DNA of 64,000 nt, taken from the NCBI GenBank assembly GCA_964188305.1, contig OZ076894.1; one strand, 5' to 3'. Below are positions 1 to 64,000 of the stretch, in pieces. The notes under the pieces are model-generated. The model saw only the letters and a program-made list of their open reading frames with translations. It had not been told where the DNA came from and did no database searches. The first letter of the stretch is position 1, and the number at the start of each line of letters is the position of its first letter. The translations under genes and the position numbers were made by a program. The stretch comes from Podarcis bocagei. Its lineage: Eukaryota.

Positions 1-434
1 GTGCTTCCTGTAAATGTTTAGAAGATGTCATTAAAAACATATGTCCTCTTCCCACAGGCTTTCTCCCCCTGAATGCGTGCTGCAAATTGGGTGTGTTAGC
101 TTTGCTAGAAAAAGAAAAAGGGAGAGGGAGAGGGGAAATGGCCACACGTGCATGAGGAGACACACACATGCACACAAAGTAGTTATGTACAAATTGTTTC
201 TCATGGTGCCAGTCCCAGTAGAGTTGGGAACTGGCATTCGGTTGCTCAAGGCTGTGTTCATCAGAAACACGCGCCAATTCACATTAGTGATCCAATTAGC
301 CCGCCGTTGTCTGTTTTGACTGGCACCACCTCTCCAAGATCTCGTTGGGGCTGAGGGGGGTGGGGAAGGAGCCCCAAAACATCCAGAACATCCCTCCCCC
401 TGGTCTTCATGATCCTTTAACTGGTGATGCCAGA

Positions 435-607
435 GAAGAGCAGTGGCTCAGTGGTAGAGGACATGCTGTGCATGCGAAAGGTCCTGGTATGTCCAGATAG
501 GGTTGGGAGAGATCCTGGTCTGGAACCCTGGAGAGCTGCTGCCATCCATTGTAGACAGTACTGAGCAAGATGAGCCAGTGGTTTGACTCTGTATCAGGCA
601 GCTACTT
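435..607 (+). mobile_element. Decayed tRNA-derived squamate SINE
   Basis: gctcagtggtagag..atgc..aaggtcc head and tgtagacagtactgagc..gatg 3' part; related fragments at ~10185-10460 (-) and ~35500-35660. Confidence 0.55.
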
Positions 608-1945
608 ATGTCCACATGAACCTTGACTCTCCTGTCTGCTCTGCCGCTGAGTGATGGTACTTCCTCATTATGGAGAAAGAGAGTCCATTATTCACCTTGG
701 AGGCACTTGTAGGCTTTCCAGGGAGTTGTGTGTGTGTATTTGTGTCAGTCATAGTTCCCTGCTGCTCAGTGGCATAGCGTGGGTTACTAGTGCCCAGGGC
801 AAGGCTCCGCTCGCTGGTAAGCTGGAACAAAGGGTCAATAGCTCACAGCGCCTTATGAGCGTTGGGCACGGCAGAGAGTGGGATGGGGATTGGTCAGGAT
901 AATAATAATAATAATTTAGGAGTGGGCATCTTTCTGAAACCCATGCAGAGGGTGCCCAAATCTGCTCCTCAGTCTACCCATGCGAACATTGGGAGATTTT
1001 CTGTGTGAGGAGGAAAGAGCATTATTTTTTATTTTTATTAGTACTACTTTCTCTTTTTTCCCCTCTTGAAATTTTGCTCCCCCTCGAATTTTGCACCAAG
1101 GGCAACAGCCCCCCACACTATGCCTGTGCCACTGCTGTCTCAGACAGAATTGAGCCATCATGTACAAAGCATGCCTTATTCTTTCGACAACAGTGGAGCA
1201 GTAGTTGCTGTGAAAGTTTGCTGCAAGATTCTTCCTGTTGTGTTCTAATGAGCCTCCATGCCAAATCAAGAAAAAATACAGAGGTTCTGTCTCTCAACAG
1301 TCTCTCAACTGTACCTCTTCAAATTGGTGGAACTGCCTCCTGAGCCGCCAAAAAGGAGCAGTCTCTAGCTCAGCCTTTCCAAATCTTCTGGACTCCAGCT
1401 CCCATCAGCCCTAGTCAGCATGGTCAATAGCCAGGGATGATGGGAGTTGTAGTCCAAAACAACTGGCAGGCACCAGGTTGTGGCAGGAGAACCTGTGGCT
1501 CTCCAAATGCTGTTGGACTACGACTCCCACCTTCCCTGGCCGTCAACTATGATGTCTGGGACTGGTGGAAGTTGGAGTCAAGCAACATCTGGAGGGTGTT
1601 CCTGTAATAAATTACATAGACTTCCAGTGTTTGTTTTCAGAATCAATGTGTACATTTATGGCACAGTAACTGAAATTATATACAATGCACAGTATCTGTT
1701 GTGCATCCAGAACTCTTTGCAAGCAGGGACTAACCCGTAACCCATTGACTTTAGTTTTATAGAAACCTCCATGCACTCCCTGAAATGAATTGAATTGTTT
1801 CTCTTTGTGGGGTGTGTTTTATTGGAGACCTTGCAGGTGTCACCTTGTTGACCAGTACATTTAGACCCTATGGAGTTGGCGCAAATTGGGATATAGCGCT
1901 ATTTTGTGCAGAAATATAGATACCTGTTTTTCTAACCCTTTGCAG

Positions 1946-2073
1946 ATATTGATGATGTCCGGAAGTTCAAGCCAGGTTATCTTGAAGCTACGGTTGACTG
2001 GTTCAGATTATATAAAGTTCCCGACAGGAAACCAGAAAATCAGTTTGCTTTTAATGGCACTTTTAAAGACAAG
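1946..2073 (+). CDS. PPA2: PPA2 internal coding exon (family I inorganic pyrophosphatase, mitochondrial); upstream exons lie outside the window
   Basis: tttgcag|AT...AAG|gtgagg, 128 nt; translates (D)[42 protein letters not shown], matching the PPA2 [20 protein letters not shown] motif. Confidence 0.95.
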
Positions 2074-4440
2074 GTGAGGTACTTGCTTGTGAAAGATGAC
2101 AGATTTGCTAATGGTTCTCGTTGAAATTGTACTCTGTGGAATAAAACTTTCAGAAGAGTTCTAGAATCTCATGCAAAAAAAGGGGTGGGACTCTCCAAAT
2201 AGAGTAAACTTTTATTTGTGTTAAAAATGTACACCTGATATTTCACCTTTATGGTTCCATGCTCAGCTATGGAACAAGAAGTATTGAGCCTCACCATGTA
2301 GGCAGAAGTAGTTAACACACAGGGTGCGGGTCAAATCTGGCCAGCCAAACCACAAGAAGTGACCCTCCAGCCCTTTCCCTCTCTCCAGTTTTATCATTCC
2401 ATTTTGCCAGATAATAAATCTCCCTGTCTGTCTTGTTGAGGGTGATTTTTTTTTATTTTATAAAAGAGCTCTTTATCTCCCTATGGAGGATTTCTGAAAA
2501 ACGTTCTGAGTGATCTTTCGTCTCTGATCTCGGCACTCATCGCCACAAGCACTGAGATCTGAGATAAGCCCCTCTACATCTTCTGTAAGAGTACAAGACA
2601 GTGTTTTCTTCCTCTCCAGTGCTGGCGTGTGGGGAGGGTTCAAACCCTGCCTTTTTCAACAGATCCATTGATGGCGATGGGAAGGCTACCAAGGCTGACT
2701 TTGACTATGTGCATGTGTGCAAATGCCTTTGTATTTGTGTTCGTATGCAGGCGTGTAGGTCAAAGGGATGGAACAACTCACCTTCGAGGAGATTACTTGA
2801 TGCTTTTTAGTTTAGGGGGAAAGGCAAGCAAGGCGAGGAACATAATAGAGATGGCCTCTTTCATAATCCTTGAGCTCAGGGACATTCAGTGAAGCTGAAA
2901 GCTGGAAGACTTGGGACAGATAAAAAGAAAGGACTATTGAACTTGCTCCCACTGGAGACAGTGATGGCTGCTATCTTAGAGGAGGACACAAATTCTTGGA
3001 GAAGATGGCCTCTACCCATGATGGCCGTGCTGTGCCTCCACAGTTGGAGGAAGCAGTGCTTCTGAGCACCAGTTGCTGGAAGCCGCAGGAGTCCTGCATG
3101 TAGCTTTCCCACAAGCCCCTGGGAGAACAGGGTGCTGAAATAAATGGGCCATTGGCTTGATGCAGCTGGCCCTTGTGGCCAGCAGTTGTCAGGGTTATAA
3201 GCAGATGTCAGGGAACTGCCATCGGCTCAGAGGCGAGGAATAGAAGGGCAGTTGTATTACAGGGAGCCCCCGAAAATCTTGCAAAGCAGTTCCCTTCCGG
3301 GGAGGAGAAAAGCCCCACCTCTAGTGGGGAAGAGGTGGAAGGACCAGAGGATGCTGGTGGGAGCCTTAACACCACTCCTGGACAAGCCGGACAGGAGGGA
3401 AACACACCCTTGCCATTGGCTGTACTGCACAGTAGCCTAAGGCGCAAAGAGGGAAGGAGAAGGTTGGGGGTAACGAAACTGTTATGTTGACCACTCCCGG
3501 ATTCTTCTAGCGATTGAGCCAGACATGAGCTTTGGAGCTCTTCACTGAAAATAGTTTGCACCAAAATAAAACCCGTAAAACACAGGTTTGGAGTCCTGTC
3601 TGGTTACTCTCGAGCAACCGCAACAGCCATCTGACAGCAGATTTTGAAAGATTGTGACAACAGCAATAAGAAAGAGATCCAGTTAGTCTTGTAGACAATT
3701 CTGCTGCTGTAACTTAGGATGTTTTGGAAGAAAATCCACCTTGTCTTCCCAGTGCCTGCGACTTCCAAATAATTACATGGTCGTTTGACCCCTCTCCCGA
3801 AGTGCATTCTTGTAAGCTCATTGACGGTCTGCAATGTTCTCCCTCTTTGAGGTTGAGGGAATCTCCCAAGTCTCAGTTATATTCTCAGACTGACCTTAAT
3901 TAGACACTTTCCAACTGTTTCACTGAGGTCCAGGGAGGGCCGTTGCCAAAACAGCTGGCGTTTAAAAAATTAAGCATCTGCTGAAAAGCTTTGCCTAGAG
4001 CAGAGCCAAGGCATGAACTGAATTATTTCACTCTCTGTCTGAACTGGGTTGGAGAGGCTTCACAAAACGGTTCTGGGAATGCTAAGAGGGCTTAGTCTTT
4101 CCCCAAATATGGCTTAGTTCCCATGGCCTGCATGAAGCATAGCTGTGCTCAGGCCATTCCATTCTTATGAAATGCGCATTCTCATTCCTGGTGTGTCTCT
4201 CTCTCTCCCCCCCTTCTACTTTTTTGGGAGCAGATCAGTGTTTTTTGGGAAGTTTCCACAATGTTTGGTCTGAATTGGGGGAGGTTATTTTTAGAATGGA
4301 AGTGGCTTAGCAAATGTATTGGGACCTTCCAAGCTCTTGCTCAGCCTGTAGTCTTAATTGTTCTTTGAGTTCCTGTTTTGTTTTGCAAATCATACAATGT
4401 AACATTGATTTTTTTTAAAATTGTCATTTTTTTAAAACAG

Positions 4441-4526
4441 GCATTTGCTTTTGAAATCATTCAATCCACCCATGAGTACTGGAAGGCTTTGCTTCACAAA
4501 AAGGCTGATGGAGGCGCCATAAAATG
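4441..4526 (+). CDS. PPA2: PPA2 coding exon
   Basis: aaaacag|GCA...AAA TG|gtaag; AFAFEIIQSTHEYWKALLHKKADGGAIK(C); phase-compatible with neighbours. Confidence 0.93.
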
Positions 4527-4990
4527 GTAAGCATTCACTTGGCACACAGATCTATTGAAATCCAGTGTGAATTAATGCAAAATTGACATGGGTGGCTTTT
4601 ATTACAGTGGTTGCCTTTCTGTTCCTGAAGATCACTTCTGCGTACTGCCTTTGTTGGCAATTTCACTTAAATAAAATAATTAAGTCACAACCGCACGAGC
4701 CCCACAGATTATTCAGTAATTAAACCGTAGTAACGGCTCAAAAATAAATTGGCCTGTAATCTCCCACTTGTAATTTTGCTCACAAAAAAGGAGAGTGGAA
4801 AACCTTGGCTTTTGCTTGACTTTGCTCATTCTAGGGCCTCATCTGCACCATGATGCTGCTTTTAACAGCCATGGCTTTTCCCAAAGAATGCTGGGAACTG
4901 TAGTTTGTTAAGAGTGCTGAGAGTTGTTAGGAGGCTCCTATTCCCCTCACAATTCCCAGAGTTCCCTGGGAAGCGGGGTTAATTGTTAAA

Positions 4991-5785
4991 TCCAGGTTGA
5001 ATCCTGACAAGACAGAAGTACTGTCTTGCAGGTGTGGAGGACTCCCTGGTCCTGAATGGGGTAACTGTACCTCTGAAGGACCAGGTGTGCAGCCTGGGAG
5101 TCATTCTGGACTCACAGCTGTCCATGGAGGCGCAGGTCCAGGGCAGCTGTCTTCCAGCTCCATCTGGTACGCAGGCTGAGACCCTACCTGCCCCTGGACT
5201 GTCTCGCCAGAGTGGTGCATGCTCTAGTTATCTCTTACTTGGACTACTGCAACGCGCTCTACATGGGGCTACATTTGAAGGTGACCCGGAAACTACAACT
5301 AATCCAGAATGCGGCAGCTAGACTGGTAACTGGGAGCGGCCACTGAGACCATATAACACTGGTCTTGAAAGACCTACACTGGCTCCCAGTACATTTCCAA
5401 GCATAATTCAAAGTGTTGGTGCTGACCTTTAAAGCGCTAAACTGCCTCTGTCCAGTATACCTGAAGGAGCGTCTCCGCCCCCATCGTTCTGCCCGGACAC
5501 TGAGTTCCAGCGCCGAGGGCCTTCTGGTGGTTCCCTCACTGTGAGAATTGAGGTTACAGGGAACCAGGCAGAGGGCCTTCTTGGTAGTGGCACCTGCCCT
5601 GTGAAACGCCCTCCCACCAGATGTCAAAGAGAAAAATAACTACCAGACTTTTAGAAGACATCTGAAGGCAGCCCTGTTTAGGGAAGCTTTTAATGTTTAA
5701 TAGGTTATTGTATTTTAATATTCTGTTGGAAGCTGCCCAGAGTGGCTGTGGAAACCCATCCAAATGGGCGGGGTATAAATAATAA

Positions 5786-5818
<33 letters not shown>

Positions 5819-5820
5819 AT
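4991..5820 (+). mobile_element. L2-clade LINE 3' fragment, decayed
   Basis: LNPDKTEV, LGVILDSQLSM, LDYCNALY, LQLIQNAAARL, LHWLPV motifs across frameshifts; (TTG)n tail. Confidence 0.85.
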
Positions 5821-5928
5821 AAACTACTCTGGGTAACACCAGCTTCTTATGTTCCTTCCTGTTCACGTTTTCTGTCATAGCACTTGACAGTCATGCCCCA
5901 GTTGTTGGTAATTCTGTTCTGTTTTCAG

Positions 5929-5998
5929 CACCAACACCCAGCTGGATACCAGTCCGTATTGCTGCAATGAAGAGGAAGTGCAAGCTATTGTGCAGTCT
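5929..5998 (+). CDS. PPA2: PPA2 coding exon
   Basis: ttttcag|C ACC...TCT|gtaag; TNTQLDTSPYCCNEEEVQAIVQS, completes the split TG/C codon. Confidence 0.9.
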
Positions 5999-6462
5999 GT
6001 AAGGGAATTTTTTTACATCCCGATTCTTAAATGTATGTCATTAATTGAAGCATAAAATTTCCAAATGTGCCACGAGGTGTAAAACAAAGGAAAGACCTGA
6101 CTTGAAAATTAAATGGAGAACACAGGTAGGGGGTTTGGGTGTGATGGAGGGAACCGGGGACCAGGAATCTAGGTGGCAAGGGGTAAAAATATTTCGCAGC
6201 TTTAAGTACTGTTTTTTTTTTACCATTTCTCAATCGGAGTAATTCCATTACCAGTCTTCTCAATGCAGTGAATGCATTTCTCTCTTTATTTATTTCTCTG
6301 AAAGCTCCATAATGCTTGATTTTCTATCTCACTAATACTCAATAATAGCAAGGTGGACCATTTGTATCTCGCCTACTTGGTGTGCTGGCTTTGATTTGCC
6401 CTGTTGTCATGTGCTACTAGCACTTAAAGCTCATTGACTAGCAGCAGTATACTCTTAATCAC

Positions 6463-6811
6463 GGGACGCGGGTGGCGCTGCGGGTTAAACCACAGAGCCT
6501 AGGACTTGCCGATCAGAAGGCCGGCGGTTCGAATCCCCGCGACTGGGTGAGCTCCCATTGTTTGGTCCCTGCTCCCTCCAACCTAGCAGTTCGAAAGCAC
6601 GTCAAATTGCAAGTAGATAAATAGGTACAGCTCCAGCGGGAAGGTAAACAGCATTTCCATGCGCTGCTCTGGTTTGCCAGAAGCGGCTTAGTCATGCTGG
6701 CCACATGACCCAGAAGCTGTACGCCAGCTCCCTCGGCCAATAAAGCGAGATGAGCACCGCAACCCCAGAGTCGGCCACGACTGGACCTAATGGTCAGGGG
6801 TCTCTTTACCT
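6463..6811 (+). mobile_element. Sauria SINE, full length
   Basis: tRNA-like head (B box GGTTCGAATCC), ...ctttacctt tail, 13-bp TSD TACTCTTAATCAC (6450-62, 6812-24). Confidence 0.9.
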
Positions 6812-6879
6812 TACTCTTAATCACAAAGAGCATACTTTATTGCCTTGTGTAATTCAATGTATCTTGCAGGAAAAGATAA

Positions 6880-6881
<2 letters not shown>

Positions 6882-6929
<48 letters not shown>
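6882..6929. repeat. (GT)n microsatellite
   Basis: Direct reading; similar (GT/CA)n tracts at ~33181-33217, ~48051-48096, ~49778-49806, ~56909-56951. Confidence 0.95.
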
Positions 6930-6931
<2 letters not shown>

Positions 6932-7681
6932 GAAAGAGAGAATTATTTAAAATATTATTTTCGGTCCATCCACATGTTTCCATTTTCTTTTTTAAGAACA
7001 CAAAAACTTAAGCAAAGGAGCTAAAAATATCAGAGCCTGCTTTTATCCTAAAAATGAAGCCTCGCATTCTGATCTGTTTATAAATGGGCTTTGCCAGCTG
7101 CAATGATTGCATCAGTTACGTGGAGAGTTTTTCCGCCGCCCCCAGGAGTGTTCCCAGCTATTTAGCCAGCTGATTTTTAACTATTAATGCGCCAAAGGGC
7201 CCCGTTTGTAAACTGAGTCATGGCAGTTGCACAGATGCAGCCCGTACAAGGAAGCTTCTGTTTTCTACGAAGAATCTAATCCAAGCTTTCAGAGACTCTT
7301 CTTCCCCCACTTTTGATTACAGCAGCAAACATAGTGCATGTTCAGAATGTACAGCGCATGCTTTAAATGTGCTGTAAAAGTATGGTGCCTTTCAGTGCAA
7401 CCTTTTTATGAAATGAAATGTATGCTTGTTTGTTTTTGTTTTGTTTTTAAATCCCTACTCAAAGTCAGCCCCTTTTTGTGTGTGCGTGAGCCCTTCAGCT
7501 ACACCCTTCTGCAATTAACCCTAAGTGTATGTAACTGAATTAATTGCATGTTCTCCCTTTGCTGACTGCTGCCTCCCCTTCCCTAGTTTCCCCTAGTGTC
7601 AAATTTTTGATTTATAAGCTTATTGGATCGCTTTGCACGTTGGTGATGCAAAGTAAATACAACTGACTGTTCTTTCTGTAG

Positions 7682-7721
7682 GTTCCATCCCCCACAGAAG
7701 ACTATCCTGTTTCCAAAGAAG
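7682..7721 (+). CDS. PPA2: PPA2 penultimate coding exon
   Basis: ttctgtag|GTT...GAA G|gtaag; VPSPTEDYPVSKE, phase 0 in and phase 1 out. Confidence 0.85.
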
Positions 7722-8392
7722 GTAAGACCCATTTTTCCAGGCGTCTTCATCGCACAGCTGAAGCCTGCCTATCAGCCACACGTGATAATTTACACTCCTT
7801 GTTCAATGTCACATACAATTTTGTTCTAGTTGAAAACAATATGATTGTGAAATGGTGTCCTGTGGTCCTATTTTCTGTGACCAGTCTTGAGCAAGTAGGA
7901 TACCCCCCCTTCCCCTAAAACACTGGAATGATGGCATGAGACGTTTGCACACCACCTCTAGAACTGGAATTCTTCTTAAAGGAAATTCAAAATATCTTGT
8001 AGTAGGTTTTATGCAACTTAACATATATTATTATACCAGCATCTTTGCTCCTTCTTGCTACTTGTAAGCATTGGTAACTGCTGGACATCTGTTAAGCATA
8101 AATATTTAGCAGATCTGTGAGATCAGGTTGGCACAAACTTGGGGGGCATCTGCTAGAAATTAAAAACATGTCTGTTTCCCTGCCCCCTTCATGCTTGTTC
8201 CTAAAGTTATGCTTTATGTTCTTAACATTTTCTAAGTTGCTTAGAGAAACTTTCTGCAGCAAGCAATTTATAAACTGAACGAATGATTATATATTGATTC
8301 ATACACAGACAGCAGTGGTCTGTGTTTGAGTATTCTGTCCTTTTAAGGGGCAGTCTAGTAATGAATAATATTTGTTCTGTTTTTTCTTTTAG

Positions 8393-8421
8393 TTGATAAG
8401 TGGCATTTTCTCAGGCAGTGA
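8393..8421 (+). CDS. PPA2: PPA2 last coding exon (to stop)
   Basis: polypyrimidine tract ttttag|TT GAT AAG TGG CAT TTT CTC AGG CAG TGA = (V)DKWHFLRQ*, typical PPase C-terminal WHF. Confidence 0.9.
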
Positions 8422-8618
8422 TCATGAGCGTTCCCTGAAGTCAGTCTGTGCCATCTATCTACATCTATCTATCTTCTTTACACACATTCATTTACTCTCT
8501 CTTTCACACACACACACACACACACACTTACTTTTTTTGAAAATATGCAAGAGAATATATCACCAAATGGATTCTAAAGATACAAGTCTACATGTGCTGT
8601 GCAAATTTCTATCATGTA

Positions 8619-8624
8619 AATAAA
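8619..8624 (+). terminator. PPA2: PPA2 polyadenylation signal
   Basis: AATAAA about 200 nt after the stop, preceded by TGTA and followed by a GT-rich tract (8645-8670). Confidence 0.75.
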
Positions 8625-10708
8625 AGCAGTGATTTTACATTCTCTTTGTGGTATTGTGTGTGCGTGTGCGTAAAATTTTAGATTGTTACCTAAAATATAC
8701 TTTTAACCAAGTCTACCATTAGGTAATAACTGCAACCTCCCTATGTGTGCTTTACAAAGCAGATTGTGTTTTCCGCCTTGCCCCACTTTTATTTTATTTT
8801 TTAGACAGAGCAGTTAGGACTATCGACAGACATCGCCTTCTCTGAGCCTTCGTTCACCATCCATGCCCCCCCCCCCAAAGCAGTTGTACCCAAATGCGCT
8901 GGCGTAAATAACTCTGAAACAGCCCTGTCACAAATTTTGCACTTTGGTACAGGCAGCTCCTGTTTTAAGCGCGACCGATTTGTGCGCAATTACGCACACA
9001 GCGCCGAACCCAGAAGTGACCCGAAAATGTCATAAAGATGTCCCTAAAAGAGTGGGGTGGGGGCAGGGCAGAACAGGGTGTTTTCAGTCTTTTTCAGTGG
9101 GTTTCCGATTTCACGCAAGTGCGCAGTGACCCGGAATGTACCCCTCCCCACACACAAACGGGGAGTTGTCTGCAATTAAAATTTTAGTTTCGTTTCACAT
9201 GTGGCATAAAAATGTGTTTTTATTCCTTGTGAATGTTTAGCTACGAAGGTTGAAAAGAACGAGTGTGGTGTAATAAAGAGTGTTGGACCTGGGAGGCCAT
9301 GGTTGAGTAAGGAATCAAACCCTGATGCTCACTGGGTGAATTTGAGCCAGTCACTGTCTCTCAGCCTGACCCTAAATCGCAGGGTTGTTCTGAGGATAAA
9401 AATGGGGAGACATGTACCCCACCTTGAGCTGGGGGGGGGGAAGCTAGAATATAAATATGTTCGAAGTAAAGGGCACTCTCCAGTCAAAAGCATTTTAAAA
9501 CCACTGATTTGAAAGGAAGTGTTGGACATGTTCTTAAATATTTCCATTGGAATTGATGTGCCACAGCAGAGCTACGTATGGCCTATCAGATATCTTTTCG
9601 TAGTTAAAGCAAACAATTAAAACAATCGTGCATTCCTGACTGCCCAATTGACTTTGATTTTGTTTACGTAGCCTGCAGTTGAAAAGTAAGTTCTTATAAA
9701 GATTTGTGGTTCAGTTTAGGTCAGAGTATGCACCTAATAAATACTTGCGCTAAGAAGGGCTTCATTGACCACCAGTGCTTGGGTGGTCCTGACTGAAGTG
9801 AATGGAATGTGTTCTACATTAAATCAACAATAAAGTCAGCCGGACGTCTCTGCAGCCAGTGTTCTGTACGTGCCAGTTATTTACAGGCTCAAACATCTAA
9901 ACAAGACAGAAAAGGGTGGAAAAAACAACTCGCTGGCATTTCTCTGTAGAACGGTGAGTAATGAAATGAAGTAGACTTGAGGAATTGCCTGAGGAAGAAC
10001 TGAGGTGAACCATAAGACGTCTTGTGATGTGTGCGTTGACCTGGAGTTCTGAACATCTGTCAATGGCCACTGTTTAACTAGGATACCTGGAGCTTACACT
10101 GGACTCAGAGTTCAGTTATGTTATGGGATGTCTTATCTGCATGCAACTATGGGAGTGCTTGCTTTAGTCCACAAATGAAGCTGCTGTCTGCTGAGTTGGT
10201 CTATCTGGCTCAGTACTGTCCACACCAGAGTTTCCCAAACTACAGCTCCCATCAGCCTCATCAGGGATGATGGGAACTGTAGTCCAGCAACGTTTAGAGA
10301 CCCAAAATTGGGAAGGCTGGTCTACACTGACTGGCAGTGGCCCTCCAATCTGAATTCAGCAGAGGTCTTGCTTCTAGTTTTTGAGCATGCAGGAAACCAC
10401 TCACTTGGGCAGATTGGCTTGGTCCTGGGCTATATGCTGGTGGTGCCAGCTGTGCCCTTGTCTTTTCCCTGTGTAAGAACATCGTCTCTCTCCCCAAGCC
10501 CTGCCCATAAGTAACCAAAGAATGACCTGAACTCAGGAAATGCACAGTTCTCAAAGAGACCAGGAATTACCGTCAGCCTGTGTGTTAATGACATTTCCCT
10601 TCTCTCCACAGGATTTGAACTAGATGATAGTTCAAAGGTTCATAGAAGTGCAAAGTAGAAGTGGAGAGATGGGCAGTAGCAACTGCCCTATTTACTCCTG
10701 ATACATTA

Positions 10709-11058
10709 AAGATAAAGGGACCCCTGACTATTAGGTCCAGTCGTGACCAACTCTGGGGTTGCGGCGCTCATCTCGCTTTATTGGCCGAGGGAGCCGGTGT
10801 ACAGCTTCCGGGTCATGTGGCCAGCATGACTAAGCCGCTTCTGGCGAACCAGAGCAGCGCACGGAAACGCCGTTTACCTTCCTGCCGGAGTGGTACCTAT
10901 TTATCTACTTGCACTTTGATGTGCTTTCGAACTGCTAAGTTGGCAGGAGCAGGGACCGAGCAATGGGAGCTCACCCCTTCGCGGGGATTCGAACCACTGA
11001 CCTTCTGATTGGCAAGTCCTAGGCTCTGTGGTTTAACCCACAGTGCCACCCATGGCCC
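10709..11058 (-). mobile_element. Sauria SINE, full length
   Basis: Reverse complement of the 6463 copy; TSD tcctgat(a/g)catta. Confidence 0.9.
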
Positions 11059-13847
11059 AATTCCTGATGCATTACATCAATCTAATTTACATCCCAGGAA
11101 GAATTGCCAGCAGGACCCAGAGCCAGAGGGGCCCCTGTCTCCATGAACATGGCAGGCTCTGAGGTGTAGGGAGCACCAGGAGGCTGAGGCAGGCAAGGGC
11201 CCACAGCCCAGCTCCCAAGCTGGCCAGATGGGGCTTGCTAGCTCTGGGAGGAGGGGTGTGATTCCTCAGATGGGTTAGGCTCAGGACAGGTGAGGGTCAC
11301 ATGTCTCATCAAGCCCAGATGCTGCAATCAACAGGCAAAGCACAAAGGGCAGCAGAGCTGAGATGCTGTGTCTGCTCACCTGCCCGTGTGGGTGGACCTT
11401 GACTTGGAGGCTGGTGGACCTCCATGGGACTGTGCTTCAGGTCTGACTCTGGACTGTATCCTGACTGCTGGACCTTGTAAGAAAAACACTGGGGCCTGAT
11501 TTGATCAGTGGAATGTTTGGTATCTGGTGGGCGGGGCTTGTGTGTTATGCTCTGGAATTGGCTCCTCCCTTCAGGCTGTTCCATTAAGTTTCAGTTAAGA
11601 AACTTGTCTCTCCTTGTTTCTTGCCTCAGACTTTCCTCATATTGTTGTACTGAGTTTCTCTCATTACACTATTTTTGTTACAGTTATCTTTATTATTAAA
11701 GCTTATGGGGGTTGACATTTACGTGAGCCACTTACTTTTCTCGAAGAAAAATAAACTCTGCTGAGCAAAGGCGTGGAATACCCTAAACTGCACTAGTGAG
11801 GGGATATTCCCAGTTTGCCAGGAGGGTTGGTTTTGTTTTGCAGTTGGGATAATGTCATTGCATATTATTGTAGCCTCTTATTGTGTCCTACCCTGGGCTA
11901 TACTACCCTGTAGGAAGGGTGGTTTAGAGCTATCTTGACTGAACTAATGTGGTTTCCCATTGGCATGGCAATTTGAGATTGTACAGTCCAGGGAGGACTG
12001 TACCATTTGCTGCTTGTGCAGATTTTGAATGGCCAGCCAGGTACTTTTATAGAATCAACTCACAATGAGTGTAATCTAATGGGAGTCACATTTCAAGTTA
12101 GACCCTTTGCAATCTATGGACTTTCAATGGATTTACTCAGAGTATTACTAACCCTGGATACCGCCCAATGTGAGTAGAGAATCCCACATCCTTCAAAGAG
12201 TGATGTACACTTCAGAAAATATATATGCTTCAATATCTCTATTGAATATATATATGTATATGGTAGTTTTTACTGTTTGTTGTTTTACTGTGGTTTTATA
12301 ATTTGTTGGAAGCCACCCAGACTAGCTGGGCCAACCCAGTCAGATGGGCAGCAAATAAATAAGATGTTGTGGTTGAGTTTCTCATTGCTACTGTTTCTTA
12401 CACTTTCTCTTGTGACTTTTGGAATAATTCATTATTCTTCCACAAACCAAGCTTAAAGTCCTCCTCATAAATTGCTTTGACCACACTTAAATCTGTGGTT
12501 TCAAAGATCCTTCGAGTGCACATGTGCTTACAGTCTAAGAAGCAGCTTGAGTTGGAGATCTGTTGTTGAAATCCCCAGGTTGAGTTGTCCCGTTGAGCTG
12601 CCAAAGAGATCTTAAACAGCTTTCCTTTTTGGTATCTGGAAGGCATCAATCAGGGCACTTCACTCAGGAAGAAGGCCCAGGGATTGCGGGTAGGGTTTTG
12701 TGTGTGTGCGTGCGCACAATGGGATGTTTTGTTCTATATCTTTCTCTCTTTTTACAGTTAGCTTCAAATGACTAGGCAGCAAACGAATGGCTATTCTGTG
12801 CCGTAGGCGACTCTCTTTGCATTAAATCTCATCCCAGATGAGAATGAGTTCTGTTTTTACTGAGTTAGTGCTTTGCCAGCAAGAACGTAATTCTGGTGAG
12901 CTCGACTTCCACGCAAGCCAAAGCGTGACGATAGGTGGCATCATTAGAAGTCGGGACAAACTAATTTGCCATCTCACTTTTGCCACTGCCAAGTCAGCAA
13001 GGCCACTTTTGCTCTCTCTTTTTGGAAGTGCATTCCCCATCTCTTATTGATGCAGATAGGAGTTTGCAGGCCGCAATTACATTTTCTTTATCGACCACCT
13101 CATAACAAATCAATTCAAAATTTGCCTGGGCTGTCAGTTCGGTGATCTGAAATGACAGAGGTGAGTGGCGATCATTGTGACTGAGAACTGAATACCTCGG
13201 GGTGTCCAATTATAACTGCGGAGAGAGGAAATTCAGGAAAGTCATTTTAGCTTCCTTTATGTTGGCCTCCGAATGAGCAGCTACTCCGCTCCTTTCAGGT
13301 TTCACAGTGGAAAGAGCATTAATGGCAACGCTGAGCAATTTTGGATTCTCATGTTCAGGAGGTCGAGAATCAATGCTTCTTTCCCCTCGCTTCGACTAAA
13401 ACAAATTTACCATCCATGCTGTGCAGGCTGTTCCCGTCCAAAATGGCAAGAGACAAAACTGCCATAGTTTTATATATGAGTGTTTCTCTTCACGCCCCCC
13501 CCCCCCCATAAAGTAGACTTTGTGGGTAATGCACAGTGGGAACAAAAGGGGGGGGGAAGCAGGGGAAAAACTCAAGCAGGCACCTACTTTAAAGAGGGCT
13601 TGATGTTTAGCAGCAACATGGGGGTCTCAAATATAGAACTTCAAAGGGAGACTGTAGCCATGGCCATGGATGGTGGGAATTATAGTGCAACAAAGCCACA
13701 GGTTCCTCAACCATTGTTCTGCTCTCAAGGCATAGCAAGCTAGATGCTGCAGTCAGGGGCTGAGTCCTAGAGATGGATTTCTCCCTTTCCTTTATCAATT
13801 AGCCTTGATTAATTAGCCTTGATCAAAAATTCAGGGTTTGCTTGTTT

Positions 13848-13851
<4 letters not shown>

Positions 13852-13916
<65 letters not shown>
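13852..13916. repeat. Compound (TC)n(TG)n microsatellite
   Basis: Direct reading. Confidence 0.95.
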
Positions 13917-13919
<3 letters not shown>

Positions 13920-14394
13920 CCCTCTCTTGGCCAGTCTTAGGAAAGCCAACTTTCATCCCAGTTCTGGAGTCTGTTGATGTCCATCAATCATCTACATAGA
14001 TAGCATTGATATCTTTCTGTGATGAGAGATGAAGCCCTACTCAGAGTAGACTCATTGAAATTACTAATCCTCAGTTAGTCATATCCATTAACTTCAATGA
14101 TTCTCTCCTAGTAGGACTAGCATTGAATGCCACCCACCCCATTTTTTTGGTGTTGATATGCTGATCTCTATCCATGCTCTTGTCTATAAGGAGCAAAAGT
14201 AGTATTTCAAGTTGGAGTGTTTTAAAACTCAGGGCTTTTGAAACTTTGAAATTACCACTGAAATATACTCAGAGTCCTACATAACAACAACATTTTGTTC
14301 TTAGTGACATTGACATACATTTTTTTGATCGCATTTATAATCCACTTGGGCAGATCCCAAAATACACAAAAGGGGGGGAGATGTATATATAGGA

Positions 14395-14396
<2 letters not shown>

Positions 14397-14444
<48 letters not shown>
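14397..14444. repeat. (AT)n microsatellite
   Basis: Direct reading. Confidence 0.95.
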
Positions 14445-14451
<7 letters not shown>

Positions 14452-15030
14452 TAAATATAACCCCTCCACAAGTCAACACAACCACTTACTATATAGCTGC
14501 CCAGTAGAGGGAGCTCAAGTTTAATTGTTAATTATTTCCTTCAGAATTGTATTATGGAGGAACAAGTTTTATTTGCCATGATTTATTTATTTATACTTTT
14601 GGCACTGCAGTTTTAGAAGGTTGCATTTTTAGGTTTCAAAGGTTGTGGGAATTTATGTTGAAAGTTTTAATTATGATTGTGTACCTCTCTGGGCTCTCGG
14701 GTGGAGAAGCAGTATAAAAATCAAATAAATAAATGCATTTATCCTGTTTGATTTAGCATACACCCACCCCTTTGGAATATTTGAATTTCTGAAATATTTT
14801 TCTACTTTTAAGTTTGTTCGGGGTTTGGTTATGTTTCTGTGCAGTGTCCTATGGGGTGGTTTAATTCTGGGGTGCAGGCAGCTCAGTTGGTTTTGCATTG
14901 TCTTTACTTGTAGAAAAAGTAGCATTTGGTCAGATTGACTTGATTCTTGGCTAATTTGTAGTTGTTTATGTTGCTTTTTTTTTAACTGCTACTATGTAAT
15001 TGATCTTGCCAGGGTTGATTTTCTGATGTA

Positions 15031-15670
15031 CAGTGGTACCTCGGTTCTCAAACTTAATCCGTTCCCGAAGTCCGTTCCAAAACCAAAGTTTTCCAAAACC
15101 AAGGCGTGCTTTCCCATAGAAAGTAATGCAAAACGGATTAATCTTTTCCAGACTTTTAAAAACCACCCCTAAAACAGCAATTTAACATGAAGTTTACTAT
15201 CTAACGAGACCATTGATCCATAAAATGAAAGTAATAATCAATGTACTGTACTATAAAATAAATAAGACAGTATTGTAGATGATAAAAATTAATTCCCCCC
15301 CCCCTTACCTGCACTGATGATAGTCATTGTTTGGATGGGGGGCTTTTATTAATTTCCGCAGTCACACAACCAATCAGTAGCTGAACTGGGTTCCACACAG
15401 TCACAAAAACAAATTAACTGAAAAAGCCTCAAAAACAAAAATGCAAAATAAATAGCAAAAACGCCAAACTTAATCCGTTCCGGAAGTCTGTTTGACTTGC
15501 AAAATGTTTGAAAACCAAAGCACAACTTCTGATTGGTGCAGACACCCTGGAAACAATAGCCAACAGCTGCACCGGACATTCAGCTTCCGAAAAAGGTTTG
15601 AAAACCGGAATACTTACTTCCAGGTTTTTGGTGTTTGGGAACCAAGGTGTTTGAGAACCAAGGTACCATG
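15031..15670. mobile_element. Non-autonomous Tc1/mariner-pogo-type DNA transposon (MITE)
   Basis: TA|cagtggtacctcggttctcaaac ... gtttgagaaccaaggtaccatg|TA. Confidence 0.85.
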
Positions 15671-16455
15671 TACTGTGGTTCTCGTTGTTAGCACATGTGG
15701 CTTACCCTATCCAGAGATCATCCCAGGTACACACTCTTTCTATCACTTTGGTGCCTCCCTGCAAAGGCCAGGGCTACTCCTGCTTCCACCAGATGCCATT
15801 GCACCAGGCTGCATCTTACCTTGGCTGAGACCAACTAAGTGCCTTCTGGTTTCTCTCCTCCCAGAATTGCCTCCCACTGTTGAAACCGCTGGGTCTGGCA
15901 CAAACAGAAGGGACCCTAGTTCAGGCATAGATTGCATACTCCACATGTAAGATCCTGGTTTATTCCCAGAAATCTCCAATGTAAAAAGCAAGCAATGCAG
16001 TAGACTGCTGTTTGAGAACACCCCCCCCCCGAAGTCAACACAGGCTATCAAAATGGCCAAAATCCCCCTTTCCCAGCCTTGGGATCCCAGAACTGTTGGA
16101 CAACAACCCCAGCATCTCTGACCCACTGGTCACATTGGCAGGGACTGATGGGTATTGTAGTTCCACAACATCTGGTTCCTCACACCTGGCATTCTTGGAG
16201 TAAATATTCCAACTTATGTAACTAACTCTGGGATTGTAGCCCAGATGTTGGGGACACTGAGAAAGGGGGTCTGTACCTCAGTGCCAACACCAGACTCTTG
16301 GGGACTCTCAGGTAAGGCAGTCTCTGGACATAAACCAATAATCCTCTCATGCTACTGTTTGACTTCCTTGGGTTTTCTGCTTCAAGCAAGGCTCATGGTT
16401 GGATCTCATAAGGCAATCCTTAAGCCTTGATTTTAAAACCTTGATAGTGCATATA

Positions 16456-16952
16456 CAGTCGTACCTTGGTTATCGAACACCTTGGTACTCATACGTTTTG
16501 GCTCCCGAATGCCGAAAAACCCAGAAGTAGTGTATTGGCCCCAATATAAGCCACACCTTTAAAATTCAAGCGGGGGGAGGGGGGGGAAAGACAATACCCG
16601 AATATAAGCTGCTCCCTTAAAATTCCACAGGCACTCACACCCGTTCCGTTTTACCATATGTCTGTTTCAGCAGCGACATCGTAAAAGCCAATTTTTGTAA
16701 GGTTGCTAATTTAGGTGGCACTTTTAACTTTTCACGGTCAGGATTTGGGGAAAAAAGTGAGGCTTATATTCAGGTCAATATGGTAAGTGTTCTGTTTTCC
16801 GAACATTTTTTGGAAGCTGAATGTCCGACGCAGCTTCCGATTGAGTGCAGGAAGCTCCTGCAGCCAATCAAAGCTGCGCCTTGGTTTTCGAACGTTTCAG
16901 AAGTCGAACGGACTTCTGGAACAGATTACGTTTGAGAACCAAGACACGACTG
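16456..16952. mobile_element. Tc1/mariner-type MITE interrupted by a second MITE (16530-16783)
   Basis: Flanks align with 22047-22296; inner element has aatataagcc/ggcttatatt TIRs and a TA duplication (16528-29, 16784-85). Confidence 0.8.
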
Positions 16953-17297
16953 TGATTGTACAACTCTTTTTGCTCTTTAGGGGCCTGAGCCAATAGTCTT
17001 AAGTTCTTGGATCACTAGCTTAGAGATAGGGACTCTCAGGCCTGGAGGCCAAATGTGGTTGCTGACTCTCAGGGTTCTCCTCAGCCACAACCTCTTTCCC
17101 AAGGCCAGATTCCTCACCAGCCCCTTCAACTCTGATAATGAAGATGGGTGTGAGAGCATGTGCAGAAACTAGCCTAATGGACAGATTTCTGGCTTTGCCC
17201 ACTTTTGGCTTTGATCTCACCAATCACAGGCCGGTGGCCCCCAGGAGGTTACTTGGAAGGGAAAGTGGCCCCCCGGGCTGAAAAAGCTCCTCCTATA

Positions 17298-17436
17298 GGT
17301 GGACAACTCAGTCAGCAGAGCATGAGACTCTTAATCTCAGGATTGTGGGTTCAAGTCCTCCATTGGGCAAAATATTTCTGCATTGCAGGGGGTCGGAATA
17401 GATGACCCTCGTGGTCTCTTCCAACTCTATGATTCT
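17298..17436 (+). mobile_element. tRNA-Lys(CTT)-derived SINE with CR1 tail
   Basis: ctcagtcagcagagcatgagactCTTaatctcaggattgtgggttcaagtcc followed by gatgaccctcgtggtctcttccaactctatgattct. Confidence 0.8.
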
Positions 17437-17492
17437 GCGAACAGCACATGATTCCACAAGACAAGCACAGAGTGCATTAAATAAATATAAAT

Positions 17493-17498
17493 TTTATT
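17493..17498 (-). terminator. Candidate distal TET2 polyA signal (second AATAAA at 17984-17989)
   Basis: minus strand reads ttttAATAAAatttatatttatttaatgcactctgtgcttgtcttgtgg, GU-rich downstream. Confidence 0.5.
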
Positions 17499-18330
17499 AA
17501 AAACACCCATATTTCAGCATTATCAGGAATGATATAATAAAACAGCTTTTCAAATAACCTGCATTCATTACATTACAATACTTACAGTATTTATAACCAT
17601 TCTCAGATTTTAATGGACAAAAAAAAAAGCCCCTTTGAAAAATGAGGGAAAGTTTCTTTAAAAATAAAAACAAAAACAACTCAAACAGTAGAACATAAGC
17701 TTAGAAAATGCACGTTTTTTTTAAAAAAGGTCATTATCTTAGTGTCAAACTGTTAAAGTTTCCTACACAAAAGTTAACCACTAGCTTTAAAAGTGAACTT
17801 TTAACGCCACTGTGCGTCAATCAAGATGAAGGGAACAAATCATTCAAGTAAAGTTGACACCACTCAGAAGTATCTTCAAGTATGGCTATAGTCAACCTGA
17901 TAATCCTATACAAGCAATGTTATGTCTGCTCCCCCCTCCCCCCAGTTCACTGAGGCAGGGTTCTGTACATCAAAATTACAACTTTTATTTACAATACATA
18001 TTTCTCCTCCCAGCCCCACTCCCCCTTCCCAAATTCCCAAACTAAGTTTTCTTCTGCCTGCAAGCAATTTGGCAAATGACGGGGGTTGGATACAAGCCCC
18101 CCCTTCGGCATGTGGATGGGGTTTTCCACTCACAGAAGGGTTGCCTGACACTTTGTGTCTGAAGTACCACAAGAGAAAACGGGAACTGAGCAATGTTCCT
18201 GCAACATCTTGCAGAATTAGCAGCACCCTAGCTGATCTAGAACCGAGCATGGCGCAGTGTTGAACTCTCCTGCATAAACATGTGCAGAACAGCTCTACCC
18301 AAAATGTGCATGTTGCTCATGGTTCTTTGG

Positions 18331-18764
18331 CAGGGCCGGATTTAGGTTTGATGAGGCCCTAAGCTATTGAAGGTAATGGGGCCCTTTATATGTCCAGCTG
18401 TCCTTTGTCAATAACAAATTGTCGCTGTTTTTTGTGTTGATATATGGTAATTTATGGACCCAATAGTTATCTAAAGCCATTTGCACATAACAAAATACGT
18501 ATTTTATCAAAGTAATTGATATAGAAATGAGCAAACCAGTGATATTTTAGGGAGCAGGCTAGCAGGCGGGGCCCATTACGTACATCATAGGAGCCTACAC
18601 AACACAAAACACTGTTGCTGTATGTAGGTTTTATTTTATTTGTTTTTTTACCTTATATTTTGGAAATGTACATCCAGTTTTTTTCTTTTACATTTTTTGG
18701 GGCCCCCCAAGAGAGTGGGGCCCTAAGCTATAGCTTGTTTAGCTTATACATAAATCCGACACTG
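18331..18764. mobile_element. hAT-type non-autonomous element
   Basis: cagggccggattta ... taaatccgacactg, exact 8-bp TSD TTCTTTGG. Confidence 0.88.
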
Positions 18765-19889
18765 TTCTTTGGAATCCAACCTAAAACCTGTTTTTAAATC
18801 GGCACTTCTCACCTTAAGTCAGCAAAGAAATGGTAAATGGAAAAACATGATATTACTGGAAGATGGTTTGATTAAGTGGAATCAGCAGCTCCCATGTGGA
18901 GCTCCACACAAGCAGAGGCTGTTTGGTTTGGGTTCAATGCAATGTTGAGAATCATCACTGACGAGGTTTTTCTCAACATGCAGCAAAGCAGAGCAGCCTT
19001 GGCTTGTACTGAGGTCTCCGAGATTCACCCAGCTTTGGGTGATTGCAAAGATGCTCATTAATTAAAGTTGCAAAGGTTAAATATTTGTTTCCAAGTTAAA
19101 TATTCAAAGGACTTGTATTTACAGTGTGGTGTTGGCAGTAGAATGAGGAGTGGATGTCTCTAACTGCAGTTCTCCAACATCCAACGGTGATTATAATGCC
19201 GCTTTTAAAAGGCCAAATTCAGGCACTGGTCCTGTAATGGTCAATATTTACGTTGCCCAATTACACACAGTGCTATTGGTGGGACAATTCAATGTATAGA
19301 GCGAAGCAGCAACTTGTTTCATGGGTCAGGGTCTTTGCCTCATAATATATTCCCCAGCCAAACACTGAGGCATTAGGTCTGCATTTTTAAAAAGCAAGAA
19401 GTCCTAAGAAGAACATTGCTTGATCAGACCAACATTAGCCAATCGGATGCCTCTGGGAATCCTAAAAACAGGACATGACTGCAAAAGCCCTTTCTGCCTG
19501 GAGGCAGCATAGAGTCACCTTGACTAGAAGTAGCCGCTTATTCTTCATAAAATTGTCTAATCTCCCTACTCGCAGCTCCTGCTCCCGCCAATTAACTTTT
19601 AATCTCCTTGGAAACACACAACCCTCCAGCAAATGGTCAGTTGCCAAATCCTTGACTTCACAACAGGAACGAGGAGTCTGTGGCCAGCTCCTATCTTCCT
19701 TAGCCCACATGGGAGTTGTAGTCCTGCGACAGGTGGGGAACCAAGTTCCCCCCTTCCCCTGCTTTACAGTTTCCCTTTTGACCGCTCAGTGCATTCTACT
19801 TTCCATTTTGTGACTGGACCATACAACCCCTCCCAGAAGAAAACAGAGTTTAAAACGTTAAAACACTCTCATCACTGTATAAAGGAGCG

Positions 19890-22800
19890 GATGAATTTAC
19901 ACAAAATATAGCTTTAATCGCCATCAGTACATTTACAAGTATTAGAGAAAGAGAAAGATTGAATCCTCAAACAATAGAATAGAATAGAATAAAAACCCTC
20001 AAGGATAATATTTTGATCAACATTCACAACACATTCACACACCCTCGCACAATATTCTCTCTCTTGCACAGACCCTCTCTCACACACTCACTCTCACCCC
20101 TACTCTCTCACACACTTGGATGATATGTTGGCTTACAAAGGAGATCATGAGCTGATATATCCCTGAATTTTTAGAACAAAAACATTAAAAAGTTGAAGTT
20201 CAAGTTATACTTGCTATAATATCAAGTAGCGAGTGTGAGAGAAAAAATATCTTATTTTTCAAAGAATCAGGGGGGAAGAGAGGGAGGGGAAGGTGATATA
20301 ACAACGTTATAAGCTTCCGCTCCCAATTTAACATCCTATTGCCAACTAGTGTTGAGGTATATGACAAGTAGGAACATCATTCAAACATTTTAATGTATTT
20401 TTAGATCACATTATATTTTAATAGCAGGCTGAGTAGCACCGTGATGTGAATTCAGCTCCAAACCCATATATATATATATATCTATGTATATATATATATC
20501 TAGATATATAATAGATTTATATTTATATATTTGTACAGTATTAAAATACTAAAGCATTAAAAAAAATTGTTTACAAGTTAAGTTACTTACTATACATCTC
20601 TTTTGCTTGCATTTTGTTTAATACAAATCACCAGTTTAAAAAACCGCCACAGCAAGCCAGCTGCCTGTTCTGTATCCTTTTTCCCGCCACCGACAGAATC
20701 GCACAGAATAACCCTGTATCTCGTGTCTTCATTCTACTCAAACCTTCCTAGCGAAGATGGGCACCTTACACTGAGCAGTGTGACGTATACTGTAACATAA
20801 ATAATCCATGGAACACCTCAGTCTGCCCAGCTATTTGGAGAACTTTTATGGATCCTTAAAAGGAAAAAAAAAGTAGACTAAACTACACAATTATCAAGTC
20901 TAACCCATGCTGTTAATTATCTGAAGCTAATATTAAACAAAAACAAAATGTATATACGGTTTGAGGGATAACACGCGTCATCGTAATGGTAAAGAAAAAC
21001 ATGTTCACAGTACAGCTGTGTAAGATGAGCACCAAGGAATTGGAAGATTGGGGGGGGGCAGAGTGTGTTGTAAAGGCAATGCCTTGCATCCATTCAACCC
21101 AAGTGGGATTCTGCCTTTAAAAGCGGATGTTCCTCTTGTACACCAGTAGATGTTTAAGTAAGAGGCTTATCTACATAGTCTCAACCCCCTATTTTTAGTG
21201 GGGTGGGGGAGAGGAAAAGGATGCTGCAGGGAAAGGGATAACCACTCTCCTCTGCTACTTCTCAAGACTGAAATTGCCCCTCCCATTTTTAGTTTTGAAA
21301 AAGCATAGTATCGGGGCTCTTTTACATGGATTTGCCCCAAAGATAAAATAAGCTTCTAACATGTTTTAGTACCCCAGTGTTGTTTGCCAATGCTTCAGGC
21401 AGACAAAGTACTTTTCAAGCACCATTAAATAAAACAAAACAACCCCACACATTTCTGTTATTTTTTCTCCTTAATCAGGCCTTGACTTGATGGATGCATT
21501 CAAATGAGATCCAACAGAGCTTATATGGGCATGCAGCCTAAGGGCTTTCGGGCTGAGGGGTCTTTCTAGATGACCCAAACCCTTGATTTTTGCCTTTATC
21601 ACTCAATTTAGCAGTATGCTATTCTGTCTCTGCACAATAGATTGTAAGGCTCCTTGCTGAAGCATGGAGCCACCAAGAAAATATTTTTAAAACCCAATAT
21701 TTCCAGCAGAAATATAGCAAGCCAGAGGAAGGGATGGGATAGGAATTAAAAGTAAGAACTAAGAACACAGAAACATAAGAAGAGACTGTTAAATCAAGCC
21801 AATGGGCCATATTTTTCAGCATCCTATTCTCATGGTGTCTGAGGGAGCAACATGGCATGTTCCAGCGCTGTGGTAGTGCATTGATAACATAACCCTACCC
21901 ATATAGCATCTAACCTAGCCTTAGTGAATTGCTCACAATGACTTTTTCTAGGGAAACGCTCGCCAGGGAGGGAGATAGTGGCACCTCAGTGAGCATTTCA
22001 ATTTCAAATATTCTGATTCTTTCTACTTTGAGTTAAGTATTATTTACAGTCATACCTTGGTTGTGAAACGCCTTGGTACTCAGACATTTTGGCTCCCAAA
22101 CGCCGCAAACCCGGAAGCGAGTGTTGCAGTTTGTGAACGTTTTTTGGAAGCCAAACGTCCGAAGGGCTTCCACAGCTTCCGGTTGAGTGCAGGAAGCTCC
22201 TTCAGCTGATCGGAAGCCACACCTTGGTTTCTGAACCATTCTGGGAGTCAAAGGGACTCCCAGAACAGATTAAGTTTGACAACCAAGGTACCACTGTACT
22301 TGACTTGGGGTGGGTGGGTGGGCAGGGGCTCCACTGGTTACACCCATGGAGAAGAGCATGCAAACCCAAGGCTTGATTCTGCTCATTCATGTACAGTAAA
22401 CAATGTCTTAGTGTTATGTCCCAAAGAGGCTGCTGTCTGGATGCTGTCTTTGAACAGCAGTCTGCCTTTTCAGCAATGGAAGTTTCAGCTTAAAATGTTG
22501 CTTTTGCTTCTCTGCCCATGCAACCAACTATAACGAAAAGCTCCAGAGAGCTTCACACAATGTCACACTACTGCTCATATATAAGCTTTGCTGGATCTTG
22601 GTCCTGCCTGACCACAATTCCCATATTTTAAAAACTGGGTGTTATTTTCTTTTAAGCACCAGATTACAAACAAATACAATTTGGATACAAACACAAAAAT
22701 TAAAAAGGTCCTGTTTGCCGTTTAAGGAGAGCACAGCATACTTTTTAACGTTTTCATGGTTATAAAAGGCATTAAAACTGTTCAGCTGCTGCATTAGACA

Positions 22801-23418
22801 CCATTCTTATACATAGCACCATGTTTTAGAATAGCCAAACAAATTCAGTGTTTTGCTTCGTATTCTTTATGTAATATATGTCGCTATCCTGATTAATAAA
22901 AATCAAGTCAAGATTAAGATTACAGCAACAAACAAACCCCTGCATGTTAAAAAGCTGCATTTCCAGTATTTCAGCACATCATAGATTCAGCACCAGTTGG
23001 TAATTTAAAATTTTTGCTACTGAAATACTACAGTATTTTTACTTTAAAAACAAACTTCTCTTAATTAACTTGCTTTCATTTAAATGGTCACAGATGTAAA
23101 AATTTTAAAGGTTATGCATACAGATTCTCTGTCTTCCAGTAAGTAGTCAAGCCAGTATTTCAACGTTAAATTTGCATAGGGTGCTTTGGTTTTTAGTTGT
23201 TAACGTGTTACCTGTGACCAGTTACCAAATGAATGTGGTGGCAATGTTACCTCTTTTGCTGGTACAAGGAGGTTTTCCCATTGACAAGCTAAAAAGAAAA
23301 GGAAAAAAAAATACTGTCTCTTGCCCTTTTCCCTTGTCTCCAGCCTAAAAAGAACGACTACCTACCAACATAAAAAACAAACAAAAAACAGATGAGGTAA
23401 TGAATGAAGCTCTGATGT
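19890..23418 (-). other. TET2: TET2 3' UTR (proximal form), ATTAAA at 19913-19918
   Basis: AU-rich, many miR-29/26/22/125/let-7 seed matches, TGTA motifs before ATTAAA; end position inferred. Confidence 0.65.
22047..22296. mobile_element. Tc1/mariner-type MITE inside TET2 3' UTR
   Basis: TA|cagtcataccttggttgt ... acaaccaaggtaccactg|TA. Confidence 0.85.
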
Positions 23419-24791
23419 TTATATATATCTGTTGTAAGGCCCTGTAACCCGTGTAAAGGCATATGGAGATGTGGTAACCGTGGAGTTTGTGGTGAGAGAC
23501 ATGGTCCTTTGTGCAAGAGACCTGATGAAACGCATGTAGGTTGGCTCCAAATTCTCATTCAGTTCAGCCGGCTCCCGCTTCACTTTTTTGCCATGCACTT
23601 TCTGAGGCACATAATCCGGACCGTACTTTTCGCAGTCCTCCTCTTTCTCCCTCGCCTTCTCCGCCATCTTTGCCTCCCACAAAGCTAGGCCGTGCTTTGG
23701 CTCGTTCATGCTTTTGTGCTGGTAGAAGACGAGCGATATCCTTGTGGGGTGGTTCCTGTTTGGGTTCTTCAGCGGGGTTGTCGCGTGGAGCTCACGTTTC
23801 GCGCACTCTATGAGAATTGACCCGTGCGAGGGGGCGACCGCCACGCCACCTATATCTGGATCCAGAAAGCTCTGCTCATTGTCTGACCAGACGTCATCGG
23901 GATCTTCTGGCGGGAGCACCTCAGTTTTATTTGCGCCTTCTTGGGAAGCAGTCTGATTGTGGTTAAGACCTGGAAGCATGTTTGACAACCCATTTTGGTT
24001 ATTCTTGTTCTGGAGGTGGAGTGGATGAGCAGGGCCACTGAACACGCCTGCGGCAGGGTGGTAGTCATGTGTTAAGTGCGGAGGGGGGTAGAGATGGTCA
24101 CCATTTTTATTCATGTAGTCCACACTTGGATTATTTAGATTTGATTTCAGTCTAGAGGCGATGTCCATAAAAGGACCATCAGCCTCATGTGTGGGGTAAG
24201 GAGGGAAGGAACCTGCATGCTGAATATTTGGTCTAATTGTGCAACTGTTGAGCGCATCTACCTGCACATTTTGGTTTCCATAGTTCAAGTACCTGGGCCC
24301 ATAGTTCTGGTTGTTTCCAAACCTATGCTGATATAATGTATGAATTGGAGGTAGACTTAGCTTAGATAGAGAGTCTTGGCTCTGATACCTAAACAAGTCC
24401 ATATGCTGAGGCTGAGACGAATAGGAGTTGTAGTAGGAGGAACAGTTCTCCAGAGGCAAGTTTCCGTTGCATTGATAATGGGGATATTGGTTATTTTGAC
24501 CCAAGTGTACAGAATAGGGATTCATGAGACCAGGAGAATTCAAATAGGCTCCTGCAGGTTGCGAAGACGTTGGGTAGATATTCATGGGGCTGGACCCACC
24601 ATAAGGATCTGAGGCATGTGAAGAGTTTGGATATGGGTTGGCTGGATTTGGCAAACCCATGTAGAGGTTTGTGGGACCTGAAGCAGTGTATGAGTTGATG
24701 TGGTTTGACTGAGGTTTAGTAGGGAGGGCATGATGTGGATGTTGGTAGAGCTTCTGCTGTGACATGGCTGGTCCTGAAAGACGTAACAGAT
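23419..24791 (-). CDS. TET2: TET2 last coding exon (exon 11) with distal His and 2-oxoglutarate-binding RxS
   Basis: ccacag|AT CTG TTA; contains [37 protein letters not shown], ends VTGPYNRYI*; the nine exons sum to 5901 nt = 1966 aa + stop. Confidence 0.97.
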
Positions 24792-25672
24792 CTGTGGAAG
24801 GGGAAAGAGAGAGAGGAAGAAATAGCTTTAAGAGGTAAGAACACCAATTATCACAGGTGCAGGAATCATTTTCTGGCTTCTTGTGTATTAGGAGAGGCAC
24901 TGCTACTCCAACCCCTCAAAGATGTTGGTGCAGCTCAGCACAGGAGAGTTCTCCCCTACTATTAAGAACATAAATAATACCACCACGGGTCAGTCCAAAG
25001 GCCCATCTGCTCCAATATTTTGTTCTCACGGTGGCCAATGAGATGCCCGTGGAAATCCCACAAGCAGAATAAGGAGACAATAGCATTCTCCTACTTGTGC
25101 TCTTCGGTGACTGTTATTCAAGAGGCGCATGCTGTCTTGGATACTGGAGATAACATTTCACCATCGTGACCAGGAGCAACTGATAGCCTTATCAGTGTAT
25201 CTAAGGCTGTGCACGCATTGCCAGCTAGGCTGCTCTCGCTCTCTCTTTTTAAAAAAACAATTTTCATTAAAGATTTTCTTCGTTTACAAAAGTGTGTGCA
25301 TTGTCTCTTTTCAGGTTGTGTTTTCTACATTTCAATTATATTTGTTGTGAGACATTGGTGTTATATGCAGTATAAAGTTGGGGAAGAAAAGGGGGAGGGG
25401 AGAAAAAGATGACCTTTTTCTCAATTATGATCGAAGCTGATTTAGAGAGAATGCATGAATATGCAGAATTTCATAACAAACAGCAGGATAGCTATGGATT
25501 ATGGCTAATGTCATGCACATACCGCTTCCCAAATCAGCAATGAGAGCACACTGGTTATAAAGAGCAGTAGAGCAGTGTGTACACAGCCTAATTCCCCCTT
25601 TTAAACCTGCTGGTGATTGCAATCACCAAATCTTACAGTCGTTAATTCCATAACTCAAGCCATATGCTATGT

Positions 25673-25868
25673 CAGTGGTTCCCAATTAACTAAGTAGTGT
25701 GGACCCCTTGTTTTTCAAAAGCCAAACCGTGGACCTCCTACTTTTGAGATCTTCAAAGATATTTTGAGATATCTATGGCAGTTTTTGATATGTGAATGGT
25801 GCCATTGACCCCCTAAGTGGGTTCTGTGGACCCCCTGGGGTCTGTGGACCACCAATTGGGAACCATTG
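25673..25868. mobile_element. hAT-type MITE
   Basis: cagtggttcccaatt ... aattgggaaccattg, exact 8-bp TSD TGCTATGT. Confidence 0.85.
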
Positions 25869-26202
25869 TGCTATGTGAATAAGTACATTCTTTTGTTTGT
25901 TTTGAAGATCCCAACATTCAGCCTCTGGATTCTAGCATTATGAGAGTGGAAGAAGATCTCCCTAGTCATTCTCTCCACACCACTTATAATCTTGACTTTC
26001 TTTCCTTGCTTTCTTTCTAAGCCCAAACTTCCCCCAAATGAGCAACCTTTTCTCATAGGTGTTCCAGACCCTTGATAATTTTGGCTGCCCCTTTCTGTGC
26101 CTTTTCCATCTATTGAAGAGAAAGCAGGGATGCTGCCTCTTCCCAGCACAGCCCTAAGAATGTATCATAAGATCACCCCTTGCCAGGTCACACCATCTAT
26201 CC

Positions 26203-26521
26203 CAGGGGTCAGCAACCTTTTTCAGCCGTGGGCCGGTCCACCATCTCTCAGACCATGTGGTGGGCCAGACTATATTGGGGGGGGGGATGAACGAATTCCT
26301 ATGTCCCACAAATAACCCAGAGATGCATTTTAAATAAAAGCACACATTCTACACATGTAAAAACACCAGGCAGGCCCCACAAATAACCCAGAGATGCATT
26401 TTAATTAAAAGGACACATTCTACTCATGTAAAAACAAGCTGATTCCTGGACCGTCTGCCGGCTGGATTGAGAAGACGATTGGGCTGCATCCGGCGCACGG
26501 GCCTTAGGTTGCCTGCCCCTG
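26203..26521. mobile_element. hAT (Charlie-like) MITE
   Basis: caggggtcagcaacct ... aggttgcctgcccctg, TSD atctat(c/g)c; internal direct repeat cccacaaataacccagagatgcatttt. Confidence 0.85.
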
Positions 26522-27666
26522 ATCTATGCCAACATCCTGTTCCCACAATGGCCAACAGGATGCTTATATAAAGCCTGCAGGTAGTCCATCTCCCAGTTCT
26601 CAGAGGTGGTTTTCAAGGACTCAAGGAGGCTGCAGGAGAGAAAGAAAGCCCCACTGCTTGCTTTTCTCTGGAATGAACTGTCTGTGACCTCCACAACGTA
26701 AGTGCAACACAACCACCCCAAACCCTTCTGCCTAGCAAGTTGTTAAGTACGGTTTGTCTTGTGAGAGTAAGAAAGTAAGCAAGGAAAAGTTAAAGAAGAG
26801 GAACCCCACTGTTTGTATTTCTCCGTGCTTGACATGGCTAGGGAAAGAACATCCTTAGGAGATTGTATACACACAGCTTTTTGCAGCTTATGTCTTGTTT
26901 GCCCACAGAAAAAAAATAGGAACCCTGAAGGCTGTAAGGGCATTTCTGCGCACTAAGAGGTTGTTCAGTCTTCATACTTATTCAAGAGGCCCATTCGGAT
27001 AGAAACCTAAGGGCCAAAATGTATATGTTAAATGCATTATTGCTATTCTCCCCCAGGGTAGCTGTAATAGGTGGGGAAGGACAACATAAACCTTAAAAGC
27101 TCCCCTCTCAAATGACGCTACTTACACTGGAATGAAAGCTCCCACTAGATGCATTTTTAAATATATATATATATGTTTAAGATCACAGTAAGATTGGCCC
27201 TAAATAACCTCTTGAATTATTTACTTCTAACATACTTTTCACATGCTTTATCAAGGAAAAGGCAATGGAATTGCTGGGTGGCCCATCGGCTGCCTCCATC
27301 TGCACATCAGGTGAATGCTTCAGGAAAGCTGCTGCCAGTCAAAATAGGCGTTATTAGGCGATGGAGAAGAACACATTTCCTGAATTGGTATAAGCAAGTA
27401 TGTTTAAACAACTATGGGTTGAGGTCTATAGCTTGAATCAAACACCACTTTGGTGTAAGGAAAGGCAGTATACGAATACCTTAAATAACTGAAACGTCGT
27501 CTACATATATTTTGAGGTTGTTCACTGAACTATAGAAGACACTAAAAGCTGAACACATGCACTGCCTGCCACCTAACCTGCCTCACCCTTATCTTGAGTG
27601 TAAATAATACAAGCGGCACAGGAAATAGAACCATGAACCATGGTGCGTACTCATTACAAACCATAC

Positions 27667-28027
27667 CTGCTAACTGCTTTGCATGACCCGATGCTTCTGA
27701 GATGGCCTGCTTTTGGCGTGCTGCGGTTGACTTCTCTCTCTCGTGTTTGCTTGACCCATTATCCATAGCAGCAAGCTTCTCAGTGGCTGCTTTCTTAGCT
27801 TCCAACTTTTTTTGCCGGCAAGTCTTAACTGGCTCAGAAAGCATCCTTACTTTTCTCCGGAAGGAGCTAAGGACCTGGATGCTGCCGTTCCGTTTTTTCT
27901 CTTCCTGACCTTCTGCACTTCCGAACTCGTCCACGTTGGAGATTTTGTACAAAGGGAGCACATGCAATTGCTCATCTTCGGGCGTCTGGCCAATTTCACG
28001 ATTGTCTTCTCTGGTGAGCGTACAGAC
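27667..28027 (-). CDS. TET2: TET2 exon 10
   Basis: 361 nt; [11 protein letters not shown]...[11 protein letters not shown]...AKQLA, donor G|gtatgg. Confidence 0.96.
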
Positions 28028-29087
28028 CTGTTAAAAGAAGGAATGTCCTCTTAGCATGACAAGAACACAAAGGTCTGTCGTATGGTATGTGCTTCTAATG
28101 GGCTTATTTGCTTTATTATCCCATCTTTTCTGCAACAAGGGCAAGGTGGCATTCTCTCAACAGCTCTGTGAAGCAGGTTAGACTGAGAGAGTGGGGGCCA
28201 CAACAGCAGTGGTGAAATATGACCGATCTTCAGGTGAGTCAGAAAGCAAAGTGATGTCCAAGAAAGGGGAGGAGCTCACATCCAGTCAAGGGTGACATAT
28301 CTGCCTCTTCAAATGACTGAAGCATAGCAACACCCACCTAGTGCCATTCCGGCGCCCACTCGAGAACTATTGATGGATTTATTTACTACATTTATATCCC
28401 ACCTTTCCTCCAAGGAGCTGAAGATGGCATTCATGGTTCTCCCCCTCTTCATTTTAAGCTCACAACAACCCTGTGAGGTAGGACAGGCTGAAAATTTGTG
28501 ACTGGCCCAAAGTCACCCAGTGGGGATTTGAACCCTGGTCTCTTGGGTCTTAGTCCAACACTCTAACCATTACACCACCCTGGCTGTCTTTAGAAGGTTT
28601 ACTGAGGACCCGTAGTGATAAAGGGAGAGAAGGGACACTGGATTAGTTGGCATACCCAAAACATGCTGTTGGGAGTTGAAGCACACGACTTTCTGAGAAA
28701 GTCCTTTGGTTTTCTCAGCTTTAAAGGAATGTGCTTCCCTCTGCCTCCAGCTGGGAACTTTAAGAGTCTCAGGATTCAAATGAAGATGTCAGATTCTGCA
28801 CTTTTTGCAAGTTAAACGTCCCATTCAGGAGCTGATTATAACCACATAGCTCTTGAGCTTTCCTAGTCTTATATTGTTTCACTGTGTATAATAAAAGCAA
28901 GGCTAGGAGCAAGGATTTTAAGAATGAACCCTGGGAATCTCCATCATCTTTTAATTAAAAGTCTGGAGGGCTTCACATTCCTCTTCATATAAGCATTTTG
29001 TCGTTCTCTCTCCCTATCCCCACCCCCCCAACAGCCATCATGTGCCAATTTAATAGAAATACAGATTATGAAAAAATAATGAACTTA

Positions 29088-29303
<216 letters not shown>

Positions 29304-30188
29304 TTACTGAAACAGTCTAATTTATCTGCTGTATTATCCCAGAGGAAATCATAGTCTCAGCTGTGTTGAATTTTTTTTGACCTAGCTGGATTATTTTGAT
29401 TTGTCATGTGGAGTGCAGGGGCCAAGTAAGCTCTCTGGGGGTATATCCATTACAGCGTTGAAGTCAAAACCTTGTAGGGCAAAGACAGTGACGGAAGACC
29501 ACCAGACTCCCTGAAGTCAGCACTGCTAATGAACTACCAAGTATAAGACCTCAGGGATGGCCCAATGAGGAGGCAGAATGAGACAATGATGTCAGGCATA
29601 TGGAAGTGGCAAACTGGCTCCCTTAGACCTCCTCCTTAACTCATTACTGGTCAGGTAGGCTTGGCAATGCATTCTGGGTAAGGTGACCTGGAGAATGCCA
29701 GTGGCACTGCTTTCTGTAGCAGCTAGGAAGCCTGCTTAAACTTTTTTTTAAAAAAGGTGCTTGTTGCAGCTTACAAGAAACTGTAATTTTGTTAGTGGGC
29801 TTTCTACATGCCATGTCAAGCCTGAGGAATCTTTCCCTCCCCTCCCGGTGGTTCAAGAAGCCAGGAGAAAACAAGAAAGTATGATTTATTTGGTCACTGC
29901 AGTAACAGATGAAGAATTCCCCGTTCGCATCCCGAACGGAATGCAAGACACGACGGCGCATCCGCGGGTTGCGTTTTGCCACTACCGCACATGTGCGTAA
30001 CGTCATTTTGAGCGTCTGCGCATGCACAAGTGGCAAAACCCAGAAGTAATGCGCTCCGGTACTTCCGGGTTGCTCCGGAGTGCAACTCGAACGTGCTCAA
30101 CCTGAAGCGCATTCAACTCGAGGTATGACTATACAGGAGGAAAGAATCAGCAGCATTAAAGAACCCCAGTCTTTGGGTTCCCACATTG

Positions 30189-30379
30189 CAGGGGTGCCAA
30201 CTTGAATAAAATATTGAGGGGCCCAGGTAAGCCCTGCCTCACATAATTGAACACAGGATGTGGTGCATGCACACCACTTGAATGGCAATGCACATCAACT
30301 CTGGGGCAGGGGCCTCGGGCCCTTCAAATATTTTAGGGAGGGACGAAGGGACCTCGGCCCCTAGGAAGTGGCTCCTATG
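30189..30379. mobile_element. hAT-type MITE, degraded
   Basis: caggggtgccaact ... agtggctcctatg; partial TSD ccacattg/ccactttt. Confidence 0.6.
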
Positions 30380-31075
30380 CCACTTTTGTGCAGAATTTGA
30401 TGGATTTTAAAAAATATCTATTTAATAGAGATTATGGGATAGTATTAGATGTGTGTTGTAATCAATGTATTGGGGCAGTTCAAAGTATATAAGGAGCATC
30501 TCATGGAGTGACGTACGGTGTGAAATGAAAAAATCCCAACCTAAGTTTACTAGCAGAGTTAATTTTTTGGACCACTGCAATCAGTGCCATGAAGAACACG
30601 CAAGGCAAACTGCTGCCAGAAGCTGAGGAATTCTGGTGTGGGAAAGATCTGAACCTTGGGAAGTCCTGGGGAAGTCTTTCTTGGGGATTTGGCCATTACT
30701 TTCAATACAAGATCAGAAGAGGTCCCAAATAACTCCTTAAGATGTTTCATCCATTGTTCGGCTTCACATAATTAGAAGTAATTTTTATCCCACTTTCCTC
30801 CATTATCATAAGTACATTTACAACAATTCTAATTTGCATTAGTCACAGCACACAGTGATCTTAGGAGTAGTAGCTATTTCTAACTAATTACTCTAAAATA
30901 AGAAGCATGGGGTGTTTAAATGCACTCTAAAGATGTCTTTCAAGCTTTTTTTAAACTTCAGATTCCCAAGGTCTCTGCCAAAGACTTATTATTATAATGA
31001 AACTTAATGTGATTGCAAAATAAATCAGGTTGTTTTAGTGTTGATAACTAGCACCCCATCCATTTTTTAGCCTAC

Positions 31076-31165
31076 CTGGTTGTTATACGCATCAGGTGCC
31101 AGTTTCTTGTAAGTGGGTGCCATCAGAGTCGAGAGAGTTTGCAAATTGGACTCCAGCTTTTCTTC
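31076..31165 (-). CDS. TET2: TET2 exon 8
   Basis: 90 nt; [30 protein letters not shown]. Confidence 0.97.
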
Positions 31166-31306
31166 CTGTTTTTCAGTAAAGGAGAGATTTTGCGTGTTAA
31201 CATTCAACTGTATTAAGTTTACATTGTAGTCCTAATTATCCATTACAAGCCAAAAAAAGGGGAGATGGAACAGAGATATTGCAATAAAGTTATTGCAGAT
31301 ACAATA

Positions 31307-31660
31307 CAGTGGTGCCCCGCAAGACGAATGCCCCACAAGACGAAAAACTCGCTAGACGAAAGTGTTTTGCGGTTTTTGAGCTGCTTCGCAAGACGAATTT
31401 CCCTATGGGCTTGCTTCGCAAGACGAAAACGTCTTGCGTTTTTTGCAAGTTTGTTTCCTTTTTCTTAACACCGTTAATACAGTTGCGACTTGACTTCGAG
31501 GAGCAACTCATAGAACGTGGTGTGGTAGCCTTTTTTGAGGTTTTTGGTGATTTTTGAAGCTTTTCCAAAACTTTTCCAACACTGTGCTTCGCAAGACGAA
31601 AAATTCGCTAGACGAAAAAACTCGTGGAACGAATTAATTTCGTCTTGCGAGGCACCACTG
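31307..31660. mobile_element. Tc1/mariner-type MITE with reiterated GCAAGACGAA motifs
   Basis: TA|cagtggtgccccgcaagacgaa ... ttcgtcttgcgaggcaccactg|TA. Confidence 0.88.
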
Positions 31661-32634
31661 TATTCAATGCTAGTAAATTGGGGAAACACAGAGGAAAGTT
31701 AAGGTTATAAAACAGAGGAATTTTGAATTTGCAAATGAACCAGGGAAACTGCTGGCTTGGCAGCTTAAAAAATGAATGAAGGGGGAATGGAGAAAAGATG
31801 AAAAGTGTGTTTCTGTGCATGAGAAGGGGAAGGAGGGAGGGAAAGGGTATTCCGCTCACTTCTGACTTTGAGTCCACCCATTAGCTGCATTCAGGCCCTG
31901 ACCACTTCCCCCTAAAGGAACGCAGCCCCTGACTTCAGAAAGGTTCCTCGCCTTCCTGCGTCAGACAGAAGAGGTAGATGGAAACACTTAGAAATAAATG
32001 CCATTCTAGGGTGGAATGTTGTACTTAAGACCATCATCTGACACTGTGAGTCATTTTAAAAAATTGAGTCTCATCTTATCATTCATTCATTCATTCCCAA
32101 CCCTTTTTCCTGACAAAGACTCAAGGCAGCTTACTGATAAAAACAAAAACAGCTAAAATCATAGGGGGGGGGACCAATAATTTAAAAACAATTAAACATG
32201 GATAGGATTAACATAATAGATAGATAATTTAAGGATCTTTACAATTTTATAATATGCAGAGAATAATACATGTTGAAATACCAGAGAGAGGAGCTGAGGG
32301 AAGTCTGGGGGGGGGGTGGTTTTATCTTGGGGAGGGAAAAATGGGGGGGGGATGAAGATGATATGTTTTTGATAATTTGTTATGTTGAAATTCCTAATAA
32401 AAACTATAAAAAACTCTATATAATCTATTGAAACCATGCAAAGGATTACAATAAGAAAGCACCAGCCTTTATATTCAAAGCAGTCAGTTCCAACAAGAAC
32501 ACCTGCACCTGCTGGCAGAAGGACAACAACGAGGGAGCCCGTCTTAACACCTCTAGGGTGGGGGTTCTAAAGTCTGGGAGCAGCTACCTCAACTAGAATA
32601 GAAATGCTTGAGAGAGTGCCACACATGCCACCTA

Positions 32635-32829
<195 letters not shown>

Positions 32830-33178
32830 CTAAAAGCATAGTGTGGACACCTGCAAAGAAGCCCTGCCTGGAATTTTTTTTGCACATCATAATGTTTTTG
32901 CAGCTATATGCACTAAGCCCAACTTCTGCACTCCCTGAAGAAAGAACCCTTCAACAGGCCTTTAATAAAAGTTTGTAGGAAAGGAGAGCCGCCCTTTGTC
33001 CATGTGTCTAAGGAAGTCTTGGCCATGATATTGTTGCAACCAGAGCTAACAGCAGCCAACTGATCACCTTCTATGAAAAGCCTTTAGTAATACCAAGAGT
33101 GGCTGTAAGTGAAGTCAATTGCTTGTGTTCTACCTTCATCTATAGATATTTGATACAGAAGCAAAACAACAACCTTCT

Positions 33179-33221
<43 letters not shown>

Positions 33222-33484
33222 TGGTTTTCTTACAAGCTTCTGAAAACCAGCAGTTCACATTAAGGTTGCAATTCCATACATACTGTGAAGAAGTACCGCT
33301 CAACTCAATGGGACTTGTTTCTGTGTATTCATACATAGTATTGCACTGTAAACAATTACTTTATTAAAAAATGGAAACCAAAGGAAGGCACCTTAGCTCT
33401 GAATTATATTGAATAGGTCCAGAGATCCCATGAGTGGTGGGACACTCATGAAATGCTTCAGCTGATAGAAGGAGGTAAGGTGAT

Positions 33485-33829
33485 CACGGACGCGGACTTA
33501 TAAAAAATATTGGGGGGGGCCTGGGAAAGCTCATGAATAATAAATAAGCTCATGAATATGCAAATAAAGTGGCGCCGCCTCCTCGTGAGCGAATAGGGGA
33601 GAGCGTGCTGCGCCTATTAATCAGCTCCGGAGCGGAAATTGGGTGGAGCTTTTGCTCGGGAGGGAGGGCAGGAGGCATGCAGCCCGATCCTGTGCATTTT
33701 GGGCTGGGGGAGGGGCGGCGATGGCGCTCTGCTGGAGGGGCGCCGGAGATTATTGGGGGGCAGAGCCCCCCCAAACGAATTTTTGAGGGGGCTCGGGCCC
33801 CCTCAAGCCCCATGGAGTCGGCACCTATG
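33485..33829. mobile_element. GC-rich hAT-type element
   Basis: Exact 8-bp TSD AAGGTGAT (33477-84, 33830-37); degraded TIRs cacggacgcggact / agtcggcacctatg. Confidence 0.78.
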
Positions 33830-34361
33830 AAGGTGATGTCTACTGACTCTCTTCCTGCAACACCTCCACTTCCCAAATTTTATCCCAGTGGTTTTGCGAG
33901 ACACCCAGAACATTATGGGCACAAGCCTGCTGGGGGGCTGCAGAGGGAAAGGAGAATGGTCCCAAATCACCTCCATCTCTTTCCATCTGTAGGAGGACCT
34001 GCAGATCAAAAAACCCTTCTGCAAACAGAAGGACCTCACCTGTTTGTGGAAAGGCCATGCTGGAGCCAATCCTACATATTCACAAAATTCTAATACAACT
34101 GGGCCAGTCGTGCAAACCCAGTACACCATTTTTACCATGCCTTGGAAAGAGGTACCTTGCTGTAGGGTATTCTTATTGGTCTTCTATGGTCCTGTCTTTG
34201 TTGGTATTGCAATGGGTCTTGTTAAAAGCCACCAAAGCACATGGCCAGTTGAGCCATACAACAATCCCACCTGTCTCACTAAAACTGTGTAGCTATTCAG
34301 GGCACTGAAGATGTATAATAAACACATAGTAAGGGCTAATTTGGAAAGACAGTTTATGTCT

Positions 34362-34478
34362 TAGGGAAGCTTTTAATGTTTAATAGATTATTGTATTTTA
34401 ATATTATGTTGGAAGCCGCCCAGAGTGGCTGGGGAAACCCAGCCAGATGGGTGGGGTATAAATAATAAATTATTATTA
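34362..34478 (+). mobile_element. Extreme 3' end of the same L2 family as 4991-5820
   Basis: Near-identical to 5679-5790, (TTA)n tail, TSD TTATGTCT (34354-61, 34479-86). Confidence 0.8.
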
Positions 34479-35180
34479 TTATGTCTATTGGAATACATTT
34501 CCATGAAACCATATGAGTTCCTTAGGAAAAGTGGGAGGGGAACACCCAACAGGAAGTTGTCTTCATAATATGACTGGGGCTGCTAAAAATACATTCTCCT
34601 CCCACTAAGAATCCTGGGAAGTGTAGTCTACCCTTCCCAGAGCTGCAGTTCCCAGCACCCCAACAAACTTCCCAATATCCTTTTTTGTGTAGAGGGGGAA
34701 ATGTGTTTTAAATGTATGGCAGGTATGCAGACTGGGTAACTTCATTGAGCTAGGCACCACAAATGAAGCTTGCTCCCTATATGGTACTCTGTGTACTGGG
34801 CAGAATTTGTTGCAAGAACTTTGCTGCAGCAAGGAACATTAAAAGAATCATGGTAGACATGGAACTAGACTCCAACCACTCATGCATATTGTCATGGCAT
34901 AGTCCCAAAAGGGGTGTGCTACAGAACTGAACGTGATGGGAACTGTGGCAATGATAGAAGGGAGGTGAAATGGGCTCTCTTTTAAACAAAGACAACTTTC
35001 TTGGTTACTGACAACATAAGGACAATAACCTCAGTGAGACCAATGACTGATGTCAGCTAAAAAAATGAAAAGAAGAACATAGGATGCATGACTTTAGTCG
35101 GAATTATTGTTCCTTAAATCTAGGCATTCAAGTTATAGCAAGATCACATTTTGAGAGAAACAAGTACATACTTCACTTAC

Positions 35181-35389
35181 TCTTCATTTAGAGCACAGCG
35201 ACGGTTTGTTAGCGTGCCATACTTCCTTAAAGTTTCGGAGAGTTCGGAATACAGCTTGTCTGCTAGGCTTCGAGAAATTCCTTCCCACACCAAGATAAGC
35301 ACTACTATCACTGCCGTTTCACAGCTGTGGCCTGCACGTTCCCGTACCAAACAAAGGAGTTTTTCTTCAGTGCTACTTCTACGAATCAC
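35181..35389 (-). CDS. TET2: TET2 exon 6
   Basis: 209 nt; [24 protein letters not shown]...TNRRCALNE(E). Confidence 0.97.
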
Positions 35390-35996
35390 CTGCAAATACA
35401 CCCCCCAAAGAAGTTTTCTGGTTTTTAGTGAGATGCAAAATATGATAGAATGTCTGTTTAAGGAAAACATTTATGCTCATATCCAGTCTGCCTGTAGCAC
35501 AGTTTACTGCAGTGTTGTGCGCAGAAGGTTTTAGGTTCAATCCCTGTGATCTCAAAGTACGGCTGGGAAAGACCCCTGCCTGAGATATTAGATAGATGTC
35601 AATCAGAACAGACAAGACTGGGTTAGATGGATCAGCACCCTAAATAAATACAAGGCATTTCCCAACTTTGGGAGGCCTTTAATTGGAGGTACATTTTCAA
35701 AATACTAGACTTTCCTTAGCTCAGTCCAGTACTATTACTAGGTTACATTTCATCTTTGTATACATTTTGTTTTGCAAATTTTGCAGTCTGTGTTTGGTAT
35801 TTTTTTATATATATAAACTCATTTCAAAGTTATAATACCTCTTTTGACATCTATCCTAGGTCAGAGGCTTAAAAAAATATCAAAATGGTAATATTCTCTT
35901 TTAAAATGATCTGCATATTTACAGCAAACAAATACTAGTATTCTTTCTTAAACTTAAAAAATATATTTTATATGATCAAGTGGGGAAAAGGCTTAC

Positions 35997-36090
35997 CCAT
36001 TTAGCTATAGGACATCCTTGGGCACTTTTGCCTTCTTTCCCCGTATAGACAATCCTCTCTATCCTTATGGCTTTGCCTTTCTGTCCATAC
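35997..36090 (-). CDS. TET2: TET2 exon 5
   Basis: 94 nt, ag|..|gtaag; [31 protein letters not shown]. Confidence 0.97.
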
Positions 36091-36595
36091 CTTTAAAAAT
36101 CCAGACAAATGAATTAAAGTAAGTATTAACATTTGATCTGAGCAACAGAGATTCACATGCAGTGTGTGTGTATATATATAGAGAGAGAGACAGAGAGTCG
36201 AGTCAGTCTTGTGCCATTATTTGTCCATTCTACATCTGATAATCTAGTGTTTTATCATATCCAACGTATATGGAAATGTAAGTATGCAGAGGAAAAGGAG
36301 GCAACGTCTTGAAAAAAGGTGGACTATGCTTTAAATTTGCCGCTAGGTGAACAAAGGCCTTCTTAAATTGGTGTTGAAGAGAAACAAGACCTAGAGTCCA
36401 GAATTTAGCTAATTTCAATTATATGTGTCTTACATATAATGAAATATCATCCGCATATAGCATTTGTTTGGCTGCCACTTGATTCTAACAACACAGAACA
36501 GGGGGGAAAACTCACCCCGGCATAAAAAAGGGTACTATGCTGTAGAAATAATGACCAAGTTTCCAAGCCAAAGCTGGTCATTTATTCCTTTATTG

Positions 36596-36731
36596 CAGGC
36601 ATCTCCAACCTTTGGCCCTCCAGATGTTTTGGACTACAATTCCCATCATCCCTGACCACAGGTCCTGTTAGCTAGGGATCATGGGAGTTGTAGGCCAAAA
36701 CATCTGGAGGGCCGCAGGTTGGGGATCCCTG
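36596..36731. mobile_element. Short palindromic hAT-type MITE (gactacaactcccatca family)
   Basis: Whole element is a hairpin; TSD ctttat(t/g)g; relatives at ~1372-1605 (two), ~10226-10320, ~16075-16190, ~19640-19760, ~40250-40390 and 55115-55252. Confidence 0.82.
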
Positions 36732-37162
36732 CTTTATGGAATTCAATGGATGGTACTAGATTCCTTAGTGTAAATAAGCAGAAGGAAGATGAACTCTTAA
36801 TTGTGTTGTGGTTTTTGTTTTGTTTTGGTGGAGTAGCCTGCTTGAGGTTTTCTTTCCTTGAGCTGCATATGCCTTTTGCCATCTCCCCTATGTACCTTGG
36901 CATGTGTAGTGGCCCGACTGGGAATGCTAGGTCCTTTCCTGCTTTTACAGTCAATGCCAATTCGCTAATTTGGCAGGCTGGCCCTGTTGCTGGCATCTGC
37001 CTCAGAGCAGGAAGATCAGGACAGCAAGCCAGCCGAACTGTCAAATGTTGTCGTCCTCCAGTGAATAGCACAGTGCCCTGTGTTGGCAAAGCAGGAATAG
37101 CCAGCCTACCAAATAATTACTTGGGAGTCTGCAATTGTGGTCTTCTTTGTGTGCAAAGACCG

Positions 37163-37165
<3 letters not shown>

Positions 37166-37242
<77 letters not shown>
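37166..37242. repeat. Compound (GT)n(GA)n microsatellite 65 nt downstream of the TET2 exon 4 donor
   Basis: Direct reading. Confidence 0.95.
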
Positions 37243-37244
<2 letters not shown>

Positions 37245-37305
37245 TAAATCCTGACATGCACAATAGATAAATTTTAATCTGCCGTGTGCCTTAGCAAATT
37301 CATTA

Positions 37306-37401
<96 letters not shown>

Positions 37402-37778
37402 TTAAAAACAAACAAACAAACAAAAAGGTTAACGCTGTATGCTTTTGAAGATGTCTTTAAAAGATATTACATAGTAAAGCATAGGTTCACCTTATACACA
37501 TATTTTGCTCACTTCAGGAAAAAATTCTAAATGAAATCTGTAACAAGACCTGTTTGCACTACACATATGAGTAACACCAACCCCAAAGACTCTTGGCAGG
37601 TCATCTGTGCACCAGATCATTCATGGACTGATAGTAGGGCTAGGGGAAGAGTTACTATTTTCACTTGGGAATCGTTTTTTTTAAAAAAAACTTTAAAAAT
37701 GCAAATAGGGAATTATTGTACCAAACAAGAGAGTGAGCAATATTTGGGGCAGTTCTAATGCATAATGCCAGATGAATG

Positions 37779-37832
<54 letters not shown>

Positions 37833-37877
37833 GGTTTTGGTGTCTTCGGGTGTCTTCCCGTGTAAGAGTTGGGGTGT

Positions 37878-37923
37878 CTAGGCGACGTTTCGACGAGGTC
37901 TCACTCGTCATCTTCAGGCTGGT
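37878..37923 (-). ncRNA. Mirror copy of the minimal hammerhead motif, sense to TET2 pre-mRNA
   Basis: Reverse complement gacgtttcgacgaggtctcactcgtcatcttcag at 37884-37917. Confidence 0.7.
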
Positions 37924-39168
37924 GCTTTCGGCTTCTTGTTACTGGAACAGAGCAGGATCTCAGTGTTTGAGTTCCTATAAATACTGTTGAGGGGGTGTGG
38001 TGTATAGCCTCCAACGTTCTGGGCAGAGAGGAAGTTTCCAGGTTAGTGTGCCTTTTCTTCTTTTGTTCATTAATTACTTGAGGGATATCTTGAGTGATTT
38101 CTTGAGTGATATTCTGAGTACCACTTAGGAGGGTCATTAGGTGTGGATTAGTTGCTAAAGCTTTCGTGTCTTGACCTCTTGAGCTTGTGAAGAGTTTTTT
38201 CTGAGAAGATGGCTGTACTGCACTTAGTTGTGCTCTGGCTTGGCTTCGTGTATAGGGGCGAGCTGTGGTTTTGTGCCCTGTGCCAGCCAGATCTGTGTAG
38301 GGATTGCAGGGGGGTGCAGCATCCGGAGGTGCCACTATGGTTTGGCTACTGGATGGTGTCTGTAATTTATCTGTGGAGAGGGTCTGGGTTTGGGTCTGGT
38401 GTGGTTGATTGGAGATGGCGTTCTGTGTGCCTCTGGTTCTGGTGTCGGTTTTTGTGGGGAGGGCTAATTTCCAGATGTCTGGCAGGCGGGACGTGTCGTC
38501 ACGCTTGTTCATGTTGTGAGGGTGTTTCTCTATCTCGATGGCTTCCATGATTATTCTCTTGTGGTGATGTTCCATGTTAAAGAGCAATTTGGAATCTGCA
38601 AAATTAATTTCGTGTCCTGTTTCTTTCATGTGTTGGTAAAGAGAGGAAGTTTTTTCTTCTTTTTTGACGGCATTCTTGTGTTCTGCGATACGTGCATTTA
38701 TTCGTCTGTTTGTTTGTCCAATGTATGTGGCTGGGCAGACTTTGCAGGGTATTTCATAGACCCCTTGGTTTTCTAATTGGATTTTATCTTTGGGGTTTCT
38801 GAGGATATTGGCTATTTTTTGGTTGGTGCAAAAGGCTGTTTTGATATTGTGTTTATGGAGGATTTTGCTAATTTTATCTGTAGTGCCCTTGATATAAGGA
38901 AGGAGGGCCATGCCATTGTTTTCTTCTGTGTCTTGGTTTTTGGGGGGTGTTTCTTTTTGGATTAGCTTCGTAACCCTGTTTTGCTGGTATCCGTTGGCGA
39001 TTAACACATTTGAGAGATTCTGTAACTCAGTTGTCAAGTGGTCTTTGTCAGCCAGGCGTTTGGTTCTGGAGATGAGAGTCTTGGCTACGGAGTTTATTTG
39101 TGCAGGGTGGTGGTGTGATTGTGCATGTAAGTAGCGGTTGGTGTGTGTTTTTTTCCGGTAGATAGTGT
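37901..39168 (-). pseudogene. 5'-truncated PLE ORF: RT thumb + GIY-YIG endonuclease + low-complexity C-terminal tail
   Basis: Open frame from the junction (TIYRKKTH...) to ...PEDDE* with no stops or frameshifts; lacks RT core and start. Confidence 0.9.
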
Positions 39169-39917
39169 CTTCCTCTCTTTACCAACACATGAAAGAAACA
39201 GGACACGAAATTAATTTTGCAGATTCCAAATTGCTCTTTAACATGGAACATCACCACAAGAGAATAATCATGGAAGCCATCGAGATAGAGAAACACCCTC
39301 ACAACATGAACAAGCGTGACGACACGTCCCGCCTGCCAGACATCTGGAAATTAGCCCTCCCCACAAAAACCGACACCAGAACCAGAGGCACACAGAACGC
39401 CATCTCCAATCAACCACACCAGACCCAAACCCAGACCCTCTCCACAGATAAATTACAGACACCATCCAGTAGCCAAACCATAGTGGCACCTCCGGATGCT
39501 GCACCCCCCTGCAATCCCTACACAGATCTGGCTGGCACAGGGCACAAAACCACAGCTCGCCCCTATACACGAAGCCAAGCCAGAGCACAACTAAGTGCAG
39601 TACAGCCATCTTCTCAGAAAAAACTCTTCACAAGCTCAAGAGGTCAAGACACGAAAGCTTTAGCAACTAATCCACACCTAATGACCCTCCTAAGTGGTAC
39701 TCAGAATATCACTCAAGAAATCACTCAAGATATCCCTCAAGTAATTAATGAACAAAAGAAGAAAAGGCACACTAACCTGGAAACTTCCTCTCTGCCCAGA
39801 ACGTTGGAGGCTATACACCACACCCCCTCAACAGTATTTATAGGAACTCAAACACTGAGATCCTGCTCTGTTCCAGTAACAAGAAGCCGAAAGCACCAGC
39901 CTGAAGATGACGAGTGA
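39169..39917 (+). pseudogene. Inverted, shorter 5'-truncated copy of the same PLE ORF (C-terminal part of endonuclease + tail)
   Basis: Translation identical to the last ~249 aa of the minus-strand copy. Confidence 0.9.
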
Positions 39918-39940
39918 GACCTCGTCGAAACGTCGCCTAG
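39895..39940 (+). ncRNA. Minimal (short stem III) hammerhead ribozyme motif in PLE terminal repeat
   Basis: CTGAAGA(39901-07)-T-GACGAG/tgagac/CTCGTC stem II-GAAA-CG-TC; palindromic ACGT in place of stem III; stem I weak (2-3 bp). Confidence 0.7.
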
Positions 39941-41646
39941 ACACCCCAACTCTTACACGGGAAGACACCCGAAGACACCAAAACCTGCATTCCTGTACCC
40001 GTGAAAATCTACGAAAGCAAATATATATATATATATATATATGGCATGGTTAATACAGTTACTGTAATAGGGGTCAATTAGGATTTTCTCTGTTCCCGTT
40101 ACCATCAGGAATCAATAAAAGTTATTGCTGTGGAATAGCTAATGGAAGAAAATCAGATAGGGCATCTTCTCGACTTTTGATATGTCAGCACCTCTGCTTA
40201 TTGCTTTTTTGGTGCATAAATATTGGAAGGTAAAATCCCTTTATTACATAGGCAAGAAACCTATGACCCTCCATATGTTGCTGTACTACAAGTCCCATTT
40301 TCCCTGATCACTGGCCACACCGCCTCGGGCTAATGGGAGCTCAAGTCCAAGAAGAACATCTGGAGAGCCACAAGTTCCCCATTCCTGCTTTATTACATCT
40401 GGTTCGACCATAAATAAAGGTTGGAAATGAGTCTAGATTTTCATTGATAGTATTAGCCTTTTAGCTTTGCAGCAGTTCCTGCTATCTATATATGCACCCC
40501 AAGGCTCAGTTATTAAATTTTTTAAAAAGGTAAATTGGGGTTCAGATAAATTCCTTTAAAACCATCTGTTGAAAATGCAAATGCCTCAGTGTGACCGGTT
40601 CTATAAAGGCATAGCAAAGTTTAGTACTATGCGTTGAAAGATTCTCATGCATCTGTGTCCATTATTCTCATTGTGGTGCATACATGGAGGACGACTGTTC
40701 AGGCCCAAATTGCATGCATCTTGAAATGTTTCAAATAAAATGGGGCATGGGGATATACCAAAGGGGTGTACAGTAGAAGAGGATGCTAAATGTCCTGCTG
40801 CTCTTCTCTACTCCATAGCCAGATGCCAATACAGAGAGAGAGAGAGCCCACCTTGAGAAAAGGGCAGCGGCTGTAGAGGGAAGGACCACAAATGGAGGAT
40901 TCAGAACCCTCAGACCATACATTAAATCACACCTCTATTCCTTTGTGGCGCTAGGCCAAAGGTCTTTTATGAAGACGTTATCTTTATTATGTGCAATTTG
41001 GTCTTAAGTCATTCTGCAACAACACTTTTCCAGTGTCCTAATTCACCATGACAAAACTAGATGCAATTTCCTCATTTTACTTGCACGGGTTATTTCAAAG
41101 AGACAGTTTTCCATTCTGTTTGCCTAGGAAATCATCTTGCATTTCTGGCCTTGCTCAGGCGATACCTTCAGAGGAGAAATCATACCTGCAAGAATCTCAA
41201 CTCCACATTTGCCTTCACCTTGTCCAATCACACCCATATAATGTGCTCAGAATGTAACAAACCAGCCATCTTTTTATGCCCATATTTGATTGTGGGGAAA
41301 TCTAGACACCATAAACCACTCCCAAAGCAAAGTGGAGAGTGGAGTCAGGATAAATCCATAGCCAATTCAACTCACAGTATTTTCCATGAAGGAAACTGAA
41401 GGACAGAGTGGCTGGAACTGCAAGAGCCTGAGATACTTATAATTTTATGGATAAGAAATTCCAGCCTGCGAACTGAGAAATGCAGTTTGGGACATTTATT
41501 TGAGAAGACAAGGGAAGTCTTCCCTATAGGAGAAAGGGGAGGAGGGTGACGTGAGGAAGGGAGGTGGCTGGGCTTGGAAAATTATAGTAGAATGGTATTA
41601 TTGTATTCATTTAAAAACAAACTCTGAAACATCAAACTCAACTCAC

Positions 41647-44600
41647 CAACGCAGCTACAAGATGGGAAATCGTACTGAGTTTTGACAGGTGTGTCCAGTA
41701 GGTTTTTCACAGGAGTATCTAATAACTTGGAAGGTGACTCTAAAAAATGATTGAGAGCTGTTCCAGCAGCCGTTCTTTTGGTTGGTGTTTTTTCAATGGA
41801 ATGAATGGGCTGTTGATCTAAAGAGGCTGCGTGGCTGTTGAAATCTGCAGCGGCGGAATTCCTTGACAGAATAGTGATGGGTCCCACAGTTTCAACTTTC
41901 ACATGTTTCGGTGATTTGATAGTAAGGGACTTGTGATCAAAGGGTGTTCTGACCTGAAACTGTTTCAGCTGCTGCTCCATGGTTTCGATTATACTCTTTT
42001 GTTGCATGTTCTCACAACCAAAGTGCTGACTCTCTTGTTTAATTGTTTTTTCCCACGCTTTGTTCTCCATCTGCCCAGCTGATGGAGGGGTGCAGACATT
42101 CAACTTGGAGCCAGCTTCCGCTTTAATAGGCTTGTGTCCCACACCGTGACAGGTGTCAGATTTGTTTTGTTGTTCTTGCCTGTTTAAGATGTGACACCTG
42201 AGAGCAGCATGCTTCTGAAAATCCCTTTGAGGTTGAGTTGGAAGATGGCAGCCTCTCTGATCAACTCCTGCATGGGACGCCGATTGCTGACTGTAGGGTA
42301 CGTACCTTTGCTGAATCTGGGCAGGTTGTGGGCTACACATGTTGCTGGTCAAATTAGAATATCCCTGTGTTTGCTGGAAGGGTAGTTGTCCAGCTGAAGT
42401 TGGTGGAGACTGGGAAGCTTCTTCCTGAAAGCGATGGGGCACATCTTGTTTGGGGGCCATACTATGTGTGTAATATTGCATATGCTGTAAGTCATGAGTT
42501 ACATTTTCTGCAAAGAGCTCAGTGTTCATAGGGTTTTCTTTTTTCTCAGAGACTAAGTGCATGTTGTTCAAGTAGGAATGCTGCATAACAGTATTTGCTT
42601 TGAAAGCATGATTGTAAAGGGAATCTTTACTGTTCATATCGGACACCGGTCCTGGCCTGACCTGGGAGTTTTGCATTGGGAAGTCAGTTGATTTGAAGTA
42701 ATTGTTTGCAGTTTCAAAACATTCTTCCAATTTAAGCTGACTGAAAGATGCCCCCTCTAGCTGCTGCTCTTGTCTGCTTTGGGAATGAGGAAAGGTCTGA
42801 GGAAGTTCTCTGCTCTTCATGTGCAATGATTGCTGCTGGGAGCCCATGGTTAGCTGTGGACTGTGTGGCAACTGTGTTGGCTGGGTCTGGAGCATCTGTT
42901 GCAATATATGTGAACGGAGGAACTGCTCATTTTCCAATGGTGGAAGATTTAAGTGCTGTGGCTTCATCTGTGACTCCAGGGACTGTTCATTGTGGTATTC
43001 AGCTTGCGGCTGAAAGTGGAAGTGCTTTGCATTTTGCTGCTGTTCGTGGGATTTGAGCATAGTATCCATCTTTGTAGGCTGTGGTGAGTGCTTTTGGAAT
43101 TGCTTTTGCTTCTCAGCTGTAAGATGAGGTGGCAGCTGTGTTGCCTCACCCTTGTACAGTGCTGGTATCTGCTCACATTGTGTGATGTTCTGGAAGCAAG
43201 TTTGCCCTGTAACCTCCTTTGATGCATTGGGGCTCCCAGGATATTGTTTTGGATGGGCCTGATCGGCTGAATTTGACTGAAGCTGAAGCATTGTCCTTAA
43301 GAGCACCTCATTTGATTTTTGGGGAGACTCACTGGGGCGAAAGTGAGGGGAAGATATTCCTGTCCAAGATGTCTGCAAGTGAGGGTGTGACTGATGAACC
43401 TGATTTTTCACCAAGTCTTTTTCATTGCTAGTTATGCTCTCCTGGTTAATTTGGCCCATGAGATGTTGATAATGTTGTTGCAACTCTTTACTGCTTCCTA
43501 CTATTTCTGTGTCTTGAACCTGTGGCTCTAGTTTTGACTGCAGTTCATCAGGATATTGTTGCCTGATGCCTGATGCCATTGCAGAAAGCATCAGATCTCT
43601 TGTTTCGTTGCCAGTCTGTTGTGAAACCTGAACCTCTTGTTGAAGACCCTGTTGAGAACTAAGTGCTTGCTGGCAAAGGCCAGGAATTTGTGCTGCAAGC
43701 TCCCCCTGCTGCTGCTGCTGCTGCTCTCCATTCTTCTCTTTCTTCAAATGAGTCTCTTGACTTTGGGTCTCATAATGGTTATGCACTTCTGAAACACTCA
43801 TGGAAAGAATGCTGTTTATTTCTGGAAGAGGAGAAGAAGCTGCAACAGGAGGTGGGCTGAAATAACTCTTCTTGAACATGGGGTCTTGTTGGAACAAAGC
43901 ACCATTTTCCTCTGCTGGCTCTGCTGGTCTCTCTGAGCTATTGTTATGAGCTTTCATATTGCTGTTGGGATTTAGTGAGAAATCTTGACTGGGCAGTGAG
44001 AAATCTTGACTGGGAACCTGCCCCATGTTTCCTGGAACATCAGTATTCTCTGTAGGGGACTGGCATGCATTTTCGGATTTTTGCTGCTCCAATTGCAGTT
44101 CTGGTTTCTGAAAAGTGTAGCAGGCTGGCAATGTGGATATCTTACTGCCGTCTTCTGTGCTGTGGACTTCAGTGGCCACAGAATCTAGCACCTGAGGCAG
44201 CTCAGAGTTTGAGGTTTGTGGGGAGTTGATCTGCCCTGAGGTATGGGATGAATGTGGTGTGCCACAAGTCGATTCATTAGTAGCCTGTGTGTTTATGGCA
44301 TTTGTAAGAGATGTGGTTTTCTGCATTGCAATGGACACATGATCTGGATTATACTGAGACAGCGTTTTCTCAAGGAGTTCACCATGCATGTTTTCCATAG
44401 AAGAGGCAGAAACTATAGCACCATTAGGCATTGACACCGCCTTGCTCTTGTAGAGCAAGGCAATGTCCCTGTTGTGGCAATTCATGTTTTCGCTCTCCTG
44501 TTCATTCTGAACCTGGGGAGCAGGAGGAGTTTCTGAAGCACCACGATTGTTTTTGGAGGACTGTATGAGAACTGAAGCTGCATCTTCTTCCATTCTAAAA

Positions 44601-45040
44601 CCCACCAAGTCCTCCTCGCTGCATGAATTGGGAACACTCGGTTGATCACTGCCATCCAAAGAGGTTTCTTTCCCTCCTTTTTCTTCTTCATCTTGTCTAA
44701 GCTTTTTGTTCTGGTGAAGCCCGTACAGAGAAGGCTCGCTGAAAGTGCGTTTTATCCCACCATTTTGCATATACCTGCCACAGTCTCTCTTTTCTTGCAG
44801 AAGGTCTGGGCTTATTCTGTTATTTGCATTTCCTCTGACAGTGTGCTTCATTCCATAGTTGGCCTTGAAATGCAGCCACGTGTGGTCGCCATTGACTTCA
44901 ACCTGGCCCTTCTCTGCTGGTGGGCTCCCATTCTGTAGCTTCACTGACAAAGGCTCTCCCTGGCAAACATGAGAAGGATGTGGTATTAGAAATGGGCTCA
45001 AACTACTGCCTTCAACATGGCTGGTTCTATCCTGTTCCAT
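41647..45040 (-). CDS. TET2: TET2 first coding exon (exon 3 by human numbering), N-terminal disordered region
   Basis: ATG GAA CAG GAT AGA (MEQDRT) at 45040; GGIKRTFSEPSL and LLDTPVKTQYDFPSCSCV motifs; donor G|gtgagt after 41647; acceptor ttcag| before 45085. Confidence 0.97.
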
Positions 45041-45045
45041 CTGGC

Positions 45046-45060
45046 CTACTCTGGGGCCAT
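45046..45060 (-). promoter_or_regulatory. Short upstream ORF (MAPE*) in TET2 5' UTR
   Basis: ATG GCC CCA GAG TAG ending 5 nt before the main ATG, inside the spliced part of exon 3 (acceptor at 45085). Confidence 0.6.
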
Positions 45061-45239
45061 CCACAAGGCTGCCCTCCTATTGTATCTGAAAGAGAGAATG
45101 GGGAAGGGGGGAAAATCCATGTTTATTTGATGCACGCTACACAAACCCAGATGGCAATTAAGCACTTCATCTAATGCACTTTCCTTCCTAGATCAAGAGC
45201 CTCATGGAAATTGTGACAGTCTAAAAGTGCTGGGATATA

Positions 45240-45635
45240 CTGTATTTTTCGCGTCATAAGACACACCCGACCATAAGACGCACCTAGTTTTTAGAGGAGG
45301 AAAACAAGAAAAAAAATATTCTGAACAAAACAGTGGATGTGTGATTTTTGTGGTGCAGGCTATGTGATTTGATGGTGAATTTGGGATGACCCAATGCAAA
45401 AATCCTGAGGATCCATGTGGATCCATGCTTTGTAACCACATTTTTGCGCCATTGAGGCCCACCAAAACAGTGGATGTGTGATTTTTTGGTGCAGGCTATA
45501 GCCATGGACATGCTATGCGATCTGATGGTGAATTTGGGGTGACCCAATGCAAAAATCCAGGGCCCACGCATTTGCTCCATAAGACGCACAGACATTTCCC
45601 ATTACTTTTTAGGAAGAAAAAGGTGTGCATATACA
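45240..45635. mobile_element. Tc2-like MITE ~155 bp upstream of the TET2 exon 3 acceptor
   Basis: TA|ctgtatttttcgc..cataagacgcac subterminal repeats; internal duplication aaaacagtggatgtgtgattttt; right end degraded. Confidence 0.7.
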
Positions 45636-46935
45636 GCTGTGCATCTTTCTTGGAGAATAGCAACTTGTATGGGAAGACTCTAGAAGCGGTCTAAGAATCG
45701 CAAGCTCTCTTTCCAAAAGAGATATATTACAATCAATGCTATAATGGAACTCAGCAGCTCTGAGACTGAACAGATGATTTATTTTTTAAAAAAAATACAT
45801 ATACACTCTCAAAAGCAATGAACACAGCTGGACAGATGTTCACTCTTTCATCAGGGGAGAAGACAGCACTAAACAGCTTTGAGCATTCTGAGGTTCCAAC
45901 ATCAAAGCTTACAAGAGCACCCACAGAGAATTCAAAGTCCCAAGTATGTCTCTGAATACAAGTTGATGAATCACAGCTGATGTTGAGGTGGAGCACTGCT
46001 ACACTCAGGTCCTGTGTGTGGGCTTCCCATAGGCATTGGACTGGCCACTGTGAGAACAGGATCCTGGACTAGTGAACCTTTGGCCTGATCCAAGAGAGCT
46101 CTTCTTCTATTTGGAGGTCTGTGAGCTCCATCCTGGGACAAGCCGAGTTTCAAATCATGTGAAGTTTGTCATTAAAAACACTGCTGCTAGTGAAATGGGA
46201 TGTGAACGCTTCAGTATGATTAATTAACACCTGCTTGAATTATTAAAACAGGATATTTGCATGCAATGATTGCAGCAGCAAAGCCACTCTTTGAAAATGT
46301 CACCTATTACACAGACTGCAGCAGTAGAACAAGATTGCTTGCTCCCTTTTCTGTGTGATGTTTGAATGCTGTGCTCCACTTTCCATGGTTATTTCTGACT
46401 TGTAATGTAAAAAGTAGAAGAAAACAGAAATTCAAATTTTTTGCAGTTATCTAAAATGACCACATGTGAAGAAAAAACCAAAACGTCTTAGAAAGTCCTC
46501 TGTATTAGATCTCTGCATTTAATAAGTGAGCTGGGGTGAGACATTCCACACCCCCAAAAAAATCCCATTAATTTTTTCCACTTGTGCCCTTTATCTAATA
46601 TTGGGCCATAAAGACAAACCATAGGTGGAGGTGGAACTGTAAATATCGAAGTATGTCCCTCTGCAAGTGCAAGCTTTCATTCCAACAATTCCCACACAAG
46701 CTCAAAATTCTGAATTGCATTCATACAGTGCACATCTGTATGGTATGGTAAGCATGGCGATACAAAATAATCCTAAATAGATCCCCACTTTACTGTCCTT
46801 CATGGGACAAGAAAGCAGCTGGAGGAAGAGAAGTGGGCAGAGGCCAGAGAAAGAACAGAGTGGAGGGATGTTATTTTCGCATCCTTGGGACCCTGTGGGA
46901 AACTCACTAGACCTGCAGGACCCAGGTATGGAAAG

Positions 46936-47228
46936 TGTTATGTACTGAAGTTCTCACCCAGAGCAAGCAGGGGGATGCTGTAGATAGTTATGCAAAGGAA
47001 GGATCAAAAGTGACGTTAAGTGATTGGATAGTTTGTATGCAAATGAAGGATCGAAAGTGACGTTCGGTGATTGGCTAGTTACAGAAAATGGTTACTGTTG
47101 CATTCTAGTGGAGCTCTATATAAGCAGGCTGACTGAGCTCCTCAGTTTAGTTCTGTTCCAGCTTACAAATAAAGAGCTGCTTTGGAAGAATTGCTGTGTC
47201 ATCTGATATGTTCGCCCACAACTTAACA
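46936..47228 (+). mobile_element. Solo LTR (293 bp) of an LTR retrotransposon or ERV
   Basis: TGTTA...TAACA ends, 5-bp TSD GAAAG (46931-35, 47229-33), TATATAA 47117-23, AATAAA 47168-73, duplicated 47-bp U3 repeat. Confidence 0.88.
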
Positions 47229-48048
47229 GAAAGTGTAGCTGACTGCTGAATAGGACACAGCTGTATAGGAAGCCCCATCCACCCCAAACACCAAGGCTAG
47301 AGTTAGAGACTAGGGGCGATGTTAACAGTTTCCAGGCACCCTTTGTGAGATTTTTGTGGGTGAACTATGGGTTTGTTTGGGCCCTGGGTGGGTGGGTAGA
47401 AACCAGGCGGCCGAGAAGGGTGTAAAATTGATTTTGGTTCATATTTATTAATACTTTAATATTTTTATTAATGCAACTGTATTTTTGTAGTATTTAAGTT
47501 GTCTCATGTTTTTGTTGTCTATAAACTACTTATAGTGCATGCATATGCGTGTCTGTGTGTGTGTGTGTGTTTACACACATGCGTGCATGTGCACACACAC
47601 AAGTAAATAATAAATAAAATTCAGGGGTTGAGAAGGGGAAGGATTGTGCCAGTTCTATATCAGCATCTGCCCACCATTCATGGTAGAACAACTGAGAGAG
47701 AAATTAGCCAATGTGAAAGTCAATTCGCTTATTCAACTGAGTTTGGGACATGGATAATATGTCCTTTAGTAAGGAAGAAATCCCAGCCAACTTGAAGGTC
47801 ATCTAGGGATTTCTGCTGGAGTTGGGTCACTACCAATATATTGAGCAGTTGGGTCATTGCTCAATATATTTATTTTCTTTCCAAAATGGGGAATTAGCAA
47901 TCCGCAAATAGCTGGACAAATCCCTTCCCCCTTTTGTATGAAGTAAATTGTACCTCTTCCAAAGCAGAGTCTTTCCCCAAGTATAGAAATTTGTATTTCC
48001 TGCCCCCTTCAGTTACTGAACTCCAGCCAATATACTTATCAGCTTTAC

Positions 48049-48098
<50 letters not shown>

Positions 48099-49438
48099 CC
48101 AGCCATAGTTTATTAGAAATTCATGGCACATCAGTAGCATCTGCGAAACAATGATTACATCTAGGACCAATTCTGCTGTCTAATCCATCATAATTATGAC
48201 TGGCCTCTTTGAAGATGTCACGATGCATGACTTAGAACAGCACATTAGCGTGCAAAAGGGATAGGGATCGTATTTGTCCAATATGAATTTTAAATAATTC
48301 CACCCACACCAATTGATACTTTGTGAAACATGGAAATGTTGATATATTACTTTTCTCATATGGGGCATAAACTATTGCCAATTTAGACGAATGCTGCTAC
48401 TGTTGCTTTTTAAAAGATGCCCAACATCTCTTTTCATGTGCCTTCAAGTGCACCACATTGAGAAAAATGCCAGACACTACTTTTCAAGGAGGGGGCCGGG
48501 ACCCCTCAAAACTATGTGGTGGCTGTGTGCACATGCCATGTGATGTGCTCACCTCACTCACACACTTGCTAAATCACGGGAGCAAGCTGGCACGCTTGCC
48601 CAAGACAGACAGATGTAAACAACCCTGACATTTTACTTCTATGCATCTACCACAATTCTCAGTCCAGCTGCTCATCTAATGAAGTAGGCTGTTGCCTGTC
48701 AAAGTGTATAGAATGGTGTGTCATGAAGTTGCTATGGTGACAGGGGCCCTTTTGGTTTTCCTACTGTTACAGACTAGTGTGTCTATTTGTCTGGAGTGTC
48801 TTACACATTATTCGTTTTCTATATTTATATATTGCCATTCAACAGATGGTTTTACAAGAGGACTGCATAGCAAAATTGGTCCATACCCTAGAACATCTTA
48901 ACTGTAAGATCCTTCACTACATTTCCCCCCCTCTCTTTTTTAAAAAAACTGGATATTCCTTACACCATGTAGGTGCAGTTGGGAAGGTGGTATCGGTGGG
49001 TTTTGGTAAAGTGGTTACCTGAAGGCCTGCAATGGCCACAGGGAGAAAAAGGTCTCCCTGGAAATATACTGAACTCTCTTCTCCTCAGGAACATTCCAGA
49101 AAGGTTGGCGAAACCAAGACAGCATTGAATGGCATAAGCTGCTTGCTCAAAACACACTTGGGAATACATATCGGAGGGAACAGGTGCCTAATCTTTTTAT
49201 GGAAACATTGTCACAGCAGCATACCAAGCATGGCTTCCGCAGATAGAGAAACCATTCAAAAGTGTGATCTTAAATCTAAGTCCAGCAACAGATGCACAGA
49301 GCTGCATAGAAACTCAACACTGTACTAAAGAAGCAATGAACCGGAATACCATAGCCAGTTGATGTTCTAGTCCGTCTCCCCTTTCCTTCCAAAAGGCCTG
49401 TATCTGCAAATGCATACACTTTCAGTGCTTATCACAGT

Positions 49439-49474
49439 GGTGATGATGATGATGATGATAATAATAACAACAAC

Positions 49475-49520
<46 letters not shown>
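49439..49520. repeat. Compound (GAT)n(AAT/AAC)n trinucleotide repeat
   Basis: Direct reading. Confidence 0.9.
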
Positions 49521-49774
49521 GTATTTTTTAAAAAAATATTTATACCCCACCCTCCCCAGCCAAGACCGGGCTCAGGGCGGCTAACACCAGGTATAAAACC
49601 AATTGATTAAAATATTATACTTTCCATTTTATTCATCCACTCTCTTTAAGGTCTCATTATATTAAAATGGTATGGGGGGCAGGGAACCCTCCCTACATCT
49701 GTACATGGGCATCCATGTGAATTTTTTGGTGGGAGTGGGTAAAGCACTGAAAAGGATGGAAAAGGCTAGATTCC

Positions 49775-49808
<34 letters not shown>

Positions 49809-50915
49809 TGAGAAGAACAGTACCTGTACATTTTGACTCCTATCTCACATTCAACATATGCTAGAAACTTTTTCTTTAAAGAAATGAAAGCTGGGAATTA
49901 TTATTCATCCGGGGTGGGAGCATCCCCCCCCACCCCGATACGCATTCATCTGAAATAAATCAATCACCCACATTTCACTGCTGGTTAGTTCTAGTCTTCA
50001 CCAGCTAAGGCTTGGAACTACAATTCCAAGCAGTTCCACAGGGGCCTTTTGTACCCCTCTCCCTCACTTTCCTTTTAAAATGTTTTCAAAGCTTTGAGAA
50101 TGGCACGTTTGACTTTGTTCTGGCAGTTTGCCATCTACTGCCAATTCAGTTTCAGCTCCTAATCTTCCAAAGTACCTAGAAACCCAATTAGATTCAGTAT
50201 AATTTTAGATGGCTGAAGGAGTACTGAGTTACTTCCTATATTTTCAGATATTAAGGGAGACATACGAAAGGTTAATGAAAAAATGACCCTCTGTCGATTT
50301 TTCCACAGAGTTCCCCTTCATAGTCTGCCAAAAGCCAGTCACAAGATGTTATTTCACAGATTGGTAATTGTTTCCCCAAAGCATGGATGTAACCATTGGT
50401 TCACAAAAGCATCAGTGTGGCTAAAATGGATTATTTCTAAAACAGGAGGGTTTTCCTGACTTCGGTTTGGGTGCTGAATGAAGCTTTTATGGTCTATCCT
50501 GATAGCAATGCTCCTCCCCACCATTTTTTAGCAGGTCACCAAGGAGCTTCATAAAGGATGTTAGGATGAATAGAAGCATTAATCTTATACCTTTGCTCAA
50601 CCATGGGAGTGAGGAAAAGATGTTGCTTCTCTGAAAGCAGTGAAATACTCTCGATGCTTTGAGACCCTGCAGATAAATGCCTGAATTATAAGGGGTCAGG
50701 CCTCTATGGTGACACATTTATAGAATATTGGTAGATAGGCTATGATTTGGCTAAAAACTAAGGGGAGTCAGGAGGTAGAGTTCATCAAGGAACTCTGTAC
50801 CTTTCACCCAATAATCTGAACGCTGCTTTGGGATACTTCCAGTTTATAGTTCACAACCAACAGGCATTTCTAGGAATAGCACTTTGCAAGCATACCATTT
50901 ACTTAACCTGGGGTA

Positions 50916-51271
50916 AGGTAAAGGTAAAGGGACCCCTGACCATTAGGTCCAGTCGTGGCTGACTCTGGGGTTGCGGCGCTCATCTTGCTTTACTGGCCGA
51001 GGGAGCCGGCGTACAGCTTCCAGATCATGTGGCCAGCATGACTAAGCCGCTTCTGGCGAACCAGAGCAGCGCACGGAAACACCGTTTACCTTCCCGCCGG
51101 AGCGGTACCTATTTATCTACTTTGCACTTTGACGTGCTTTTGAACTGCTAGGTTGGCAGAAGCTGGGACCGAACAAAGGGAGCTCACCCCGTCACGGGGA
51201 TTCGAACCGCCGACCTTTTGATCAGCAAGTCCTAGGGTCTGTGGTTTAACCCACAGCACCACCCGTGTCCC
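50916..51271 (-). mobile_element. Sauria SINE, full length
   Basis: (AAAGGT)n tail on +, same body; degenerate TSD t(a/g)acct(g/a)gggta. Confidence 0.9.
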
Positions 51272-52433
51272 TGACCTAGGGTAGGGTTAGGCAAATAAGT
51301 CTACCTTGGTTTCTCATGTTTCCAATCCTGTTTTCAGCGCATCCCATTTCCACATACACCTACAATTCTTTTTCAAATGTCTACATGAATATTTGAATGC
51401 ACTTTCATGCAATCTCTTCCAATAGACACATTTTTGTATGCAGTGTTGCCTAGTATATGCATTTGTGCAGGCAAGTTACCCATAACAGAACGTATTTTAG
51501 CATGCACTTTACGCTAACATACACGTTTTTGAGTGCATTTTTTGGCTGGGAAAAAAACCCCTGTATTGCAAAATTCAGAGAAACGTGAATATGTCTCCTA
51601 ATATCAAAAGCAAACAAATGGCTGCTTCACCCCTCCTCTGGAGTACTTGCATGAAATGCTACCATAGATTGTGGTGGTAGCTATGGCCTAAGAATGTACC
51701 AGTGTGGGATTTCATGAGTCTGATGAAGCCGAGGAAATATGTCAAGATTAAGAAATCTTGGTCAAGTTCCACAGGTATATGTTCAGTTTGAAATCTTTTA
51801 AGGCTGCAGTCCTGAAAGAAATGTAGCAGCAGCTGTTACAAAATAAATAAATAAATAAATGGATGCTGCATTTGGTAGCAAAGAGCCTTTGGAAAAATGA
51901 ACAGCTGTGGATGGAAAAACATGAGATAGCCACAGAGACCAATTATTAATCAAATCTAAAAAGCCACTCCTTTAAATTGAAATGCATTGCTTTCAAAAGC
52001 ATGTAGGGATTTGAAGCTGGGTTTCCTAAGGCCCAACTCATTACAGCAGTGTTCACAAATAATTTTTTTTTTTTTTAGGTGGGGGAGGAAGAGAAAAGAA
52101 ACACCATTAGTACACATTATAAAGCAGACTTACAAAGTGAATGGTATTTTTTTTTTAAAAAGGTTACTAAAACATCTTGTAGTGCCTCCTGTGTCCTTCC
52201 ACCAATTGGCCCCTGCACCCCAACATTTCCCATTATTTCCTTCTTAATGTCTGATTTCTCTTTCAAAGGGAATTTCCATGCTCCCATTTTGTGCGTTGGT
52301 CCAACTGGTGTCCCTCAGTTCCCCTATGAAGCAGTTCCCCTATGAGGAAACATTGGGGGCTTCCTTAGTTTGGGAAATGGTGAATAAAGGAGAACATGTT
52401 AGAGGTGTATGTTATGTATCTCATAATACTATA

Positions 52434-52685
52434 CAGTGGTACCTCTGGTTGCGAACGGGATCCGTTCCGGAGCCCTGTTCGCAACCTGAATGGAACACAA
52501 CCCGCGTCTGTGCATGTGCGGGTCGTGATTCGCTGCTTCTGCACATGTGCATGGCATCATTTTGCACATCTGTGCATGCGCGAGCTGCGAAACCTGGAAG
52601 TAACCCTTTCTGGTACTTCCGGGTTGCCGCAGGACGCAACCTGAAAAGACATAACCTGTAGTGTTTGCAGCATGAGGTATGACTG
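52434..52685. mobile_element. Tc1/mariner-type MITE
   Basis: TA|cagtggtacctctggttgc ... gaggtatgactg|TA; a left-truncated relative lies at ~29920-30131. Confidence 0.85.
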
Positions 52686-53779
52686 TACCTCAGTGTCATC
52701 TTGTAGAAGGTTCAGAAAAGACAAAATATTTCTCCACAGTGTATAGTAAAACGATGGAATTTGCTCCCAAAGGATGGGTGCTAGCTTGGATGGGTTTAAA
52801 AGAAGATTAGACTGTTTCATGAAGGATAAAGTCATCAGCAGCAACTAGCCACAATAGCTATGCTTTGGCCCTTCCGTTGGAGGAAGTATGTCTCTGAATA
52901 TAAGTGGCTGGGAATCACAACTGGAGAGAACTGTTACACCCATATCCTGGTTGTGGACTTCTCGTTGGCATTTGGTTGGCCACTGTGAGAACAGGATGCT
53001 GATACTTTAGACTGATCCACCAGGGCTCTTATTATTTTGTTATAGAAGCGTATAAGAACCCTTCCCCTGCCACACTACAAAATGCTCAGAGATTCATTGC
53101 TTTGTGTTGTTCAACTCAATTATTAAGTTCTCCCAATTTACTTTAAACTGCCCACTGCATGAAGATGTATGTGCCTTCAAAACAGCGGTGTTCTTATGAT
53201 GAGAAACACCCACAGAGGCTATCTTCATTTCTAAATTAATGCTTTAAAGTGCAGTAATTCAACCATGCCGCAGGCACTGGAAGCTGCTGTACGGAGCAGG
53301 TATTTGGACAAAACATTAAATGAGACTGATCACATCCAGGCTGCATTAGGAAAGCACAAAGTAGAAGTAAACACATCATAATGATAAAGGGCTTCAGTTA
53401 TAATCAATCTATTGGAATTATGGGCAAAGAGAGAGAGAGAGAGATATCTATCCCTGGAATATGACCAACTCTTTTCTGCTAGAGGTGTTAAGCAGAGGTT
53501 GCTGTGAGCAGTGGTACAGACATGCAGAGCAGGTTTGTATCATAAGTAAGGCACTCAGATTTTAACTCTGGCCCTAGTTTTTAACGTTCTACGTTATGCT
53601 GCAGATGAACTCAGCAATAAAACAAACATTTGTGAGGGCTCATGACTGAGCCTACCTGGTGACAGTGAAGGCACCATAGAAGGCACACTATGCTGCCTCC
53701 ATTGTCTGGTCCAAAGGAGGTGGTAGAACCAACAGTAGCTCACTGTGACTTGTTTGCAAAGCACTCCCTCTGAAGGCAC

Positions 53780-54535
53780 AGGTACATAGCTTACAGGTAC
53801 TTCTGGATACTTTGCTGTCACTTGAGGTACAGAGTGCCTTCCATCAGCCTTGGTTGTTGGCCCAGCTGCACCCCTATCTGGACAGCGGTAGCCTAACTAT
53901 TGTTCTCTATTCTCTGGTAACCTCTAGGTTAGATTACTGCAACCTATTATACATAGGACTGCCTCTGAAGATGGTTTGGAAACTTCAGCTTGTGCAGAAT
54001 TTGGTGGCCAAGTTGCTCACCAGGGCAAGACTGTTTGAGCACATTACACCGATTCTGGCCTGACTGCACTGGCTGCCAATTAGTTTCTGGGCCCAATGCA
54101 AAGTGCTATGTTTGGACCTATAAAGCCTTAAGTAGCTCAGGACTGCAATGCCTCAAGGACTACCTCTCGCCATATGAACCAACCTGGATGCTGCAATAAT
54201 CATCTGAGGCTCTTCTTCGTGGGCCTCTTCTATGAGAGGTCCATATGAGAATGGGCCTTTTCTGTGGTGGCTCCCCATTTGTGAAATACTCTCCCCAAGG
54301 AGGCTTGCCTGGTGCCTTCGTTACATGTATTTAGGCACCAGGTGAAAACGTTTCTCATTAGCCAGGCCTTTGGCTGATTAACATCCTATGGCTTTTAAAA
54401 TGTGTGTGTGTCAGGGGGAGTTATTGGTTTGTGTTTGTGTTATTGTATATTTTGTACTGTAATTTTGTATTTTTCTGTTGTGAACCACACTGAGATCATC
54501 GGATGAAAGGCAGCATACAAATGATTATTAATAAT
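53780..54535 (+). mobile_element. Older L2-clade LINE 3' fragment
   Basis: SLVTSRLDYCNLLYIGLPLK..LQLVQN..HITPILA*LHWLP; boundaries approximate. Confidence 0.8.
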
Positions 54536-54739
54536 GATACTAAAACTTGCCATGAAACCCAGACCAACATGTGACAAGCACACTGTCTGCTTACCACATG
54601 TCAGTGGACGACAGAAAATTGTACAACTCTGAAGAGGTTATACTGTGGCCATAAACAAGTATGCTGCTGTAGTGTTTTTTTAGCAGACAAAGAGTATCAT
54701 TTAGCTGTAGAAGAAAAGGAAATTTATCAAGAAAGGAGA

Positions 54740-55100
54740 TGGCACTTTCCAATATAATAATGCCCACTTCAGAGCTCATAACCCACCTACTCTCAGCAGC
54801 CAGAAACATCTTAGCCAGACACTGGAAAGACCTTTCAGGAGTAAGCATGGACCAATGGTATCAAACAGTATGGAAAACAGCCTTATTAGAAAAACTAACC
54901 AATAAACTGTAACTGACATGGGGACAAATAGAAGAAGACGCCTTCACCCCGGTATGGCTCCCCTTTATCACATACACAGCCCAACAAGACAACGACAAGA
55001 ATCCACTAACAGCATATGAATCAATCTGGCTAACTTGATAAAAAAAAACCCCCACTCACACATGAAAACAAAGTTCACCACAGCTAATCACAAACAAACA
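54740..55100 (+). mobile_element. L1-clade LINE ORF2 C-terminal fragment
   Basis: HLLSAARNILARHWK..DQW..VWLPFITY with internal stop; A-rich strand; boundaries approximate. Confidence 0.65.
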
Positions 55101-55354
55101 ACCATACCCTAGGCCAGCGGTTCTCAACTTGTGGGTTCCCAGATGTTGTTGGACTACAACTCCCATCATCCCTGAGCTCTGGCCTTGCTAGCTGGGGGTG
55201 ATGGGAGTTGTAGTTCAACAACATCTGGGGACCCACAGGTTGAGAAAGGCTGAACTAGGCCAACCCCAACCTGTCTCGTCACCAAAGGAATACAAGAGAA
55301 TAGTAAAGAGAACCCGCACAAGCGATGCAGACACAAAACCCCACACATACATTA

Positions 55355-55699
55355 CAGTGGTGCCCCGCAAGACGAATGCCTCACAAGACGGAAAACCCGC
55401 TAGATGAAAGGGTTTTCCGTTTTGGAGGTGCTTCGCAAAATGAATCTCCTATGGGCTTGCTTCGCAAGACGACAATGTCTTGCGAGTTCCTGCTGTTTTT
55501 TCCCCCCTTTCCCCCCTTTTTCTAAGCCGCTAAGCCGCTTATCAGCTGATCCGATCAGCAGATAAGCCGCTAAAAGCCGCTAATAGCGCTAATAGCGCTA
55601 ATCTGCTAATCCGTCAATAGGCTTGCTTCGCAAGACGAAAAAACCGCTAGACGAAGAGAATCACAGAACGGATTCTTTTCGTCTTGCGAGGCACCACTG
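55355..55699. mobile_element. Tc1/mariner-type MITE, same termini as 31307-31660
   Basis: Same TIRs and TA TSD, different centre. Confidence 0.88.
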
Positions 55700-56907
55700 T
55701 AAGTAGAACAGAAGCATTGCCACCCCACCCTACCCCCACTCACCATGGCCCCCTCCACCTCTCCCCCTTTTCTTCCTAATTGTAACACTAATGTCTCAAC
55801 AAATGAAACTGATTTATAGAAAATGTAACTTGAAAAAAGCACATACTTTTGTAAACCAAGAAATCTTTAATAAAAAATGTTGAAAAAAGAAAAAAGATGA
55901 TACTTATCAATATTCTGATGAAATAAATAAATAAATAAATAAAATAAGGACGTATTTCAGATACAACAACAACTGCTGTACTTTAGGCTGCAAACACACT
56001 AATCAAGTTATAACACAAAAATACAGTTTTCCCCCAATCTGGAATAATTCATGCTCATCGACAGCCTGCTGCTTTCAATCTAGTTTCCAGCACCTGCTAC
56101 CGAGAAGGGTGGGTGCAGTTGCAAAATATGCATTTGACAACCTTCCCCTTGATTAGGTCATGCATGTTTTCTGCTCTCTGTTCATGCCCTGTACATGAAG
56201 AAGGAAGAGAAGTTTGTGATGCTAGTAGCTGAGACCACCTACATCTATTTTCAAATGGACACACTGAAGTAATCAATCTACAACACATTTTAATTTCTGT
56301 AATGAAACCAGTCTCTTAAGCACGTTTCAGGGGCAAAAAAATATGCAATAGATATAGTTTGTGTGTGGACTACATAGAAAGTCTCCATTTTACACAACCT
56401 TACTATTAGTATTAGAGCTGACTGCATAACATTGCACCTGTTTGCTTATCGGCTACCAAATGGGTTACCTACTGAGATGAAGTCACCTGGAACTGGACCA
56501 AAATGCCCTTGCAGAAAGAGACCACTATGGGGTAAAAATCTGCTATTTTGGAAGAAGTGGGCAAAGTCTGGCTGAATGTGCAGTGTGCACAGCAAGGTTT
56601 GGGCATAATTATTTATGTTTGGAAAGATGAATTTTCACATAACAAGCAGGCAGATAGCGGGACCTGTGTGTATCATGAATGGGTACATTACGAGGAATCA
56701 GATTTGGGTTGCGTGAACAGATCCTACTTTTCTGCAACCTGTAAATGATGTGTTGGGTCTGTTCACACAACCAGCTATGGGACCACATCAAGGGCAAGGC
56801 AAACCTCTCTCCTCAACACATTCATTGTACCTAGATTGCATTTATGAACTGGGCTATTGCTGTCTACACTGGAGGGGGGATATTCAGGATTTTATTTTAT
56901 ATATATT

Positions 56908-56952
<45 letters not shown>

Positions 56953-56960
56953 CCACACAT

Positions 56961-57198
56961 GAGAGCCAGTGTGGTATAGTGGTAAAGAGCGATAGACTTG
57001 CAATCTGGTGAACCAGGTTCGCGTCTCCGCTCCTCCACATGCAGCTGCTGGGTGACCTTGGGCTAGTCACACTTGCCTGAAGTCTCTCAGCCCCACTCAC
57101 CTCACAGAGTGTTTGTTGTGGGGGAGGAGGGGAAAGGAGAGTGTTAGCCGCTTTGAGACTCCTTCGGGTGGTGATAAAACGGGATATCAAATCCAAAC
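56961..57198 (+). mobile_element. tRNA-derived SINE (MIR/L2-tail type)
   Basis: A box TGGTATAGTGG, B box GGTTCG, core gggtgaccttgggctagtcac, short TSD (a)cacat; older relatives at ~9260-9455 (+) and ~28376-28586 (-). Confidence 0.75.
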
Positions 57199-58603
57199 AC
57201 ATATACGCCACTGTACCACAAAAAAGATATCGAAAGTGGCTTACGACAATTGGAACATAAAATCAATCAGTAAAGACATAAAAAGGTGAAAAACAAGTTA
57301 AAAACAAAAATCAGAATGAGGGCATTTGGTTTTGGATGGGATCACCCTAGGAAGCAGTCCTTAACAAACAAACAAACAAACAAACAAACCCACAGACACA
57401 GCAGTGAGAATAGTGACCGAAAGCACCCAAAAGCACCATTTCCCCACCCTTTGAACATGTTAATGGATGAACAGTTAGTGCAGCTCTAATTTACAGATAG
57501 CTTTTTCCAAAAATGAAGAGGGGAGGGATGACTTTCAGTATTTTTATTATGCCTCCAGGCTGACCTAGTGAACCTAATATTTTTCAGTTGCTCAACAGTT
57601 TCATAAAATCAGGCAGGTGGTACCCCTTACAAGAGGGCTGATGTGAAACTCAAGCACTGCCCGTAATGAAGACAGAAACGAGAAAGTGTGCACTCATAGA
57701 CCAGGAAAAGAACAAAGATGCAGATTGTTTCATTGGTCTCTTCTCATTTTAATTAGGGTCTTCTTGGTGGGGAAGATTGAGATTTTTCCAAGGAAGTCCC
57801 TGTTTTTTTACACATTCTCAGTCGCTCCCCACAGAATGAATAATCACCCTCCTGCTTTTTTGCTCCATGCTTTTTTTTTTTGACAGAAGACACCCACAAA
57901 AATCTAAATTCTGCATTGTTTTGCAATTAACATGCTGAGTAAATGCAGCTGCATCCCCAAAGGATTTTGAGCGATGCAAAATGTCCTTTCACTGTGAGAT
58001 ACAAAAGCTGAAGCTTGTTAATGTTAAAGAAACCTGTGCTCTTTGAAGTCTGGAAACACTGAATCTGTTTTCAGTGACGGACTATTCTTCCCAAGGCTCT
58101 CTTGTTAAAGGAACAAAAGGAGAGAAAAGCGCTTCCCCCTTCCTCAATGCGCTTCGGAGAATCTATTAGCTTTTGTGCAGAAGCATCAGCGACTGGCAGA
58201 AATCGCCTGCCATTTTGATTGGGCTGCATTAAGATACATTAATTGGTTGCCCACCGTCTCAAACCTCCCCTGTTTTGCTCCCTTTTCCAATCATCCTCTC
58301 ACTCCCGTAACTCAGCTGTCAGAGATGCTTCCAGCACTTCTGCTGTTGTTGCATCTCGCAGACAGACCCCCATGCCTAGAAGAAAATAAATCCTTGTACA
58401 TAATACACCAGAGATGTGAACCGGATATGGAAGACATTAAAATGGAGGGTATTGTTGTCCAGGCTGCGCTGAACTCAAATTTTAAGAAGAAAAACGATGG
58501 CCCTGAGTCAGCTTTATGGCTTTCGTGAAAAGGAAATAGCTTACACTTCCTCTGGTTTGTTTGCTTGTTCTTTCACCACTCAGGAAAGGGAGTGGGGAAT
58601 CGA

Positions 58604-58787
58604 AGAATCATCGCATTGTAGAGTTGGAAGGGCCCTTGAGGGCTATTTAGTCCAACCCCCTGCAATGCAGGAATCTAAGCTAGATAATATATGACAGATG
58701 GCCATCCAATCTCTGCTTATAAACCTCCAAGGAAGTAGAGTCTACCACCTCTCTTGGGAGTCTTCCAATGTCAAACAGCTCTCACTG
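58604..58787 (-). mobile_element. CR1-type LINE 3' end
   Basis: agaatcat..agagttggaaggg..tagtccaacccc is the reverse complement of the CR1 ccttccaac..atgattct terminus. Confidence 0.7.
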
Positions 58788-59993
58788 GGTGGACTGCGTG
58801 GACCCCACCCATTTACCTCTCAAAGCTTTCACTCTCTCTTGAACTCTCTCTTCAAAGTCCCTTTCAACTTTCCCTTGTGGTACCTGATGACTATCAGTCT
58901 TGCGAAGGAGTTAAAAGAAACTCTCATGTTTGGGGAAATGAAACATTTATTTCACCCGCCTGTAAGTGTTTGCCAGCCAACCCTTATGATGAAGACCTAT
59001 GAATCAGGAAACTTAAAAAAGCAGCTAACTCTGAATAGTCTACTATCGGTTCCGATAGGTGGTAACTGTACAATTTCCATCCCTTGTGCAATAGACTTTC
59101 TTCACAGAGCGACTGTTGCATTGGAGAAATGGCCCTATCCCAACCCCTTAACTACAAGGCCTGCTACTGCGGCTTCTTAGAAAACTTTATCCTCCCTTCT
59201 CCTGTTCTCCTGCTGTCGCTGTGGAAATTCCAGCTGCCTTCCTGCTTGAGCCCTGGCTACCATCATTGCTCCAGGTGCAGGAGAATATGGGATTTTTTCT
59301 CTCTCCCAAAGGGCAGATATATTAGACAGAAGCAGGGCACATTTTTGCAAAGTGAAACCGAGAAGACTTTCCCCCACCATTACTGCAGCAAGTCCAGCTG
59401 CTTGTCGAAGGGGGGGGGGATGAGGTGAAATTGACAAATGGTTTCTCTCCATGAATCCATAGAACAGAATAGCTGTGTGAAAGGCTGCCCACACCTGGGG
59501 AAATGGTACAGCTGTTAAATTTCACTAAAAAGTTAGATTATCTGAGGATGTGGGTGAAGGAAGCTGAACATGGGAAATCTGCAAGGTGTGTGACATCAGC
59601 CAAGCACCCCTTAAAGGTGAGCGAATAGTGTCAATATGCAGATAAATCCCAGATCTATTTCTCCATGTCACCTGAGACAGGTGAGAGCATGCAGGCCCCC
59701 AGAGGAGTGTCTGGATGCAGTGATGGACTGGTTGTTAGGCAATATTGAAACCAAATGACAACAAGATGTAAGTCCTTTGGGATGGTGTTCCCAGGTCTGA
59801 GAATTAGGTAATTTTCAGTCAGCACCTTTTAGCAACACATATTCCCCCCTGCCTGGCAATCTGTTAATTAGTGCCAACACTTAGCCCACTTCTTAAAGAA
59901 GTTATTGTAATCATGGAGCATGGCCTAAATAAAAAGTGCTTTACCACAAATTAGAAAATGCTCTAGGAGAAATTGTACACACACACACACATA

Positions 59994-60253
59994 CAGTGGT
60001 ACCTCTGGTTGCGAATGGGATCCGTTCCGGAGGCCCGTTCGCAACATGAAAAGAACTCAACCTGCAGCGGTGCGTCTATGCGCACACTGGTTGTGATTCG
60101 CCACTTCTGCGCATGCACATGATGTCATTTTGCATGTCTGCGCATGCACGAGCAGCAAAACCCGGAAGTAACCCTTTCCGGTACTTCCGGGTCGCCGCGG
60201 GACGTAACCTGAAAGAATGTAACATGAAGCGGACGTAACATGAGGTATGACTG
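59994..60253. mobile_element. Tc1/mariner-type MITE, same family as 52434-52685
   Basis: Same TIRs, TA TSD, alignable body. Confidence 0.85.
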
Positions 60254-61243
60254 TATATATATAAACTGACTGGAGGAAAATAGATGAAAGCAATGGAATA
60301 TTCAGGTGAAGTGTCCCTTCCCAGACTGCATGGCCATACCATAACTGCTTATATGGACAGGAGACAGAGGGATATACAAACTGAGAAGATCCCCAAAGAG
60401 CGAAGAGTCAGTTGCAATTCCACACACAGCAACAGCACCATAGAAATTATTAGCATTGCTAGGAACTGCCAGTGTGAAAGCTATCGTGTGCCCAAGTACT
60501 TGAGAGAAGCAACATGATAGAAGCGCGTGCAGTTATTCAGGACTTAGAAAAAGTGCACAGAGAAAAGTTTTCCTCCTCCCTCATAACTCTAGGACTCGTG
60601 GAGGTGCAATGAAGTAGAATGTTGAGGGATTCAGGAAAGACAAAAACACCTCCTCGGGACATAGTTAAAATTATGGAGCAGTGATGGGCACCAATTTGGA
60701 TTAGAAGTAGATTAGACAAATTCATGGAGGTAAAGGCTATGAATGGCTACTAAACATGACCACAGTGCTCTGGCTCCATGCCTGAGGCAGTATGCTTACG
60801 AATTCCAGGTGTTGGGAATCTCAAGAGGGACATGTGCTGCTGTGCCCACGTCCTCCTTTGGGGCTTCCACAGGTTGGCCACTGTGAGAACAGGATGCTGG
60901 ACTAGATGTGCCATTGGCCTGATCCTGCAGGCTCTTCTTATATTCTTATAAATTTGACAGTAATCCCTACTGAATAACCAATGGGATTAAGAGTAAATAT
61001 CCCTAGGATTGTTACTTAGGACCACCTACAACTGGATACATTACTGTGAAAGATAAGGCATAAACGTACTGCAGTTTGCATGTGCAAGTGAAATGTGTTC
61101 TTGAAAAAGTTTGTGTATACATGCTGCGCATTTATGTGCCCACTATTATCAGATCAAGTCGTTTCTGAACTTTATTTTTTTTTAATGCAGAAATCGCCAG
61201 ATAACAATTGCTGGTTTAAAAGCAGCCTGTAAGTATTATCTTA

Positions 61244-61350
61244 AAGGTAAAGGTAAAGGGACCCCTGACCATTAGGTCCAGTCGTGGTTGACTCTGGGGT
61301 TGCGGCGCTCATCTCGCTTTATTGGCCGAGGGAGCCGGCGTACAGCTTCC
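61244..61350 (-). mobile_element. 5'-truncated Sauria SINE
   Basis: 3' 107 bp only, exact 9-bp TSD ATTATCTTA (61235-43, 61351-59). Confidence 0.88.
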
Positions 61351-61977
61351 ATTATCTTACTCGGCACCAAACCCTGTGTTCTTGATCGCAGAGTAAATGA
61401 ACCAGACAGTTGAAACTGGAGGGGGAATTCAGCCATAATATTGTGGGGGTGGGAGTAAAGAAACAGTGTTTTGTTTGACTCACGTCTGTGTGATCATCTT
61501 CCTTCTCTGAGCTAACTTTCAACCAACTGCATGACAAAGTGAGAATGTGGTTTTGCATTTCCTGTGGTTTGCTTTCTGAGCAAGATCTAAATCAAGAGGC
61601 AATGGATGCTGTGGTCGTTAATGCTCTAAAAAGCATGTGGATACAGCAAGGAGGCTGGAAAATAAATATCATAAGGATGGCTTGCCCATCACTTCTTGTG
61701 TCACCTGCCCCTTTCACCGCCATTCGATACAAATGGCTGCTTTCCCTCTCTGTCCGCTCACAGTGTGTGCTCATCTGACAGTCAAATACGGGAGAGCTCT
61801 GTGGCTACCTCAGTTCTGGCACTTTCATTTTTCTCTCTCACTGTTGAAGACAGAAATGGGAAGGGCGGGGAGGCAGACCACAGAGGCAGCAGCTGTAACA
61901 CATTGCTGTGTTTCTCCCAGGCAAAGAATTCTCCAAAGCGTGGTTTGGCTAAACTTAGGTGGAATCTAGACACATAT

Positions 61978-62394
61978 GGAAGTGAGAGCTGGACCATAAA
62001 GAAGGCTGATCACCGAAGAATTGGTGCTTTTGAATTACGGTGCTGGAGGAGACTCTTGAGAGTCCCATGGACTGCAAGAAGATCAAACCGATCCATTCTG
62101 AAGGAAATCAGCCCTGAGTGCTCACTGGAAGCACAGATCCTGAAGCTGAAGCTCCAATACTTTGGCCACCTCATGAGAAGAGAAGACTCCCTGGAAAAGA
62201 CCCTGATGCTGGGAAAGAGGAAGGCACAAGGAGAAGGGGATGACAGAGGGTGAGATGGTTGGACAGTGTTCTCGAAGCTACCAGCATGAGTTTGACCAAA
62301 CTGCGGGAGGCAGTGGAAGACAGAAGTGCCTGGCATTCTCTGGTCCATGGGGTCACGAAGAGTTGGACAGGACTAAATTACTAAATAACAACAA
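61978..62394 (+). mobile_element. RTE-BovB LINE 3' fragment
   Basis: ESWTIKKADHRRIGAFELRCWRRLLRVPWTARRSN..LQYFGHLMRREDSLEKTLMLGK; ccatggggtcacgaagagttggac end with (CAA)n; TSD ACACATAT. Confidence 0.92.
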
Positions 62395-62978
62395 ACACAT
62401 ATAAAAACCACTCTGAAAATACATTGAATTTTCCATAAGGCTCATCACCGCCATCTAGTGTCACATTGCATATTGCACTTAAAACACACTTTAAACATTT
62501 TATTTGCAGCTGCATAGCTGAGTCCTTAGACTCAGTGTTCTCTGCATACAGAAACCAACAGAGGTGCCATCCTATCCTCAGCCGTCTGGATCTGCCCTGC
62601 CTCTGGTTAGCTTAGCATGGGTCTTTTTCTCTGCTTTTCGTTATTTAAAAAAAAAAAAAAGTGGACTAGCACAGCTTCACCTGCACAAGCAGAATCTGAA
62701 TGTGGTGTCATTTCTAAAAGGTCATCTAGGAGACAAACCTGGGATTATCAAGGGAGGCTCTTCTGTCAATGCCACCCTCACAGGCACATTTGGTGGGGAT
62801 GCGGGAAACGGCTGTCTTGGGAGCTGCTCCCAGGTTCTGGAACTCTCTCCCTGGAGAAGCTAGATTGGCTTCTTCTTTGTTGTCCTGGTGAAGACGTTCT
62901 TGCTGTGACAGGCTTAGGGGAACTGACTGCTTTCAATGAAAGGACTGGTGCCATGCTGGTGCCATTTTTATTTAATTA

Positions 62979-63183
62979 CAGTGGCCCCTCGGGTAATGTA
63001 ACTTTTGGGTTGTGAACGCAGCAAACCCAGAAGTGTATTCTTTTGGGTTTTGCTGCGCGCGCATGCGCAGAAATGCTCTATCATGTCACGGACGTGCACA
63101 GAAGCGGCACCTCTACTTGCTGAATTTTCGGGGTATGTACGGTCCCCTGGAATGAATGACATTTGTATCCAGAGGGTCCACTG
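62979..63183. mobile_element. Tc1/mariner-type MITE
   Basis: TA|cagtggcccctcggg ... ccagagggtccactg|TA. Confidence 0.8.
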
Positions 63184-64000
63184 TATTTGTATATTTTAAA
63201 CAAGATTTTATATATGCATATAGTTTTAATTATATCAATGTTTAATGGTTTTTAATTGTTTCTTCTGTGTTTTTAGCCATTCTTGTTTTTATATGTAAGC
63301 TACTTTGAGTTCCGCAGGGGAAAAAGCAGAGTATAAATAAATGTATCATCATCATCAAATTTATCCAATAGAATAATTATAACTCCCCACTTCTGCCACC
63401 AGGACTCTGTAAAGCAGCTGAGCTACTGATGCATTCACTGCCCGGCTACTTGTGAAGGAGGACTTTCACACAGACTTTTTAAAATATAAAATCTCAAAGT
63501 AATGTGGAAATGTGGAGATGTGGAGAACTGAACTTCCAGTTTGGAAAAATGAAAAATCAAGGGAAACTGAAATCAACAGATTCGCCCAACCCTACTCATA
63601 TAGTTTGGCAATATTGGGGTATCTGAAAATAGATGCTTGCTCTTTTGTCTTGATGTACAGGATACGCAGAAGTGTGTGTTTGTGTGTGTTTTTAATAAAG
63701 GACAGAACACAGAATATAAATGTTTGGGATGATTAATTTGGTGTCCTGCAAGTACTGTTGGACTACTATGGACTGATGAGAGTTCAGTAACAACCGTTGG
63801 AGGTTAGTTGCCTTCAAGGTAAATGGTAATATTCACAGGTTCCCCCTCCCCCCCAAAAACCCCCAAAGTAATTCTGATCATAGAAGATCTTTTGGCAGTT
63901 GCTTTAGTAAAAACGTGGATAATAATTCATTACCTTGAGAGGAATGTTGGCCAATGTAACCACCCTAAGAACGCTCAATTGGAAGTGCATCAGGAACAGA

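Follow-up and report, generated by a model that had tools for sequence, protein, structure and literature searches.

An inverted pair of 5′-truncated Penelope-like element copies in a TET2 intron of Podarcis bocagei

The window (the whole 64,000-nt stretch of Podarcis bocagei DNA that was analysed) carries TET2 on its minus strand. A 1160-aa minus-strand open reading frame at 41585-45064 is 97% identical to Podarcis TET2 and also matches squamate, turtle and bird TET2. All further TET2 exons were placed by tblastn downstream on the same strand, to 23422, and all are intact. Pfam recognized Tet_JBP in the last TET2 exon and gave no match for the 1160-aa exon or for ten other open reading frames of the window. 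As the earlier note had claimed, and as exon placement bears out, the host gene is TET2 and about half (51%) of a 4249-bp intron is filled by an element whose near end lies 430 nt upstream of the start of exon 4 (37397). This intron begins with a GT donor at 41646/41645 and closes with an AG acceptor at 37399/37398. The features of the locus are collected in Table 1.

Table 1. Features of the TET2 intron insertion and its surroundings, in window coordinates
Feature	Positions	Strand	Basis
TET2 91-nt exon downstream of the insertion (exon 4)	37307..37397	-	
TET2 intron (human numbering: intron 3), 4249 nt	37398..41646	-	Exon placement, splice sites
Left (TA)24.5 microsatellite, target-site remnant adjoining the 3′ end of the minus-strand copy	37781..37829	.	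TRF
Inverted-repeat arm 1	37828..38649	.	Self-comparison
5′-truncated PLE copy, 1339 nt, TET2 sense; RT C-terminal tail/linker, GIY-YIG endonuclease, 3′ region	37830..39168	-	
Mirror image of the candidate min-HHR, TET2 sense	37884..37917	-	Direct reading against published descriptor
GIY-YIG core with two Cys inside (CCHH type), straddling the arm/spacer boundary	38642..38764	-	Pfam PF01541 and motif reading
Spacer, 519 nt, 5′ stretch found only in the longer copy; predicted to form the hairpin loop	38650..39168	-	
Inverted 5′-truncated PLE copy, 820 nt, TET2 antisense; arm 2 is this copy plus the next 2 nt	39169..39988	+	
Candidate minimal hammerhead (min-HHR), PLE type	39901..39934	+	Direct reading against published descriptor
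30-nt PLE ‘tail’ extension, this end only	39989..40018	+	L006 match; absent at empty sites
Right (AT)11 microsatellite flank	40021..40042	.	Direct reading
Large TET2 coding exon upstream of the insertion	41647..45040	-	

Self-comparison of 36500-41500 revealed a single long inverted repeat, whose arms (37828-38649 and 39169-39990) are each 822 nt long, 100% complementary (0/822 differences) and 519 nt apart. A perfect repeat of 822 nt is far beyond chance, and the window contains zero N. The same reading frame is present in both arms, with stops at 37901-37903 on the minus strand and at 39915-39917 on the plus strand. The earlier note had described a palindromic element with mirrored coordinates and identical translations, and had proposed self-alignment as a check of arm identity; self-comparison and reading of the open frames support the palindromic layout, the arm coordinates and their mirror sum, and the identical translations. 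The arm ends hold as limits of the repeat but not as ends of the element, because the outermost 2 nt (AT) of each arm belong to the microsatellite or to the tail; the true element 3′ ends lie at 37830 and 39988. Nor are the arms inverted terminal repeats of one element, as had been suggested. Instead, the locus holds two 5′-truncated copies placed head-to-head, whose 5′ ends join bluntly at 39168|39169, neither filler nor microhomology being present.

On the minus strand, the positions from 39166 to 37901 form one open frame of 422 codons, in which the C-terminal part and linker of a reverse transcriptase (RT) are followed by a GIY-YIG core and then by a low-complexity tail. Pfam PF01541 matched this frame with an E value of 4e-4 and 21 bits, slightly under the 22.6-bit cutoff, and GVYEIPCKVCPATYIGQT followed by H...H was read in the minus-strand frame, giving a CCHH motif with two Cys within the core. 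A word search led to P0129, a protein of 735 aa from Podarcis muralis, with 98% identity across the first 215 residues; on alignment, the window frame is 94% identical to P0129 residues 365-719. P0129 contains RVT_1 at 152-330 and GIY-YIG at 499-538, and thus displays the order of RT and C-terminal GIY-YIG, the RT core being missing from the truncated window copy. Judged by sequence, this 94-98% identical relative places the family among the EN+ Penelope-like elements (PLEs), in agreement with the identity first proposed for the insertion. A CX2-5CxxC linker (Neptune/Nematis-type) was not found upstream of the GIY-YIG core, and the 60 residues before the core contain one Cys. Because this linker is missing, the element is classed as Penelope/Poseidon-like, by motif only.

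The right end of the insertion differs from the left in carrying a 30-nt tail, which the earlier note had not mentioned; it sits between the element end and (AT)11 and is absent from all empty sites (see below). The same 30 nt lie between (TA)n and the element end on one side of a second palindrome, at 2351-7091 of P. muralis sequence L006, which encodes P0129. Because the identical 30 nt recur there, the tail is templated by the element and is not target DNA. The L006 palindrome (4.7 kb) has (TA)n at both ends and a tail on one side only, and its arms show 1 mismatch and 3 gaps in 2341 nt. It resembles the window insertion in family (95-97% nucleotide identity), in the (TA)n at both ends, in the identical 30-nt tail and in its near-identical arms; the two differ in that the L006 arms are about 2.37 kb long and spacerless, whereas those of the window are 822 nt long and flank the 519-nt spacer. 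Near each element 3′ end in the window, a motif shows the published traits of a min-HHR, a candidate hammerhead by its letters only. Rfam, at gathering and at E≤10, returned no hammerhead and only spurious miRNA-like matches on (TA)n, but this blank says little because minimal PLE hammerheads lack helix III and are not modelled by Rfam.

These features closely follow published descriptions of the class. PLE insertions are highly 5′-truncated, often with a directly adjoining inverted 5′-truncated copy; their tail of 30-40 bp is often present at one end only; and their bias for microsatellites, including (TA)n, hides target-site duplications (Craig et al. 2021, PMC8557442). A 31-bp tail that is optional at one inverted repeat has also been reported, together with head-to-head as the commonest arrangement (Arkhipova et al. 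2013, PMC3846280). The window insertion has in common with Penelope of Drosophila virilis, Pen2a_Av of Adineta vaga and the Naiads the 5′ truncation and adjacent inverted 5′-truncated copy, the one-end tail of about 30 nt, the microsatellite target that hides the target-site duplication and the GIY-YIG CCHH endonuclease. Their min-HHR near the 3′ end has a candidate counterpart in the window. Unlike in those elements, both window copies are truncated, with neither a full ORF nor a direct pLTR.

The age of the insertion was judged from the orthologous TET2 region of five other lacertids, namely P. lilfordi, P. muralis, P. raffonei, Lacerta agilis and Zootoca vivipara. In 5/5 of these lacertid loci, the segment corresponding to window 37790-40038 is missing and the flanks are contiguous; the empty site in P. 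muralis carries a short (AT)5. The insertion makes the filled allele longer than the empty one by about 2.25 kb. An empty site was also detected in sequencing run X8 (organism F), in which a single 5663-nt contig connects 37769 and 40050 through some 31 nt. Because the site is empty in five lacertid genomes and in one further run, the insertion is young. Elsewhere in the intron, P. muralis differs from the window by 1.07% in substitutions, P. raffonei by 1.4%, P. lilfordi by 3.5%, and Lacerta agilis and Zootoca vivipara, which belong to other genera, by 6.2%. The absence of differences in 822 nt sets a 95% upper bound on arm divergence of 3/822, or 0.36%. Taken together with the intron divergence, the identity of the arms indicates that the insertion is younger than about one third of the time since the P. 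muralis split, unless the arms were homogenized. The youth claimed in the earlier note is thus upheld by the arms and by the empty site in five relatives. The L006 palindrome was considered as a clock for arm divergence and dropped, its arms also being nearly identical.

Homogenization would mean an older insertion whose arms have stayed the same through intrachromosomal gene conversion, as happens in the palindromes of sex chromosomes. That both the window and the L006 palindromes have almost no arm substitutions is what such a process would produce. The empty site in five lacertids, one of them only 1.07% diverged, nevertheless caps the age of the insertion whatever conversion does, and in run X1 the window copy carries the family majority letters (few variant rows), as expected of a recent copy. 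We consider an older, converted palindrome exceedingly unlikely.

Parts of the window were present in twenty runs from six organisms, and Logan contigs of four DNA runs were placed on 37420-40420. The raw RNA runs all come from organism F, whose site is empty. Word depth in the element was 1.2e5-8.7e5, compared with about 10-195 in the flanks, and so was 10^3-10^4 times the flank depth; the family is very high-copy, at 95% identity or above, in organisms A, B and F. A search of the window, and of 230 kb of lacertid DNA orthologous to it, returned no further copies of the element. Other copies are followed at the element end by (AT)n in three runs, indicating that (TA)n is the target of this PLE family. 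In 4/4 runs, other copies run on past 39168 into the element, and 39168 is therefore a truncation private to this locus. Run X1 also contains more than 130 joints in which arm 1 (+) is connected to arm 2 (+) at different points, each as one contig at single-copy depth. With moderate confidence, given that their shorter sides are only 21-28 nt, we interpret these joints as further head-to-head pairs of family members at other genomic sites.

The same contigs bear on whether the palindrome could have arisen during assembly, through a fold-back chimeric read or a repeat mis-join, with the true locus holding one 5′-truncated copy or none. In the four DNA runs, no contig was seen to span the central or flank junctions of the locus itself, as Logan contigs stop in the (TA)n tracts and within the repeat, and support for the assembled structure is thus indirect. 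The exact identity of the arms would also fit an artefact, and tandem and inverted PLE structures have been noted to cause problems in assembly (Craig et al. 2021, PMC8557442). However, the insertion is not symmetric: a 519-nt spacer separates the arms, and just one end bears a tail. Its unique flanks, unlike those of fold-back chimeras, line up in order with the empty sites of the five relatives. Moreover, L006, which was assembled independently, shows this architecture and this tail as well, contigs from raw data contain many other head-to-head joints at single-copy depth, and right-flank contigs of run X1, which probably represents the source species, match the window with 0 differences. 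An artefact is, in our judgement, very improbable.

Given a family that strongly targets (TA)n, two of its members might also have inserted independently in opposite orientations into the same (TA)n tract, abutting by chance. However, neither microsatellite nor filler lies between the two 5′ ends, and the arms show 0/822 differences although about a third of the family contigs in run X1 (2296/6432) are only 95-99% alike. Furthermore, head-to-head pairs that arise in one event are the published norm (PMC3846280). The coincidence of two insertions is thus an extremely doubtful account of the locus.

We therefore favour, with a probability of about 90%, a single recent retrotransposition of a very abundant Penelope/Poseidon-like GIY-YIG PLE into (TA)n within the TET2 intron, which left two 5′-truncated copies head-to-head. 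The PLE endonuclease would have cut the self-complementary (TA)n target, and both exposed 3′ ends may then have primed reverse transcription on the same template; alternatively, the enzyme may have jumped from the RNA onto the other cDNA or its own. The products would have been joined bluntly at 39168|39169, with their 3′ ends outward against (TA)n, and a 30-nt element-templated tail would have been left at one end. Because both copies would have been made from one template, the shared 820 nt would have been identical from birth. Snap-back self-priming at 39168 onto 38650 was also considered; it has no supporting microhomology and was not preferred over two-end priming. Neither the literature, in which the PLE life cycle is called undefined (Craig et al. 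2021, PMC8557442), nor the 39168|39169 junction, which lacks microhomology, discriminates between the priming variants. Two-end priming recalls L1 twin-priming, in which both 3′ ends of a staggered break are likewise thought to prime reverse transcription, yielding an inverted segment. However, L1 twin-priming copies different parts of one RNA and duplicates nothing, whereas the window arms share the 3′-terminal 820 nt. Because both arms hold the same 820 nt, the locus does not fit an inversion of the L1 type.

The earlier note had singled out the placement in TET2 and the apparent zero divergence as what made the locus notable. This emphasis does not survive the comparison with other copies: head-to-head is the standard PLE insertion form, the family has a huge copy number and L006 has only 1 mismatch in 2341 nt, so both zero divergence and an intronic position are what chance would lead one to expect. 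For so numerous a family, arrival in a TET2 intron calls for no particular cause. The observation is real but ordinary: a very abundant lizard PLE with recent activity has added one more copy, in the form of insertion by which its class is defined. Its value is modest: it provides a clean, dated example, with the orthologous site empty in five relatives, and an example of a one-sided tail. It also illustrates (TA)n targeting by a family without the CX2-5CxxC endonuclease linker proposed to read microsatellites, and it could be used as a natural allele to test the influence of a perfect long intronic hairpin on its host gene.

The pre-mRNA of TET2 would contain the antisense 820-nt copy first and the sense 1339-nt copy after it. 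In silico, ViennaRNA folding of 2163 nt as transcribed formed all 822 mirror pairs, with an MFE of -1786.5 kcal/mol. Consistent with the near-perfect long hairpin that had been foreseen for TET2 pre-mRNA, the repeat lies inside the intron and its predicted stem is a perfect 822 bp, so that on transcription of TET2 the intron could fold into this stem with a 519-nt loop. At the DNA level, a spacer of 519 bp makes cruciform extrusion unlikely. Intronic inverted Alu pairs, the main ADAR substrates in primates, are similar in that a retroelement inverted repeat within an intron is predicted to form long dsRNA in the pre-mRNA; they differ in that the window stem is 822 bp and perfect, whereas Alu pairs are about 300 bp and imperfect. 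Judging from such pairs, ADAR editing of the window hairpin is a reasonable expectation. Most likely, the stem would be edited, or degraded with the excised intron, like other intronic inverted repeats and with no known effect on TET2.

It is very unlikely, in our estimation, that the predicted, lineage-specific and perfect 822-bp intronic hairpin measurably alters TET2 output in carriers. If it did, the effect could arise through ADAR hyper-editing, through the production of siRNAs against the very abundant PLE family, through slower or altered splicing of exons 3-4 or through premature polyadenylation at the sense AATAAA sites at 39098 and 38702. The insertion would then represent a natural presence/absence allele for the effect of a long-dsRNA intron on a DNA-demethylase gene.

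The Penelope-like element (PLE) in the TET2 intron carries a 30-nt tail that is identical to one in L006, a Podarcis muralis locus with a palindromic copy of the same family, and at both sites the tail lies at a single end of the insertion. Since the two insertions arose independently, in different species, and share this one-ended sequence, the comparison indicates that the tail template is the element rather than target DNA. Sequence beyond the element ends in read contigs revealed strong (TA)n targeting by the family. This targeting occurs although the endonuclease, with its GIY-YIG core, lacks the CX2-5CxxC linker, the feature suggested to give Neptune-type PLEs their preference for microsatellites.

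Features of the PLE insertion and the surrounding TET2 gene
Feature	Position	Strand
PLE tail, window	39989-40018	+
PLE tail, L006	2395-2424	
GIY-YIG core	38642-38764	-
Homopolymer, both arms	38195; 39618	
Putative minimal hammerhead motif	39901-39934; 37884-37917	+; -
AATAAA hexamers in spacer (two, TET2-sense)	39098; 38702	-
Divergent TET2 segment	32533-32796	-
TET2 match overlapping it in query range	31073-31171	
Hairpin, next TET2 intron	36579-36748	
(GT)20 and (GA)18	37166-37242	

Many family copies in read contigs are missing one homopolymer base, which shifts the frame in the C-terminal tail, and in protein alignment P0129, the 735-aa protein encoded at L006, departs from the window frame at this homopolymer. 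The window frame spans 422 codons, of which roughly the last 100 probably represent read-through into the 3' UTR. A protein word search found 55–57% identity between the lizard PLE linker–EN region and beetle proteins (Anoplophora, Pyrocoelia, Harmonia and Aquatica). It also found PLE fragments inside the snake gene models "P2Y purinoceptor 1 isoform X3" and "acyl-CoA thioesterase 12", probably annotation contamination.

TET2 pre-mRNA contains a single sense copy of the putative PLE-type minimal hammerhead motif, which Rfam models did not match at either position and which would be expected to pair with its own antisense arm. The native part of the intron holds four AATAAA hexamers besides those in the spacer.

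Elsewhere in TET2, one segment shows 67% identity to residues 1264-1351 of the reference protein P0001, compared with 91–100% for neighbouring exons, and its query range overlaps that of another match; it may represent a mis-modelled or alternative exon in reference proteins. The TET2 intron that follows the one carrying the insertion holds a hairpin (75-nt arms, 81% complementary, 20-nt loop), and two adjoining microsatellites lie directly downstream of the 91-nt exon.
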